Shown here piece after piece: positions 1-64,000 of a DNA stretch of 64,000 nt. The notes below the pieces were generated by a model, which was not told the DNA's origin, ran no database searches, and was given only the letters and a program-made list of their open reading frames with translations. A program made the translations under genes and the position numbers. The stretch spans positions 1-64,000 of the forward strand of contig JBDRCO010000108.1 in the NCBI GenBank assembly GCA_043821645.1. The letters are read 5' to 3'. Positions within the stretch are counted from its first letter, which is position 1. Each line of letters begins with the position of its first letter. The DNA comes from Pseudomonadota bacterium (GTDB taxonomy: Bacteria > Myxococcota > JACRCW01 > JAFGSX01).

Positions 1-1
1 C

Positions 2-280
2 CAGGCAGCCCGCACTATTGCCGAGCGCGGAGTTCAACTGGTTGGCACCGCCCACGGTAACACGCTGGAAAACCTGATGATGAACCCCACCCTTGCCGAC
101 CTCATCGGTGGTATCCAGACGGTTACCCTGGGTGATGAAGAGGCAAAACGGAGAGGCACGCAGAAGTCCATACTGGAACGTACAGCGCCGCCTACCTTTT
201 ATATCGTTGTTGAAATTCAGGACCGGGACAGGGTAGCTATTCATCCCGATGTGAGCGAAGCGGTTGACGCTACCCTGCGC
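2..280 (+). CDS. Fragment of a Ycf45/SpoIIIAA-like AAA+ ATPase (5' truncated; reading frame degenerates after ~nt 280)
   Basis: Frame from nt 2 reads [66 protein letters not shown], typical of the Ycf45-like family. Codons are less GC3-rich than in the rest of the window. Confidence 0.75.
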
Positions 281-683
281 AGACGCCCTGCTCGAGGTGC
301 TGCAGCAGCACCAGGTGCGCAGCAACTTCGTGGCCTGGCGCGCCGACGGGGGTGCGGGCCGCATCGAGATCTGGTGCGCCCGGGACAACCTGCACGACGA
401 GGCAGACCTGCGCGCGGCCCTGCAGCGCGTCACCCCGGACCTGACCATCGCCGACGACAGGAGCGCGGTGTCGCTCATCGGCGAGGGCATCATGGACGAT
501 CCGCGGCACCTGCAGCAGGCCCTGGCCACCCTGACCGAGCTGGGCACGCCGGTGCACGCCCTGTCCACCTCGTCCTTTCGCATCAGCCTGCTCCTCGACG
601 GCGAGCGGGTCGCCGAGGCGGTGCGCGCCCTGCACCACCGCTTCATCGACGCCCTGCCGCTCGAGGTGAGCCCGGACCTCTAG
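279..683 (+). CDS. lysC: C-terminal ACT domains of an aspartate kinase (N-terminal kinase domain absent)
   Basis: [14 protein letters not shown]...[13 protein letters not shown]....[11 protein letters not shown] resembles the aspartokinase second ACT domain (VSIVG.GM...P...STSEI.IS.....AVRALH..F). Confidence 0.65.
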
Positions 684-686
684 CCC

Positions 687-1664
687 ATGCGCCTGCCGTC
701 GCCGACACACATCCTGCTGTCCATCGTGGCCTGCGCCCTGCTCCTGCCAGGCTGTCGCCGCCCCGTGCTCGAGCTGTCCCCGGCCCTGGCGGGCCAGCAG
801 CTCGACGACCTGGCGCGCCGCAGCGGGTTGGTGTTGCTGGCGCCCCCACCCAAGCGCCGCGAGGTCCTGACCGGCCTCGTCGACGAGCTGCAGACCCTGA
901 CACCGCTGCTGCAAGAATCCTCGCGCCAGACCACCGCGCGGGTGCTGCGCGCTCGCCTGGCCTGGGAGCTCGAGGCACCGGCCAGTGCGAACGACAGCCG
1001 CCCTGCCGACGACGCTGCGAGCTTTGCGCGCCGCCTGGCGGCCGGGGGCCTCAACGACACCTCCATGGCCTCGCTGCAGGCGCGGGTGCTGGCGCTGCTC
1101 GGCCTGGCCCGGGCCCGGCCGCAGGGAGCCGCCCCGGCGAGCGTGCAGCCCTGGGCCAGCTACCCCGAGCTCACCACCGGGCTCCCGGCCTGGCAGCTCG
1201 CCCTGCAGACAGCACTGCTGCGGGAGGGGTGGAGGACCCTGGGCGAGGCCAGAAGCGCACCGAGAAAGGACCCACAGGCTCAGAACGAGGTGCCCAACCC
1301 CGAGCTGCTGGCCTGCGCCAGTGCCCTGGTCGACCTGGGCCTGCACGGGCTCGGCATCTCGCGCGCGCAGGCGGCCTCCGTGCTGCGCGGACACACCGCC
1401 CTCGACGACACCAGCATACAGCGCGCCCTGGACAGCATCGTGGCGCACCCTGGCCTGGCGACCGTCTCCGTGCTCGGGGCGCAGGCCCTGGCGGCGGGCT
1501 TCGAGACGCTGCGCGCCGAGGACCCGAGCTGGACCCTGCCGCGCTACGGTGCCCTGGTGCTCATGCACAGCCCGCTGGATGAACAGGGTCTGCAGGCCCT
1601 GCTGCAGCAGCTGCTGCGCACTGCGCAGACCCGGCACACCGAGGACGCGCAGGTGGGCGATTGA
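687..1664 (+). CDS. Lipoprotein with a degenerate DUF885-like C-terminal region
   Basis: Lipobox LLLPGC. The segment [14 protein letters not shown]...L...T.....I...L..I...PG.A...VLG resembles the DUF885 C-terminus. Confidence 0.5.
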
Positions 1665-1670
1665 AGCTGT

Positions 1671-3056
1671 CTAGAAACGCAGCGTGATGCCCACGCCGGC
1701 GGCGGGCTCCCAGGGCCGTGACGTCGGCAGCAGCGCCGGTCCCATGGCCACCACCTCGGGCAGCTGCGGCAGCTCCAGCCCCTCGAGGGCACGCCGGCCG
1801 AAGTAGGCGGCGCTCAAGCCGACGGCACCACCGATCACGGTACCCGCCATCATGCTGCCAAAGCCCAGCGCTGGATTGGGCGCGTTGAGAGCGACCGCCA
1901 GCGCCGCTGACGAGGCCAGACCCAGGGCCGCGCCAAGGTCCAGGGCCCAGGTCTCGGGGCGCGACAGCGGCACCCAGGGCGAGGCCACCAGGCCACCGAG
2001 CCACATCGCGTTGATGGCGCCGGAGACCAGCAACACCGCGGGCGCGAACTCGAGCTGGGCGCCCACCGCGAAATAGCCCAGGGTCGCCAGCACACCCGTC
2101 CACAGCGCTGCGCTGTTGGCCAGGGCCACGCCTCCTTCGGGCAGGTCCACCACCGTCGCGGCGGCGATGGCGGCACCGGGCAGCAGGCCCGACAGCACGA
2201 ACATGCCACCGGGGACCAGGAACACCTGCTGCTGCGTCAGCCAGCTCGCCGTGCCCGAGAGCATTCCCCAGGCGATGGCGTCGAACACGCCCATCCACAG
2301 CGCCGAGCGAATCAGGTTGGCATCGCCCGCGCTCAGCTCCTCGACACCGACGCTGGCGAAGCTCGCCAGGGCCAGACCCGCTGCCCCGGTGGCGACGGGA
2401 AACAGCAGCGCCCCGGACAGCAGGGCCGCGGCCGTGAACGGGTCCAGGGCGATACCGAGCTGGGCCTGGCTGATCAGGGTGGCCGCCGAGATCTCACCCA
2501 GGGCGCCGAACCAGATGCCGAACAGGCCCGACCACAGCACCAGCTCCGCCTTGCCCGAGCTCACGATGTGACCGAAGCCCGCCTGCGCGGTCTCTTCCGG
2601 CTGGCTCTCGCGACGCTGCCTGGCCTCGATGTCGTCGGCGACTCCCGCCAGGGCCGCAGCCACCCGCACGTCGCGCCCTCGCTGTGCCGTCAGCGCGGCC
2701 TCGCGGTAGCAGCGCGCCGCTGCCGACGCATCCCCCCCACCCAGCATGCCGTGGCAGGTCTTCAGCTGCAGCTCGGAGCGTGGCAGATCCTCGTCGTCCT
2801 GTGCTGGACCCAGCGGACGGCGCTGGCTGGCAGGTGCGGACGCGGGCTCGGACGCGGGCTCGCGGGGCGTCGGAGTCGGCTCCCCCTCGGCCGACGCCGT
2901 GGACGCCTGCTCGGTCGCGGGGAGGGTCTGTGGAGCGCGGGGCGCGGGCTGCGGCGCTGCAGCGGGCACGGCCGCGGAGGGCACGTCCTCGCCCGGACCG
3001 AACTGGGCAGGCACCGCCACGGTCACCAAGGTCAGCAGCAGGGTCGTCGTGATCAT
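1671..3056 (-). CDS. Exported multi-pass membrane protein, paralogue of the adjacent gene
   Basis: Signal peptide, Pro/Ala linker, short Cys-containing helical region, many Gly/Ala-rich hydrophobic segments, C-terminal ...GITLRF. Confidence 0.7.
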   Translation of the reverse strand: MITTTLLLTLVTVAVPAQFGPGEDVPSAAVPAAAPQPAPRAPQTLPATEQASTASAEGEPTPTPREPASEPASAPASQRRPLGPAQDDEDLPRSELQLKTCHGMLGGGDASAAARCYREAALTAQRGRDVRVAAALAGVADDIEARQRRESQPEETAQAGFGHIVSSGKAELVLWSGLFGIWFGALGEISAATLISQAQLGIALDPFTAAALLSGALLFPVATGAAGLALASFASVGVEELSAGDANLIRSALWMGVFDAIAWGMLSGTASWLTQQQVFLVPGGMFVLSGLLPGAAIAAATVVDLPEGGVALANSAALWTGVLATLGYFAVGAQLEFAPAVLLVSGAINAMWLGGLVASPWVPLSRPETWALDLGAALGLASSAALAVALNAPNPALGFGSMMAGTVIGGAVGLSAAYFGRRALEGLELPQLPEVVAMGPALLPTSRPWEPAAGVGITLRF

Positions 3057-3063
3057 GGTCGCC

Positions 3064-4308
3064 TCAGAACACGCCCACCAGGCTCAGGCCTGGCAGCAGC
3101 GTACCGTCGGGTCGTCCGCTGTCGAGCAGTGCCGGCAGCACGGCGGTGCGCTCGAAGGGACCCCAGTCCGGGAGCGTGCCCTCCACCGCGCCGGCCACCA
3201 GGAAACTCGCCACCACCCCGGCGGCCACCCCGGTGCCTGTGCCCACGCCCATGACGCCGATGAGCAAAGGAGCCGGCACGTCGCTCACCGCGAGGATGGG
3301 CGTCAGACCCAGGGACACCAGCAGGCCCAGCACCCCGCCGACCTCGACCAGCCAGGTGGCAGGCCGTGGCAGCCGGATCAAGGGCGACAGCGCCAGCACC
3401 AGATCGTAGCTGAGCAGCGACGAGGCCAGGGGCACCATCACCATGCCGACCGGGGTGCGCGGCTGCTCCAGCATGGCCATGAAGAACAGCGGCAAGATCC
3501 CTCCCCACAGCGCCGCGCTGTTGGCCAGACCCACGTCGCCCGGATCCACGTGCAGGAAGGGGGCGGTGAGCGCCGCCGTGGTGGTGGCCACGGCGCTGGT
3601 GCCGAGCACCAGGGCAAAGCGCCAGGGCGTGCGATGTGCCTCCAGCCCCTGGTCGGCGTGGGCCATCTCGTACACACCCTGCGCCAGCGTGCCGTACACC
3701 GTCCCCCACAGCATGGCCGAGCTGATCTGGGCGGCGTCCCCGGCCTCGGGGTGCAGCCACTGCCAGGCTGCGGTGGACAGGGCCAGGCCCGCCACCGCCC
3801 CCACCACCGGGAAGGTGATCAGCGCCGGCAGCGAGTCGGCCTCGGAGGTGCGCAGCGCGCTCACCAGCGCACCGGTGGCGACGAAACCGGCCGTCGCGCC
3901 ATACAGCGTGGAGCCAAGCATCAGCTCGGGCGCACCGCTGAGCACGAACGCGCTCACCGAGAAGGCGGGGAGCTGCTCGACCAGCGGCGTCCGCGCGTCA
4001 GCCCGCCGCTCGCCGGGCTGCGGCCCGACGGCGGATCCTGTGCCCGACTCGGTGCCCTCTTTGCGGTCGCCCTGCTCCATCCGCACCGCCAGCTCGAGCA
4101 AGGACTCGGCCAGCTCCACCTCGCGACGATCCGGGCAGTCCGCCAGGAACTGCTCCAGGCAGCTGCGCGCGGCGCTGCCCTTGTTCTCGACCAGCAGCGC
4201 GCGACAGTCGGCCAGCCACACGCGACAGGCCGCGGGATCGGCCGCCTGGCCGGTCGTGGCGGCATGCCAGGGACTCAAGGCAAGCGCGGTGAGCAGCGCC
4301 GGGACCAT
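3064..4308 (-). CDS. Exported multi-pass membrane protein, paralogue of 1671-3056
   Basis: Shares the motifs SG.(A/P)EL, AGDA..I.SA, G.V.LANSAALW and RP.TW with 1671-3056; C-terminal ...LVGVF. Confidence 0.7.
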   Translation of the reverse strand: MVPALLTALALSPWHAATTGQAADPAACRVWLADCRALLVENKGSAARSCLEQFLADCPDRREVELAESLLELAVRMEQGDRKEGTESGTGSAVGPQPGERRADARTPLVEQLPAFSVSAFVLSGAPELMLGSTLYGATAGFVATGALVSALRTSEADSLPALITFPVVGAVAGLALSTAAWQWLHPEAGDAAQISSAMLWGTVYGTLAQGVYEMAHADQGLEAHRTPWRFALVLGTSAVATTTAALTAPFLHVDPGDVGLANSAALWGGILPLFFMAMLEQPRTPVGMVMVPLASSLLSYDLVLALSPLIRLPRPATWLVEVGGVLGLLVSLGLTPILAVSDVPAPLLIGVMGVGTGTGVAAGVVASFLVAGAVEGTLPDWGPFERTAVLPALLDSGRPDGTLLPGLSLVGVF

Positions 4309-4398
4309 GTCAGGACCCCCTGTGGCAGAGCAGATCGGTGGCGAACTCTAGCACGGTCAGCAACGCGAGAAACCGCAACCCACCCGGCAGGGCGAGGT

Positions 4399-6450
4399 CT
4401 ACAGCGGCAGGTTGGTGTCCGGGCACAGCGGGTCGCCGGCAGACAGGAAGGGCACGCGGGCGACCTCGGGCAAGCCCGGCACGATCTCGGCGACGCTGAC
4501 ACCACCCGTCGACACCGCGTACACGTAGGCGCCGTTGTCGTCGGCGATCATGACGCTGCGCCGCACGTCGATGCAGGACGAGGTCCACTGGTCCAGGGAG
4601 CTGTCGTCGAACAGATCGCGCTGCTCGACGCGGCCGAGCTCGGTGAAGCCCTGCTCCGCGTCGACCCGGAACACCTCGAGCCCCGTCGAGCTGAGGCCCC
4701 ACCAGCCGTTCATGCTGTCGAACTGGGTGAGCTGCACGGGGATACCCAGGGCCTTGTGCGCCGGGAAGTAGTTGAAGGCGTGGTGATCGGTGATGGCCTC
4801 GGACCAGGAGAAGCCGTCGCCGAAGCGATGGCGGTGCTTGAGCGAGGGGTGGTCCAGGTCCGCGACGTCAAAGATGCTCAGCGACAGCCCCAGGATGCGA
4901 TTGTTGCTGTCGGTGTCGATGCCAATGGTCAGCAGGTGGTCCTCGTCCAGGGGGTGGATGTAGGTGGAGTAGCCGTCCACCTGCAGCTCGCCGCGGATGC
5001 GCGGGTTCTCGGCGTCGGAGAGGTCGATGGCCCACAGCGGATCGAAGAAACCACCCGGCGGCAGCGGCGGCACCCAGGCCGAGAAGGTCTGGCCGGGATA
5101 GGTCACCACGTAGGCCACGTCGGCGAAGAAGCGCACCGCCTGCACGAACTCGCCGCGCCCGATGTCGTCGACGCGGCCGCGCTCGACCAGGCTGTCGCCC
5201 TCCTGCCCCAGCACCAGCAGGGACGAGGTCAGGCCATCGCGGTCCGAGGTGACGACCACGCGGAAGTGCTCGCCCTCCTCGTCCATCGAGAACTGGTTGT
5301 GGATCTCACCCTCGATGAGGCCGGTGGCGGCGTAGGTCGCGGCCTGGCCATCCTTGAAGGCCTCGAACTTGTGAATGCGGGTCTGGGCAAAGTCCGGGGT
5401 GAAGAAGCCGCTGTCGTTCCACTCGGTGGCGGCCAGGTAGACGCTCTTCTCCGAGGCGTAGATCTGCGACCAGGCGCTGACCACGGTGGTCGAGGCGATG
5501 GCGGCCTGGGGATCCCGGATCGACATGGTATGCACCAGCATCAGACTGCGGCCGTCGGTGGCCTCGGGGGCATAGGTGGTGTCGCAGGTGCAGGCGCGCT
5601 CGCGGCGGGGTGTGGCGTCGACACCGACGATCTGATCCTCGAGCCCGGGCAGAATGGCGTCGAGGCCCACGGTCGCCAGGCGCTCTCGGTTGACGTCGTC
5701 GCTGAAAGGTCCTGAGTCCAGACCGGGCCAGGCCAGCTGCGAGCTGGTGACCAGGATAACCTGCTCGCCCACCCGCCGCGCGTCCACGAAGCTGCCGTCG
5801 ATGCGCACGCGCCGGGCCAGGGCCGGAGCCCCGCGGTCGCGCACGTCGAACAGGCTGAGCACGGTACCGCCCGTCCACGGTGCCGAGGTATCGCCCTCGC
5901 GCACGGACTGCCAGCCACCGGTGAAGTCCGCCGCCACCACCAGCAGGTAGTTGTCGTCGAAGAACATGGTAAAGGGCGAGCCCAGGAAGGTCGAGCTGCC
6001 GGGCTGGGAATCGACCAGGATGTCGCTGACGACGTGGGTCTGCTCCGCCGGCCAGGCGTCGAGGATGACCAGGTGGCCGCGCCGCAGCACGAAGATGTGG
6101 TCGCCGTCATTCTTGACGAAGTCGGCCTCGTCGACGTTGACCTCCTGGGTGTTGGTGGTGGTGTAGACCTTGTTGCTGCCGACGTCGGAGGTGGTGCTGG
6201 CCTCGGTGCGCTCTTCGCCCGCGGAGGGGGGGGCCATGTCGGCCTGGGCGCAGCCGAAGAAAAAGAACCCACCCGAGCTGACCTGGGTCGCCACCTGCGG
6301 ATGCAGGATCTGATCGTGCAGGTAAGTCTGCATCTCCTCGCAGTCCTCGAACTTGTGCAGGGTCTCCGGGCGCGTGCAGTTGACCGAGAGCGCGAGCAGC
6401 CCGGCCGTGGTCAGGGTCAGGCGAACGAGGGCAGGGCGACGCAGCGGCAT
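4399..6450 (-). CDS. Secreted protein of the Beta_propel (beta-propeller domain) family
   Basis: TTNTQEVNVDEADFVKNDG, NQFSMDE, AVRF....AYVVTY, DPLWAIDLSD..NP.I.GEL.V.GYSTYIHP and SEA..DHHAF motifs. ATG at 6450 with a GGAGG RBS. Confidence 0.85.
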   Translation of the reverse strand: MPLRRPALVRLTLTTAGLLALSVNCTRPETLHKFEDCEEMQTYLHDQILHPQVATQVSSGGFFFFGCAQADMAPPSAGEERTEASTTSDVGSNKVYTTTNTQEVNVDEADFVKNDGDHIFVLRRGHLVILDAWPAEQTHVVSDILVDSQPGSSTFLGSPFTMFFDDNYLLVVAADFTGGWQSVREGDTSAPWTGGTVLSLFDVRDRGAPALARRVRIDGSFVDARRVGEQVILVTSSQLAWPGLDSGPFSDDVNRERLATVGLDAILPGLEDQIVGVDATPRRERACTCDTTYAPEATDGRSLMLVHTMSIRDPQAAIASTTVVSAWSQIYASEKSVYLAATEWNDSGFFTPDFAQTRIHKFEAFKDGQAATYAATGLIEGEIHNQFSMDEEGEHFRVVVTSDRDGLTSSLLVLGQEGDSLVERGRVDDIGRGEFVQAVRFFADVAYVVTYPGQTFSAWVPPLPPGGFFDPLWAIDLSDAENPRIRGELQVDGYSTYIHPLDEDHLLTIGIDTDSNNRILGLSLSIFDVADLDHPSLKHRHRFGDGFSWSEAITDHHAFNYFPAHKALGIPVQLTQFDSMNGWWGLSSTGLEVFRVDAEQGFTELGRVEQRDLFDDSSLDQWTSSCIDVRRSVMIADDNGAYVYAVSTGGVSVAEIVPGLPEVARVPFLSAGDPLCPDTNLPL

Positions 6451-6568
6451 GGGTCCTCCCGGGTTGTGCGGGGCCCTCGCCAGGCCCCTCAAACCAGCGC
6501 GTTCTCGGCCGCCCCGCGCCCCGCGGCGCTCGGCACGTCCTCATCGTCGGGCTGGCGTGCACAGAGAA

Positions 6569-6585
6569 AGCAAGCTGCGGGCCAG
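6569..6585 (-). promoter_or_regulatory. Putative sigma-54 (-24/-12) promoter for the beta-propeller/membrane protein cluster
   Basis: The minus strand reads CTGGCCCGCAGCTTGCT, close to the consensus YTGGCACG-N3-TTGCW, about 120 bp upstream of the ATG at 6450. Confidence 0.5.
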
Positions 6586-6767
6586 CCGCCGCAAAGGGCG
6601 ATTCTGGTCGAGATCTCGGGACCTCACAAGTCGCGACCGGTGGCAGATCCTGACACGACTGTCAGGGGGTGATGAGTAGAGTCGAGGGGTACCCCGCCTG
6701 GCCGGATCTTGCGCCTGCGGGGTCACCCCGGTACGCTCAAGCAGATTCAGCAACCTCCGGGCATGCC

Positions 6768-7940
6768 ATGCGAAGGCTCTCTCGAGTGACAGTGATCGTC
6801 GTGTGCCTTCTGCTCGGGGCGCTGCTCCAGGCCGCCGCCCCGAAACGGGTCGAGCAGCGCAGCGTGGCCATCCATCCCCTGCAACCCCTGGGCACGGAAC
6901 CGCAGATCGCACGCCGCCTCGAGGACCTGCTGCACGCCCAGGTGACCACCATCCCCGGCGTCAAGCTGCTCAGCCAGGACGCCATGAATGCCTTTCTGCT
7001 GGCCCAGCCCACCCCCTGCGACGGTGGCACGGCCTGCCTGGTCAAGCTGGGCGAGGCCTGTGGCGTGCAGAAGCTGGTCTACGGTACCGTGGCCTCGCTC
7101 GGCGACAGCTACGTGCTGGACCTCAAGCTCATCGACGTGGCCACGCGCAAGGAGGCCAACCGGCAGTCGGTCTCGCTGTCGGGCGAGCAGGCGGTCCTGA
7201 TCGACGGCATCCGCGCCGCCGCGGTGCAGCTCATCGCCAAGGAACTCTACGTCGGGTCCATCACCCTGCGCCTGGACAAGCCCGGCGCCCAGGTCTTCGT
7301 CGACGGCAAGCTGGTCGGCAGCACGCCGCTGCCACCCATCCCCGACCTCGAGCCCGGCAAGCACGCCCTCAAGATCGTGATGCCCGGCTACACCGACTTT
7401 GATCAGTTCGTCGACGTGCGCTTCGAGCGCACCACCCTGGTCAACATCTCGCTCAAGGGCACCAGCATCGACGCCACCGTCGAGGCCATCGAGGTACCCG
7501 CCGAGGGCAGCGCGCCTGCGCCGGTGCTGGTCGAGGCCGGTAGCGCCACCCCCCGCCAAGCTGGCCTGATGGAGTCTCCGCTGTTCCTGGCGGGTCTGGG
7601 GACGGCGATCGTGGGCGCTCTGGGCCTGGTCGGCGGAGGCTTCGCCATGATCGGGGCAGCGTCTTCGTTTCAGGCATTCAATGATCTGCACGCGGAGGAC
7701 CTTCAGACCGTCGAGGACCCGAGCTCCGACAAGAGCTACACGGTGCTCAAGGACGTCAGCGACGAGAGGAAGAACAGATTCGACAAGGACTACACCGCGC
7801 TCGTCGAGAACAACCTGCCCCTGTGGTACGGCGGTCAGATCGGCATGTTTCTCGGTGGCGCCCTGCTGCTGGGGGGCGCGGCCCTGATGGTGTGGGACGT
7901 GGTCTCGCGCCCGGCCGAAGTTGAGCTCGGCAGTCCCTGA
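6768..7940 (+). CDS. PEGA domain-containing exported/membrane protein
   Basis: Signal peptide, TolB_N/CsgG-like N-terminal region, PEGA motif GAQVFVDGKLVGSTPL....LEPGKH.L.I...GY, and two C-terminal hydrophobic helices. Confidence 0.85.
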   Translation: MRRLSRVTVIVVCLLLGALLQAAAPKRVEQRSVAIHPLQPLGTEPQIARRLEDLLHAQVTTIPGVKLLSQDAMNAFLLAQPTPCDGGTACLVKLGEACGVQKLVYGTVASLGDSYVLDLKLIDVATRKEANRQSVSLSGEQAVLIDGIRAAAVQLIAKELYVGSITLRLDKPGAQVFVDGKLVGSTPLPPIPDLEPGKHALKIVMPGYTDFDQFVDVRFERTTLVNISLKGTSIDATVEAIEVPAEGSAPAPVLVEAGSATPRQAGLMESPLFLAGLGTAIVGALGLVGGGFAMIGAASSFQAFNDLHAEDLQTVEDPSSDKSYTVLKDVSDERKNRFDKDYTALVENNLPLWYGGQIGMFLGGALLLGGAALMVWDVVSRPAEVELGSP

Positions 7941-8307
7941 GCCCGTGGCCCGTCGACGTCACAGCGCCGAGCACCGCGTCCACCCTGACCTTCCCGAGCA
8001 GCCCCAGCGCGCCTTCGACCAGGTCTACGCCCTGGTGCGCGACATCCCGGCGGGCCGGGTCATGACCTACGGCCAGATCTCACGCCTGTTGCTGCACCGC
8101 CTGTCGCCTGCGGCGGTGGGCTGGGCCCTGCACCGCTGCCCCGAGGACCTGCCCTGGCAGCGCGTGGTCAACACCCAGGGCGCGTGCTCCACGGAGAGGC
8201 TGGGCGAGTTCCCTCCGGGCTGGCAGCGCACCCTGCTCGAAAAGGAGGGTGTGCGCTTCGGCCCCGACGGCACGCTGGATCTCGAGCGCTATCGCCACCA
8301 GCCCTGA
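7921..8307 (+). CDS. Alkyltransferase-like protein (ATL/YbaZ, MGMT family)
   Basis: IPAGRVMTYGQI...AVGWAL...LPWQRVVN, with W in place of the catalytic Cys of PCHRV. Start uncertain (7921 or 7945). Confidence 0.85.
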   Translation: MSSAVPEPVARRRHSAEHRVHPDLPEQPQRAFDQVYALVRDIPAGRVMTYGQISRLLLHRLSPAAVGWALHRCPEDLPWQRVVNTQGACSTERLGEFPPGWQRTLLEKEGVRFGPDGTLDLERYRHQP

Positions 8308-8369
8308 GGCGGCAACACCTTGACCCCCTGGCCAGGGAATGCGTGAATCACGCCAGCGCGGAGGACACC

Positions 8370-8903
8370 ATGAGTGACGGCGGGCCGGCTCGGACCATGT
8401 TCGCGGCCAAGGCGATCGAGATGCACACCCTGTTTGCGGTGCGCTTCAAGGACACCCGGGTGGGCAGCAAGGTGCCACGGCGCGTGCTGGTGCAGGAGAT
8501 CGACGTCGAGACCACCGGCGGTGGCAAGCAGGCCAAGATGAACATCGCCCTGGTGCCCGAGGGTGGTGGTCCGTCGCTGGTCTGCGGCTGGCTCGACGCC
8601 GCCAACAACCGCGTGCGCCTGCGCAGCTTCGCCACCGTGACCAAGATCTTCAAGGCCCAGGCCAAGCACTTCTTCGACCTGCCCGAGGCCGAGTACCAGC
8701 ACTTCGTCGACGAGGCGCGTGAGTTCGTGACCAGCAACGGCTTCGCCTTCGATGTCTACGACGAGGACTCGCGCTACGGCAAGAACCACCCTGAGGTGTC
8801 CTCGCCGGCCAGCGCCTCCCCCAGCCGGATCTGGGCCCTGGTGGGGGCTGCGGTCATCGCCGCCGTCGCCGTGGGCCTCGTCCTCAAGCTCTTGATGCCC
8901 TGA
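8370..8903 (+). CDS. Hypothetical protein with a C-terminal membrane anchor
   Basis: GGAGG RBS before ATG 8370, coding-like codon usage, C-terminal TM helix. Confidence 0.7.
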   Translation: MSDGGPARTMFAAKAIEMHTLFAVRFKDTRVGSKVPRRVLVQEIDVETTGGGKQAKMNIALVPEGGGPSLVCGWLDAANNRVRLRSFATVTKIFKAQAKHFFDLPEAEYQHFVDEAREFVTSNGFAFDVYDEDSRYGKNHPEVSSPASASPSRIWALVGAAVIAAVAVGLVLKLLMP

Positions 8904-8916
8904 GCCCTGATTCGGA

Positions 8917-11472
8917 TCAGCGGGGCCGACCTCGCGCGGGCGCCGTGGCCGTGCGCGGATCCTCGGCCCAGGCATGGCGCGGGTAGCGGCGCATGAGCTG
9001 ACGCCGCAGCGCCGGGTAATGCACCTCCCAGAAGCCCGCGAGGTCCTGGGTCACCTGCACGGCACGGTGGTTGGGCGCGAGCAGCTGAAGCTGCAGGGTG
9101 ACGCGGCCACCGCCAATGCGCGGCGTCTCGGTCAGACCGAAGAAGTCCTGCATCGCGCTGGCCACGAAGGGCGGCGCAGCTTCTGGATAATGGACGGGCG
9201 CGCGTCGCCGTCCGGGGAGCGCGATGGTCTCGGGACAGAGTGTCGCCAGTGCTCTTCTCTGCGTGGCGGTGAGGTCCTGCAGCAGCGCCAGCGCCAGATC
9301 CTGCCGGCGCAGGGCCCCCAGGTCGTCGGCGGACAGCGCGAGCCGGACCACCAGCTGCCGGATCAGGGTGTCGTCGAGAACTGGCAGCTCCAGCTCCGCG
9401 TCGAGGCGACAGGCCAGGTCCAGTCGGCCGCGCAGGTCCGTCAGACCGGCCGCAGCGTCGAAACTGCCCAGCCCGGAGCGCAGGGCGTGCTCGGCCAGCA
9501 GCTCGGCAGCCCGGGGATCGCCTCGGGCCAGCGTGGTCTGCTCGGTGAGGACGAGCAGGCCGTAGCGCAGGCGCGCGCTTCGCACCACCCGGCCTCTGTC
9601 CTCGTCGAAACGCAGCTCCTCCTCGTCGACGATGTGCTCGGCAAACAGGTCCAGGAGCCAGTCGGCTTCGATGGCGCTGGCCAGATGCACGCGACTGCGC
9701 CGGTGTCGGCCGCGCGACGGCGCCGTGGCATCCAGGGCCACCAGCCAGCCGGCACCCTGCACGCTGCTGGCGGGATCCAGCTCGGCCTCGCCGCCGCCAC
9801 ACAGCAGCAACTCGCGCCCCCCGGGCCGTCGCTGGGCCACGCGGTCCGGGTAGGCGGCCAGCGCGCAGTGCAGCAGCGCGGTCTCGTCCTCGTCGCGGCC
9901 GTCGCCAGCCCCCGGCAGCAGCCGCTCGAGCTGGGACAGTGTCCGCAGCACCGCGTGCACCGCCTGGGGCCGCAGCCCGGCGCGGTGCAGGGCGCTGTCG
10001 TCGATCCGGGCGCGATCCACCTGCCGCAGCAGGTGCAGGCGGTCGAGCAGATCGCTGTCGCTCACCTCGACGCTGGCGCGGGGCGCTGTCCCGGGCACCG
10101 CAGCCACGATGTCGCGCTCCGAGAGCAGGGCGGCAGCGGCACAACCCAGCCAAGGGACACCCCGCGACCGGGCCTCGTCGAGGAGGCGTCCCAGGCGGGG
10201 ATGCACGGGGAGCTGCAGCATCCACCGACCCCGGTCCGTGAGCGACCCATCGCCGTCGACAGCACCGAGCCTGGACAGCAGGTCTCGCGCCGCCTGCGCG
10301 GCGGCCGGCGGGGGAGGATCGAGCCAGGGCAGGCTCGCGATCTCGACCTCACCGACCAGACCCAGGGCCTGCAACCACAGCTCCGCCAGGTCCAGGCGCT
10401 GGATCTCGGGTAACTCCTGCTCGGGCCGCGCCAGGTAGTCCGCCTCGGTGAACAGGCGCAGACAGCGGCCAGGGCGCAGCCGTCCGGCGCGACCGGTGCG
10501 CTGCACACACGAGGCCCGGGAGACCTTGCGCAGTTCCAGAGCCGGCAGGCCGGACCAGGGCGAGCGCGCGGGGACGCGTGCCAGGCCACTGTCCAGCACC
10601 GCCACCACACCCTCGACCGTGATCGAGGTCTCGGCGACGTTGGTGGACAGGATGATCTTGCGCCGCGCCCCGGGTTGCACCGCGCGCTGCTGCTGCTCGG
10701 GAGGCAACTCACCGTGCAGCATGCACAGCTCGAGATCGTGTCGCGCCGCCAGCTCCTGCAAAGCTTCGCGGGCTCGACGGATCTCGGCAGCGCCGGGCAG
10801 GAACACCAGCACGTCGCCGGCCAGGGATCCGTCCACCAGCCGTGCCACGGCTCGCCGGATCTGCTGCTCGAGGGGGGCCTCGTCGGGCCGGGGCAGGTGT
10901 TCGATGTCGACGGGGAACAGCTGGCCCGCGAGTTCCAGCGTCGGCGCGTCGTCGAGGACGCGCGCCACGGCCGAGGCCTGCAAGGTGGCCGACATCACCA
11001 CCAGGCGCAGGTCCGGCCGCCTGCTCCGCCGCAGCCGCTGCAGGGCGGCCAGCAAAAAGTCACCGTCGAGGTGGCGCTCGTGAAACTCGTCGAGCAGCAC
11101 CGCGGCCACCCCCGGCAAGCCCGGTTCGGCAAGCAGCCGGCGCAGGAACAAACCCTGGGTCACGAACAGGAGCCGGGTGGCGGCACAGAGGCACTGGTCA
11201 TGCCGCACCTGGTAGCCCACCTGCTGCCCCACGGCCTGCCCCAGGACCTGGGCGACCCGGCCCGCTGCCAGCCGCGCGGCCAGTCGCCGGGGTTGCAGCA
11301 CCACGATCGCACCGGTGTCGGCGAAACCGGCCTCGAGCAGCGCCGGCGGCACGGCAGTGGTCTTGCCCGAAGCAGGCGGGGCTTGCAGCACCAGCCGCCC
11401 GTGTTCACGCAACGCTTCGATGATACGCGGCAGCGCCCCGTCGACGGGAAGGGCTGGACGCCGGGTGGCCAT
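8917..11472 (-). CDS. hrpB: ATP-dependent DEAH RNA helicase HrpB
   Basis: APPASGKTT, DEFHER, MSAT, TNVAETSIT and QRTGRAGR motifs; C-terminal LLAPNHRAVQVTQDLAGFW...RRYPRHAW. Start overlaps the rlmH stop. Confidence 0.95.
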   Translation of the reverse strand: MATRRPALPVDGALPRIIEALREHGRLVLQAPPASGKTTAVPPALLEAGFADTGAIVVLQPRRLAARLAAGRVAQVLGQAVGQQVGYQVRHDQCLCAATRLLFVTQGLFLRRLLAEPGLPGVAAVLLDEFHERHLDGDFLLAALQRLRRSRRPDLRLVVMSATLQASAVARVLDDAPTLELAGQLFPVDIEHLPRPDEAPLEQQIRRAVARLVDGSLAGDVLVFLPGAAEIRRAREALQELAARHDLELCMLHGELPPEQQQRAVQPGARRKIILSTNVAETSITVEGVVAVLDSGLARVPARSPWSGLPALELRKVSRASCVQRTGRAGRLRPGRCLRLFTEADYLARPEQELPEIQRLDLAELWLQALGLVGEVEIASLPWLDPPPPAAAQAARDLLSRLGAVDGDGSLTDRGRWMLQLPVHPRLGRLLDEARSRGVPWLGCAAAALLSERDIVAAVPGTAPRASVEVSDSDLLDRLHLLRQVDRARIDDSALHRAGLRPQAVHAVLRTLSQLERLLPGAGDGRDEDETALLHCALAAYPDRVAQRRPGGRELLLCGGGEAELDPASSVQGAGWLVALDATAPSRGRHRRSRVHLASAIEADWLLDLFAEHIVDEEELRFDEDRGRVVRSARLRYGLLVLTEQTTLARGDPRAAELLAEHALRSGLGSFDAAAGLTDLRGRLDLACRLDAELELPVLDDTLIRQLVVRLALSADDLGALRRQDLALALLQDLTATQRRALATLCPETIALPGRRRAPVHYPEAAPPFVASAMQDFFGLTETPRIGGGRVTLQLQLLAPNHRAVQVTQDLAGFWEVHYPALRRQLMRRYPRHAWAEDPRTATAPARGRPR

Positions 11473-11933
11473 CACTTGTGGTAAGGCTCGCCGTGCAGGA
11501 TTGCCTGGGCGCGGTACAGCTGCTCGCACAGGACCAGCAAGGCCAGGCGGTGCGGCAAGGTCATGGGCCCCAGCGACAACAGGGCGTGGCCAGCCTGCAG
11601 CAGTGGGGGGTGCCAGCCCGTGGCACCGCCGATGGCGAAGCACAGGTCCCCTGCCACCAGCCAGCGCTGCAGCTGCCGGGCAAAGGCCTCGCTGCCGTAG
11701 CTACGCCCCGTCGCATCGAGCAACACCAGACGCGCTGTCCGTCGCTCGCGCAGGACGGCCTCGGCCTCGTCGGCGCGGACCCGCGCGTCATCTCCCCCGC
11801 GCCGGCGCCGTGCCGGCTCGACGTGCACGATGTCGATGCGGGCGTGGCGTGCCGCCCGCTGGGCATAATCCTCGGCGACCTGGATCAGGGGATCGCGAGG
11901 CCTGCGACCGACCGCGAGGATGCGAACGGCCAC
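11472..11933 (-). CDS. rlmH: 23S rRNA m3Psi1915 methyltransferase RlmH
   Basis: SPOUT motifs FAIGGATG and LSLGPMTLPH.LA..VL.EQLYRA..IL.GEPYHK; lies next to rsfS. Confidence 0.95.
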   Translation of the reverse strand: MAVRILAVGRRPRDPLIQVAEDYAQRAARHARIDIVHVEPARRRRGGDDARVRADEAEAVLRERRTARLVLLDATGRSYGSEAFARQLQRWLVAGDLCFAIGGATGWHPPLLQAGHALLSLGPMTLPHRLALLVLCEQLYRAQAILHGEPYHK

Positions 11934-11945
11934 GGTGGCGCCGGC

Positions 11946-12311
11946 TCAGGGAGCCGCGGCGGCGCGGACGTCCTCGACCAGCACATGCTTGGCGCCCTGC
12001 CACAGGCCCTCGAGGTCGTAGATGAAGCGCGCCTCGTCGTGAAACAGGTGCGCGACCACCGAGCCGAAGTCGACCAGGGCCCACTGCGAGCCCGTCAGCC
12101 CCTCGCTGCCGAGCGGACGCTCGCCATGTGGTCTCAGCGCGTCCTCGATCGAGGCCGCCAGGGCACGAAGCTGGCGTTCGGAGTGGGCGGTGGCGATGAC
12201 GAAGTAATCCGCGATGCTCGATCGCTCGCCGATGTGCAAGATGACGACGTCCTCGCCCTTTTTCTCAAGAATTGCATTGGCCACCAGGCGGGCCATGTCC
12301 AGCGCGTCGAT
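11946..12311 (-). CDS. rsfS: Ribosome silencing factor RsfS (start probably ATC at 12311; first ATG at 12296)
   Basis: KKGED, ADYFVIATA.S.RQ..AL, EG.....W.LVDFG.VV.H.F....R..YDLE.LW motifs. Confidence 0.95.
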   Translation of the reverse strand: MDALDMARLVANAILEKKGEDVVILHIGERSSIADYFVIATAHSERQLRALAASIEDALRPHGERPLGSEGLTGSQWALVDFGSVVAHLFHDEARFIYDLEGLWQGAKHVLVEDVRAAAAP

Positions 12312-12433
12312 GGGACACCTCCGTCAGGGATAGAACCCAGATCCGAGTATACGCACAGCGCAGGCGGTGCCGACAACCATGGCCGGGAGGCAGGAGACAG
12401 AACCTGGCGTTCGAAGCGTTCCCGGAGGCCGCG

Positions 12434-13467
12434 TCACTCCTCCACCTGCTCGTCGTCTGCGGGTGCGGGTGCGGGGACCGGCGCGGGGGTCCCTCCGTCG
12501 AGGAAACTCAGTGGCCGCGTCACGATCTTGCGCCGGCTGAACTCGCTGATGAAGTCCTCGGGAGCCCCGATCTCGGGTTCCTCGCCTATCTTCTCGAGGC
12601 CAGCGCGCAGGCTCAGCTCGGCGCGCGCGGCCTGATCCGGCTCGTCCTCCACGCGCAGGCTGAAGCTGACCTCGACCTCGAGCACCACCCCGGTCGCGCG
12701 ATCCACCACCAGGGTGCCACCACCGCCCTCGGTCACGGCGTGGCGACGCCACTGCTCGACGCGCCCCGCTTCTCGCCGCGCCAGCTCCACCGGGCCAAGG
12801 CCGGCGTCGACGGCGATCATCTCGGCCGGCATGGGTCCCTCCGGCGCCTGGCCCGGTCCGATCACGAGATCAAAGCGCAGGGCGTCGCGACCCTGATGCT
12901 GCACGGGTCGTCCCTCGGACACCCGCAGGCTGCCGCGGACAAGATCCTCGACGGCGGACCACAGGCCGTAGGCCTGCTCGCGCCAGCGCACCCGTTCCTC
13001 GGTCGGGTCGCGGCTGGTGCGCCAGTGGCCCACGTTGTGCCGCACGTACAGCACGCCATCGTGGTAGACGAGGGCTGCTGGTCGCCGCCTTCCATCTCGA
13101 CGTCGACCGCGAAGCTTCCGGCCTTGTTCTGGCGCACGCGCGCCCGGGTGACCTGCTTGCGCTTGAGATCGCCGCGGCTGAAGGTGACGCTCTCCTCGCC
13201 CCGGAACTGCGCGCTGCCGAGCCGCAGGGCAAGCTCTCCCAGGGTCATGTGCAGGATGCGATCGCGCACGGCGGGATCGCGGGCCAGCGCCGATGCGTCG
13301 AGGGGCTGCTGCGCCAGAAGCTGCTCGGCGGGCGGCGGCGGCGGCGCGAACACCCGCTGCTTGGCCTCGCTCTTGGCGCGCTCCCGGGCACAGGCCCCGA
13401 CTCCGCTGCAGGCGATCGCCAGAGCGAACCCCAGGACCCAGGCACAGGACCGTCGCGGCGACCTCAT
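12434..13467 (-). pseudogene. Probable lipoprotein split by a single-base frameshift near 13075 (real lesion or sequencing error)
   Basis: The 5' part (MRSPRR...ALAIACSGVGAC...DVEMEGGDQQ) and the 3' part (ALVYHDGVLYVR...QVEE) lie in different frames; one extra base at cagcag^ccctc joins them. Start overlaps the upstream stop (ATGA). Confidence 0.65.
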
Positions 13468-15080
13468 GCGCGCTCCTGCGGCGACAGCTCGCGAAGACAG
13501 GTGGCGACCTCGTCGAGGGGAACCTGGCCTGCGGCGAGCACCGCCTGATGAAAGCGCTGCAATGAAAAGCCACGGCCCCACAGCTGTTTGCAGTCGCGCC
13601 GCAGCTCGAACAGACGCAGCGCGCCGACCACGGCAGCCACCTGGGCCCCGGGCCTGCGAGCCCAGCGCACCACCCGGACGTGCGCCGCGCGCTCATCCAG
13701 ACCGAGCACCGCCATGGCCTGTTGCCGCGCCGCGCCGTCGTCGAGAACGCCGCGGGCCAGGTTCAGATCCAGGCGCGCGGCACGCACCGCACGCAGGGCA
13801 TTTTCGGCCAGCAGCAGCGCGTGCTCGAGCGAACCATCCCAGCCTTCCTCGCGCAGCATCTCGACGACGTACAGCGGCCATCCACCGCTCAGATCGCTGG
13901 CCCAACCGGTGTAGCCCCACGGCCAGGCGTCCTCGGGGAGCCCGGCGCGGACGCCGGAGCGTTGCTGACGCGCCGAGAACTGCAGCAAGGCACTGCCCGG
14001 AACACCTATGCGAGCGGCCAGGTTGCTCAGCTCCGCCGCCGCGAAACCCGACAGCGGAACCGCACCGCTGCTCTCGACCACCGACAGGATCGCAAAGCCC
14101 GCGCCGCGCACGCGCAGCCAGGGCCAGACGTCGTCGAGCATGCCGGCCACGGCGGAGGGCAAGACCTCCAGCTCCACCGACCGCAGACTCTTGCCAATCG
14201 CCGCCAGCCCACGCTCCTCGGCGTGGGCGTGCACCGCGGACAGGGCGCTGCGCAGACCGGCGAATCCGGACTGGGCACTCGCGGACTGCATGGCATGGAT
14301 GGCAGCCAGCACGACGTCGACCGCGCGGCCGCGATCGATGCGCCGGGCGAGGCGTGCACACTCCACCTCCCACTCGTGTTGCTCGGTCTCCAGCAGCTCG
14401 CCCAGCTCTGCGCTGGCATACGGGAGCTGCCGGTGCTGGCTCAGCACATCGAAGTCCGCCTCGCTCCCCGTTCCAGGATGTGCCTCGAGACCACCGAGCC
14501 AAACTTGATGTGCCTGCAGCGCCTCGTGAAAGGTCGCCAGGGCCTTCTCGATCTCACCACCCTGTGGCGCGCCTGACGCTGCCTCGGCGGACTGGGCGCG
14601 CAGGGCCTGCAGGGCTTGCGGCAGCTCCGCGGCCACCTGGCGCGCGTCTTCAAGCAGACTCGGCTGCGCGCGCAGGGGCTGGCGACGGAAATCTTCAAGG
14701 GTCCCGGGCAAGGTCCGCAGGAGCTGCAGCCAGGCCTCGTCGCCATGCTCGCGCTGATGAAGCAGCAGCCGCCAGGTGCGGCGCAGGATGTCTGGATCCC
14801 GCGCGCCCTCGGCCTCCTGGGCCGCCACCAGATCCGTGAGGGCCAGGAAACCCTGGATCAGCGCTGGCTCACGCTCCTCGGCGGGCGTCCGGGACTCCTG
14901 CCTGAGGTCCTGCTGCCAGCCAGTCAACAACTCCCGGACCTGCTCCCGTGCGGCACCAGTCCGGGCCAGCCGCGCGGCCTCCGGCACAGCCGCTCCAAGC
15001 ACCAGGGCCATCTCGGGACACAGCTGCAACAGCGCATCCCTCGGCTCGGGCTGGGGCGGCTCACCTGCACGCTGTGGCAT
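13464..15080 (-). CDS. DUF885-like protein with a degenerate metal-binding motif
   Basis: GWPLYV.EM..E.G, RA.R...LDL.L, V.R....PG.Q.....G and FSL..FH..VL..G.VPL match the DUF885 C-terminus. The usual HE..PGHH reads RIGVPGSA. Confidence 0.7.
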   Translation of the reverse strand: MPQRAGEPPQPEPRDALLQLCPEMALVLGAAVPEAARLARTGAAREQVRELLTGWQQDLRQESRTPAEEREPALIQGFLALTDLVAAQEAEGARDPDILRRTWRLLLHQREHGDEAWLQLLRTLPGTLEDFRRQPLRAQPSLLEDARQVAAELPQALQALRAQSAEAASGAPQGGEIEKALATFHEALQAHQVWLGGLEAHPGTGSEADFDVLSQHRQLPYASAELGELLETEQHEWEVECARLARRIDRGRAVDVVLAAIHAMQSASAQSGFAGLRSALSAVHAHAEERGLAAIGKSLRSVELEVLPSAVAGMLDDVWPWLRVRGAGFAILSVVESSGAVPLSGFAAAELSNLAARIGVPGSALLQFSARQQRSGVRAGLPEDAWPWGYTGWASDLSGGWPLYVVEMLREEGWDGSLEHALLLAENALRAVRAARLDLNLARGVLDDGAARQQAMAVLGLDERAAHVRVVRWARRPGAQVAAVVGALRLFELRRDCKQLWGRGFSLQRFHQAVLAAGQVPLDEVATCLRELSPQERA

Positions 15081-15194
15081 CTTTCTCCTCGCTGGGGCGC
15101 ACTCTAACTGCTCGCTGGATCGATGTCACGACTGCTGCACGACCGCACCCGATCGTCCCTGCTGCTCCGGGCATGGCGCGACAGGGGGACGCCA

Positions 15195-15209
15195 TGGCAT
15201 GCTGGCTGC
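15195..15209 (+). promoter_or_regulatory. Possible sigma-54-like GG-N10-GC site upstream of the ECF sigma gene
   Basis: TGGCATGCTGGCTGC. Imperfect -12 box in a GC-rich background. Confidence 0.25.
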
Positions 15210-15314
15210 GTGGACAGACCCCCCGATCAGGCTCCCGGTGCAAATTCCGTGAACGCGGAGCCACCTGCCGTGCACCAACAGGATCAAGTGCGGGAGGTCG
15301 AGCACGTGCAACCC

Positions 15315-15938
15315 ATGGTCGCCATGTCCAGCAGTCCTGCGATAGACGAAGCCGCAGTGCTGGTGGCGCGCTGCCAGGATGGAGATCGCGCCGCGTTCCG
15401 CACTCTTTTCGAGAAGTATGCCGGCCGGGTGCACGCCACCGTGTATCCCCTGGTGTCGCGCAAGGACGAGGTCGAGGACGTCGTGCAGAAGGTGTTCCTC
15501 GAGGTGCACCGCTCCGTCGCCCGCTTCGAAGGGCGCTCCCTGTTCACCACCTGGCTGACCCGGGTGGCCATTCACGTGGCCCGCGCCCACGAGCGAAAAT
15601 GGTGGATTTTCGAGCGTTCCCGGCGCAGTAGCCGCGAGGCGGCCGGTGGCCTGCAGGTGCTCGAGGGTGGACAGGCTGCCGATCCCCAAAGCGTGCTCCT
15701 GGAACAGGAGCGAGCCGAGGCGGCGCGAGCCCTGCTGGCCAAATTACCCATGAAAAAACGGGTCGTTCTCGCTCTGGCGGAACTGCAAGACCTGAGCGCA
15801 GTGGAGATTGCCGACGTGCTCAATATTCCACCGGCAACCGTGCGCACGCGGCTGTTTTACGCCCGGCGCGATTTCGAGCGGCTGGCGCGGCGCGATGCCC
15901 AGGCGTCCCGCCTGTTTGGACTGGAGGCCGACGCATGA
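15315..15938 (+). CDS. ECF RNA polymerase sigma factor
   Basis: GDRAAFRTLF, EDVVQKVFL, F.GRSLFTTWLTRVAI and region 4 LSAVEIADVLNIPPATVRTRLFYAR. Start uncertain. Confidence 0.9.
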   Translation: MVAMSSSPAIDEAAVLVARCQDGDRAAFRTLFEKYAGRVHATVYPLVSRKDEVEDVVQKVFLEVHRSVARFEGRSLFTTWLTRVAIHVARAHERKWWIFERSRRSSREAAGGLQVLEGGQAADPQSVLLEQERAEAARALLAKLPMKKRVVLALAELQDLSAVEIADVLNIPPATVRTRLFYARRDFERLARRDAQASRLFGLEADA

Positions 15939-17083
15939 GCGGCCATCTCGACGAGCGCCGGCTGTTCGAGGCCGCAGACGGCCAGACCTCGGAGCACGAT
16001 CGCCAGCACCTGGCGCAGTGCCCGCGGTGCCAGCACGCGCTGGACGCCAAGCGCGCCGTGAAGCAGGCCTTGCACCTGGCCGCAGCACGTCCCCTGTCCA
16101 GCCAGCGGCTGCACCACCTCGGCCAGCGTGTGATGGACACCCTGCCTGCAGCCACGCCGGCGAGCCTGCGCTGGTGGCCCGGTCTTGCGGCGGCTGCTCT
16201 GGCCGGCGCCGCCTGCGTGCTGATCATCCAGGCGACCCTGCAGCGCGTGGTGCCTGGAGACGAGCCAGCGCGTGTGCAAGCTGTGGCCACCCGGCCAGCA
16301 GTGACGGCCTCCGCGCCAGGCGCCAGACCCATCCTGGTCCAGCACACCGAACTCGAACCCACCGCCAGCGAGGGCTCCAGCAAACCTGACCTCACGACCC
16401 GCCAGCGCGAGGTCCCCCGCCAACCAGGCCCCCGGCTCAGCGTCGCACGTCCTGCCCTCCTGGAGGAACCCGCCCAGATAGGTCCGCCGCTGCTGGAAAC
16501 TCTTCATGGCGAGCGCTCTGCCGCGGACGATCTGGAGCATCACCTGGCGCAGCTCGAAAGCGAGGGAGCAGCAGGCGTCTCGATGCTGCTCGGCGAGCTG
16601 CCGACCCTGCTGCGGGTGGCCGCGCGACAGCTCGAACCAGAGCGGCTGGAGGCCGTGGCCCTGCGCATTGCCGCGCTGCACCTGGCACCGCCCGAGGATG
16701 AGGTGGCCAGCTTCATGGCCTGCGAGACCACCTTGCTGGCCCGGCGCTACCCGGCGGCCATGGACCTGTGTGGCGACTACCTGCGTCGCCATCCCGCAGG
16801 CCCGCACGTCCGCGAGGTGGCCTTCCTCGCCGGGAGCGTGGCCCGCGTCCAGCTCGGCGACTGCGCGCGCGCCGTGACCTTTTACGATCAGGCCCTCACC
16901 TTTTCGGGCGTGCTGCAGTCGTTCAACGACGAGGCCTATCTGGGGCGCGCCCGCTGCCTGCTCGAACGAGGAGATCGCTCCGGAGCCCGGGCAGATCTCG
17001 ACCTGTATCTGTTCAAGCACCCGGAACAGCACCACGACGCCGAGATCCGCGCCCTGGTGACGCAGCTCGGCCTCGAGCGCTGA
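15935..17083 (+). CDS. Zinc-finger (ZAS) anti-sigma factor with a TM helix and C-terminal TPR-like domain
   Basis: HLAQCPRC (HxxxCxxC) motif, ATGA overlap with the sigma gene, one TM, C-terminal helical repeats (Y...YL..HP.G; A..DL..YL..HP). Confidence 0.8.
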   Translation: MSGHLDERRLFEAADGQTSEHDRQHLAQCPRCQHALDAKRAVKQALHLAAARPLSSQRLHHLGQRVMDTLPAATPASLRWWPGLAAAALAGAACVLIIQATLQRVVPGDEPARVQAVATRPAVTASAPGARPILVQHTELEPTASEGSSKPDLTTRQREVPRQPGPRLSVARPALLEEPAQIGPPLLETLHGERSAADDLEHHLAQLESEGAAGVSMLLGELPTLLRVAARQLEPERLEAVALRIAALHLAPPEDEVASFMACETTLLARRYPAAMDLCGDYLRRHPAGPHVREVAFLAGSVARVQLGDCARAVTFYDQALTFSGVLQSFNDEAYLGRARCLLERGDRSGARADLDLYLFKHPEQHHDAEIRALVTQLGLER

Positions 17084-17091
17084 TCCGCGTC

Positions 17092-18018
17092 TCAGTTCGC
17101 GCCACTCGTTTTTGAGCGGGCCCGCACGAAACGCCCGAACTCCGCCGCCGCCTGTCCCCTTGGCGCCACGAAGTGCGCTGCGTGCTGGCCCAGGCTGTTC
17201 AGATCTTCCCCCTCCTCCAGGAGTTCCAGCACATCCTGCAAGACATCCTGCGCGACCTGGGCGCGGCGCCGCTGTGGAAGCTTGAGCAGCACGCTCTCCA
17301 CTACCTGGCCGACGCTTGGCATCTGCCTCTGGGGGATAACCCGGGTAGCGGCTGGCGCCTCCTCGGTCTTCGCTTTAGATGTCATTTTATGATATCTATT
17401 GTTTTCTTCCACCTGTGCGGGCGCCCGCGGTCCTGATCGTGGTCGAGCAGCTTGTTCTTTCTCCGGGCCGTCAGCACCTGTGACCAGAACAGCTGGGGCC
17501 GCGAGTGCGGACCTGGTGTCGGGTGAAGTGGTCGCCTGGCGCAACTTCCCCAGCATCACCTCGTCCCCGGTGTGCCCCGAGGCGATCTCGCTGGGCAGCA
17601 GCACCCGGTACAAGGTCCCCTTGCGATCGCGCTGCAGCAGGCGGACGTGCCCCTTGCGGACCAGGCCAGCCAGGGCGCAGTTGAAGCGCCTGCTCGACAG
17701 GCCCGTGCGCTGGCAGAGCTCGCGGCGCGCCAGCCGACAGTAGTTACGGTCCTCACCAAAGCTATGGCGATACAGCTGCAGGTACAGGACCTGCTCGATG
17801 ATACTCTGCTGCGCTGCCAGCTCGTCGAAGATGGAGACCAGCACCGCCACGAAAGCGTCGCGGACCACCACCCGCCCCAGCGGCTCACCCTGCACCAGGT
17901 GACGCTCGAATTTCCCAGGCTGCAGGGCCTCGACCCTGACCACGGACGGGTCCCGGCCGAGGGCAACGGTGCGAAGCGCGGCGCTCCCCGGAACGGGGTG
18001 GAAGTAGTGAGATGTCAT
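17092..18018 (-). CDS. Winged-helix DNA-binding protein resembling plasmid/phage replication initiators
   Basis: EQVLYLQLYRHSFG..RNYCRL.RRELCQRTGLS.R....AL.GL..KGHV.....D.KGTLYRVLLP, followed by a low-complexity linker and a small helical C-terminal domain. Confidence 0.55.
   Translation of the reverse strand: MTSHYFHPVPGSAALRTVALGRDPSVVRVEALQPGKFERHLVQGEPLGRVVVRDAFVAVLVSIFDELAAQQSIIEQVLYLQLYRHSFGEDRNYCRLARRELCQRTGLSSRRFNCALAGLVRKGHVRLLQRDRKGTLYRVLLPSEIASGHTGDEVMLGKLRQATTSPDTRSALAAPAVLVTGADGPEKEQAARPRSGPRAPAQVEENNRYHKMTSKAKTEEAPAATRVIPQRQMPSVGQVVESVLLKLPQRRRAQVAQDVLQDVLELLEEGEDLNSLGQHAAHFVAPRGQAAAEFGRFVRARSKTSGAN
17376..17398. promoter_or_regulatory. 23-bp palindromic site A (intragenic)
   Basis: TAGATGTCAT-TTT-ATGATATCTA: 10-bp arms with one mismatch, AT-rich within a GC-rich gene. 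Confidence 0.7.
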
Positions 18019-18031
18019 TAAATGATGCCTT
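18009..18031. promoter_or_regulatory. 23-bp palindromic site B, overlapping the wHTH gene start codon
   Basis: GAGATGTCAT-TAA-ATGATGCCTT, a variant of site A. Confidence 0.6.
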
Positions 18032-18065
18032 ACCACAAGACAGGCATCCTGGCCAGACCCAATAA

Positions 18066-18088
18066 TAGGCTACATTTAGTGATATCTA
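18066..18088. promoter_or_regulatory. 23-bp palindromic site C, upstream of the wHTH gene
   Basis: TAGGCTACAT-TTA-GTGATATCTA, a variant of site A; overlaps the stop codon of the cytochrome c gene. Confidence 0.55.
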
Positions 18089-19033
18089 CTTGATATTGAA
18101 ATCGTCGCCCTTGGGGTCGGGATCGGACAGCTCGACATCGTCATCGGCCCAGGTGCGCTCGCGCTCCTCGACCTCGTAGGCCGTGGCCAGTTCGGCCACC
18201 CTGAGGTAGACGTCGGTGACGCTCTTCTCCAGGTTCTGCAGTTGCTTGCCACCACCCCCGACGGCCACTCGTGCCTTGGGCTGGCCAGACAGGCGGCGGT
18301 CCCCCTTGCCCTGGAAACGCGACAGCTGCTTGTTCAGATCCTTGTCCTCGCGCCCAGTGCGATCCATGGCCAGCAACTTCTCGATGGTCAGGTTCTTGGA
18401 TTCGAGAGCCACCGCGAGCTGGACCTCGCCGCCCTCCGGGCGCTCGAAGGGCATGAACACGACGTAGCCTACCTTCATGTTGCGCTTGAGCCTGTCCAGC
18501 AGGCGCGGCTCCTGGGGAACCAGCTGCAAGGGGGTGCCGGTCCCGGTGTCAAACAGGGCAAACACGTCGCCACTCGCCTGCTCGGGCTTGACCTCATACC
18601 CCAGGGATTTCTTGAGCCTGTCCAGGGCGTACTTGTCCACCTTGTAGGTCTTGACGATATAGCTGTCGGCGGCCGGGAACATCTCGCCGACATGCGGAAC
18701 CCGGTTGCGCAGGTAGCCAGCCACGTCCCAGGCGTCCAGCAGGGCAAAACCCTTCTTGAGGCCCTTGTGCAGGCCCTTTTCGCGCGCGCCGCCACGCAGC
18801 ATGGTCAGCATGGCGGTGTCGCTGAGGCTGTTGATCAGCCCTCCCTGGGTGAGGGCGGGAGCGCTGCCGCCCTTGCCCTCGGCGCCGTGGCAGCTGGCAC
18901 AGTGCTTCTCGAACAGGATGGCGCCGTGCACGGGGTCGCCGTCGAGGGGCCGCGCCGCGAGCAACAGGATGGCGAAGGCCACGGTGCCACCGCTGCACAG
19001 GAGTTTCCAGGACCAGGTCGTACGAATTTTCAC
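18086..19033 (-). CDS. Monoheme c-type cytochrome fused to an uncharacterised C-terminal domain
   Basis: GDPVHGAILFEKHCASCHGAEGKG..APAL, N-terminal signal/TM segment, GTG start with a GGGAGAG RBS. Confidence 0.85.
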   Translation of the reverse strand: MKIRTTWSWKLLCSGGTVAFAILLLAARPLDGDPVHGAILFEKHCASCHGAEGKGGSAPALTQGGLINSLSDTAMLTMLRGGAREKGLHKGLKKGFALLDAWDVAGYLRNRVPHVGEMFPAADSYIVKTYKVDKYALDRLKKSLGYEVKPEQASGDVFALFDTGTGTPLQLVPQEPRLLDRLKRNMKVGYVVFMPFERPEGGEVQLAVALESKNLTIEKLLAMDRTGREDKDLNKQLSRFQGKGDRRLSGQPKARVAVGGGGKQLQNLEKSVTDVYLRVAELATAYEVEERERTWADDDVELSDPDPKGDDFNIK

Positions 19034-19064
19034 GGTGTGCTCTCCCAGCAGCGAGCGGGCTCGC

Positions 19065-19928
19065 CTAGAAAGTGATGGGGCTGCGCCGCGAGCTGCTCTC
19101 GGTGGCGCGCGCACGTTCCTCGGCCCAGTCAGGAGGTGGCCACTGGCCGGGGAAGAGGTCAAAGGCCGCCTCGATGCGCTGGCCCGCGGCGTCCTTGCCC
19201 TCGATCTTCACCTCGTAGCGACCGGGGGTGCGCATCGTCAGGTGAAAGCCGTAGACTCCGGCGTCCTCGAGGGAATGCACGCGGTACTGCAGGGGGTCGG
19301 GGATGGCCTCGGGCTTACGGCCCTTCTTGGGCGCTGGCTTGGCGTCGCCCATGGCCTCGACATAGCGCAGGGTCGCCACCAGCTGGGCATCGCGCAAAGG
19401 CTTGTACTCGCCATAGCGCGAGTCGGGCACGGCCAGCTTCTCGGCCACATCGAGGCGAACTTCCTGCACGGCCTTGATCTCGGGAGCACCGGGCTTGAGG
19501 GTCAGACGCACGCGCAGGTTGTTGAAATTTCGCACCAGCACACGCTCGGTGCGTGCCGCGTTGAGGTCGGCGCGCGCGCGCTTGTCCGTGTCTTCCTGCT
19601 TCTTGCGCTCGGCCTCGGCCTTCTTGGCGGTGGCGGCCTCTTCTTTCTTGAGGCGGGCAGCCTCGGCCGCCTTGGTGGCAGCAGCCTCGGCTTCCTCGCG
19701 CTTCTTCTCCTCGTCGAGGATGGCCTGGCGCTCGGCCTCGGCCTTCTTGGCCGCGTCGGCCTTGCGCTTGTTCTGTGCTTCCTCGTTCTTGGTCGCAGCG
19801 CTCTCGTCGACCGCGTCGCCCTCGGGCAGGGCCTCGGTGGGGGCCGTCTCGGCGCCGATGGGTCGACGCTGCGCCGCAGCCGGCGTGGCGAGCAAGGTGA
19901 TCAGTGCAGCGCAGACAAGCAACCTCAT
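19065..19928 (-). CDS. Exported protein with a charged coiled coil and a C-terminal beta-sandwich (YtkA/FixH-like)
   Basis: Signal peptide, Ala/Glu/Lys helix, C-terminal AGVYGFH.T..TPG.YEV.I motif. Confidence 0.6.
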   Translation of the reverse strand: MRLLVCAALITLLATPAAAQRRPIGAETAPTEALPEGDAVDESAATKNEEAQNKRKADAAKKAEAERQAILDEEKKREEAEAAATKAAEAARLKKEEAATAKKAEAERKKQEDTDKRARADLNAARTERVLVRNFNNLRVRLTLKPGAPEIKAVQEVRLDVAEKLAVPDSRYGEYKPLRDAQLVATLRYVEAMGDAKPAPKKGRKPEAIPDPLQYRVHSLEDAGVYGFHLTMRTPGRYEVKIEGKDAAGQRIEAAFDLFPGQWPPPDWAEERARATESSSRRSPITF

Positions 19929-20131
19929 GGGACACTCCATGGTCTCGTGTGTCGTCAAGAACGGGCCCAAGCTAACGCCAGGCCAGCGGCAGGTGCAACC
20001 GAGGAATGCGTGGTCGCGTCGTCAGAGCGACCGGCGTCTCCCTCGACCCGGACGCGCCGTCTCAGGCGCCTCATGCCCCTTTACAGGGACCCGGGGCCAT
20101 GGGATAGCATGAGCGTTTTAGGGGTCCAGGC

Positions 20132-21049
20132 GTGAGCGATTTCGACGACAAGGGTGAGCACACCAAGGTGCTGGGTCTGCAGGAGATCCTCGCGGAAGAG
20201 GGGACCTCCCGCAACGCCTACCTGATCGTGATCTCGGGCCGTTCCGTGGGCAAGATGTACAAGGTGGCGGGCGCAGGCGGCGAGATCAACATCGGGCGCA
20301 CCCCGGACGCGGAGATCTTCATCGACGATGACGGCGTGTCCCGGCGTCACGCCAAGCTGGTGCAGACCATCGAGGGCATCCGGCTGGTCGACCTGGGCAG
20401 CACCAACGGGACCTTCTCGAACGGCCAGCGTGTCGACTCCTTGCTGCTTCAGGACGGGGACCGCATCCAGATCGGCTCCACCACCATCCTCAAGTTCAGC
20501 TACCAGGATGACATCGAGGAGCAATTCCAAAAGCAGCTCTACGACAGCGCCACCCGCGATGGCCTCACCGGAGCCTTCAACAAGAAGCACTTCGCCGAGC
20601 GCCTGCGCACGGAGTTCGCATTCTCGTCGCGCCACAACGTGTTCTTGTCGCTCATCCTGTTCGATATCGACCATTTCAAGAACGTCAATGACACCCACGG
20701 CCACCTGGCCGGCGACGAGGTGCTGCGCCGCCTTGCCACCGTGGTGACCGGACAGTTGCGTACCGAGGACACCTTCGCCCGCTACGGCGGCGAGGAGTTT
20801 GCCATCATCCTGCGCGACACCGACGACGAGCGTGCCTTCATCATCGCCGAGCGCATCCGTCGGGCGGTCGAGGCCTTCGCCTTTTCCTACGACGGCAAGA
20901 CCATGCCCGTGACCATATCGATGGGCATCGCCACCCTCCACGGGCGCAACTACCCGTCGGTGCGCGAGATGGTGCAGACCGCCGACGAGTTCCTGTACAA
21001 GGCCAAGCGCGGCGGGCGAAATCGCACCGAGTGCAAGCTCCTGAGGTGA
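20132..21049 (+). CDS. FHA-GGDEF diguanylate cyclase
   Basis: FHA motifs (IGR...DDGVSRRHA...DLGSTNGTF) and GGDEF motifs (DIDHFKNVNDTHGHLAGD, R..D.FARYGGEEF with RxxD I-site). Confidence 0.95.
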   Translation: MSDFDDKGEHTKVLGLQEILAEEGTSRNAYLIVISGRSVGKMYKVAGAGGEINIGRTPDAEIFIDDDGVSRRHAKLVQTIEGIRLVDLGSTNGTFSNGQRVDSLLLQDGDRIQIGSTTILKFSYQDDIEEQFQKQLYDSATRDGLTGAFNKKHFAERLRTEFAFSSRHNVFLSLILFDIDHFKNVNDTHGHLAGDEVLRRLATVVTGQLRTEDTFARYGGEEFAIILRDTDDERAFIIAERIRRAVEAFAFSYDGKTMPVTISMGIATLHGRNYPSVREMVQTADEFLYKAKRGGRNRTECKLLR

Positions 21050-21054
21050 GCCTC

Positions 21055-22107
21055 ATGCCAGATCCCATCGATAGCGCGCACCGAGACCCGGGCGCCAAGA
21101 TCGCACACCTCGAGGCCTGCCTGTCCGAGGCCTCGCAGTACAACAAGAGCGCGGGCTTTGACCGCCTCGAGCTGGTCCACCAGGCCTTGCCAGGGCTTTC
21201 GCTCGACGCCATCGAGCTGGGCCTGCCCTTCCTCGGCAAGGAGCTCGCTGCGCCGCTGATGGTGGCGCCCATGACCGGCGGCGTCGAGCGCGGCCACGAG
21301 GTCAACCGCCGCCTGGCCCGAGCTGCCCAGCAGTACGGTCTGGCCATGGGTGTGGGTTCGGTGCGGGTGGCGCTCGAGGACCCCGAGCGCGCAGCGCTGT
21401 TCAAGATTCGCGACGTGGCGCCGGACGTGCTCCTGTTCTCCAATGTCGGAGCCGGCAACCTGAGCCGGGGCTGGGGTGCCGAGCGTTGCCTCGAGGCCAT
21501 GCAGGTGGTGGACGCAGATCATCTGCTGATCCATCTGAACCCGATGCAGGAAGCCGTGCAGGGTGGCGACGTCGACTTCTCTCACACCCTCGAGCACATC
21601 CAGCGCGTGGCCGAGGCGCTGTCGCACAAGGGCATCACGGTGGGGGTGCGCGAGGTCGGCTTCGGCCTGTCCGCCGCCACGGCACGCAAGCTCATCGACG
21701 CGGGCGTCAGCCTGCTCGACTGCGGTGGCTCCGGTGGTACCAGCTGGGCCAAGGTCGAGGGTCTGTGCACCAGCGACGCACGGGTGCGGCGACTGGCCGA
21801 GGTCTTCGGGGAATGGGGCATTGCCACGGCCGACTCGCTAAGAGCGGTGCGGGCCCTGTCCCAGAACGTCCACGTCATCGCCACCGGTGGGCTGCGCAGC
21901 GGCCTGGACCTGGCCAAGGCCATCGCCCTGGGTGCCGATCTTGGCGCCATGGCGCGCCCCTTCTTGCTCGCGGCCCATGCCGGCGACGAGGCCCTCGACG
22001 CCTTCATCGAGGCGACGCTGGAGGAGCTGCGGATCGCGATGTTCGGGGTGGGTGCGGGCAACGTGGACGCACTCAAGGGCAGTGCGCACATCGTCGAGCG
22101 CAGATAG
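21055..22107 (+). CDS. fni: Type 2 isopentenyl-diphosphate delta-isomerase (FMN-dependent)
   Basis: K..HL, PMTGG, MGVGS.R, HLNPMQE.VQ, REVGFG, GGSGGTSW..VE, WGI.TA and ATGGLRSGLD.AKAIALGA motifs. Confidence 0.93.
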   Translation: MPDPIDSAHRDPGAKIAHLEACLSEASQYNKSAGFDRLELVHQALPGLSLDAIELGLPFLGKELAAPLMVAPMTGGVERGHEVNRRLARAAQQYGLAMGVGSVRVALEDPERAALFKIRDVAPDVLLFSNVGAGNLSRGWGAERCLEAMQVVDADHLLIHLNPMQEAVQGGDVDFSHTLEHIQRVAEALSHKGITVGVREVGFGLSAATARKLIDAGVSLLDCGGSGGTSWAKVEGLCTSDARVRRLAEVFGEWGIATADSLRAVRALSQNVHVIATGGLRSGLDLAKAIALGADLGAMARPFLLAAHAGDEALDAFIEATLEELRIAMFGVGAGNVDALKGSAHIVERR

Positions 22108-22109
22108 CG

Positions 22110-22481
22110 CTACTCGACGGGCTTGGCTTCCTCGGCGGGCTTGGCCTCCTCGGCAGGCTTGGCCTCCTCGGCAGGCTTGTCACCCTCGGCAACCTTCTCC
22201 CCCTCACCCAGGTTGAGCTTGACGGTCCCGGCGGTGCCGTCGACGTTGACGGCGCCCATGGCACCCTCGATGTTGACCTTGCCCGACGCCGGGTCGATCT
22301 CGACCTTGGTGTCACCCGTCTTGACCTCGACCTTGTCACCGGCCTTGACCTCGAGTGTGTCTCCGGTCGCAGCCTTGACCGCCTCGGGCGCCTTGGCCTC
22401 CTCGGTCTTCTTGCATCCGCTGAGTCCCATCAGAGCAGTAGCCAGGCCGGCCGCGAGCACGGTCTTGAACAGGGTGCGCAT
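22110..22481 (-). CDS. Small lipoprotein with a beta-rich repeat core and an (EEAKPA)n tail
   Basis: Lipobox GLSGC, GGAGG RBS, 18-bp coding repeats at the 3' end. Confidence 0.8.
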   Translation of the reverse strand: MRTLFKTVLAAGLATALMGLSGCKKTEEAKAPEAVKAATGDTLEVKAGDKVEVKTGDTKVEIDPASGKVNIEGAMGAVNVDGTAGTVKLNLGEGEKVAEGDKPAEEAKPAEEAKPAEEAKPVE

Positions 22482-22581
22482 GTGTTTCCTCCACAGGGGA
22501 TTGAGTTCGCGCGGAGTCTGCGTCCGGACGCCACACACTGCAAGTGCGAAATGGTAATAAGCCGAATTCCGAAAGACCTGC

Positions 22582-23784
22582 TCAGGCCACGGGCCGCTGT
22601 GCCGTGACGACGGTGCTGCAGATGGGACCGCCAATATTGAGCGTGGTCCCGAGACTCGCGGCGGGGACCTGCAAGGGCGCGGGTACGGTGTGCAGGAGCT
22701 GCTGGTGTATCCATCCCACCATGGCCACGCCGGTGGCGCTGATGGGATGGCCCTTGGCGATGAGGCCACCCGAAGTATTGATGGGGCAGCGCCCACCAGG
22801 GGCGGCGTGACCATCGCGGAAAAAGGCGAGCCCCTGGCCAGCGTCGGCCAGACCTGTGGTCTCGACGGAGATCGGTCCCATCACCGAGAAACAGTCGTGC
22901 ACCTCCTGCACCGAGATGTCCGCCGGCGTCGCACTGGCCATCTTCATGGCGCGTTCGAAAGCCAGCCGCGCACCGCGGGGGCGCAACAGGTCGTCGCCGC
23001 GGGAGGCGATGGACAGGCTGTCGGTGGCCTGGCCAAAGCCGGCGAGGACCGTGCACTGCTCCTTCGGGATCCCCAGGGTGGCGCGTCCCTCGTCGTCGAG
23101 GACCAGGATGCGCGCCCAGCCGTCCGAGATCTGCGAGCACTCGAACAGCTTGAGAGGCAGCATGGGATCGCTGAACAGGCGATAGCTCTTGAGCACCGCC
23201 TCGGGAGTAACGGGCTCCCGGGTCTTGTTCATGTGGGCCATGGGATTGTGGGAAGCGTTGTCATAGAACAGCGGCGGGATCACCGCCATGTCCTCCTCGC
23301 TGAGCCGGTAGGTCTTCATGTACTGGTCCATGATGACCGCGAAGGCATGCGGGAAGGTGAAGGGCGCAAACTTGTCGTCGTCGTGAGCGGCCGTTCCCAG
23401 GGCGATGCCGATCTTTCCCGAGTCGAGTTTGCCCTCGCGCGGGTGCATCTTCTCGACGCCGATGGCCAGCCCCACGTGGGCCTGTCCCGCCAGGATCTGC
23501 ATGGCGCAGTCGAGGATGGCCAGGCCGCCCGAGTCGCAGGCATTGCCCACGCCCTTGATGCTCTTGTTGGTGTAGGCCGGGTCCATGGCCACCAGGCCGG
23601 CGAGCAGGGTCTGGTCCCACAGCAGAGGAGTCAACAGCCCGGCGATGGCGATGTGATCGACCTGCTTGCGATCGACGCCGTCGAGGCCCTGACGCCCCGC
23701 CTCGAGGATCATCTGCTCGACGCTGATGTCGCCGAGCTTGCCAAAGGGGCTCTGGGCGTACTTGGTGAGGTACAGGGTCTTCAT
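22582..23784 (-). CDS. SCP2/SCP-x-type thiolase (acetyl-CoA acetyltransferase family)
   Basis: NACDSG (catalytic Cys), GVEKM, CSQISDG, EVHDCF and INTSGGLIAKGHPISATG motifs. Confidence 0.9.
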   Translation of the reverse strand: MKTLYLTKYAQSPFGKLGDISVEQMILEAGRQGLDGVDRKQVDHIAIAGLLTPLLWDQTLLAGLVAMDPAYTNKSIKGVGNACDSGGLAILDCAMQILAGQAHVGLAIGVEKMHPREGKLDSGKIGIALGTAAHDDDKFAPFTFPHAFAVIMDQYMKTYRLSEEDMAVIPPLFYDNASHNPMAHMNKTREPVTPEAVLKSYRLFSDPMLPLKLFECSQISDGWARILVLDDEGRATLGIPKEQCTVLAGFGQATDSLSIASRGDDLLRPRGARLAFERAMKMASATPADISVQEVHDCFSVMGPISVETTGLADAGQGLAFFRDGHAAPGGRCPINTSGGLIAKGHPISATGVAMVGWIHQQLLHTVPAPLQVPAASLGTTLNIGGPICSTVVTAQRPVA

Positions 23785-24032
23785 GGCTCTCCTCCTGGCA
23801 GCGGGACCGGGATGGTCGCGATCGCGTGGCGGCAGCGTCGCGCACTTTGTTGTGCCGTGCAACATGTATCTTTGTCTTATCTCCTGGACTGGCATGCAGT
23901 CGGATGCTGCATCTGTATTTTCTTGTTGCTCCGCAGCATTAACGGCTCAACAATCATCGTGGAGACAACCTGCGCGTGCGAGAAGCTCGGACCCAGAATC
24001 CCGACTGCCCAGAGCTCCCGAGAGAACGCCCC

Positions 24033-24785
24033 ATGAGTCTGCTTCGCGATCTGCACCTGCTGCTCCCTCGAGAGGGCTACGCGCCCGACGAGCGGGAGGG
24101 CCTGGTCCACCTGGTCGCACTGCTCGCCGGGCTGGGATCACCGCCGGATCCCTGCGGCCTGCTGACGAACTATGCCAGCCTCCACGACCAGCTTGACGAG
24201 GCCCTGGGCGGCAGCGACGGCGACGCCATCGAGGAAGCCTTCCTGAATCTGTACGCCCACCTGCACGGTCACGAGGCACCCTACACGCCCGAAGAGCGGG
24301 GTCGCGTCAACGCCACGGGTGGCTACTGGTGCCATGCCGGTGGGCTGTCGCCAGTGCTCAAGGCACCTCGCCATCTTCACGCAGCAAGCACCAGCGCGGA
24401 CCTGGGAGCAGGCAACGGCTTGCAGCTGCTGCTGTTGCAGCGGCTGGCTCCCCACGCCCGCAGCGTTCAGATCGAGATCTCGTCGTGCATGATCGAGGCA
24501 GGCCGTGCCCTGCAGGGCTGGCTCGACATCCCGCAGGCGCGCGTCGAGTGGCGCTGCGCAGACCTGGGCACAGCAAAGATCCCCGACGCCGACCTGCTGT
24601 ACCTGTACCGCCCCTTGCGGCCCGAGGGATCGGGCGCGGTCTTTTATCAGCGCCTTGCTGCCGCGGTCGAGGCCAGGACCGAGGCCACGGTGATCTTCTC
24701 GATCGCGGATCCGCTGCACGCGTTCTTGCCCCGGCGCTTCGAGCGTTTCTATAGCGACGGCCACCTGACCTGCTACCGGTCCTGA
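24033..24785 (+). CDS. Class I SAM-dependent methyltransferase
   Basis: ADLGAGNG motif I, acidic residue in IEISS, ADLLYLYRP motif IV. Confidence 0.7.
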   Translation: MSLLRDLHLLLPREGYAPDEREGLVHLVALLAGLGSPPDPCGLLTNYASLHDQLDEALGGSDGDAIEEAFLNLYAHLHGHEAPYTPEERGRVNATGGYWCHAGGLSPVLKAPRHLHAASTSADLGAGNGLQLLLLQRLAPHARSVQIEISSCMIEAGRALQGWLDIPQARVEWRCADLGTAKIPDADLLYLYRPLRPEGSGAVFYQRLAAAVEARTEATVIFSIADPLHAFLPRRFERFYSDGHLTCYRS

Positions 24786-24882
24786 CCCGACGTCTCAATA
24801 CCTCGGCTCTGAGCGCACAGGAAACCCCGGGCACCTGTTCTTCAGGTACCCGGGGGCGGATAGGGAATGTGCGGGGAGCGAA

Positions 24883-27800
24883 CTAGCGACGACGGCGGCG
24901 CAGCACCAGGACGAGAGCCGTCAGCAGCGCGATGCTGCCGCTGGCCACGGGCTGGTTGCTCGCGCAACCACAACCACCGGTCTCCTCGGGCGGAGTCGGC
25001 GTGGGCGCGGGGATGACCGGAGCCTTGTACAGGGTGAACGCGACCCAGTCGCTGAAGCCACTGTCGCGGGCACCGTCGCTGGCCTGCACGCGCCAGTAGT
25101 AGGTGGTCCCGGGCACGAAGGTCACACCCTCGATGAGCCACGAGGTCGAACCGGAGCCCTCGGCGATGGCGCCGGACGCGCTGAGCACGTTGGTGCCATC
25201 GACGTCCGCGGCGATCTCGAAGCTATAGGTCAGGGCATCGCCCTCGGGATCCATCGCGTTCTGCGCCACCAGGTGGGTGGGCGCAGCCTGCAGCAGGGCC
25301 GCGACGCCCGGGCTGAGCGGCACCGGGATGCTCGGAGTACCATTGGCAGCGTTGACCGTGAAGGTCCCCACCACCCAGTCGCTCATCAGCTGGCCGTCGC
25401 TGGCGCGGGCGCGCCAGAAGAACATGGCGTCCTCGTGCAGCGCCGTGGTCGGGGTCCAGGCCGTGGTGTCCGTTCCCTCGGCCACTGCAGCGGAGGCCTG
25501 CAGCGAGATCCCCACGAAGCCGGCGTTGGCGGCAACCTCGAAGTAGTAGGACAGCTCGTCACCCTCGGCATCGGTGCTGTTGGTCACCGTGAGGGTCGGC
25601 GTGGTGTCCGTCACCACGGCACCCTGGGTCGGGGCCGTGAGCACCGGGGTCGAGGGAGCCGTGTTCACCACCACGACAGGCAGGGTCACGGTGAAGTGGC
25701 CCGTGTTGCTGGCGGCGCTGGTGTCCATGCCGTCGCTGGCCGTGGCGACCCACCAGTACTGCTGTCCGTCGACCAGATCCACGTCGACGAACCAGGTGGG
25801 CATGCCGCGCCCGGTGATGGCCGCGACCTGGGTGGCCATGGCCTGATCAGAGTACACGCGGAACGCGTAACTGACCGCGTCGCCGTCCACGTCCTGCACC
25901 GAGGTCACCTCGAGGTAGGGCCGCAGCGTGGCGACGGTGGCATCGATGGCTGGCAGCACGATGGCTGGAGCCGGCGGTGCCGTGTTGGCGGGCGCCTGGG
26001 TGTTCACCGTGAACATGTACAGGCCGCTCCAGGCGCTGGCGGCACCCTGGTCGTCCAGGGCCCGGGCACGCCACCAGTAGGTGGTGTCCTCGGTGAGGTC
26101 CAGACTGACCGCCCAGTACAGGTCCACCAGACCCGTGGTCTCGACGATGAGCGAGTTGGCGGCCATGCTCTCGGCGTCGTAGACCTGCAGGTCGTAGGTC
26201 ACGGCGTCCATGTCCGGATCGGTCACCGCGCGCAGCTCGAGGGTCGGACGCAGCGTGCTCACGCTGGCGCCGTCGACCGGGAGCAGGAGCACGGGCACGC
26301 CCGGCGCGTTGTTGGCAACGCTGACCACGAACCAGGTGGTCTCGCTGTAGGGACCATCGAACACGCCATCGTTGGCGATGGCACGCCACCAGTAACGCGC
26401 ACCGTCGGTCAGGTCGACGTCGACCTGGGCGGTGGTGGTACCGGTGCCCTCGTTCACGGTCACGGTGAAGGAAGCTGTGCCGGTGAAGTTCTCGTTGTCG
26501 AACACCTCGAAGGTGTACTCCAGGGCGTCCCCGTCAGGATCCGTGGCATTGCTGACCACCAGGGTGGGCTGCAGCGTGGCCACGTACTTCTCGACCGGCG
26601 ACAGGGCCACCGGCGCGGTGGGGGCGTTGTAGTCGGACACCAGCGGGTCGGTGCCGCGGAGGAACTCGTCCAGATCGCTGACGCCGTCGTCGTCACTGTC
26701 GGTGGTGGCGCTGGCGGTGGTCAGGTTGCCGAACTTGTCCATCTCCCAGCCGTCGGCGATGCCGTCGCCATCGCTGTCGATGACCGTCACCGCGACGTTC
26801 CAGTTGAGGGTCGCCATGCCACCCTGCGGGTCACTGGCTGTGGCGGAGACCGCGTTGGAGCCGGCCGCATGATAGGTCGGGGTCCAGGAGATGGCACCGG
26901 TGGAGGGATTGATGCTCATGCCTGCCGGCTTCACCGGCAGCGCATAGACCAGGGCAGCCTGATCTGCGGTCCCAGGATCCGTCGCCACCACGGTGAAGAC
27001 GTAGGCCACGCCCTCGGTCGCGGTGACCGGTGGGGTGGTCGAGGTGATGGTCGGGTTGACGTTGTTGACGCGCAGGGTCACGGACGAGGCCGCGACGGCG
27101 TTGCCCGCGCCCTGATCGATCACACGCACGTTGACGCGCGGCTGACCATCGTTGGTGAAGGTGTGGCTGCGCTCGAGGTAGAGCGGAACCGTGGTCTCGG
27201 CCAGCACCTCGTCGACCAGGTCGCCCGCACCGGCGTCGTACAGGCCATCGCCGTTCCAGTCCCAGGAGATCAGGTAGGGTCCGGTGCCCGTGGGCGCCAC
27301 GCGCACGGTGCTGCTGCCGCCCTCGTTGAGGGTGGCCGGGATGGCGGTGACGACCAGAGTCACGCTCAGGTCGGTGACCGTGATGCCCACGCTATCGGTG
27401 TCGGTATCGTCGCCATCCGACACGCGGACGGCCACGGTGTAGCTGCCCGAGCTGTCGTAGGTGTGGAACGCGATGCCCGTGCCATTGCTGACGTCGAAGG
27501 TGCCGTCGTTGTCCCAGTCAAACGAATAGGTGAGCGTGTCACTGGCAATGTCGGTCGCCGTGACGGTCACGGTGACAGAACTGCCCGCGGTCACCGGCGA
27601 GGTCGCCGTGACGTTGGTGATGACGGGGGCCACGTTGTTGACGGTGACCGTCCGAGGATCGGTGCCCGTGTATTCGGTCGACGTGCCGTCTGCGTCGGTC
27701 ACCTTGATGCCCACGATGTACGTGCCCTGCATCGGGTACACGTGCGTCGCCATGCCAAAGGGCTGCATGGTCTCGTAGGCGCCGTCGCCGTTCCAGTCGA

Positions 27801-30800
27801 ACTCGTACATGAGTGCGCCGTCACCGCTGTGGGCCAGCACGTTGACGGTCAGCGAACCGCCCTCGTCGATGGTGGCGCTGTTCAGGGTCACCGCGTCGAT
27901 GATGGGCACCAGGTTGGTGACCGAGATGGTGATCGTGCCGCCATAGACCACGGAGGCGACACCGTCGCTGACGCGAACATGCACGGAGAAGCTACCCTCG
28001 ACGGGGTAGACATGGGTGGCAATGCTAGTCGCCTGGATGGTGTCGTACACGTTGTCGCCATTCCAGTCGAACTCGTAGGTCAGAGCGTCGTTGCCCGCGT
28101 CGGTGGCAAACACCTGCACGGTGACGGCGTTGCCCTCGTCGATGGGCGCGGTGGGGTTGTGCACCACACTGCCAATGACGGGGGCGGCGTTGCCCACCAC
28201 CACCGGAACCGTGACGCTGGCCTGCTCGCCATCACCGTCGGTGACGCGAACAGTCAGGTTGAAGGTGCCATCTGCGGGATACAGGTGGGACGCGCCACCT
28301 GTGCTCTGAACGGTGTCGAACACAGCGTCGCCGTTCCAGTCGAAGGCGTAGGTCAGGGCGCCGTCGCCCCCGGTGCCCACGGCGTTGACAACCAAGGTGT
28401 CACCCTCGGAGATGCCCGCGGGCGTGGCCAGGGTCACGCTCGGCATCAGGTTGGTGACGGTCACGGTCGCCGTGCTGTTCGTCAGGCTGCGGCCGCCATC
28501 GGAGTCAATGGCCACCACCTGCACGGTGAAGGGCGCCACCCTGTTATCGGCGTACACGTGGTTGGCAACGGTGCCAGCCTGCGTGGTTACTGCGCCGTCG
28601 CCCCAGGTGAACTCGTAGCTCAGGGTGTCGCTGCCGACATCACTGGCAGCCACCGTGAGCGTGGCCATCTGCCCCTCGTCTATGGTCTGGGTGGCCGGGG
28701 TCACCGAGGCAATGGTCGGCACCACGTTGGCGACGGTGATGGTGTGGCTGGCCTGGGTCACCGCGCCGTCCTCATCGGTGACACGGACGCCCACGGTGTA
28801 GCTGCCGTTGTTCATGTACGTGTAGCTGGCCGAAGCACCCGCCGCGGGCGAGTAGAGCCCGTTGCCGAGCCAGTCGAAGGCGTAGTTCAAGGCATCCGCA
28901 TCCGTGGCCGTCACGGTCAGGGTGACCTGCTGTCCCTCGTTCGAGGTCGCAGGACCGGAGACGCTGACGTTGGCGGGCGCCACGTTGGTGATGCGCACGG
29001 TGACGCTGGTCATGTCCAGGGCGCCATCGTCATCGGTCACGGTGCAGGTGGCCGTGTAGACGCCGCTCTGCGCGTAGTTGCAGGTGCTGACCAGCTGGCC
29101 GTTGCCGCAGTTATAGGCGTAGGTCAGGGTGTCCGCGCCGGGGTCCGTGGCTGTGGCGGCCAGGACAACAGCCCTGCCTCCCGGCAGCTCGGTGGAAGTC
29201 GCCGGCGTGGCGGTGAACGAGGTGAAGTGCGGCGCCACGTTGTCGACGGTCACCGTGGTGAAGCCGTAGACGCAGCTGTTCGGCAGATCGTCATCGTCGC
29301 AGACGCGGACGCAGACGTTGGTCGAGCCATTGTCCGGGTAGTGGAAGATCGCTACCGCAGACGGGCCACCCGGGGGAGGATTGCCCGCGACCACCTTGTT
29401 CGCGAAGTCCGCCTCGTCGACGCCGCCAACCGCGGGGTTGCACAGGCCACCGTTCTGGAACTCGTGGAACAGGACGTCGGCACCGCGGTTGTCGACCAGC
29501 GCCACCACGGTGGCATCGCTGCCCTCGGTGATGGGGCCGGTGTCGAACACGTCGGTGAGCACCGGCGCCACGTTCACGACCTCGACAGTGAATGTGTACG
29601 GTCCCGCCTGCACGCTGGGGCCGTGAGAGGGCACGTTCCAATCATTGTCACGCACCCAGGCCGTGACCGTGTAGCTGGCCGGCGCCGGGAAGGTGTGCGA
29701 GGCGCGACCGGTCACGTTGGCACCGACCACGCCGGCGACGGTCTCGCCCGTGGTGTCACCCCAGTCAAAGACGAACGAGAGGTGATTGATGTCGTCGACC
29801 GACTCGTCGGTGAAGGTGAACACGAAGCTGGCCGACTGGCCCTCGGAGATCACCACGGTGGAGCCGGCCGCCGGCAGCATCGCGATCTCGGTCGGCGCCA
29901 CGTTGTTGACCATGATGGCGCGGGTGGCCACGGTGCCTCCCGTGCCGTGCTGGTTGGTGTTGTTCCAGCTGTCCTCGTCGCGAACACGAACGGTCACGGT
30001 GTAGGTACCACTGTCGGGATAATGCGCAGTGGCCATTCCAGGAGCCATCACGGTCTTGACGATGTCCAGTCCGCTCACCAGGGCGGCCGGGGACGACAGC
30101 GTGACGAGCTGCGGCGAGCTGCCATCACCCCAGGTCACCTCGAACTGGGAGATGAGGTCCGCGGGGGTTTCCGCGGTGGCGGAGACCGTGATGGTCGGAA
30201 TCGCGAGCTCGTCGTCGCCGTTGTCCAGGACCAGGGCATCGATGGTCATGGCGGGAACGTTGTCCCGAACCGTGACGTTGACCTGGTCATTGCCGCTGAC
30301 GCCATCCTTGTCGGTGACGGTAAGCGTGATGGTCCTGGGGCTGCCCGTCGTGTTGTCGATGTAGTAGCCGCCGTTGGTCACCCATGCTGCGTTGGCACGT
30401 GCGGCATAGGTCGAGGTGCCGCTGAGAGTGGCCGGAGCAGTCTGGGCATCCACACCCGTCCAGGCCCAGGCATACAGCTCGTCGTAGGACAGACCCGGGT
30501 CCGAGAAGTTGCCCTGGAGATTGAAGGGAACGCCCTCGACAACCTCGCGGACAGGATTGTGCTCGGGGTAGGTGACGGTGACAGTCGGAGCCTGGTTTCG
30601 AACGGTCACGTCGATCGTCCTGGTCGGGCTGCACAGCGTGTCCCCCGCCTCGCAGACCCATGCCGAGATGCGGCAGGTCGCCACAAGTCCGCTGCTCACC
30701 AAGCACGCAGCGTTGTCGTTGTAGGTGTGCGCAGGAGTCGTGAACGTGTAGGGCGCTCCAGAACCACCCTGTGGGGTAAAGGTCTGACCCGCGGGCCCTG

Positions 30801-32733
30801 CGAAGGAGCCGTCACCCCACAGCACGTGCAGGGTGTAGGGACCATCCAGGAGAAGCGCGGGGTCGGTGAATTCGACCGTCAGTGCAGAGCTGCCACCCTC
30901 GACGATGTCTGCATTGCTGACGCTGGCAAGCAGGGTCTGGGCAGGGGGCACCTGCTGGCCAGGCCGCACATTGTTGACAGTAACCGTCCGGCGCGCAGCC
31001 TGGAGCGGGTCCCCGGTCTCAACCGAGCTGTCCTCGTCGAAGACCCGCACGCTGACGGTGTAGGTCTTCTGGATGTCGGCATCCAGGAACTGCAGCTCGC
31101 AGCTGTTGGTATCGGGAGCCGGGTTACCAGCCAGGCTGGTGCAGCCACTCACAACCACCACCTCGTTGGAGATGACCTGGGTGTTCGGGGCCACGTTGAC
31201 CGGGATGGGGACGACCGTGCCGCTGTTGTGAATGATGTACCACTGGTAGCTGGTCAGGTCGTCGTAGCCCGGGTTGTCAGCACCGCGCACTGCAGCGGCA
31301 TCAAAGAGCACCGTGTCGCCCTCGTTGACGCTGATCGCGCCCGGGATGGTATTGCCGCCAACAACGGCCGTGAGGCTTGTCACCTCGGGATCCACGTCCA
31401 CGATCTCGAACACCCGGATACCGGAGTTGCCAGCGCCATCGTCATCTGTGGCGGTGATGGCAAGCACGCCGAGATCGCCGCAACAATAAATTTCGTCCTC
31501 ATCCCATATCTTCTGCAGAGCGCGGATGCTGCCGGTCGGGGGATTCGAGGAGGTGAACGCGTCCAAAGCGGGATCGAAATCTGGCCAACTATCCCGTGTG
31601 ATGGTGGAGGTGCCCGTCACGTCGGCGCCGTTTGGCGGAATGCTGCCGTCCCAGGTCCACAGATACTCGATGTCGAGCTGATCGGCGCCGGGCTCGCCGA
31701 TGTCGAGGCTCATCGTGTACGTGCTCCCCTCGATCAACTGGAGCGCTGTGTAGCCGGGAGTGAAATAGTCCTCCATGATCGTCGGGACGGGGTAGCCGGG
31801 TCCCTGCGCATATACATCAAGGGAACCGGGAGACAGATTGGAGATGGGGATACCTGCTGGCGTCAGCCCATTGCTGCCGCCATCCTTGTCGGTCACCGTC
31901 AGGCTTGCAGTGTAAACAGCCGGACCGTCAAGGTAGCGCTTCTGGCGGCTTGTGCAGAGTCCCTGGGAGCGGTCTCCTGGGACGCACAGGGGCATGGCAC
32001 AAAGGGGCTCGTCAGCGCCGTCGTTGCATTGGGGCGCACCGACCCCCACGCCGCCCTGGGTGCAGTCGCAGGTGATGACCGCCTCATGATGCACGGTGCC
32101 CGAGGGAGCAAAGGTCCACACCACGGTCCTGATCTCGCCGGGGGCGAAGCCTGGCTCGAGGATCTTGGCATTGAAGGTGCCCTGTGATCCTTCCGTCGTG
32201 AAGCCGGTGCGAACCAGGCTGCTGACGACGGGCGCCACGTTGAGGACGGGCACGTTGACGTTCACGAAGGTCACGTCGATGATACCGTCACTGGCCAACA
32301 CATTGACGGCATAAGTGGAGTTGTCTGCGTAGGTGTGACGCAGGCCCGCGTTGTTCACCCCGAAACAATTTAGGTCAGAGTTGATAGGGTCGTTGATGTC
32401 GCAGACGACGTTGGGCGTCGCAAGGTCAGGGCACGCGGGTCCAGGACCACTTGCGAAGAGTGGCATTCCGGAGAAGGATGTTCCGTCACCCCACTGCCAA
32501 TCTACAATCGCAACACCGCCGCCGCCCACACAAAGCGTCTCGATGTTGAAGGTCAGTTCCTTGCCCTCGTTGAGCGGAGCCGACACGGGGTCCACTGCGA
32601 CCCCAAGACCGCCGATGGCCTTGTGCTCGAGAGTCGTCGCACCTCCGAGCTCGAGGTCCGCCATGGGCCCACAAGCAGTGCCCAGCACCGCCAGCGCCCC
32701 GAACACCGGGAACAAGTTCCATCTGCGCAACAT
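24883..32733 (-). CDS. Giant (~2600 aa) surface protein: PKD/Ig repeats, He_PIG-like Ig domain, Ca-binding DxDxDG repeat, FN3-like repeats, MYXO-CTERM anchor
   Basis: Repeated Y.FDW.GDG...H.Y...G.Y.V.V.V.D.DG (PKD); KPAGMSINPSTGAISWTP; DSDGDGIADGWE; about five N.AP..P.L..P...TDPDGDAL.Y.F...YWWRA.A.D units; C-terminal GGCGCAS...TM...RRRRR. Confidence 0.9.
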   Translation of the reverse strand: MLRRWNLFPVFGALAVLGTACGPMADLELGGATTLEHKAIGGLGVAVDPVSAPLNEGKELTFNIETLCVGGGGVAIVDWQWGDGTSFSGMPLFASGPGPACPDLATPNVVCDINDPINSDLNCFGVNNAGLRHTYADNSTYAVNVLASDGIIDVTFVNVNVPVLNVAPVVSSLVRTGFTTEGSQGTFNAKILEPGFAPGEIRTVVWTFAPSGTVHHEAVITCDCTQGGVGVGAPQCNDGADEPLCAMPLCVPGDRSQGLCTSRQKRYLDGPAVYTASLTVTDKDGGSNGLTPAGIPISNLSPGSLDVYAQGPGYPVPTIMEDYFTPGYTALQLIEGSTYTMSLDIGEPGADQLDIEYLWTWDGSIPPNGADVTGTSTITRDSWPDFDPALDAFTSSNPPTGSIRALQKIWDEDEIYCCGDLGVLAITATDDDGAGNSGIRVFEIVDVDPEVTSLTAVVGGNTIPGAISVNEGDTVLFDAAAVRGADNPGYDDLTSYQWYIIHNSGTVVPIPVNVAPNTQVISNEVVVVSGCTSLAGNPAPDTNSCELQFLDADIQKTYTVSVRVFDEDSSVETGDPLQAARRTVTVNNVRPGQQVPPAQTLLASVSNADIVEGGSSALTVEFTDPALLLDGPYTLHVLWGDGSFAGPAGQTFTPQGGSGAPYTFTTPAHTYNDNAACLVSSGLVATCRISAWVCEAGDTLCSPTRTIDVTVRNQAPTVTVTYPEHNPVREVVEGVPFNLQGNFSDPGLSYDELYAWAWTGVDAQTAPATLSGTSTYAARANAAWVTNGGYYIDNTTGSPRTITLTVTDKDGVSGNDQVNVTVRDNVPAMTIDALVLDNGDDELAIPTITVSATAETPADLISQFEVTWGDGSSPQLVTLSSPAALVSGLDIVKTVMAPGMATAHYPDSGTYTVTVRVRDEDSWNNTNQHGTGGTVATRAIMVNNVAPTEIAMLPAAGSTVVISEGQSASFVFTFTDESVDDINHLSFVFDWGDTTGETVAGVVGANVTGRASHTFPAPASYTVTAWVRDNDWNVPSHGPSVQAGPYTFTVEVVNVAPVLTDVFDTGPITEGSDATVVALVDNRGADVLFHEFQNGGLCNPAVGGVDEADFANKVVAGNPPPGGPSAVAIFHYPDNGSTNVCVRVCDDDDLPNSCVYGFTTVTVDNVAPHFTSFTATPATSTELPGGRAVVLAATATDPGADTLTYAYNCGNGQLVSTCNYAQSGVYTATCTVTDDDGALDMTSVTVRITNVAPANVSVSGPATSNEGQQVTLTVTATDADALNYAFDWLGNGLYSPAAGASASYTYMNNGSYTVGVRVTDEDGAVTQASHTITVANVVPTIASVTPATQTIDEGQMATLTVAASDVGSDTLSYEFTWGDGAVTTQAGTVANHVYADNRVAPFTVQVVAIDSDGGRSLTNSTATVTVTNLMPSVTLATPAGISEGDTLVVNAVGTGGDGALTYAFDWNGDAVFDTVQSTGGASHLYPADGTFNLTVRVTDGDGEQASVTVPVVVGNAAPVIGSVVHNPTAPIDEGNAVTVQVFATDAGNDALTYEFDWNGDNVYDTIQATSIATHVYPVEGSFSVHVRVSDGVASVVYGGTITISVTNLVPIIDAVTLNSATIDEGGSLTVNVLAHSGDGALMYEFDWNGDGAYETMQPFGMATHVYPMQGTYIVGIKVTDADGTSTEYTGTDPRTVTVNNVAPVITNVTATSPVTAGSSVTVTVTATDIASDTLTYSFDWDNDGTFDVSNGTGIAFHTYDSSGSYTVAVRVSDGDDTDTDSVGITVTDLSVTLVVTAIPATLNEGGSSTVRVAPTGTGPYLISWDWNGDGLYDAGAGDLVDEVLAETTVPLYLERSHTFTNDGQPRVNVRVIDQGAGNAVAASSVTLRVNNVNPTITSTTPPVTATEGVAYVFTVVATDPGTADQAALVYALPVKPAGMSINPSTGAISWTPTYHAAGSNAVSATASDPQGGMATLNWNVAVTVIDSDGDGIADGWEMDKFGNLTTASATTDSDDDGVSDLDEFLRGTDPLVSDYNAPTAPVALSPVEKYVATLQPTLVVSNATDPDGDALEYTFEVFDNENFTGTASFTVTVNEGTGTTTAQVDVDLTDGARYWWRAIANDGVFDGPYSETTWFVVSVANNAPGVPVLLLPVDGASVSTLRPTLELRAVTDPDMDAVTYDLQVYDAESMAANSLIVETTGLVDLYWAVSLDLTEDTTYWWRARALDDQGAASAWSGLYMFTVNTQAPANTAPPAPAIVLPAIDATVATLRPYLEVTSVQDVDGDAVSYAFRVYSDQAMATQVAAITGRGMPTWFVDVDLVDGQQYWWVATASDGMDTSAASNTGHFTVTLPVVVVNTAPSTPVLTAPTQGAVVTDTTPTLTVTNSTDAEGDELSYYFEVAANAGFVGISLQASAAVAEGTDTTAWTPTTALHEDAMFFWRARASDGQLMSDWVVGTFTVNAANGTPSIPVPLSPGVAALLQAAPTHLVAQNAMDPEGDALTYSFEIAADVDGTNVLSASGAIAEGSGSTSWLIEGVTFVPGTTYYWRVQASDGARDSGFSDWVAFTLYKAPVIPAPTPTPPEETGGCGCASNQPVASGSIALLTALVLVLRRRRR

Positions 32734-32905
32734 GCCTACCTCCGACGGTGCTTTGCGTGCACCTCGATGAATGACCGAGAGCTCTAGGCCGGGCAAACCG
32801 CCCCCCATGCAAATGTATGGGCCCTTTCCTAGCGCCGAAGGGACTTGGGATCAAGCGTGGACCGGTTTTTTTCATGAAACTGTCACACGGCCGTAAAGTC
32901 CACAT

Positions 32906-32934
32906 TTGACGGGGTGTTATCGGGTGTCTACAGT
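32906..32934 (+). promoter_or_regulatory. Sigma-70-type promoter of ssrA
   Basis: TTGACG (32906-32911), 17-nt spacer, TACAGT (32929-32934), about 40 nt before the tmRNA 5' end. Confidence 0.75.
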
Positions 32935-32973
32935 GACCTCCGAGCACCGTTTTCAGGGCTCACCGGTCGTCAC

Positions 32974-33335
<362 letters not shown>

Positions 33336-33340
33336 TTGTT

Positions 33341-33388
33341 GAGGGGCGGTCGGCCCGCCCCTCCCCCGCCGGAGTGAATCCGGCGGGG
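33341..33388 (+). terminator. Two adjacent perfect GC-rich hairpins after tmRNA (terminator or processing stem-loops)
   Basis: GAGGGGCGG-TCGGC-CCGCCCCTC (33341-33363) and CCCCGCCGGA-GTGAA-TCCGGCGGGG (33364-33388). No U-tract. Confidence 0.55.
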
Positions 33389-33394
33389 CCCCCA

Positions 33395-33622
33395 CCCTGG
33401 CAGCACTGGTGCTTGCTCGCAGCGTCGAGGTTGGGGCTTCGGCAGACCCCGCCCTGGCAGCACTGGTGCTTGCTCGCAGCGTCGAGGTTGGGGCTTCGGC
33501 AGACCCCGCCCTGGCAGCACTGGTGCTTGCTCGCAGCGTCGAGGTTGGGGGCTTCGGCAGACCTCGCCCTGGCAGCACTGGTGCTTGCTCGCAGCGTCGA
33601 GGTTGGGGGCTTCGACAACCCC
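33395..33622. repeat. Four near-identical 57-58 bp intergenic tandem repeats with internal palindromes
   Basis: Unit CCCTGGCAGCACTGGTGCTTGCTCGCAGCGTCGAGGTTGGGGCTTCGGCAGACCCCG starts at 33395, 33452, 33509 and 33567. Confidence 0.95.
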
Positions 33623-33626
33623 AGAC

Positions 33627-34655
33627 CTAGCCCAGCTTGACCTCAACGACGTCGATGCGCGACAGATCGTCGACGCCGAGGCCTCGCTTGGCGGCCAGGG
33701 CGATGTGGTCGGCAGGACGTCCGGCGGCAGCGACGGTGGTCAGCTTGTTCTTCAGCCGGGTCTGGTCGATGAGGCGTGCACCCACGGCGTCGAGGGCGAC
33801 GGGGTCGAAACCCAGCCACAGCATGCGCGGCGCGAAGAGCTGGTCCTCGCTGCCGGGCACGGGACCGCCATCAAAACAGCCCTCGATTCCGTCGACCACG
33901 TGCAGCACGAAGCGCTGGCGCACGTCGTCGCGGGCGCAGAAGTCGGCGATGAAGGGGCCGATGTCCTCGCGGCCGTGAAAGCGCCTGTTGTTGTCGCAGA
34001 CGCCGTAGGCGATGTTCTTGAGGGTCAGGGTAACGCCGGCCAGACCGTGGTCCTTGAGGATGGCCAGGTTGACGTGCTTGTTGCACTCCGTCGTGAAGAT
34101 GCTGCTCAGGCGCGAGGCCTCGGCCTTGGCATCGAAGCTGGGCACGTAGCGGGCGGTGGCGTCGAACAGCCCGCCGTCGCGGCCGCGTTCCTCGGTGGCC
34201 AGGCATCGCACCCCGGGCCCCTTGGGCTTGAGGTCGTAGTTGCAGCGCTTGAGGTGATCCTCAAAGCGATCCCAGATCACGATGTTGTCGGCCTTGACGC
34301 CGACAGCCTGCAGCTCGGCGGCAAAGGCATCCACCAGGGCATGGTGCGTGTACAGCATCTTCTTGCCGAGGCAGTTGATCTTGAGCCCCACCTTGTCGTC
34401 GGGCGAGAACAACTTCTTGAAGGGATCGGGGCTGCCGGTGAGCTTTTGCAGACCCTGGCGCAGCATGGCGCGCACGACCTTCGGATCGACCTTGCGCTTG
34501 GCGTCCACGGCCCTGCTGTCGTGCACCTGCACCACCGTGCTCCTCATGTCCACCGCCGCCGCCAGGGACGGGCTCGCGCCCAGCACCACGCCAGCACCGA
34601 TGGCAACACAGGTTCCCTGCTCGACGAACTCGCGGCGCGTGATCTTCTGACTCAT
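33627..34655 (-). CDS. Tat-exported DUF362 family protein
   Basis: TRREFV Tat motif; VGLKINC, NLAILKDHGLAGVTLTLKN..YG and DPVALD motifs. Confidence 0.85.
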   Translation of the reverse strand: MSQKITRREFVEQGTCVAIGAGVVLGASPSLAAAVDMRSTVVQVHDSRAVDAKRKVDPKVVRAMLRQGLQKLTGSPDPFKKLFSPDDKVGLKINCLGKKMLYTHHALVDAFAAELQAVGVKADNIVIWDRFEDHLKRCNYDLKPKGPGVRCLATEERGRDGGLFDATARYVPSFDAKAEASRLSSIFTTECNKHVNLAILKDHGLAGVTLTLKNIAYGVCDNNRRFHGREDIGPFIADFCARDDVRQRFVLHVVDGIEGCFDGGPVPGSEDQLFAPRMLWLGFDPVALDAVGARLIDQTRLKNKLTTVAAAGRPADHIALAAKRGLGVDDLSRIDVVEVKLG

Positions 34656-34705
34656 GTGTTCCTCGTCGTGGTTATCGTGGCCGGCCAGGAGCGTGGTGAA
34701 TGTCC

Positions 34706-35458
34706 TCAGCGACCCTCGGGCCGCGGGGGGCCCCCACCACCCCAGCCGCGGCCACCGAATCGCGGGCCTTGCTCCTCGCGCATCTTTTGATACCCGGTGT
34801 ACTGGTCCTCGTCGAGGACCTCCTTGACCGCCTTGTCCGTGGTGGCGCGCAGGGCCTGCATCTGCTCGCGCATGCCGCGAAAGCCAAGCTCGCCCCGACC
34901 CTGCTCGAACAGGCTGCGGATCTGCTCGCGCTCCTGGTCGAGGTGCGCATTGAGCTGGCTGGTCTGCTCCTCGCTCAGGTTGTGATCCTTGGCGAGCTGG
35001 GTCACCTGCTCGCGCGAGCGCTCGGCCCAGCGCTGCCGCCGCTCTTCGAAGTGCTCCTCATGCAGGCGCCTCTGCTCCTCGGCCACCACGTCCTTGATGC
35101 GCTCGCGCACCTCGGGGTTGTCCGAATCCAGGGCATCGAGCAGCACGCTCTCGGGATCGACGCCCTCGGCATTGTCACCTGTCGGCGCGTGCCTTGCGGT
35201 TTTGGGCAGGGCTCCCTGCCCCAGCTCGCGCCTGGCCATGCGCGTCTGTAACTGAGCCATTCGCGATTCCAGCGCCTGCACGCGCTGCAAGCAGCTCCCC
35301 TCACCCGGGAGCACGGTGTCGCCCTCGTCGGACGCCGCCGGTGCGCCTCCCTGCACCTGCAGCTCGAGCTGGTGAATGCGCCGGGCTTGCAGCCCCACTG
35401 TGGCCAGGGCCGCGGTGGCAGCGAGCAGGGCACAGATGGCGAGGATGGTGTTTTTCAT
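34706..35458 (-). CDS. Hypothetical exported helical protein (Spy/CpxP-like C-terminal region)
   Basis: Signal/TM segment, coiled coil, LSEEQ...L.EDQY..Y pattern, Gly/Arg/Pro tail. Confidence 0.6.
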   Translation of the reverse strand: MKNTILAICALLAATAALATVGLQARRIHQLELQVQGGAPAASDEGDTVLPGEGSCLQRVQALESRMAQLQTRMARRELGQGALPKTARHAPTGDNAEGVDPESVLLDALDSDNPEVRERIKDVVAEEQRRLHEEHFEERRQRWAERSREQVTQLAKDHNLSEEQTSQLNAHLDQEREQIRSLFEQGRGELGFRGMREQMQALRATTDKAVKEVLDEDQYTGYQKMREEQGPRFGGRGWGGGGPPRPEGR

Positions 35459-35612
35459 GTTTCACCTGGAGACCACCCCAGGGTGGCTCGTGGCATGACT
35501 TTGGCCCGCGACGACGAGGATCGCAAGCCAGGCGGGTCGCTGCGAGTTGCCCATGGCCCAGGCACGCCCCCCGAAGCGCGACAGAGAGCTCTGCCTGCGC
35601 TATCCTGGGTGT

Positions 35613-36020
35613 ATGAACCCCACACCCGATGCGAGCCCGCCCATGACGCCCGAGCGCTTCTTTGGCGTGGCCCTGCCCCAGATCGCCGCGCGCCAGGCCG
35701 GGGTGTTTCGCGCCCTGCGTGGCCGCATCGTCTTCGCCATCGCCGACCACGGCGCCTGGACTGTGCAGCTGGGCAACAGCTCCCAGCCCGTGCGCGAAGG
35801 CGCGAGCGATGCGGTCGATCTGTCGCTGTTCCTGACCGCCGAGGCCTTTGACCGCCTCATCCAGAACTCCCTCGACCTGGAACAGGCTATCGAGCGCAAG
35901 GCCGTGGGCTATGAGGGCGACCTGGGTTTGCTCGAAAAGCTGGGTTACTTGCTGGCCTCGGGCACCAACGCCGATGGCGTGCAGGTGGACCAGGTGTCGA
36001 TCGGCATGAAGCGGGTCTAG
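35613..36020 (+). CDS. SCP2 sterol/lipid-binding domain protein
   Basis: G.WTV.L.....V.EG.....DL.L......F..L....LD...A.....V...GDL.LL.KL fold pattern. Confidence 0.7.
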   Translation: MNPTPDASPPMTPERFFGVALPQIAARQAGVFRALRGRIVFAIADHGAWTVQLGNSSQPVREGASDAVDLSLFLTAEAFDRLIQNSLDLEQAIERKAVGYEGDLGLLEKLGYLLASGTNADGVQVDQVSIGMKRV

Positions 36021-36049
36021 AACGCGTCGCAGGGGCGCACGAGGACGAC

Positions 36050-37063
36050 GTGGAACTAAAAAGCGGAACAACCCTGGAGCAGGCTGCAGCGCGGGTCCGT
36101 CAGCACCTGACCCAGGCCGCGGGTACAGACGGATCGCTGAGCAGCGAGGAGCTTGCCGCCAAGCTTGATGAACTTGCGCCCAGCGAGCGCAGCGCGGTCG
36201 ACGCCTTTTACAGCGGCGTCAAGAACAAGCTCGGCGCCACCGGCCAGATCTCTCTGGACGCCATCAACCAGGCCATCGACACCACCCAGGGCGAATTGCA
36301 GCAGCTTGCAGGTGGAGCCGACAAGCTCTCGCAGGCCGAGCTCGGGTCGCTGTCGCAGACCGGCAACGCCATGGTGGGCCTGGCGCGCAAGCTGCGTGGG
36401 GAGCCTGGGGCCAAGCTCGACCCCATCCCACGCGACAAGCTGGCCGGGCTCGAGGGCGAGCCCCTGCGCGACGCCATCCGCCAGAACAGCGCCCGCCACG
36501 TCGAGCTGGGCTACACCGAGGCGCGCCAGGTCATGTTCGGTGCCGTCGACAACAAGCAGGGTCAGGTTTTTGACGTGTACGCGGGCCGCACTATCCAGAC
36601 CCAGGGCATTCCCGAGGCGGGTGGACCGGGCGGCGTCAATACCGAGCACACGCGTCCCAAGTCCACAGGCGTCAAGGACACCGCTGCCGTGAGCGATCTG
36701 CACCACCTGTTCCCGACGGACACCGAGGCCAATGCCCGGCGCTCGAGCCTGCCCTTCGGCGAGGTGGAAACCGTCAAGTGGAGCAAGGGCGAGAGCAAGC
36801 TCGGTCTCGACAAGAACGGCCAGCTGGTGTTCGAGCCACCCGAGGCGCACAAGGGCAACGTGGCGCGCTCGCAGTTCTACGTGTCGACGGTGTACGGGCT
36901 GAAGGTCCCGGACGCCGAGGAGGCCGTGCTGCGGCAGTGGAACAAGCTGGATCCCGTGGACAGCGCCGAGCGCCAGCGCAACGACGCCATCTCCGCCTAC
37001 CAGGAGAATCGCAACGCCTTCGTCGACGATCCCGAGCTGGCGGATCGCATCAAGGATTTCTGA
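36050..37063 (+). CDS. Endonuclease I (Bsn/EndA-like His-Me nuclease) with an N-terminal helical domain and no signal peptide
   Basis: NTEHT.PKS, SDLHHLFPTD..AN.RRS.LPFG, FEPP..HKGNVAR..FY and W...DPVD..E..RN..I...Q.NRN.FVD.PE motifs. Confidence 0.9.
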   Translation: MELKSGTTLEQAAARVRQHLTQAAGTDGSLSSEELAAKLDELAPSERSAVDAFYSGVKNKLGATGQISLDAINQAIDTTQGELQQLAGGADKLSQAELGSLSQTGNAMVGLARKLRGEPGAKLDPIPRDKLAGLEGEPLRDAIRQNSARHVELGYTEARQVMFGAVDNKQGQVFDVYAGRTIQTQGIPEAGGPGGVNTEHTRPKSTGVKDTAAVSDLHHLFPTDTEANARRSSLPFGEVETVKWSKGESKLGLDKNGQLVFEPPEAHKGNVARSQFYVSTVYGLKVPDAEEAVLRQWNKLDPVDSAERQRNDAISAYQENRNAFVDDPELADRIKDF

Positions 37064-37214
37064 AGCGCACCTGACGATCGCCTTCCCGTCCCACCCCGCC
37101 GACGCGCCTGCCAGAGCACTCTTCCTCGCTATGTAGCTGACGGACCGCTTGGTTCGGGCCACGGGCGGAACGGGAGCGCTTCTCGGAAGGCTGTGTGCGC
37201 AGGAGGTGAACACC

Positions 37215-38516
37215 ATGGAATGGCGAAACACGACACGACCCCCGGTGCAGACAGCATCAACTTCTGTCCGTGAGCCCGTGCGACACGGCCCGCTGGCCGT
37301 CCTGGTCGGCGTGGGTCTGGTGCTGAGCCTGGTCGGTGGCGCCCTGGCCCTGGGCCAGATTTCCTCGGCTCGTGCCGAAGAAAGGAAGGCCTTCACCGGG
37401 CCCACCGAGCTGGCCACCTTTGCCGGAGGCTGTTTCTGGTGCGTCGAGGCCGCCTTCGACAAGCTCCCCGGGGTGATCTCGGCCACCAGTGGCTACGCCG
37501 GTGGTCCGGAAAAGAACCCGAGCTACGAGCAGGTGTCCGCCGGCAAGACCGGGCACCGCGAGAGTGTGCAGATCCGCTTCGACCCGGCCCAGATCAGCTA
37601 TCGCGAGCTGCTCGAGGTGTTCTGGCGCCAGATCGACCCCACCGACGGCGAAGGCCAGTTCGCCGACCGGGGCAACCAGTACAAGGCAGCCATCTTTGTC
37701 CACGATGCCCGGCAGCGCCGCGTGGCCGAGGCCTCGCAGCAGGCCCTGGCGCGCAGCGGGCGCTTCAAGCAGCCCATCGTCACCCCGGTGCTCGACTTCA
37801 CGAACTTCTACCCCGCCGAGGAGTATCACCAGGATTTCTGGAACAAGGACCCGCACCGCTACAAGAGCTACCGCCGTGGCTCGGGTCGAGCCGGGTTCAT
37901 CGAGAAGAACTGGGACGTGAACAAGGCCCCCATCCTGGCCGTGGACGAGCTGCCTGGAAGCGGAGGCGATCAGGTGCCGGCGAACCCGGGCGACCTGCAT
38001 TCCCCGTCGACACCGCGCAGGGCCGCCGCAGCCCCGGACACCATGACGATGCGCCAGACAAAGGAGACCACGATGAAGCCGAGCCCGGACAAGATCAAAG
38101 AGAGCCTGGACCCCATGCAGTACCGCGTCACCCAGGAGAACGGTACCGAGCCGCCTTTCAACAACGCCTACTGGAACAACCACCGCGAGGGCATCTACGT
38201 CGACGTGGTCAGCGGCGAGCCCCTGTTCTCGTCGACAGACAAGTTTGACAGCGGCACGGGCTGGCCCAGCTTCACCAAGCCCATCGATGACCAAAGCATT
38301 CAGTCCCGGGACGACAGGGCGCACTTCATGGTCCGCACCGAGGTGCGCAGCGCGCGCGGGGACAGCCACCTGGGGCATGTGTTTGACGACGGCCCTGCGC
38401 CGACAGGCCAGCGCTACTGCATCAACAGCGCGTCCCTGCGCTTTGTGCCGAAGGAAGATCTCGAGCGCGAGGGCTACGGGCAGTACGGCACGCTGTTCAG
38501 CACCCAGCGCAACTGA
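37215..38516 (+). CDS. msrAB: Bifunctional peptide-methionine sulfoxide reductase MsrA-MsrB with a signal peptide
   Basis: MsrA motifs FAGGCFWC and FYPAEEYHQ; MsrB motifs [16 protein letters not shown] and [10 protein letters not shown]...[18 protein letters not shown]. Confidence 0.95.
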
Positions 38517-39809
38517 TCACTCGACGCGCGTGAACATGCCCTTGATCCGGAAGGCCGGGCTGGTGCCTTCGCTCCAGGCCACGAAGTAGAGGCTGCCGTC
38601 GACGTGCGTGGCTGCCAGTCCGTAGGGTGGCACAGGGCCCGCCGTGACCAGCGCGGCGGGGCCAGGTTGCAGGCTCGCGCCATCGTCGGAGAAAGGTGCC
38701 ACGTACATCTCGTTGCGGAAGCCGCTGATGTTGCGGTACCAGAACACAGCACCACCGCCCGGCGAGGGCGCCACGCGCGCGCCGAAGTCCAGCCCGCCGC
38801 CCTGACCGAAGGTGGCGAAGGCGGCCCCGGACGCGAAGCTGTCACCGTCCATGACGACAATGTTGGCATCGATGCCGTAGCTCAGATACGCACCCTCACC
38901 CGCGAAAGTAGTTTCCATCGCGCTGTACAGGTCGGCGCCCCAGGTCACCACCAGGCGCGGAGGACTCGGATCCGGAGTCGAACTGCTCGCGGGGATGCGT
39001 GTCTGCATGATCTGGTCGTCGCCGCCGACGGTGCTGCGGGTGTAGCTCAGATACAGGTCGCCATTGTGGGTCGCCGCCAGACCAGATGTCGTCTGGGACA
39101 CCGCGTTCTCGACGAGGGCGTCGATGGCCTCTCCTTGCAGGTTGCCGTCGTCGTCGAGGCGCTGCACGAAGGCCTGAAAAGTGCCGGTCTCGTCGAGGCC
39201 ACGCTGCGCCGCGATGGCCATACCGGTCCCGGGCAGCAGGACCAGCCGCGGTTCCATCACGTTGCCGGTCACCGGGGAGCCCAGGCGTGTGGTCTCGAGG
39301 GTGCGGTCGCTGCTCATGCGCGCCGTGCCATCGACGTGGAAGGTGCGGAGGTAGACGTCCATGTTGTCGACGCCGGTACCGTTGTCTGACATCCAGGCCA
39401 GAGCCAGGCGATCGCCGTCAATGGCGATCCCAGGATCCGTGTCATTGCCTGCGGTGGTGGTGTTGGCGCGAAAGGCGGGCACCAGGGGCGTGCCGTCGCA
39501 GTCCAGGCGCACCAGGTGCACGTCGAAGCCGCTGCCCAGGGTCTCGGGCAGGTTGTACACCGCCCAGATCCCGCGGCCATCAAAGGCCACGTCCACGTGA
39601 ATCTGGGTGTCAGGTCCGGCCGGGTCGATGTCGAAGGGCTGATCCAGGGTCATGGCGTGCAGGCAGCGCTCGAGGTCCGTCGGGACAGCCGCATCCGCAT
39701 CTCCGGCGTCCATGGCACCCGCGTCGTCGTCGGGCAGGTGTTCGATCGGGCAAGCCGCGAGCAGGATAGCCAGGACCAGACCCACCAGAGCTGCGATGTG
39801 CTGACGCAT
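38517..39809 (-). CDS. Lipoprotein with beta-rich (probable propeller) repeats
   Basis: Lipobox LLAAC, DAG spacer, repeated F.AN.TT.GN...P.IA and AW motifs. Confidence 0.65.
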   Translation of the reverse strand: MRQHIAALVGLVLAILLAACPIEHLPDDDAGAMDAGDADAAVPTDLERCLHAMTLDQPFDIDPAGPDTQIHVDVAFDGRGIWAVYNLPETLGSGFDVHLVRLDCDGTPLVPAFRANTTTAGNDTDPGIAIDGDRLALAWMSDNGTGVDNMDVYLRTFHVDGTARMSSDRTLETTRLGSPVTGNVMEPRLVLLPGTGMAIAAQRGLDETGTFQAFVQRLDDDGNLQGEAIDALVENAVSQTTSGLAATHNGDLYLSYTRSTVGGDDQIMQTRIPASSSTPDPSPPRLVVTWGADLYSAMETTFAGEGAYLSYGIDANIVVMDGDSFASGAAFATFGQGGGLDFGARVAPSPGGGAVFWYRNISGFRNEMYVAPFSDDGASLQPGPAALVTAGPVPPYGLAATHVDGSLYFVAWSEGTSPAFRIKGMFTRVE

Positions 39810-39892
39810 GACGACCTCGCGCGATGTGACCCGCATCCTAGTCACTGGAGGCGGGGCTTCCAAGCCTTGCTGCGCCGGGCTAGCGTACTGGC

Positions 39893-40744
39893 ATGGTGAT
39901 TCCGACGACGAAGAGCTCCGACGGGAATCGACCCGGGAAGGGCGGGTGCGCGCGGACGGCAGGGACCACGATCCTCGGCATGCTGCTGGTGTGCTGTGCG
40001 CCAGCCACGGCGCAGGACGCTAGCGAGGACGATGCGGGAGCGCGGGACGGGTCCATTGCCGTTCCCACGACCATCGCCCTGTACGACGGCCTGGGGGTCT
40101 GGCCCGACGGGTTCAGCGCGCTGCAGGGTGCGATCCGCTCGGCGGACCTGGAGCTGCGGGTGGTGACGGCCGCCGAAGTTCGCGACGGTGTCCTCGACGA
40201 CGTGGCGGCGCTGGTGATGGGCGGAGGCTGGGCCTGGGACCAGTGGCAAGGCCTCGGTGACGACGGGATCTCCGCCATCCGGCGCTTCGTACTCGCCGGC
40301 GGTGGCTACCTGGGCATCTGCGCCGGAGCCTACCTGGCCAGCGACGACGTGGTGTGGGAGGGCACGTGGGTGGCCTATCCCCTCAATCTTTTCAACGGTA
40401 CGGCTGAGGGGCCCGTCCCCGGCCTGCCGGCCTGGCCGGATGCGGGCACGGCGCAGGTTGCGCGCGTCGACGGCGAGCACAGCTTGCAGGCGTCGGGGAC
40501 GCTGGCCGTGTACTACCAGGGCGGCGGCGCCTTCGTGCCCCGGGATCCGACCGAAGTCGTTCCCTTGCTGCGCTATGCCGACAACAGCCTGGCAGCCCTG
40601 GCCCTTGACGCTGGCCACGGCCGGGTGGTGCTCACCGGCGTGCACCTGGAGATGGAACAAGCCGCGAGCGGTGCCGAGGCGCTGAGCGGTGCCGACAACC
40701 GGGCGCTGCTCGACGCCATCCTGCACTGGCTGCGCGCGCCGTGA
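39893..40744 (+). CDS. BPL_N (class I glutamine amidotransferase-like) domain protein
   Basis: LVMGGG, IRRFV..GGGYLGICAGAYLA, YYQGG..F and GRVVLTGVH.E motifs. Start uncertain. Confidence 0.85.
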   Translation: MVIPTTKSSDGNRPGKGGCARTAGTTILGMLLVCCAPATAQDASEDDAGARDGSIAVPTTIALYDGLGVWPDGFSALQGAIRSADLELRVVTAAEVRDGVLDDVAALVMGGGWAWDQWQGLGDDGISAIRRFVLAGGGYLGICAGAYLASDDVVWEGTWVAYPLNLFNGTAEGPVPGLPAWPDAGTAQVARVDGEHSLQASGTLAVYYQGGGAFVPRDPTEVVPLLRYADNSLAALALDAGHGRVVLTGVHLEMEQAASGAEALSGADNRALLDAILHWLRAP

Positions 40745-41583
40745 AACCCTTCTTGCCTCCCGGGGCCCGCGAGATCCTCGTCGCCACGGTGCTGTTCACA
40801 GCGATGAACACCCTGGTCAAGTGGCTGCCGCGCATCCCTTCGCACGAGATCGTGTTCTTTCGCGCCCTGGTCACCATGTTCGCCGGCGCCCTCTTGCTGT
40901 GGCGGGCTGGCCTGTCGCCCCTGGGCACCAACCGCCCGTGGCTGCTGGCGCGCGGTGCCTTTGGCACGGTGGCGCTGGTGCTGTACTTCTGGACCGTGCA
41001 GGTCATGCCCCTGAGCTCGGCGGTGACCATACAGTATCTCAACCCGCTGTTCACGGTGCTGCTCGGCGGCCTGGTCCTCGGCGAGCGCGCCACGCGACGC
41101 CAGTGGCTGTTCTTTGCCGTCGCCTTTGCCGGCGTGCCCCTGGTCAAGGGCTTCGATCCGCGCGTCACGGGCCTCGAGCTGACCGCGGGTGTGGCCTCGG
41201 CCCTGTTCTCGGGACTCGCCTACACCGCGATCCGCAAGCTGCGCAGTACCGATCACCCGCTGGTCGTGGTCTTCTACTTCTCCCTCGTCACGGTGCCCAC
41301 GGTGGGTGCCTACAGCGCCTGGCACTGGGTCTCCCCCACGGCCCTGGAGGTGATCCTGCTGGTCGCAGTCGGCCTCCTCACCACGGGCTTCCAGCTGTTG
41401 ATCACGCGCGCCTACCAGCTTGGCACCGCAGCCAGCGTCAGCGTCTACAATTACCTGGGCACGGTGTTCGCGGTGGCCGTGGGCTATGGCGTCTTTGACG
41501 AGCACGTCACCCTGACCGCCGTCGCGGGTTTCGTGCTCATCATCGGTGGCGTGGTGATGGCGACCCGAACCCGTTCACACTAG
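40741..41583 (+). CDS. EamA/DMT family transporter
   Basis: About 10 TM segments; EIVFFR and PLF..LL..L.LGER motifs. Confidence 0.9.
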   Translation: MKPFLPPGAREILVATVLFTAMNTLVKWLPRIPSHEIVFFRALVTMFAGALLLWRAGLSPLGTNRPWLLARGAFGTVALVLYFWTVQVMPLSSAVTIQYLNPLFTVLLGGLVLGERATRRQWLFFAVAFAGVPLVKGFDPRVTGLELTAGVASALFSGLAYTAIRKLRSTDHPLVVVFYFSLVTVPTVGAYSAWHWVSPTALEVILLVAVGLLTTGFQLLITRAYQLGTAASVSVYNYLGTVFAVAVGYGVFDEHVTLTAVAGFVLIIGGVVMATRTRSH

Positions 41584-41632
41584 GGAGCTGCACGCTCACC
41601 GGGAGTTGCACATGACCTTTGTCCAAGCATCC

Positions 41633-42109
41633 ATGACGTCGTGCCCCCGTCGTCATTCAGGAACATGGCTGGTCGTGCTTTTTCTGGCCTGGGCAATGGA
41701 GGCGGACGTCCTTGCGCAGAGTGCCCCCGCGGTGACGGGTGCCGAACTGGTGGTGGTCGTCACCGGCGTGACCTCGCGCGAGGGCGTGCTGCTGGTGGCG
41801 CTCTACGATAGCAAGCAGGCCTGGCTCAAGCCGGCGAAGGCCGTGCAGGTGCAGCGCGTGCCGCCATCGGGAGCGCGTGCCGAGTTCCGCTTCGCGGGTC
41901 TGGCTCCCGGGACCTACGCCGTGGGCGTGGTCCACGACGAGAATCGCAACGACAAGCTGGATTTCAGCTTCTTCCCCTGGCCCCACATCGAGGAAGCCGC
42001 GGGAATGTCCAACAATCCGACCTCGAGTGTCGGACCTCCGTCGTTCAGGGAATCCTCGTTTAGTCTGGGTTTGCAGGGCGCACGCCTCGAGATCGCGCTG
42101 CAGAAGTAG
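41633..42109 (+). CDS. DUF2141 family exported protein
   Basis: F.GLAPGTYAV.V.HDEN.N.KLD....E..G.SNNP....GPPSF motif. Start uncertain. Confidence 0.85.
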   Translation: MTSCPRRHSGTWLVVLFLAWAMEADVLAQSAPAVTGAELVVVVTGVTSREGVLLVALYDSKQAWLKPAKAVQVQRVPPSGARAEFRFAGLAPGTYAVGVVHDENRNDKLDFSFFPWPHIEEAAGMSNNPTSSVGPPSFRESSFSLGLQGARLEIALQK

Positions 42110-42120
42110 GCAGGAGTTCC

Positions 42121-43930
42121 CTACAGCTCTTCGCCCGGCTTGCCGGTGCCTTTGAGATCGACCTTGCGCATGCGGATGCCGTGGGGTGTGACCTCGACCA
42201 TCTCGTCGTCGCGGATCCACTCGAGGCTACGCTCCAGGGTCATCTCGCGCGGGGTGGCCAGGATCTGCTTCTCGTCGCGTCCCGCGGCGCGGATGTTGGT
42301 CAGCTTTTTCTCGCGGGCAGCGTGGACCCACAGGTCGTTCTCGCGGTTGTGCTCGCCAATGACCATGCCTTGATAGAGCACCGCGCCCACACCGATGAAC
42401 ATCACACCGCGCGGTTGCAGGTGAAACAGGGCATAGGTCGTGCTGCTGCCGCCGCGATCGGCGACGATGGCCCCGGTGGGACGGTGGCCGATGGGCCCCT
42501 GCCAGGGCGTCCAGCCCTCGAACAGGTTGAACATGAGCGCGGTGCCGCGGGTATGGGTCAGGATATGGCCACGCAGACCCAGCATGCCGCGAGTGGGGGA
42601 TGGTGTACTCGAGACGGATGCGGTCACCCTCGTAGCGCTGCTCTTCCATGCGCGCCCGGCGCGGACCCAGGAGCTCGCTCACCGCTCCCAGGTGCTCGGC
42701 CGGCACGTCGACGACGAGGCGCTCGAGAGGTTCCTCGAGACCCTGCGGGCCCTGGCGCGTGATCACCTGCGGCGTGCGCACACACAGCTCGTAGTCTTCG
42801 CGCCTCATGGATTCGATGAGCACGGCCAGCTGCAGCTCGCCACGGGCCAGCACCCGGAAACGATCCGGTGTGTCGCCGTCCTCGACCCGGATGCTGACGT
42901 TGGCATAGGCCTCGCGCTTGAGACGATCGCGGAGGTGCCGGCTGGTCACGTAGCGGCCGCCGCTGCGCCCGGCCAGGGGGCCGTCGTTGACCTGGAACAC
43001 CATGGCCACGGTGGGCTCGTCGATGACAACGGGGGGCAGATGGCGAGGTGCCTCGGGCGCGGACAGGGTATCCCCGACGTCGACCTCGGCGACGCCTGCA
43101 AGCGCCACGATGTCTCCCGCCGCGGCAGAGTCCAGGTCCAGCCTCTGCACGCCGCGATAGGTGTAGACCCCCACGATGCGCACCTGCTGATCGCGCCCCG
43201 GTCCACCCACGTGCACGGACTGGTTGGGCCGGATCTGGCCGGCCAGCACGCGGCCTATCACCAGACGTCCGACGTAGTCGTCATAGCCGAGCCGGTTGAC
43301 CTGCATGAGAAAGGGCTGGTCCCGGGTGTCGTCGGGTGGAGGCACGGTGTTCAGGACCGCGTCGACCAGAGGCCGCAGGTTGACCCCGGGCACCGCCAGA
43401 TCCGTGGTCGCAGTTCCGGCGCGGGCATTGGTGTACAGGACGGGAAGGTCGAGTACCTCGTCCCCGGCGCCCAGGGCCAGGAACAGGTCATAGACCTCGT
43501 CGAGCACGGCCTCGGGACGCGCATCGCTGCGATCGATCTTGTTGATGACCACGATGGCCGGCAGTTTGCGTTCGAGTGCCTTGCGCAGCACGAAGCGGGT
43601 CTGCGGCAAGGGACCTTCGGCCGCGTCCACCAGCAGTAACACGCCATCGACCATGTGCAGGCTGCGCTCGACTTCACCGCCGAAGTCGGCGTGGCCTGGG
43701 GTGTCGACGAGCTGCAGGGTCACGTCGCCGAAGCGCACGCTGGTGGCCTTGGCCAGGATGGTGATGCCGCGCTCACGCTCCTGATCGCTTTGATCCATCA
43801 GGCACTCGGCGACCACCTGGTTGTCGCGGAACATACCGCCCTGACGGAACAGCGCGTCGACCAGTGTGGTCTTGCCATGATCGACGTGAGCGATGATGGC
43901 GATGTTTCTCAGGTCGTGACGTATTGGCAT
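42121..43930 (-). CDS. typA: Translational GTPase TypA/BipA, interrupted by a +1 frameshift in a homopolymer at 42595-42599
   Basis: [43 protein letters not shown] and NKID motifs. The C-terminal part (PTRGMLG...[12 protein letters not shown]...VEVTP..IRMRK) is in another frame. Confidence 0.92.
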
Positions 43931-44029
43931 GCAGCCTTCCTGACAATTCGAAGCGCGCACATGTGAGGCATCGAGCGCGACCTGTCAATCGGCGATGCAC
44001 GGCGCCTGCCCCTGCGCTATGGTCGGGGC

Positions 44030-44773
44030 ATGCGTGAGTTCTCCTTTGACTACGACCAAGTCCCGCCGGGTTACTACGACCGCATCGCGCGGCAGGGCAC
44101 CGGCCTGCAGCGCGCCTGGCACGTGCACAAGTTCGAGTTTCTGATCGACACCCTGGGCCACCACTTCGGTCAGGATCCGATGCATGTGCTCGACCTGGGC
44201 TGCGGGCCCGGCACCCTGCTCGGCATGCTCCGCGATCGGTTGACCATCACCGGAGTCGGAGTGGACATCGCCTCGGGGCAGCTCGAATACGCCCAGCGGA
44301 CCTATGGCTCCGATGCGCTCCGATTCCTGGCCGCATCCTTCGAGGCCGAGGAGGTGCAGGACGAGATGTCCCGCGCCGATGCCATCACCCTGGTCGAGGT
44401 GGTGGAACATCTGCCTCTGGATTATGTGTATCGCACCCTGAGTACGATTCACGCTCGCATGAAGAAGGGGGCGATGCTCGTAATCACCACCCCCAACTAC
44501 CTCAGCATCTGGCCGGTGCTCGAACGAGCCATCTCGGTCCTGGGCGAGCTCAACTACGAGGAGCAGCACATCCTGCACTTCAACCGCATCAAGCTGGTCA
44601 ACCTGCTGGCGACAGTTGGCTTCGATGATATCCAGGTGCAGTCCTTCATGCAGTTCTCGCCCTTTGTCGCGGGTGTCCTCGGGTCGTCAGTGGGTCGCCT
44701 GGCCCGGAGAATCGAACAGCGAACCCTGCGTCATGCAGGTCCTCTGCTGTGCGCCCGGACGGTCAAGATCTGA
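44030..44773 (+). CDS. Class I SAM-dependent methyltransferase (UbiG-like fold)
   Basis: VLDLGCGPG, GVDIA, EVVEHL and ITTPN motifs. Confidence 0.85.
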   Translation: MREFSFDYDQVPPGYYDRIARQGTGLQRAWHVHKFEFLIDTLGHHFGQDPMHVLDLGCGPGTLLGMLRDRLTITGVGVDIASGQLEYAQRTYGSDALRFLAASFEAEEVQDEMSRADAITLVEVVEHLPLDYVYRTLSTIHARMKKGAMLVITTPNYLSIWPVLERAISVLGELNYEEQHILHFNRIKLVNLLATVGFDDIQVQSFMQFSPFVAGVLGSSVGRLARRIEQRTLRHAGPLLCARTVKI

Positions 44774-44820
44774 TTCCGCCGCTCGCCCGTGTTGAACCCG
44801 TCTCCATCCGGCCGCGCTGT

Positions 44821-45627
44821 TCAGGAGCGCGCCACCCATCGCCGGGCCTGAAGCTGGGCCGGGTCCATGCTCTTGCTGCGGCGTCGGCCCCGGCCAGGCG
44901 CCTGGGCTTCCTCGACGGTCTCGGGCAAGCGCAGCAAGGCGCCATAGCGCGCGTGCAGTTCGAGCATGTCTTGCAGGTATTCCGGGGACACGGTCTTGAG
45001 CTCATCAAACAGGCGGGCCACCAGCAGCGAGGGGTTGTAGGGCCCTGCAACCTCGGGCCGCCTGCGGGCTGCGCGGCGCAGCGAGGTGATGGTGCGAGTG
45101 CCGCGACTGGCGTGCTCGAGGAGCAGCACGCCTAGCACCTGGGCCAGGGTGCGCCCGCCTTCGGCCAGAGCGGTGGCCGTGGTCACGTCGACGGGTCCGA
45201 GGAGCAGATCGAGGCGCGCCTCCAGCGCCGCCGGGAGCCGCAGACCACGCTGGCGCAGGGCCCGGTTCAGAACCTGCAGGCGCGTCTGGAGTCCCCGCGC
45301 TCGCCGCGGCAAGGCCTGCCCGAGCTGACGGTGGAGCAAGCGAAGAGCTTGGGCATGCTCACCGCGATGGGTGGCTTCCTGAACCTGCGTGTCTGCCTGC
45401 AGACCTCGACGGCTCAGCACCTCGAGGCTGCGCCTGAGCTCCGCGAAGAGGCCATCGCGGTGCTCCTCGAGCGTCTTCAGCCTGTCCTCGGCACGTGCCT
45501 CGAGACCGACCCCCGCAGCTCCAAGCTCACCGGCGCGCTCGAGCAGACCTTCGACGTAGCGAAGCTCCGGCAGGTCGTCCGCCGGGGTGGCACGCAGCGC
45601 GTCGAGGCGTTCCTGCAGCCCTTTCAC
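44821..45627 (-). CDS. DUF2894-like protein (ZorG-like, Zorya type III)
   Basis: C-terminal PEVAGPYNPSLLVARLFDELKTVSPEYL matches the DUF2894 pattern P.NAGPLNS..LV.R.L..M...SP.YL. GTGA overlap with the upstream gene. Confidence 0.6.
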   Translation of the reverse strand: MKGLQERLDALRATPADDLPELRYVEGLLERAGELGAAGVGLEARAEDRLKTLEEHRDGLFAELRRSLEVLSRRGLQADTQVQEATHRGEHAQALRLLHRQLGQALPRRARGLQTRLQVLNRALRQRGLRLPAALEARLDLLLGPVDVTTATALAEGGRTLAQVLGVLLLEHASRGTRTITSLRRAARRRPEVAGPYNPSLLVARLFDELKTVSPEYLQDMLELHARYGALLRLPETVEEAQAPGRGRRRSKSMDPAQLQARRWVARS

Positions 45628-46328
45628 GGCTGTGACTCCACCTGCCGCAGCTCCGGCGTCACAACCGCGGCCGTGGCGACATTCTTGGTGTGCACGCGCC
45701 GCGGCACTGGCGCGATCTCGACGCGGCGGTTGCGTGCACGGTTGTCGTCGCAGGAGTTGGGAACCGCAGGATGTTCCGGGCCAAAGGCCGCTGCGAACAC
45801 CCGCTCCGACGGCAGGCCCATGTCGAGCAGGCTTCGCGCCACGGTGAGGGCACGCTCCGACGACAGCTCCCAGTTGTCCCGATAGCGCCGCTGCATGCTC
45901 AGGTAGGGCAGATCGTCGGTGAAGCCGCTGACCATGATCAGCATCTCGGCATCGCCCTCGAGGTAGCGCGCCAGCGGGCCGGCCACTTCCTCGATCAAAG
46001 CTTCGGCGCCAGGCTGCAGGTCCGCCGAGTTGAGCTCGAACAGGAGTTGCCCGAGGATGCCGATGCGTCCCTCCTCGAGGGTGATGCGCCCCTCGGCCAG
46101 GGGGCGAGCCAGGGCCTGCTCCAGGGCCTCGCGACGCGCCTGTTCGGCGCCGCGAAGATCCTGCTCGCGACGCAGGGACTCGGCGAGATCGAGCTGGAAC
46201 ACCATCGCCCACACGAAGAGCAGCGCGAACAGGCCCAGCAATCCCGCCATGAGATCGCCGAAGAACACCCAGGCCAGGGGCGACTCCATCCGCGATGGGG
46301 AGGTCTGGGCGTCCGGAAGCAAGCTCAT
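45624..46328 (-). CDS. zorB: MotB/OmpA-family protein (ZorB-like)
   Basis: TM segment W..FGDLMAGLL with the conserved Asp; OmpA-like domain GFTDD...NWELSSERA..V...NRARNRRVEI. Confidence 0.75.
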   Translation of the reverse strand: MSLLPDAQTSPSRMESPLAWVFFGDLMAGLLGLFALLFVWAMVFQLDLAESLRREQDLRGAEQARREALEQALARPLAEGRITLEEGRIGILGQLLFELNSADLQPGAEALIEEVAGPLARYLEGDAEMLIMVSGFTDDLPYLSMQRRYRDNWELSSERALTVARSLLDMGLPSERVFAAAFGPEHPAVPNSCDDNRARNRRVEIAPVPRRVHTKNVATAAVVTPELRQVESQP

Positions 46329-48544
46329 GCGTGCTCCTCGCCGCGCAGGGTCTGCAGCTCCGCGAATAGCTCCTGCTGAAACTGCAGCGAATGGTCCACC
46401 GCGTCCCGGGTCTGGTCCAGGTACTCGGCCAGTTGATCCACGCTGGCGTGGCCCAGCTCGCGCAGGGTGCCATCGAGGCGTCCGAGCTGATCGAACCAGC
46501 GCTCGCTGCCCTCACGATAGCGGTCGACGGCCCGCACCAGCAGTTCGGCAGCCAGGGTCAACTCGCCGCCACCGACTCCGAGCAGCAACACCACCTCGTT
46601 CAGCAAACTTGCGAGGCCATCGAGCTCGCGGCGTGGGCCCTCGATGGCGGTGCGCAGCGACTCCGCCAGGCGCATGCCTTCGTCGGAGCGCGCCACGGCC
46701 AGCCGCTCCTCGAGGTCGACCATGGCCGCGTGCTGGCTCGCCACGGCCTGCCCTACCTGGGTGGCCAGCGCGGCCAGGCGCGCACCCTCGACCTCCCGTG
46801 CCGTCGTCAGCCGCTCCTCGAGTTCGACCAGTCCCTGCTGCTGGCTCGCCATGGCCTGCCCCACCTGGGCGGCGAGCGTGGCCAGGTGCTCGTCGGTGTG
46901 CTGGCGCGAACGTTCGAGCTGCTCGGCGCTGCGCGTGGCCAGGGTCGCCAGAGCCTCCGCCTGGCCCCGGGTCGCACTGTCGAGGGCACTGGCAGTCCGG
47001 GCGAAGCTCTGCTGCAGGTCCCCGGCGCGGCCCGACGCCTGAGCGTCCAGCTGCTCGAGGGTCGCGCACATGGCCTCGACCTGGTGCTGCAGCGCCGCAG
47101 CCTGGGCTTCGACGTGGTGTTGCAACGCCGCGGTCTGGGCCTCGCCCTGGGCACGCCACTGGGCCAGGGCCTCGGCCGTGCTCTCGAGCCCACCGCGCAG
47201 CGCCTCGGTCCGGACACGCTCCACCTCGTGCATCCATGCTTGCTGGAGTGCGCGCTGGTCCTCCAGCAGCTGGCCCGTGCGCTCCAGCTGCCCCTCGATG
47301 GCCAGCGCCGCATGCTCGCCCAGGGTCTGCCCCAGAGGAGCCAGCACCTCGCGCAGCGCGATGGCCACGCGTTCGGTGCCCTCGACGATGCGCTGCTGGA
47401 TCTCGGCCGACCCGTCGCGCCAGCTGCGACTCATGTCGTCGTGGAGCGCCGCGGTCGCGGCCTGGAGATCCTGGCCGAGCGTCTGCAAGGTCGTTGCACT
47501 CTGGGCGAGAAGGTCCAGCTGGCGTGCCGAGTCCGCGGCGAGCGTCGAGCTCAGCCCGGCCACGGCATCCTGCAGGGCCGTGCTGCTGTCTCGTGTCGAG
47601 ACACGCTGCTCGTCGCGCAATGTCGTCGAGAGAGCGGCGATGGAGCTCACCAGGGCCTGACCCTGGGTCTGCAACTGCGCGTTGAGCACCTCGCCAGCAC
47701 CCGAGACAGCCGCTGCCTGGGCTTCGAGCTGGGCCTGGTGATTGTCCCGCAGGACCCGATCGAGCTGGCTGAGCTGTGTGGCCTGGGTCTCGAGCTGCTG
47801 CTGCTGCGCCCGCGCCAGGTTGGTCTCGAGTGCCGCCATGCGCTCCACCGCCTGGTTCAGCGCCTCGGCGGCACGCGGCAGGGCCTCGCTGCCCTTCGCC
47901 ATGGCCTCGATGGCGGCGAGCTGGCGTGCATCGGGACCCTGGCTGGCCAGGGGACCTGCGACCCAGCGCTCGAGCTGGAGCTGCAAGAAGCGCTGGCGCC
48001 GCGCGCCGACCACGGCAGCCAGACCCAGGGCGGCAGAACCCGCCACGCCGGCCAGCGATGTGCCGAAGGCGCGGCTGAGCCCACCCAGGGGGCTCAGCAG
48101 GGCGGCGCGCATGGCGTCGATGTCACTGGTCGTGGCCAGGGCCGCGCGGGCTCCCCCCAAGGTCTGCACCAGACCGAGAAAGGTTCCGACCAGACCGAGC
48201 ATGACCAGCAGACCCACCAGATAAGGAGCGAACACCGGTTGAGGCCAGGCCGCGGCGCGGCGGTGCAAGGTCGCCTCCAGCAAGCCCCGGACGGGTGCCG
48301 GTGCCGCGCCGGGACCCTCGCCGACACGGCTCTCGAAGGCGCGAAAGGCCAGGTCCAGACCGTCGAGGGCGGCGGCGACGCGATCCAGCTCCAGCAAGCC
48401 CGCCAGCAGCCCCGCCCCCACCAGAAGCACCAGCACCAGGGCGGTGGTGTCCTCGCCGCGGTAACTCAACGCCACCGGCAGCACCAGTCCCAGACCCAGG
48501 GCCCCCACGAGCCACGTCATCAGGCGTGTCATGTGCGCTCTCAC
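46325..48544 (-). CDS. zorA: MotA/TolQ-like membrane protein with a long cytoplasmic helical tail (ZorA/DUF802-like)
   Basis: PYLVGLLVMLGLVGTFLGLV.TL.GA and PL.GL..AFGTSLAGVAGSA.LGL motifs, followed by about 500 aa of Ala/Gln/Leu-rich helix. Confidence 0.75.
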   Translation of the reverse strand: MRAHMTRLMTWLVGALGLGLVLPVALSYRGEDTTALVLVLLVGAGLLAGLLELDRVAAALDGLDLAFRAFESRVGEGPGAAPAPVRGLLEATLHRRAAAWPQPVFAPYLVGLLVMLGLVGTFLGLVQTLGGARAALATTSDIDAMRAALLSPLGGLSRAFGTSLAGVAGSAALGLAAVVGARRQRFLQLQLERWVAGPLASQGPDARQLAAIEAMAKGSEALPRAAEALNQAVERMAALETNLARAQQQQLETQATQLSQLDRVLRDNHQAQLEAQAAAVSGAGEVLNAQLQTQGQALVSSIAALSTTLRDEQRVSTRDSSTALQDAVAGLSSTLAADSARQLDLLAQSATTLQTLGQDLQAATAALHDDMSRSWRDGSAEIQQRIVEGTERVAIALREVLAPLGQTLGEHAALAIEGQLERTGQLLEDQRALQQAWMHEVERVRTEALRGGLESTAEALAQWRAQGEAQTAALQHHVEAQAAALQHQVEAMCATLEQLDAQASGRAGDLQQSFARTASALDSATRGQAEALATLATRSAEQLERSRQHTDEHLATLAAQVGQAMASQQQGLVELEERLTTAREVEGARLAALATQVGQAVASQHAAMVDLEERLAVARSDEGMRLAESLRTAIEGPRRELDGLASLLNEVVLLLGVGGGELTLAAELLVRAVDRYREGSERWFDQLGRLDGTLRELGHASVDQLAEYLDQTRDAVDHSLQFQQELFAELQTLRGEEHA

Positions 48545-49425
48545 GCGTCGGCGAGGGCCAGCTCGCCGTCCGCTCCGTCGTGATTCATTTTTGTCGTCGG
48601 TTCTGCACTCGCTCGCAGCAGGGCGTCGATGCGCGAGCGCGCCAGGACGAGCATGGTCTGCGCCACCTGCTGCCCGAGCTCGAAGTGCACATGCACCCAG
48701 CCACCTGGCTCGAGGACCACGGCCAGGGCTTCGGGCGAGGACACCGGGCCGGAGCCCAGGGCCAGCTGCAGCCCACGTTCAAAGGCGGCATGGTAGGCCA
48801 CCACCAGGCGCGCTTGCAGGCGCTCGAGGTCGCCGTGTGTCGCCGCCAGCAGAGCCGCATCCAGCCTCTCCAGTCGCACCTGCCGCGGGCCCAGTGTGCG
48901 CAGGGCAGCGCCCAGGGGACGCCGCACGCGGGCCACCTCTCGCGGGATGAGCAGCAGGGCCTGTCGCAGGCGCAGGTCGAAGGGTGCAGCCATGCGATCC
49001 ACCTGGCTGGTGTCCAGGGCACCGCGCGCCGTCAGTACACGATGCAGGCGGAACGGCGACAGCATGCCACCCACACCCGCACCCTGGAGCTGGACCTGCA
49101 GCAGATTGGCCACACCCGCCAGCTCTTCCCGCGCCCTGGCGCGGATGCCCTCGAGGGTCGCGGGCCAGGGCCTCTCGTCCGTCTCCGACGTGGCGGCCGC
49201 TGCCTCCACACCCTCTGGCGACTGCGCTACGCCCGACCGCAGGGCAGCCTCGAGCGCGATACCACCGCGGAAATCGATGAGCGAGGTCAGGAAGACCGCG
49301 GGGTCCACGCCACGCTCCATCCCGAGAGCTTCGCGCTGGCCGGTGGACTGGCCAAGCAGGGCTCCCGCCAGGCGAAGGCGACGCACCACCGTGTCCAGGC
49401 TATCGACAAAGAGATCGAGCTGCAT
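48541..49425 (-). CDS. First gene of the Zorya-like operon (position of DUF3348/ZorF)
   Basis: Translationally coupled to zorA; helical protein ending ...SRIDALLRA. Assignment rests mainly on gene order. Confidence 0.5.
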   Translation of the reverse strand: MQLDLFVDSLDTVVRRLRLAGALLGQSTGQREALGMERGVDPAVFLTSLIDFRGGIALEAALRSGVAQSPEGVEAAAATSETDERPWPATLEGIRARAREELAGVANLLQVQLQGAGVGGMLSPFRLHRVLTARGALDTSQVDRMAAPFDLRLRQALLLIPREVARVRRPLGAALRTLGPRQVRLERLDAALLAATHGDLERLQARLVVAYHAAFERGLQLALGSGPVSSPEALAVVLEPGGWVHVHFELGQQVAQTMLVLARSRIDALLRASAEPTTKMNHDGADGELALADA

Positions 49426-49539
49426 GAGGGGTGCGTGCCTAGCGCCTCTTCACCGGCGTGGCAAGTCGCGAAGACGGTTCCGCGGCAGGGCGCTGATCCT
49501 GGCTTGACGGCGTGCACCCCACGTGACCATCCCTTGTGC

Positions 49540-50703
49540 ATGACAAGCGACCGACAGCACCCGACCACTCCCGCGCACACCACCGCCCAGGCAGCGGGCG
49601 GGAGCTGATGCGCGAGCGCGCCGACCCGGGTGGTCAGGCCACGGCTGGATCAAGCTTTTGTCGACGGTGTGGTCCCCACGGCCGTGGGCCTGGTGCCCCG
49701 CGTCACCTCGCTCCTGAGCAGTGCGGATCGATGGAATGCCACCAAGGTGCGCTGGCGCTTCGGCCGCGACGACTACCGCGTGGATCCCGGCCTGTATGCC
49801 CTCCACCATCCGGATGCCGACGCGCCTGTGCTGGTCACCGCCAACTACAAGCTCAGCTTCGACGCACTGCGTGAGCCGCTGGCCGAGCTCAACGCGTGGA
49901 TCCTCGTGCTCGACACCCGTGGCATCAACGTCTGGTGCGCCGCCGGCAAGGGAAGCTTCTCCACCGACGAGGTGGTGCGCCAGGTCGAGGCGAGCCGCCT
50001 GGCCAGCCTGGTCTCGCACCGCACCCTGGTGCTGCCCCAGCTCGGCGCGCCCGGCGTGGCCGCCCACGAGGTCAAGTCCGGCTGCGGCTTCAAGGTGCGC
50101 TACGGCCCCATCCGCAGCGACGATGTGCCGGCCTTTCTGGCGGCGGGTTCGCGCGCAACGGCGCAGATGCGACGCAAGAGCTTTGACCTGCGCGAGCGGG
50201 TCACCCTGATCCCGGTCGAGCTGGTGGGCGCCTTGCCGGCGGCGGCGGGCGTGCTGATCGGCGCGGTGCTGCTGGCCGCCCTGGTCTGGCCTGGATCCCT
50301 GGCCACCGCGGCCCGGGATCACGGGCTGCCCCTGGCCCTGTCCACGCTGCTCGGATTGATCGGCGGCGCGGTGCTGGTGCCGACGCTGCTGCCCTGGCTG
50401 CCCGGACGCGCCTTCGCCTTCAAGGGGCTGCTCGCGGGTCTGCCGCTGGTGCTGATCCTGGTGGCGCTGCTTCGCCCAGAGCACTGGTCGCTATCGACGG
50501 GGTTGGAGGCCATGGCCTGGGTGGCTTTGACCGCGGCCGTGGCCAGCTACCTGGGCATGATGTTCACGGGTTCGAGCAGTTTCACTTCGCTCTCCGGCGT
50601 GCGGCGGGAAATGCGCCTGGCGGTGCCGCTCCAGCTGGCGGGGCTGGTCGTCGCCGTGGCGACCTGGGTGGGTGCTCGCGTCGTCGCGGGAGGTGGCACG
50701 TGA
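49540..50703 (+). CDS. hgcA: Mercury methylation corrinoid protein HgcA (core 49630-50703; probable N-terminal extension from ATG 49540 with Sec at TGA 49606-49608)
   Basis: Y.V.PGLY, PVLVTANYKLSFD, cap-helix motif GINVWCAAGKG, LPQLGAPGVAAH, GPIR..D, C-terminal TM helices and FTGSS.FTSLSGV..EM. Confidence 0.95.
49620..49639 (+). promoter_or_regulatory. Candidate bacterial SECIS hairpin for hgcA
   Basis: GCC-GACC-CGGGT-GGTC-A-GGC stem-loop with a G-rich loop, starting 11 nt after the in-frame TGA. Confidence 0.5.
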
Positions 50704-51020
50704 GCGCGATGCTGTACCTGCGCGACGTCGTCAGCCTGACGCTGGACCGCGAGCGCTGCACAGGGTGCCGCATGTGCACCCGCGTGTGCCCGCATGCGGT
50801 GTTCACCGTCGACGACGGCAAGGCCCTGATCGTGCAGCGTGATGCCTGCATGGAGTGCGGGGCCTGTGCTCGGAACTGCGAGGCCGGCGCACTTGCCGTG
50901 ACCGCGGGCGTGGGCTGCGCCGCGGCGGTGGTCAACGGACTGCTTGGCCGCTCGGGGGGCGACTGCTGCTGCGTGGTGGACGGTGACGGCAGCCCTCGGA
51001 CCTCGTCAGATTGCTGCTGA
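50700..51020 (+). CDS. hgcB: 2x[4Fe-4S] ferredoxin HgcB
   Basis: CTGCRMCTRVCP and DACMECGACARNC, GVGCAAA, Cys-rich tail (CCC...CC). GTGA overlap with hgcA. Confidence 0.95.
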   Translation: MSAMLYLRDVVSLTLDRERCTGCRMCTRVCPHAVFTVDDGKALIVQRDACMECGACARNCEAGALAVTAGVGCAAAVVNGLLGRSGGDCCCVVDGDGSPRTSSDCC

Positions 51021-51225
51021 AGCCGCGCGACAGGTAGGACCTTCGAATACATCCACTCCCATCTCCCATCCGTCATGTGTCCGAGATCCGTGGTCAACAC
51101 CCACCAGATCGTCGATACACTGAAGAGCCCTTGGTTTGCGCCGCACACGATGAGGTGCGCGCGGGAGAAGGGCACTGAGTGGGATGGCCTACTCGGATCT
51201 CGGACCACGCACAGGGGAGTCCATC

Positions 51226-53730
51226 ATGACCACCGTCCGCAGCAGCACCAGCGTTCCGCCCAAGCCGGTCGCGCCGAAACCCACCACGCCTGCGGTCGGC
51301 GACGACACTCCCCAGCGCAAACCCAGCCAGCCCCCCCCAGCCAACGACGCCAAACCGGGCAGCACCTACACCGTCAAGCCCGGCGACACCCTGAGCAAGA
51401 TCGCCAAAGAGGCCTACGGCGATCCCATGCGCTGGCCTGACATCGCCCGCGCCAACCAGGACAAGCTCAGCGACCCCAACCACATCGCGCCTGGCCAGAA
51501 GCTCAAGCTGCCCCAGCTCGATCCCGCGGATCCCGTGCGCGCGGCCAAGGCCGAGAAGGCCAAGGAGATGTGGGAAGCCCACACCGACCCGGGGATGCTC
51601 AAGCCCATGCCCGAGAAGGATCCACGACTGGACCATCCGGCCGCCAACCGCGTGCCCGAGCTCAAGCGGGGCCTCACCAACGTCGAACAGGCACCCCAGG
51701 GCACGGCGGCCCAGCGCAGTGCACCGACGCCGACCGGAGCGCCCCCGCCCGAGCAGGGAGCTCCAGGCTCGTCGGTCAGCACCCCGGCCCCCACGGCCAG
51801 CGCGCCCCCATCGCCTGGTGGGCTGACGCCCGAGCAACAGCGGCAGGTCGACGACGCTGCGAACCGCATCAACGGCGCGGCCAACAACATCCAGGGCACG
51901 GACAGACCCTACGAGGGCAGCGGAAGCGAGAAGAACGCTCGACGCGAGGCGACTCTCGAGGCCAGCCGCACCCTCGACGAGACCCTGCGCAGCGTGCCAC
52001 CCGAGCTGCGCGACGACGTGCTGCAACAGACCCAGGGTGCCGTCGACAAGATTGGCCGCGGCATGACCATCCTCGACGGCAATGGAACCCAGGAGGCCGC
52101 CAGGAACCTCGCCAGCGCCACCGAGGCTGCGGGCCGCGACAACGCCCACCTGATCACCGATCCCATGGCCAAGGTCATCTCATCCGGAGGCATGGAGGAG
52201 CACGGCAGCTTCCTCGGCAGGGACGACCACCGCAGCGAGCAGGAGTTCGTCAACGGCGTGCGTGGCAACATGGCGCAACCAGGCGGTGACCTGTTCGCGC
52301 GCTCGATGGCCAACTCGCTGATGAAGGAAAACGACGTCGAGTTCGCTCATTCCGTCGCCACGGGCGGCGACGTACCAGGCAAGAACTGGGCGGAGCGAGC
52401 CGGCGACATGATCGGCAGTGGCGTCGACGCCGTGCAGGGCATGGCCGGCGACGTGGCCGATTTCGTTGGCGACGTCGCCAACGTCGGTGGCGACTGGATC
52501 CGCGATCGCGCGGCCGACCTCACCGGCGTCGAGAACCGCATCAACGAGATGGACTCGACCGGCGACAAGTTCACCGTGGGCCTGGGCGGCGAGCTGGGCG
52601 CCTTCGGCGTGCAGGGTGGCGCCGCCGCGCAGATGGACGTGGAGAAGACCGACGAGGGTTACAGGATGACCCTCAGCGGCGAGATCTCGGCGGGGGTGTT
52701 CGCCGAGCTCGACATCCCGGGTCTCGCCGACGCCGGGGCCGAAGCCAATGCCACCGGCAAGGTCTCGGTGGAGATGAACTTTGCGACCCGTGAGGAGGCG
52801 GTCCAGGCCGCCAGGACCATCGCCGGCATCACAGCCTCCGCGGCGGCGGGCGGGCCTGTGGGTGCCGCCCTGACCACGGCCACCGCAGGGGACGAACTTG
52901 CGAACATCCACGACCACATCTCCAAGACCCGTGTCGAGCTGGAACTGTCCGGCGAGGTCTCGGCCAGTCTCGGCAGTGAGGGCGGGCTGGGCTTTGGCGG
53001 TGGCGGCCGCATCGAGGCCAGCAACAGCCTGGCCGTCGAGTGGAAGCCTGGCGAGACACCGGAACTCGTGCTGCAGCAGGAACTGAGCGGCAGTGCCAGC
53101 CTCAACCTTGGACCCAATGCCAGGATCCCGGGCACCAACAGCACCCTCAACCTGGCCAGCGCCGGCGCCAACGGCTCGGTCTCCCTCGAGACTCGCCTGC
53201 CCGTGCCAGGCCTGGACCTGGGCGATCTGCGCAACGACCCGCTGGGGACCATCCGCAACATCGGCCAGGACATCAAGGACAACGCCACCACCAAGATATC
53301 CATGAACGTGGACGTCAATGCGGGCACGGGGCTCAAGATTGGCGACGTCAACATCGGCCAGGGCGGCGGGCTCAACGTGTCCGTGAGCGCCGAGGCCAGA
53401 ACCCGGGATCTGACGGACGCCCTGGGTCAGGTCTTCGACGGCGACCTGGGCGGCGCCATCCGCACCCTGGGCGACCGCACCAACCTCGACATCGAGATCA
53501 ATGCCTTCGAGAAGAGCGGGCTCAACATCGACGAGTCGTTCTCGGCCGGCGTGTTCAAGGTCGGGGTCAAGGCCCAGTACGAGAGCCGCAACGAGACCGA
53601 CATCTTCAGCTTCGAGGGCACGGCGAGCGAGCTGTACGACCAGGCCGGCGAGTTCTTCGACAGCCTGAGCCTGAGTGGGTCGAGCCCCGAGGGCGACAGC
53701 AGGGGCGGCGGCGCCGGCGGGTCCTGGTAG
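51226..53730 (+). CDS. Large LysM-domain protein without a signal peptide; helical middle and beta-rich C-terminal half
   Basis: YTVKPGDTLSKIA...YGD..RW..IA.AN......P..I.PGQKL.LP; GGGGAG RBS. Confidence 0.8.
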   Translation: MTTVRSSTSVPPKPVAPKPTTPAVGDDTPQRKPSQPPPANDAKPGSTYTVKPGDTLSKIAKEAYGDPMRWPDIARANQDKLSDPNHIAPGQKLKLPQLDPADPVRAAKAEKAKEMWEAHTDPGMLKPMPEKDPRLDHPAANRVPELKRGLTNVEQAPQGTAAQRSAPTPTGAPPPEQGAPGSSVSTPAPTASAPPSPGGLTPEQQRQVDDAANRINGAANNIQGTDRPYEGSGSEKNARREATLEASRTLDETLRSVPPELRDDVLQQTQGAVDKIGRGMTILDGNGTQEAARNLASATEAAGRDNAHLITDPMAKVISSGGMEEHGSFLGRDDHRSEQEFVNGVRGNMAQPGGDLFARSMANSLMKENDVEFAHSVATGGDVPGKNWAERAGDMIGSGVDAVQGMAGDVADFVGDVANVGGDWIRDRAADLTGVENRINEMDSTGDKFTVGLGGELGAFGVQGGAAAQMDVEKTDEGYRMTLSGEISAGVFAELDIPGLADAGAEANATGKVSVEMNFATREEAVQAARTIAGITASAAAGGPVGAALTTATAGDELANIHDHISKTRVELELSGEVSASLGSEGGLGFGGGGRIEASNSLAVEWKPGETPELVLQQELSGSASLNLGPNARIPGTNSTLNLASAGANGSVSLETRLPVPGLDLGDLRNDPLGTIRNIGQDIKDNATTKISMNVDVNAGTGLKIGDVNIGQGGGLNVSVSAEARTRDLTDALGQVFDGDLGGAIRTLGDRTNLDIEINAFEKSGLNIDESFSAGVFKVGVKAQYESRNETDIFSFEGTASELYDQAGEFFDSLSLSGSSPEGDSRGGGAGGSW

Positions 53731-53772
53731 ACCCGTCCCGTCGAGGTCCACCGCGCATCCTGCGCACCGCGC

Positions 53773-55602
53773 TCACGGACACTGGTGCCACTCGTACGAG
53801 GTATACGGCGTGGCATCGCCGTTGAGGTCGACCACGGCGTCGGTTCCGATGTTGAAGTTGGACGCGCTGCGCTGCCCGCAGGTGAAGCTGGCCGAAGTCG
53901 GCGAGCCGCTCACGCTGTTTTGGTAGACCACGATGGGGTGCTGGATCGTGCCTGCACCGTCGATATTGAGCCCGACCTTGCCGTTGACGACGGTGTTTCC
54001 GTGAACGCTGCCGCCCAGGGTATTGACCGACAGGTACCAGGCATGCGGGCCCAGGTTGATACCGAAGTGGCACAGGTGGGAGCCGCACTCGACGACGTTG
54101 CCGCTGACCTCCGCGCCAGCAAAGTCGCCCGAGGTCCCCGCGTTGAAGTTGTCGAGCATCAGCCCGGCGTAGGTCGTGGCCTGGCGGTGCTCGATGCGAT
54201 TGCCACTGACCAGCGTGCCTGAGCCACCGCCGAGGATCAGGTCCACGTCGCTGTTGTCCCTGAACAGGTTGCCCGTGACGGTAGAGTTGTTGGCCTCGTG
54301 AATGGTCAGGCCGTCGGACCACATCATGTGCGTGTCGTGGTCGCCGTTGTCCTCGAACAGGTTGCCGATCAGGGTCGCCGCGTGGCCACGCCACTCCATG
54401 CCGGTGCCGCAGAGCGCGCGGATCGATGCGTTGTAGCTGAAGTCGTGGCCGTCGCCGCGGGCGATGGCATTGAAGCCAACCCGATTATTGCCTCCCGCGC
54501 AGCCCGAAGCCGCTGTGGAGCCCAGGCGCGCCGCGCGGTTGCCGTCCAGCACCAGGTGACGGGCTGTGACGTTGCTGGCCGGGTCGACGATCTGAAAGAA
54601 GCCGTTTGTCACGTCGAGATCGGGCGCAGCCATGAGCACCGCGCAGGGCTGTGCGCCCTGGCGCAGGCAGCCCGTGCTCGAACCCGCGGTGCCTGCCGTG
54701 CGCAAGGTCAACGAGCGCGCCAGCACCACCGCGCCTGTCATCCGGTAGAAGCCCGCGGGGATCTCCAGCGTGCCGCCGCTGGCGGTGGCGTCGATGCACT
54801 GCTGCAGCGCCGCAGTGGCAGAGCTGGCACCGGACAGGTCCGCGTTCACCCCCGGGCAGATCTCGGTCATCCCGCCCGTCGCCACCACGGTGATGCTGTG
54901 CAGCGGACTCGCCTCGTTGGTCAGCCAGGTCACGCCCTCGTGCACGATGGCCCACTGGTAGCCAAAGGCACCCAGCACGCCGGGCGCGGCGATGGCAAAG
55001 TCGATGCGCACTTGCTCGTGCACCTGCACGTCGGCGGGCAGGGCAAAGCGGTTGCTGCCCCAGCGCTTGTTGTCCTGCGGGCCCAGGGAGCCCAGCTTGT
55101 GGCCACTCGGCGCGTTCACCGGCACGGCGGTCCACGGCCCGCTGCCGCAGTTGGCAAAGGTCACCGACACGGCGAGCGGCTGCCCCGGCGTCACCTGAGC
55201 GGGCGGCGCTGTCTCGGTGACGAAGCGGACCGGGGCCGAGCCACTGGCACAGGCGGCGTAGGGCGTCACCACAGCCCCAGCATCCAGTGCTGGGCTGGCA
55301 TCGGCTTCCACGCCCAAGTCCGTGCCGGTCGCCACATCGACCATCACCGGAATGTCGGGCAGGGCTGTCCGGTCGGCGGTCGAGGCACTGTCCGTGGCGG
55401 ACACCACATCTGCCCTCGAACTGGTGTCGGAGCCGTGAGCCACATCGGGATCACCTGGGGTCGCATCCGCGTGAACCTGACTCGTGTCCGCGCTACCCGT
55501 CGCGTCGCCAGGCCCCGCATCGCGCACCGAGGCGTCGTTGAGGATGGCCGCCGGGCTGCAGGCGCACATGCCAATCACGAGCAGTGAGCTGAACCGTCGC
55601 AT
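53773..55602 (-). CDS. Lipoprotein with an NBR1-like Ig domain and a right-handed parallel beta-helix
   Basis: Lipobox-like CACS, DA/DT-rich spacer, V.PG......VTF.N.G...W motif, ALQQCID....GGTL.IPAG.Y and repeated V.GN.F..N units. Confidence 0.75.
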   Translation of the reverse strand: MRRFSSLLVIGMCACSPAAILNDASVRDAGPGDATGSADTSQVHADATPGDPDVAHGSDTSSRADVVSATDSASTADRTALPDIPVMVDVATGTDLGVEADASPALDAGAVVTPYAACASGSAPVRFVTETAPPAQVTPGQPLAVSVTFANCGSGPWTAVPVNAPSGHKLGSLGPQDNKRWGSNRFALPADVQVHEQVRIDFAIAAPGVLGAFGYQWAIVHEGVTWLTNEASPLHSITVVATGGMTEICPGVNADLSGASSATAALQQCIDATASGGTLEIPAGFYRMTGAVVLARSLTLRTAGTAGSSTGCLRQGAQPCAVLMAAPDLDVTNGFFQIVDPASNVTARHLVLDGNRAARLGSTAASGCAGGNNRVGFNAIARGDGHDFSYNASIRALCGTGMEWRGHAATLIGNLFEDNGDHDTHMMWSDGLTIHEANNSTVTGNLFRDNSDVDLILGGGSGTLVSGNRIEHRQATTYAGLMLDNFNAGTSGDFAGAEVSGNVVECGSHLCHFGINLGPHAWYLSVNTLGGSVHGNTVVNGKVGLNIDGAGTIQHPIVVYQNSVSGSPTSASFTCGQRSASNFNIGTDAVVDLNGDATPYTSYEWHQCP

Positions 55603-55690
55603 GGGCCTCCCCGAGTCGCGCGGGTCGCCATCGCATTGTACCCGGAGCAGACGCCCTGGTGCGTCGAGCCCGAGATCGGTCGCCACACGA

Positions 55691-56497
55691 TCAGGCCGGT
55701 TCCTCGATACCCGAGAACAGATTGCGGCGCGAGAGGGGAGCCGTCGCGAAACGCCAGGCCGCCTTGCCGCCGGTGAGCCAGTGAAAGCGCGCGCCGTTGC
55801 GGTTGTTGCCGAGCATCCTGTCAACCAACCAGGGGCAGACCGTCTCGACGCGGTCGGCGATGATATTGAAGATCTTCTTGGCCTGGGCCCACTCGGCAGG
55901 CTTGCCGCGGTACGGCTCCAGGATCATGTCGGTGATGACCATGCCCGGTGACACGATGCCCACGATCACAGGCGTGGCTTTGACCTCGGCGATGAGCGCC
56001 TTGTCGAGGTAGCGCAGGGCGGCCTTGCTGCTGCCGTAGACTGCGAGCCCTGCCACCTGGCGGCCGTCGCTGCCCAGGCCTTCCATGTTGTACAGCGCAC
56101 CGCTGCCCTGGCCGAGCATGCCGCGAATCGCCACGCTGCTGCCGTGGATGGCGCCAACCACATTGGTCGCGATCACGCTGTGCACGAGCTCGGGCGGTTG
56201 CTCCCAGATCGGCGCCCGCGCCACACCCACGCCGGCGTTGTTGACCCACAGGTCGACGCGACCCCAGCGACTGGCGGCTGCGTCCCACAACGCCTGCACC
56301 TGGTCGACGCGGGAAACATCACAGGGGTAGCCATGAACGCGATCCGGTGTGGCGTACGCAGCCAGCTCGGCGACAACGCGATCCACAGCATCCTGGCCGC
56401 GACCGCTGATGGTGACCGCACAGCCCCTGTCCAGAAAGGCCCGGGCCAGACCCAGGCCAATGCCGCGCGTACTGCCCGTGACGACGACGCTTTTCAT
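55691..56497 (-). CDS. Short-chain dehydrogenase/reductase (NOL/NYC1-like subgroup)
   Basis: TGSTRGIG, NNAG, YNMEGLGSDG, YGSSK and SPGMVITD motifs. Confidence 0.9.
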   Translation of the reverse strand: MKSVVVTGSTRGIGLGLARAFLDRGCAVTISGRGQDAVDRVVAELAAYATPDRVHGYPCDVSRVDQVQALWDAAASRWGRVDLWVNNAGVGVARAPIWEQPPELVHSVIATNVVGAIHGSSVAIRGMLGQGSGALYNMEGLGSDGRQVAGLAVYGSSKAALRYLDKALIAEVKATPVIVGIVSPGMVITDMILEPYRGKPAEWAQAKKIFNIIADRVETVCPWLVDRMLGNNRNGARFHWLTGGKAAWRFATAPLSRRNLFSGIEEPA

Positions 56498-56615
56498 GCT
56501 CCTGCCATGACACAGCGTCGCCACGGATGCAATGGACGGCCGGAGTGGACATCTGCATCCTGGCGCCTAGATTGTGGCTCTCACACGGTACGGGCTGTGG
56601 GCAGCGGAGGACCCG

Positions 56616-57431
56616 ATGGCGCACGACTGCACGAACTTCGAAACCCAGGTCCTGGCCCGCAGCCAGCAGGTGCCAGTGCTGGTCGACTTTTGGGCCGCGT
56701 GGTGCCAGCCCTGCCGCTCCCTCGGTCCCGTTCTCGAGCGCCTGGCCGAAAGCGCCGAAGGTCGCTGGGAGCTGTGCAAGGTCGACACCGAGGCCCTTCC
56801 CGACGTGGCCAAGCACTACGCGGTGCGCAGCATCCCGGCAGTCAAGCTGTTTCACCGGGGCCAGGTCGTGGATGAGTTCGTCGGCGCCCTGTCCGAGGCC
56901 CAGGTTCAGCAGTGGTTGACCAGGGCCCTGCCCTCGCCCTACCGCGATGCACTGGACCGCGCGCGCCAGTTGCTGCTCGAGGAGGGGTATGACGAGGTGC
57001 GGGCACTGCTGCAGCCCATCCTCGACGCGGAACCGCGGCTGGACGAGGCGCGTGTGCTACTCGCCGAGGCCACGCTGCCGTCCGATCCGCGCGTCCTGTC
57101 GACGCTGCTTGAGCCGGTGGACGAGGGTTCGCGTTTCTTCGCCCGCGCGCATGCCCTGAAGACCCTGGCCGAGCTGCTGACCCTGGCCCAGGATCCGGCC
57201 AGCCTGCCAGAAGCGAGCGTGCGCGAGCGCTTTGTCGGAGGAGCACTGGCCGTTCAGGCGGGCCAGCTCGACCAGGCGCTCGAGGCCTTCATCGACGTGA
57301 TCGTGCGCCGCCGCGACTATCACGATGGTGGTGCGGTCGAGGCGTGCAAGGCCATCTTCGAACTGCTGGGGCCGGAACACCCGGTGACTGCGCGGCATCG
57401 CCAGGCCTTTGCCAGCGCGCTGTTCTCCTGA
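56616..57431 (+). CDS. Thioredoxin-TPR chaperedoxin (CnoX/YbbN-like)
   Basis: VLVDFWAAWCQPC, VRSIP.V and F.GAL.E..V motifs; TPR C-terminus ending LG.EHP.....R..F.SALFS. Confidence 0.88.
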   Translation: MAHDCTNFETQVLARSQQVPVLVDFWAAWCQPCRSLGPVLERLAESAEGRWELCKVDTEALPDVAKHYAVRSIPAVKLFHRGQVVDEFVGALSEAQVQQWLTRALPSPYRDALDRARQLLLEEGYDEVRALLQPILDAEPRLDEARVLLAEATLPSDPRVLSTLLEPVDEGSRFFARAHALKTLAELLTLAQDPASLPEASVRERFVGGALAVQAGQLDQALEAFIDVIVRRRDYHDGGAVEACKAIFELLGPEHPVTARHRQAFASALFS

Positions 57432-57565
57432 GCCCGACCCGGTACCAGCCACCACGCGCGAGGAGACCTTTCCTGGCATCGCGACGGGTCCTCGTGCCGC
57501 AGGACTCGCGCGCACGAGCGTCCTGTACTAAGAAAGAACCCAGTGTGTGATGAATGGGGTGTGGC

Positions 57566-59224
57566 ATGGCGGCCAGCGGTCGATACCTGTTTGGAGACTC
57601 GACGCCCTTTCCTCTGAACCAGAACTTCCTGGATCTGTTGCAGGCAGCGACGGACAGCTGTGTGGCCTTGCTGGCGGCAGACGCCAGAGTCGAGAAGGCC
57701 AGGCATGCCACGGTGGTGGCCAGCACGCGCGCTGACGAGGACCTGCGGCAGATCGAGCTGCTGTTCACGGCGGTGGACCAGGCCCTGGTTACCTTTCTGC
57801 CCGAGGATCAGGCCCAGACCGTGTGCGAAGAAACCGCGCAGCGCTTGCACAAGGGCACGCGCACGGCCTTCGAACAGGTGCGGCAACAGGTCACAGCCTG
57901 GCGCGACGCTGCGATTCATCGTGCCGAGCAGAGCGTGGGCCGCGACCGCCTGCTCGGCTCCCTGGTCTCGCTGCTGGTCCACCACGAACTACCGGAATCC
58001 ACCTGGGCCGTGAGCTGGCAAGCCCGGTCCGAGGAACTGGTCGAAGCCCAGGCCGTTGTGACGACGGCACTGGGGCTGCGCGCGCAACTGGAGATCGGAG
58101 TCGCCTCGGACACGCCTTGGGCGAGACCGGTTCGCGTGAGCACCCTGGTGGCGGCCTTGCCCCTGCATGTCCCCAAGAGCGGGGGCTGGTTCCGGAGCAC
58201 CCACCTGGCCACCGAACACCTGGAGAAGTATCTGCTCGCCGCGGTGCAGACCGGAGGGACATCGCGAACCATGCGGCTGTGCAAGACCATGAAGGAGGGA
58301 GCTCCGGCAGTGGAGTTCTACCTGCCCGAGGATCCCGCCGGCGCCATCACCCTGCGGCATTTCGAGGTGGGCGGACCTGTCGAGGGTGACCGCGAGCCTG
58401 TCGACCCTGGAGACGGTCCAGGACTGAACCTGTTGTGGGAGGCCGTGGCGAAGCCCGTGTTGGGGCTCGCGGCACAGCGGCGACGCCTCATCGAGGCCTG
58501 GTTCAGAGATACCCCGGTGGCCCACCTGCCACGACCCGGCGTCGTGTCCGAGGCCATCATCGCCACCCTCGCCCCCCTGGTGCGAGAGCTTCGCGGTCGC
58601 TCCAGTGCGTCGGGCGAGCTCAACCTCAAGGTCGAGGTCCAGGACGGCAAGCGCGAGGAGATCTTCATTCGCGAGGACCTGGTGACCAGCAAGTGGACCG
58701 AGCTCCCGGATCCCCAGCGACAGGTGTTCGAGGCCTTCGGCTTCGGCGAGGAAAGGGCTCTGGAGGTCGATGCCATCGTCGAAAGCCGGGATGCCGACGA
58801 GTTCTCCATCGAGCCCGTGAGCAACCCCGAATTCGACTACGAGCCCATGTCCAATCCGGATTTTCACTACCAGCCCGTGTCCGATGCGGAACTCGGCGTC
58901 GAGCCCATGTCCGACGACGAGGCACTGCGTGTCGATCCGCTCACCGATATCGGGATGGAAGCTGCTGCGCACCCTCCCGCGGGGCTGGACTACCACATCC
59001 AGGCAGACCTTGCCGCCACCGACCTCGAGAACAATCCAAGCGGTCAGCAGGATGTGCCGCTCCAGGCTCCCGGCGAGGAGCAGCCCGCAGCAGCAGCGGG
59101 TTCCGAACCCGGTGAGTTCGTCGCCATCAGTGATGTGGTCTCCCTGCCAGAAGAGGACGTGCAGCAGATCGAGGACGATGAGCCTGTCCCACCTCCAGGA
59201 CCGCGGACCCCTCCTGAAGCTTGA
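57566..59224 (+). CDS. Hypothetical protein with an acidic disordered C-terminus containing four 10-aa repeats
   Basis: Long ORF with coding-like composition; N-terminal YLFGDSTPFP..NF; repeats at 58799-58918. Confidence 0.7.
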   Translation: MAASGRYLFGDSTPFPLNQNFLDLLQAATDSCVALLAADARVEKARHATVVASTRADEDLRQIELLFTAVDQALVTFLPEDQAQTVCEETAQRLHKGTRTAFEQVRQQVTAWRDAAIHRAEQSVGRDRLLGSLVSLLVHHELPESTWAVSWQARSEELVEAQAVVTTALGLRAQLEIGVASDTPWARPVRVSTLVAALPLHVPKSGGWFRSTHLATEHLEKYLLAAVQTGGTSRTMRLCKTMKEGAPAVEFYLPEDPAGAITLRHFEVGGPVEGDREPVDPGDGPGLNLLWEAVAKPVLGLAAQRRRLIEAWFRDTPVAHLPRPGVVSEAIIATLAPLVRELRGRSSASGELNLKVEVQDGKREEIFIREDLVTSKWTELPDPQRQVFEAFGFGEERALEVDAIVESRDADEFSIEPVSNPEFDYEPMSNPDFHYQPVSDAELGVEPMSDDEALRVDPLTDIGMEAAAHPPAGLDYHIQADLAATDLENNPSGQQDVPLQAPGEEQPAAAAGSEPGEFVAISDVVSLPEEDVQQIEDDEPVPPPGPRTPPEA

Positions 59225-59317
59225 CCCCTGCTCTCGCTTCTGAAAGGGTGCGCGAAATTCTCATCCTCGACGCTGCCGGGTCGAACCGTCGCGTTGACTG
59301 GAGCAAGGATGGCACCC

Positions 59318-60445
59318 ATGGCGCATCGTTCATTGCTGGCTCTTGCGCTGTCCCTCGCGATGTTCACGGCCTGCAAGAAGGAGCCGGCGCCGGTCGAGCC
59401 TTCCGCGGAGTCGCAGCCTGCCGGCGTGGCTGTCGCTGACGATGCCCCCGCGTACAAGATCAATGGCGAGGTCATCACCGAACACAGTGTCCAGCAGGCG
59501 ATGGAGGCACTGGCACGCAGCGTCGGTGCCGCACCCGCGATGCTACCACCGGAGATCCAGCAGCGCTTGCGCGAGCGTGCCGAGGAGCACGTCGTCAGCC
59601 GCGCCCTCCTCAAGCAGCATTCGGTGGCGAGCGGAGTCGAGATCACAGATGCCGACGTCGATGCACGCTTTGCCGAGTTCATGAGCCACGGTCCGGCCGG
59701 CAAAAGCGAGGCAGAGCTGCTCGCCATGCTTGGCGTCGACAAGGACACGCTCCGCCGAGAACTCAAGCTGGACCTGCAGATCGAGAAGGTTGTCGACAAG
59801 GTCAAGGCCGAGGCGGCACCTTCCGCCGAGGCGATCCAGAAGCACTACGACGACAACAAGGCGCGTTTCACCAAGGGCGACCAGGCCTCGGCGAGCCACG
59901 TGCTGCTCCGTCTGACGCCCGACGCCGGCGCGGAGGAGGTGGAGCGCGTGCGCAAGGAAGCTGTGGCCGTCGCCGAGGTGGCACGCAAGGGCGACCAGGC
60001 CGCCTTTGCCAAGATGGCCGACGAGAAGAGCCAGGACCCCTCGGCCAAGACCAACCATGGTGACATGGGCTTCTTCGACCGCGGCATGATGGTACCGGAG
60101 TTCGAGGCGCTGGCCTTCACCCTCAAGGAAGGTCAGGTCAGCGATCCCGTGCGCACCAGCTTCGGCTGGCACGTGCTCCGAGGCCAGGGCGTGCGCAAGG
60201 CCGGCACCCGCAGCCTCGACGAGGTCAAGGGTGAGATCGTCGACGAGCTGGCCGGGCAGGCCGTGGCCGAGAAGATGGACGCCCTGGTCAAGGAGCTGCG
60301 CGGCAAGGCCACCATCGAGCGCCTTTCCAAGGTCCCCGAGGCCCCCAAGGTCCCTGCCATGCCCGGCATGATGCAGCTCCCCGCCCCGGCCCCCGCACCG
60401 GCCGGCGAGCCCCCTGCCGCGCCCGCCCCGGCACCCGCGCCATGA
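59318..60445 (+). CDS. PpiC-type peptidyl-prolyl isomerase lipoprotein (PrsA/SurA-like foldase)
   Basis: Lipobox FTAC; ASHVL, F...A...S.D......GDMGFF.RG.MVPEFE..AF.L..G.VSDPVRTSFGWHV motifs. Confidence 0.92.
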   Translation: MAHRSLLALALSLAMFTACKKEPAPVEPSAESQPAGVAVADDAPAYKINGEVITEHSVQQAMEALARSVGAAPAMLPPEIQQRLRERAEEHVVSRALLKQHSVASGVEITDADVDARFAEFMSHGPAGKSEAELLAMLGVDKDTLRRELKLDLQIEKVVDKVKAEAAPSAEAIQKHYDDNKARFTKGDQASASHVLLRLTPDAGAEEVERVRKEAVAVAEVARKGDQAAFAKMADEKSQDPSAKTNHGDMGFFDRGMMVPEFEALAFTLKEGQVSDPVRTSFGWHVLRGQGVRKAGTRSLDEVKGEIVDELAGQAVAEKMDALVKELRGKATIERLSKVPEAPKVPAMPGMMQLPAPAPAPAGEPPAAPAPAPAP

Positions 60446-60517
60446 ACCCCAGAAGGCGTGCCTGATCCGGTCCGCCGCGCTATCCTCGACGCGTCCCTCC
60501 TGTATCGAGGTGCTCTC

Positions 60518-61255
60518 ATGCCTCGCGTCGATGCCCTCTCCACCATCGTGGTGGCCGTGCTCTGTGCCAGCGCCTGTGGCCCCCCCTCAGAGCTTCCGGT
60601 CCTGGTTTTCGACACCCGCTCGGCCCTGTGCATCGACCAGCGTGGCGATGGCACCTGCGACCGCGAGTTCACGGTGTCCGACCCCGTCCAGCCCCTGCGC
60701 AGCGACTATCAGGATCGGATCTCCTATGTCCTGGTGGGTGCGATCAGCCTGAACGACGGCAGCTTCATCGAGCTGCACACGCCCGGAGCCAGCCTGGAGT
60801 CCGCACGCGATGTCGGTGGCGGCACGGTGCTCACCTATTCCGTGAGCACCGATCTGACGAACTGGCCGACGGCGGGAAAAAAGGTGCACATCGCGGAGGA
60901 CAGCAGTACCCATGTCGGCGGCGACGGCCCCACCCACACGGCGTGGGTCAGCCTGAGCTACCGCTACTCGCCGCAGGCCTTCCGCGTCGCCGATCTGCAG
61001 GCCGTTCAGCTCCAGGTCGTCAGCCGCGTGCAGGTGGACCTCCCCGACAACGCGCTCCACAATGACGACAGGCCCGTCGTGTATGGCGGGCGCGTGGACT
61101 TCGACGTCGTGGATCTCATCGCGCTGAGCGCAGGCATGGGGCCCGACAACACCCTGCACCTGGACACCGATCCCCTGTTGCTGGAGCGCTGGCTCGACGG
61201 TAATGACCAGCCCGTCGATAACGTGCAACAGCTGGCGATCTCGGTCCTGCGCTAG
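60518..61255 (+). CDS. Hypothetical lipoprotein
   Basis: Lipobox-like ASAC; beta-rich ORF. Confidence 0.6.
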   Translation: MPRVDALSTIVVAVLCASACGPPSELPVLVFDTRSALCIDQRGDGTCDREFTVSDPVQPLRSDYQDRISYVLVGAISLNDGSFIELHTPGASLESARDVGGGTVLTYSVSTDLTNWPTAGKKVHIAEDSSTHVGGDGPTHTAWVSLSYRYSPQAFRVADLQAVQLQVVSRVQVDLPDNALHNDDRPVVYGGRVDFDVVDLIALSAGMGPDNTLHLDTDPLLLERWLDGNDQPVDNVQQLAISVLR

Positions 61256-61285
61256 GCAGGCGTACCGCCCAGGCCGGCGAGGCGC

Positions 61286-62881
61286 TCAGGGCGCGGCCGC
61301 GAACATCAAGCCGGATTGATAGCGCGTGCTCTTGTACAGGATGCGGGGCTTGCCCGCGCTGTCGAGGGCAATGGCGCAGTTCATGCCGACCTGGGCTGCG
61401 CTGTCGCCGTCGATGACCTCGTTGCTCCACACGCCGGAGACGCGGCGAGCCAGCTTGAGGTTGCCCAGCGAGGTCTCTGTGTAGGCGATGGAGACGTTGC
61501 CCGCGCCGTCGACCGCAATGTCGTTCCAGGCGTTGCCATCACCCACACTGTCGACCGTTGTCAGGGTCCAGCCACCGACGCCATCCGGTGTGGCATGGCG
61601 CAGCACCTGGGTGGTGCGCTGGAAGTACGACAGGTGCGGCGCGTCGCCCTGATCCAGTGCCAGGCTGACGAAACCCGGCTGCCCGCCGCTGTCCACCACA
61701 TCGACATGCCAGCTGGTACCGCTGGGAGAGGCGAGATAGACACTGGCATAGCCGCGCACGAAGGCGATGCGCGGCGTATCGTCACTGGCCAGATCGAGCG
61801 AGGTCCAGATTCCGGAATACGGAGTGCTGTCGACGACCTCGATCTGCCAGGCTCCCAGACCATCGCGCAGGGCGTACTTGAGCTGGTCACCAGGCTCGTC
61901 CCGGTAACTGACGTGAACGCGTCCCTGGCTGTCCACCTTCATCGACGCGTAGCCACCCACCGAGGCCGTGGTCTCGATGCTCTCGAATGCCCAGCTCGAG
62001 CTGCCGTGGATGGCGTGGCGCAAGGCGCCGTGGGCGGGCGCCAGGTAGGTGGCATGGGGCGTGTTGTCGACCTGAAAGTCGAGATTGATGAGCTGCTCCA
62101 CACCGAGCGACAATGTTCCCGCTGCTTCGACCACGGAGCTGCTCCAGGCGCCGCCAGCCCGTCGTCCCCAGGTGAGATCTCCGCTGCCGGTGACCCAGAG
62201 CGCTTGAACGGATCCCGCTCCATCAATGGCCAGGGTGACGTCGTCGGGATAGCCCATGGCCACGGTCTCGACGATCCAGCCCTGGGGCGAGGCACATTGC
62301 CAGCCGCTGTTGCAGGTCGAGGTGCCCGCGCAGGCGCCGCAGGAGGTCGAGCACACGGGGTCATTGCCACACACCCTGCCTGTGCAGTCGGCGTCCCGCG
62401 GGCACACAGGACCGCCAGCACCCCAGCAGGCGTTCATGGCCGTGCTGGTGCAGGCCGCCGCGGTGAAACAGGTGACCTCGGCCGAGGAGAACGCCCCGCC
62501 ATCGCATTGCTGCACACAGGCGACCTCGGTGATCGAGTTGCCGTTGGTGTCGTTGAAGCTGAAGCCGCAGTCATACACATTGCGACAGAGATTTTCGCAC
62601 GACGTGCCCTGGTTGGCGTCGCTCGTGGCCGCATCCGCGACAGCGCCGTCAACGACGCCGGCGTCTCCGCTCCCGGCGCAGCGGCAGGGGTCAAAGATTC
62701 CGTCGGGACGGCACAGCTGGGCCCCGCTGCGGCCATCGGTGCAGGTGCAGGCCTGGCTGGTTCCCTCGACACAGCCCTGGTCCGAAGGCACGGCCGGGCA
62801 GCCGAGGCCGCTCCACCCGGCGAGCAGCATGACGAGGGAGCCAGGGATACAGGACCCAGAGGAAGAGAGCGGCGTCGTCAT
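61286..62881 (-). CDS. Exported protein with Cys-rich modules and a C-terminal beta-propeller
   Basis: C..G.SQACTC..G..G.Q.C, Cys-rich repeat, C.GR.CG.D..C...CG.C, and repeated S.A.D..G.PHISY......L.YA......W....VD blades. AGGAGG RBS before 62881. Confidence 0.75.
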   Translation of the reverse strand: MTTPLSSSGSCIPGSLVMLLAGWSGLGCPAVPSDQGCVEGTSQACTCTDGRSGAQLCRPDGIFDPCRCAGSGDAGVVDGAVADAATSDANQGTSCENLCRNVYDCGFSFNDTNGNSITEVACVQQCDGGAFSSAEVTCFTAAACTSTAMNACWGAGGPVCPRDADCTGRVCGNDPVCSTSCGACAGTSTCNSGWQCASPQGWIVETVAMGYPDDVTLAIDGAGSVQALWVTGSGDLTWGRRAGGAWSSSVVEAAGTLSLGVEQLINLDFQVDNTPHATYLAPAHGALRHAIHGSSSWAFESIETTASVGGYASMKVDSQGRVHVSYRDEPGDQLKYALRDGLGAWQIEVVDSTPYSGIWTSLDLASDDTPRIAFVRGYASVYLASPSGTSWHVDVVDSGGQPGFVSLALDQGDAPHLSYFQRTTQVLRHATPDGVGGWTLTTVDSVGDGNAWNDIAVDGAGNVSIAYTETSLGNLKLARRVSGVWSNEVIDGDSAAQVGMNCAIALDSAGKPRILYKSTRYQSGLMFAAAP

Positions 62882-63121
62882 GAGGAGCCTCCTGAAGAAG
62901 GGCACATGCTCGGAGAGCAAGGCTAGCATATTCTCGACAGCACCAAGCACGGGCGAGGCGACCACGTCGTCGGATTCGCCCCCTCGCGGGCCCGTCCCCT
63001 GCCTGCGCGACGACACGCCTGTGCTTCGCTGGCTCACCAAGTTCCCCTTGGAGTTGAGAAGCGAAACGCGGTACTGGATCCCCCGACTCGAGGGACGATC
63101 GCTGCGCATCCGGGGGCTGGT

Positions 63122-63976
63122 GTGACCGAGTTCTTGCATGCCCTGTTCGCCTTTCCGACGGCCATCTACTCGGGCCTGCTCGGCATTGCGGTCCTGTACT
63201 GGCTGATGGTGATCGTCGGCGCCGTGGACATCGACCTGTTCGGCTCCGGCGCCGAGGGTGCGCTGGAGGGTGTGACCGAGGGCGCCCTCGAGGGTGTCGC
63301 CGAAGGTGCCGCCGAGGGCGTGGCCGAAGGTGTCGCCGAGGGCGTGGCCGAAGGTGTCGCCGAGGGCGTGGCCGAAGGTGCCGCCGAGGGCGTGGCCGAA
63401 GGCGCTGCGGAGGGGGTGACCGAGGGCGCGGCCGAGGGTGCCGGTGAAGGTGCCACCGAAGGGGGTGGCGAGAGCGCCATGGCCGAGATCCTGGGCATGC
63501 TTGGCCTGAGGCGAGCACCGGTCACGGTTGTCTACAGTCTATTCTCGCTCACCGGCTGGGCGCTGTGCATGGCGGGCTCGCTGGTGCTCGAACCCTGGAT
63601 CGGCGGCTGGATTCCGAACTGGCTGTATGGAACAGCGGTGCTTGCCCTGAGTGTGCCCGTGGCCCTGATCGCCACCTCGGTGGGGATACGACCGCTGGCC
63701 CCCATGTTCGTGCACGAGACCCAGCGCGGGCACTTCGCCCTGGTGGGCAAGAGCTGCATCATCACCACCGGCCGGGTCGACTCGACCTTCGGACAGGCCA
63801 AGATAGAGGAGCGCGGCAACAACCTGCTCGTCCAGGTGCGCGCGCCGGCAGGAAACAGGCTGCACAAGAACGTGGAAGCACTGATCGTGGACTATGACCC
63901 GGAGCACGATGCATACCTGGTCGAGCCCATGCAGCAGCTGCTCGAGGAAGGGGCTCGCGGCCCCTCGACGACCTAG
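63122..63976 (+). CDS. YqiJ/DUF1449-like membrane protein with a C-terminal OB-fold (NfeD-like)
   Basis: FPT.IYS.LL....LYW..VI.GA.D.D, LGL...PVTV..S and LVGK.C.ITTG.V...FGQA motifs. Confidence 0.8.
   Translation: MTEFLHALFAFPTAIYSGLLGIAVLYWLMVIVGAVDIDLFGSGAEGALEGVTEGALEGVAEGAAEGVAEGVAEGVAEGVAEGVAEGAAEGVAEGAAEGVTEGAAEGAGEGATEGGGESAMAEILGMLGLRRAPVTVVYSLFSLTGWALCMAGSLVLEPWIGGWIPNWLYGTAVLALSVPVALIATSVGIRPLAPMFVHETQRGHFALVGKSCIITTGRVDSTFGQAKIEERGNNLLVQVRAPAGNRLHKNVEALIVDYDPEHDAYLVEPMQQLLEEGARGPSTT
63254..63469 (+). repeat. 18 x 12-bp coding tandem repeat (EGxx)n
   Basis: EGAL EGVT EGAL EGVA EGAA EGVA... in the loop after the first TM segment. Confidence 0.9.
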
Positions 63977-64000
63977 GCAACGGGCAGAATGCCCGAACGG

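Follow-up and report, generated by a model that had tools for sequence, protein, structure and literature searches.

HgcA makes methylmercury, for which Hg(II) has to reach its methyl-corrinoid. Haft and Gwadz (2022, bioRxiv 10.1101/2022.07.06.499078) have reported that HgcA can be a selenoprotein, with a Cys-Sec (CU) dipeptide in its N-terminal part. The main text of that preprint describes the motif PCUGP as perfectly conserved in 20 examples and makes no mention of a reversed (UC) order; its Fig. S7 alignment might contain a Sec-Cys sequence. The review PMC13188914 carries the entry 'NF040863, CU'. The same review gives, in the legend of its Fig. 2, the consensus of bacterial SECIS elements as a loop of 3–9 nt, an upper stem of 4–16 bp and G in the first two loop positions, and it also gives a spacing of 16–37 nt and a free energy of <= -7.5 kcal/mol. 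An earlier note on the DNA analyzed here had referred to the overlooked N-terminal Cys-Sec extension of HgcAs and to bacterial SECIS elements just 3' of the UGA, a background that is correct, and had proposed a selenoprotein HgcA with Sec-Cys order in a window of 64,000 nucleotides (the whole stretch of DNA that was analyzed). We infer, at a probability of roughly 0.8, that the window's hgcA encodes a selenoprotein and extends some 90 nt further 5' than its automatic call, with the insertion of Sec and the start codon both predicted from the sequence. This reading follows from the homology of the TGA column, from a hairpin at the position where the family has its SECIS, and from the presence of Sec machinery. 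Like the Cys-Sec HgcAs of Haft and Gwadz, the protein belongs to the same family and has an N-terminal extension with a single in-frame UGA in the same column, a 3' hairpin, Sec machinery in the genome, and truncation by gene callers. It differs in having S-U-C, with the Cys C-terminal to Sec, and in lacking PCUGP. Since HgcA has already been published as a selenoprotein, the gain is incremental; the new element is the Sec-Cys order, and it is a modest one.

The identity of the gene is given by the NCBIfam model NF040863 (HgcA_corrinoid), which matches with 420.4 bits against a cut-off of 275 and covers profile positions 1–324 of 325. The cap helix reads INVWCAAGKG, including the Cys ligand, and corresponds to the HgcA cap-helix motif, N(V/I)WCA(A/G)GK. 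As for the C-terminal helical membrane domain, the AlphaFold2 model has long helices at residues 223–385. The adjacent hgcB has Cys rather than Sec in its GVGC motif and ends in Cys-Cys (coordinates of all features are in Table 1). Re-translation reproduced the frame that the earlier note had described: ATG 49540–49542 opens MTSDRQHPTTPAHTTAQAAGGS, followed by TGA 49606–49608, TGC 49609–49611 and ASAPTRVVRPRLDQAFV, and then by the HgcA core ORF. Gene callers do miss the extension, as had been expected, and the stored protein (P0003, 357 aa) is 100% identical to the ORF from GTG 49630. The open frame upstream is no evidence by itself, because in a genome of 67% GC this frame carries no stop as far upstream as 48295 and there runs antisense to a real gene. 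An upstream frame kept open for 1.3 kb purely by GC content would also suit a coincidence, by which 49426–49629 is plain 5' untranslated or intergenic sequence and the TGA is the first in-frame stop upstream of a true start at GTG 49630; the TGC and the hairpin would then have arisen by chance in GC-rich DNA.

Table 1. Features of the hgcA locus, with positions in the window.
Feature	Position	Strand	Remarks
Proposed full-length hgcA	49540..50703	+	387 residues with TGA 49606 read as Sec; stop TGA 50701–50703
Likeliest start codon, probably ATG	49540..49542	+	Alternatives in frame: TTG 49504, TTG 49534
N-terminal arm before Sec	49540..49605	+	22 codons (MTSDRQHPTTPAHTTAQAAGGS); translation
TGA, proposed selenocysteine (U23)	49606..49608	+	Same column as Sec of CU-type HgcAs
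TGC, Cys (C24)	49609..49611	+	Directly after Sec; translation
SECIS-like hairpin	49620..49639	+	7 bp, bulged A49636, apical loop CGGGU 49627–49631
Gene-finder hgcA ORF	49630..50703	+	357 aa, starting at GTG 49630 within the hairpin loop/stem
hgcB, ferredoxin partner	50700..51020	+	NF040864, 114 bits (cut-off 99); starts at a GTG that overlaps the hgcA stop

The position of the TGA was compared among hgcA loci with the cap-helix expression W[CU][ASG][AGS][GAS]K, which matches 166 of the 167 loci examined. The predicted product around Sec is QHPTTPAHTTAQAAGGS-U-CASAPTR, with Ser (AGC) as the residue preceding Sec (motif GGS-U-C-ASAP). The cap-helix Trp follows U23 at a distance of 109 residues, and 10 residues separate U23 from the PRLDQxFV segment. 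The dipeptide C-U is found in 64 of the 166 loci, and its U falls exactly at -109 in 49 of them; the earlier note had suggested such a comparison of extended N-termini. TGAs that resemble ordinary upstream stops are found in six loci, scattered from -99 to -123. A coincidence would have to place the TGA exactly at the Sec column, whereas among about 92 non-Sec loci only 6 have an ordinary upstream TGA within -98 to -128, and these TGAs are scattered across 30 positions. It would further need a Cys codon next to the TGA and, at the family position, a hairpin such as 5 of 91 non-Sec loci have, and all of this in a genome that makes selenoproteins. We regard the coincidence as very improbable; taken with the hairpin and the Sec machinery described below, TGA 49606 is very probably a Sec codon.

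The Sec column is also occupied by C-C in 45 of the 166 loci, for example AGGCC-PSKEKAPVSL-PRQNQ in P0029. The Cys-Cys HgcAs (L022/G005, L044, P0029) have the same arm, the same column and a vicinal soft-ligand pair, but they carry two Cys and are without the UGA and without a hairpin at the family position. The abundance of C-C forms, together with the draft state of the genome (140 contigs), would be in line with an assembly or sequencing error, in which the codon is really TGC or TGT and the protein is an ordinary Cys-Cys form. This explanation is hardly credible, as the hairpin downstream is one that Sec forms typically have and C-C forms do not, and an independent contig of run X1 (Logan, 791 nt), which may derive from the source sample, has 0 differences from 49300–49952. 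Contigs of sequencing runs X1 to X4 contain no variant within 49540–49640.

The homologues of this HgcA reach at best 58% identity in a search of 5.8 billion proteins (the window's own call apart), and at best 57% among the best 80 loci each of genome contigs and of metagenome contigs. hgcA scores over the cut-off in 5 of 61 related genomes, the window's own genome counted. The one same-class relative with hgcA (G002, L021) has neither a C-U nor a C-C motif, and 6 of the 166 loci have an arm without any Cys or Sec. Such HgcAs would be compatible with a relic Sec site, in which the arm was once Sec-bearing and is no longer made, and HgcA starts at GTG 49630 without a Sec/Cys arm. In this explanation, translation halts at UGA 49606 or never begins upstream, and ancestry explains the position of the TGA. 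The replacement of the N-terminal Cys of the C-U pair by Ser would fit a relic as well. However, an unselected TGA is unlikely to have persisted, because the gene stands on a long isolated branch, and a Cys adjoins the UGA on its other side, as in two other genomes.

The order Sec-Cys was found in 3 of the 74 Sec-type loci. These are the present locus, Desulfacinum infernum DSM 9756 (L101, NZ_FQVB01000026.1), with GGUCPSS at the Sec column, and a Desulfomonile MAG (L099, CAZIVV010000191.1), with PPTUCSS. The reversed order proposed earlier therefore stands for this locus and is not unique to it. Seven further loci have Sec at -109 without an adjacent Cys, and PCUGP is found in just 7 of the 64 C-U loci of the present sample. 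Both other Sec-Cys HgcAs have Sec and then Cys in the same column, with a spacing of 10 residues before PRLDQPFV and with a hairpin that closes at nt 22/27, and they are about 49–54% identical to the HgcA studied here. They differ from it in their family-type hairpins (loops AGGC and AGUU) and in an extra Cys, which precedes Sec by 3 to 7 residues; the arm studied here has no such Cys if the start is ATG 49540. selA scores over its cut-off in all three of the genomes of L099, L101 and L073. In a FastTree tree of 158 cores, of which the deep nodes are weakly supported, the three Sec-Cys HgcAs do not form one clade.

The bulged hairpin with a G-rich loop that the earlier note had seen 11 nt after the TGA is present as described, and its loop begins 18 nt past the UGA. 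The pairs are G49620-C49639, C49621-G49638 and C49622-G49637, then the bulge, then G49623-C49635, A49624-U49634, C49625-G49633 and C49626-G49632. In isolation, 49620–49639 has a free energy of -8.3 kcal/mol. As in bacterial SECIS elements read by SelB, the hairpin lies in the ORF and has a 5-nt loop whose positions 2 and 3 are both G, on a stem of 4+3 bp; taken alone or in a 33-nt window it falls within the constraints listed in the part of PMC13188914 cited above. It differs from them in that it is not the preferred fold in contexts of 57 to 66 nt.

Sec-type hgcA loci have a common hairpin at this place. Counted from the U of the UGA, the minimum-energy local fold of nt 10–42 is the proposed hairpin (-11.8 kcal/mol, closing at 21/27), and a hairpin closing at nt 21–22/27–28 is found in 52 of the 73 other Sec-type loci as against 5 of 91 non-Sec loci. 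The mean fold of nt 10–42 is -10.8 kcal/mol in Sec-type loci versus -6.45 kcal/mol in C-C loci at equal GC (n = 74 and 45; p = 1.7e-9). The family stem has two-sided changes in 6 of 6 pairs, with a covariation score that was reached by 0 of 500 shuffles. The conserved peptide (K)AQ(V/L)S(L/P)P of Sec-type hgcA mostly reflects the RNA hairpin.

The individual hairpin is less typical. Its stem sequence is unrelated to the Cys-Sec family consensus GGCUC-AGGU-GAGCC. A covariance model of the family hairpin (R1), built from the 73 other Sec-type loci, gave no match at 49606 among its 27 hits with E <= 10 in the window, and it left the site unrecognized, at 2.1 bits, when this was searched alone. 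The 65-nt region is not more stable than its shuffles (z = +1.32), and the pair probability of the proposed stem varies from 0.01 to 0.54 with the folded window. An automated minimum-energy SECIS filter fails the site because the fold of nt 4–60 picks another hairpin, with the loop CACG. An Rfam scan of 49500–49720 at E <= 10 returned no SECIS family; its four matches, of which three are to microRNA families and one is to a 3' UTR element, are due to chance. The SECIS-like element claimed earlier thus holds in its family position and geometry and is weaker than had been implied. Both the atypical score against the family model and the competition from other structures in longer folds would suit the relic explanation. 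Neutral decay, however, should break a hairpin, and not leave a 7-bp stem of different sequence in the same place with a GGU-containing loop. In the window, a hairpin of such stability at this position occurs by chance at 1.8% of the sampled positions, and one with GGU in the loop at 25 of 18,266 positions (0.14%) and at 2 of 1,363 TGA triplets. Looser measures are more favorable to a coincidence: local folds as stable as -11.8 kcal/mol are found at 17.6% of window positions, and the automated generic bacterial-SECIS filter is passed by 124 of the 1,363 window TGAs (9.1%).

The genome has the genes for making and inserting Sec. All four of selA, selB, selC and selD, which the earlier note had named as a check, are present: the tRNA-Sec scores 78.6 bits and is also called as tRNA-SeC by ARAGORN, and selA (531 bits), selB (256 bits) and selD (388 bits) are all over their cut-offs. 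The selD gene carries an in-frame TGA of its own (Sec-containing), and the PrxU-type and UshA-like genes of the genome need UGA to be read as Sec. Hairpin loops lie at the same distance from the UGA in these own Sec genes, at nt 24–26 (GGA) in selD, nt 21–24 (GGUC) in PrxU and nt 21–26 in OS_HP2. In the UshA-like gene, the loop is GGUCU at nt 22–26 by manual reading and CUG at nt 25–27 by the computed fold. A genome-wide scan for UGA read-through demanded 50 open codons upstream, so that selD and hgcA fell outside it. The scan yielded 90 candidates, 21 of them with a hairpin, and the best 20 were checked against families. Among these 20, a PrxU match over the cut-off spans the TGA, as do OS_HP2 at 92.6 bits, below its cut-off of 100, and a match to an IS66 transposase. 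The remainder of the best 20 were rejected as adjacent genes sharing one frame or as being without a family match.

Evidence on the start codon comes from the stretch upstream of the TGA. ATG 49540 is the sole in-frame ATG between the start of the divergent gene (49425) and the TGA, and GC3 in the hgcA frame rises from about 0.67–0.73 to 0.80–0.87 from about 49540 onward. The codon log-likelihood of the arm (-1.3) is the best among six frames, yet not positive, and the codon usage of the 22 codons is neutral (-0.06 bits per codon, as compared with +0.45 for the core and -0.50 for the intergenic stretch). The poor ribosome-binding sites that had been remarked on at ATG 49540 and GTG 49630 were confirmed, with no Shine-Dalgarno sequence at either; hgcB, by contrast, has GGGAGGTGG. 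A scan of 49350–49700 for sigma-70 promoters and terminators found 0 sites. These results speak neither for nor against the leaderless transcript that the earlier note had considered. The neutral arm codons and an ATG lacking both a Shine-Dalgarno sequence and a promoter are further points for a relic, but GTG 49630, from which a relic gene would be translated, also has no Shine-Dalgarno sequence and lies inside the hairpin. With the arguments given above from the stem, the neighboring Cys and the persistence of the TGA, we consider a relic unlikely. The preferred reading is the selenoprotein one: hgcA very probably starts about 90 bases upstream of the gene-caller start, with the in-frame UGA as Sec, and the earlier proposal of a Sec-Cys HgcA with no preceding Cys is supported by column homology and by the position of the hairpin.

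On the selenoprotein reading, translation would most likely start at ATG 49540, and the ribosome would reach UGA 49606 after 22 codons. SelB with Sec-tRNA(Sec) would dock on the hairpin at 49620–49639, with its loop CGGGU 18 nt downstream, Sec would be inserted, and elongation would proceed through Cys24 into the corrinoid domain. The predicted product would have a vicinal Sec-Cys, 10 residues ahead of PRLDQxFV, carried by a disordered arm of about 30 residues at the N-terminus; pLDDT in the AlphaFold2 model is <50 over residues 1–28 of the extended HgcA. The arm would most likely serve as a putative soft-metal ligand, either capturing Hg(II) or exchanging it with the C-terminal Cys-Cys of HgcB, and it would offer the metal to the methyl-corrinoid beneath the cap-helix Cys. 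The variant Hg-binding site of the earlier note is a putative one, as is an Hg-binding site in the canonical C-U form.

A more speculative suggestion, which we think less likely than not, is that Sec is the fixed functional element, tied to the SECIS, and that its partner Cys is movable or dispensable, as this Cys precedes Sec in 64 loci, follows it in 3 and is absent in 7. If this is true, the arm would not depend on a vicinal Cys-Sec acting as chelate or redox pair. A single selenolate would then pair in trans with the C-terminal Cys-Cys of HgcB or with the cap-helix Cys during the hand-over of Hg(II).

Annotation rules and hgcA surveys that look for 'CU' or 'PCUGP' would cut such genes short, as in the 357-aa call here. 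Overall, the present locus, the two other Sec-Cys genomes and the seven Sec-only loci have the Sec position conserved and the flanking Cys not. This pattern limits what the arm may do and supplies natural variants of it.

Haft and Gwadz have reported that the majority of HgcA proteins contain selenocysteine, in a CU motif on an N-terminal extension that had been missed, and that PCUGP is perfectly conserved in 20 examples (10.1101/2022.07.06.499078). A 2026 review enters HgcA with the motif 'CU' (PMC13188914), and the only remark in the part consulted of a 2024 PNAS paper is that some HgcA homologues may be selenoproteins (PMC11588087). In the present sample PCUGP occurs in just 7 of the 64 loci with a C-U (Cys-Sec) arm, so the published motif understates the variety of the HgcA family. 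The overlooked extension mentioned in the earlier note matches the account of Haft and Gwadz (10.1101/2022.07.06.499078); unlike their CU form, the window's arm carries U-C, with the order of the pair reversed. The Sec-Cys order in HgcA is not mentioned in the searchable texts, among them the main text of the Haft and Gwadz preprint. With a probability of roughly 80%, TGA 49606 functions as a selenocysteine (Sec) codon in an HgcA with an extended N-terminus.

Features of the hgcA locus and of other candidate selenoprotein genes in the genome (the first three rows lie in the window)
Feature	Position	Strand	Details
ORF as called by gene finders	49630-50703	+	357 aa, start GTG 49630
Upstream arm, same frame as HgcA core	ATG 49540, then 22 codons MTSDRQHPTTPAHTTAQAAGGS, TGA 49606-08, TGC	+	reading of sequence
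SECIS-like hairpin	49620-49639	+	7 pairs, bulged A49636, loop CGGGU at 49627-31; begins 11 nt past TGA
selD (L018)	C87:204011-204937	-	in-frame TGA, VCGAG-U-ASK
PrxU peroxiredoxin (L212)	C112:6848-7780	-	NF040737 370.6 bits vs 270; FTFV-U-PTEL; loop GGUC nt 21-24
OS_HP2-family gene (L217)	C51:95606-96277	+	92.6 bits, below cut-off 100; loop nt 21-26
UshA-like gene (L225)	C72:113840-114493	-	PCG-U-P; 101.9 bits, below family cut-off 275

The draft genome has 7.07 Mb and 67% GC, and the window is C108:1-64000. The called ORF was identified as HgcA by profile search (NCBIfam NF040863, 420.4 bits against a cut-off of 275), and its product contains the cap-helix sequence INVWCAAGKG; hgcB (NF040864, 114 bits against 99) overlaps its stop. 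The earlier note described the arm, its TGA and TGC, the in-frame core and the hairpin accurately, and was right that gene callers miss the Sec-Cys arm. After TGC 49609 the frame runs on through ASAPTRVVR and PRLDQAFV. Upstream it is free of stops back to 48295 (TGA 49606 aside), which is due to GC content alone and is no evidence for coding; the divergent gene at 48541-49425, antisense to this open frame, scores +0.36 bits per codon versus -0.06 for the plus frame. On one side hgcAB has two minus-strand ORFs of 739 and 294 aa (46325-49425), with no Pfam match, and on the other a plus-strand gene whose 848-aa product carries a LysM domain (51184-53730); none of these flanking genes is related to mercury, arsenic or selenium.

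Downstream of the divergent gene, the sole in-frame ATG ahead of the TGA is 49540, the alternative in-frame starts being TTG 49504 and TTG 49534. No Shine-Dalgarno sequence stands at any of the three or at GTG 49630, in keeping with the earlier remark that neither the ATG nor the GTG has a good ribosome-binding site; hgcB, by contrast, has GGGAGGTGG. A promoter scan found no promoter-like site upstream of hgcA. Third-position GC in the hgcA frame is about 0.67-0.73 at first and climbs to 0.80-0.87 starting near 49540, and the codon log-likelihood per codon is near zero in the arm, -0.50 across the intergenic stretch and +0.45 for the core; together these lend weak support at best to translation of the arm. 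A relic Sec site, its translation lost, is an improbable reading of this region. In an AlphaFold2 model of the proposed full-length protein (13-sequence alignment, mean pLDDT 73), residues 1-28 have pLDDT below 50 and the first strands lie at 41-47 and 50-55, which would place the Sec-Cys pair on a predicted disordered N-terminal tail.

Among 61 related genomes, 5 had hgcA over the cut-off, the window's own genome counted, and 80 further loci were kept from genome contigs and 80 from metagenome contigs. Identity to the window's HgcA was 57% or less for every collected locus. The cap-helix motif was present in 166 of 167 loci examined, and these 166 were anchored on the cap Trp and classified by arm as C-U (64), C-C (45), single C (22), U without adjacent C (13), too short or cut off (13), neither C nor U (6) and U-C (3, window's locus counted). 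Of the 64 C-U loci, 49 have their U at exactly -109 from the cap Trp, with 10 residues from U to P(R)LDQ(P)FV, and the homologue alignment proposed in the earlier note puts TGA 49606 in this same column with identical spacing. Position -109 is shared by seven of the 13 'U only' loci (L041, L057, L073, L078, L124, L138, L172); the TGAs of the remaining six, scattered from -99 to -123, look like ordinary stops ahead of a start codon. A chance TGA on the column is therefore rare and a Sec codon there the rule, and coincidence is a very unlikely explanation of the window's TGA. Least credible is a base-call error, as a contig of sequencing run X1 shows no difference from the window across 49300-49952, though it is possibly from the same sample. 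The 'U only' arms at -109 have no Cys on either side of the TGA (e.g., STUGL, RGUSP, SSUAP, SSUTP), and the Cys partner of Sec appears dispensable in some lineages. The sole same-class relative with hgcA over the cut-off (L021, G002:C38) has a different N-terminus, MVVPSGSALSTHFTDG, with no C-U or C-C motif in its arm, and a search of one genome of the same family (82% complete) turned up no hgcA; the distribution of the gene in this lineage is thus patchy.

In the 74 Sec-type loci the mean folding energy of nt 10-42, counted after the U of UGA, is -10.8 kcal/mol, versus -6.45 kcal/mol in the 45 C-C loci of equal GC (0.61; Mann-Whitney p = 1.7e-9). A tetraloop closes at nt 22/27 in 49 of the 74, the family loops being AGUU (24), AGGU (17), AGGC (7) and GGCA (5). 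In an alignment of the 73 others (A1, window's locus left out) the 6-bp stem is supported, with 87.4% of cells paired versus 79.4% in shuffles, changes on both sides in 6/6 stem pairs and a covariation score reached by 0 of 500 shuffles. The peptide (K)AQ(V/L)S(L/P)P just after Sec is encoded by the stem-loop GGCUC-AGGU-GAGCC (columns 20-35), and the C-C forms are without both, so conservation of the peptide looks imposed by the SECIS.

The window's hairpin closes at 21/27, with GGU at nt 24-26, the same positions as GGU in the family AGGU loop. With the window's locus excluded, a hairpin at the family position was found in 52/73 Sec-type versus 5/91 non-Sec loci, and one of -10 kcal/mol or lower in 31/73 versus 4/91. 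Equal stability at equal position occurs at 1.8% of sampled window sites; with GGU in the loop as well, at 25 of 18,266 window sites and 2 of 1,363 TGA triplets. Taken alone, the hairpin conforms to the four constraints of the bacterial SECIS model as given in the Fig. 2 legend of PMC13188914. Its stem CCGACC/GGUCAGG differs from the family consensus GGCUC/GAGCC, to which it is unrelated. R1, a covariance model of the 73 other loci, had no match at 49606 among its 27 hits (E <= 10) within the window and gave the site 2.1 bits when searched alone; no Rfam family matched the hairpin region. Local folds of -11.8 kcal/mol or lower occur, at any position, at 17.6% of sampled window positions, so stability alone was not counted as evidence; neither was the 65-nt fold past the TGA, since it is no stabler than shuffles (z = +1.32; 185/200 at least as stable). 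Folds of 57 to 66 nt favour another structure with loop CACG, and for this reason the site fails a generic minimum-energy-fold filter passed by 124 of the 1,363 window TGAs. Depending on the folding window, the proposed stem has pair probabilities between 0.01 and 0.54.

The search for selA, selB, selC and selD suggested earlier found all of this machinery over cut-offs: tRNA-Sec (78.6 bits against a gathering score of 47; tRNA-SeC with anticodon TCA according to ARAGORN), selA (531 bits), selB (256 bits) and selD (388 bits). The selD gene is itself a selenoprotein gene; downstream of its TGA lies a very stable hairpin, GGGCCAGG-GGA-CCUGGCCC, with loop GGA at nt 24-26. The PrxU, OS_HP2-family and UshA-like genes likewise need UGA decoded as Sec; their hairpin loops lie about 18-21 nt past the UGA, and the apical loops of the genome's other Sec genes stand at the same distance from UGA as in hgcA. 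Judging from these genes, the organism is a maker of selenoproteins. An IS66-family transposase (L216, C138:2363-3475, plus strand; NF033517, 281.5 bits, residues 11-348) spans an in-frame TGA at codon 181 and is probably a nonsense-disrupted copy. The scan for UGA read-through also returned L205 (window 11475-12323, minus strand), where rsfS and rlmH share one frame with nothing but a TGA between them and a stable hairpin follows that TGA; as an ordinary adjacent gene pair, it was rejected as a false positive.

The other two U-C arms are PPT-U-C-SSPESQLRV-PRLDQPFV in a Desulfomonile MAG (L099) and PGG-U-C-PSSAAQASP-PRLDQPFV in Desulfacinum infernum DSM 9756 (L101), whose congener D. hydrothermale (L073) has PRG-U-S; selA is over the cut-off in all three genomes. 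In a FastTree phylogeny of 158 core sequences (8 of the 166 loci, either masked or under 300 residues long, were left out), the window's HgcA sits isolated at the end of a long branch and the U-C sequences, three in all, do not group together, deep nodes being weakly supported. The locus genuinely belongs to the HgcA selenoprotein family, with good support, and its motif is a rare variant; it is not a new kind of system. Its Sec-Cys arm may take part in Hg handling. The locus is useful for annotation and offers a naturally occurring test of what the partner Cys does.
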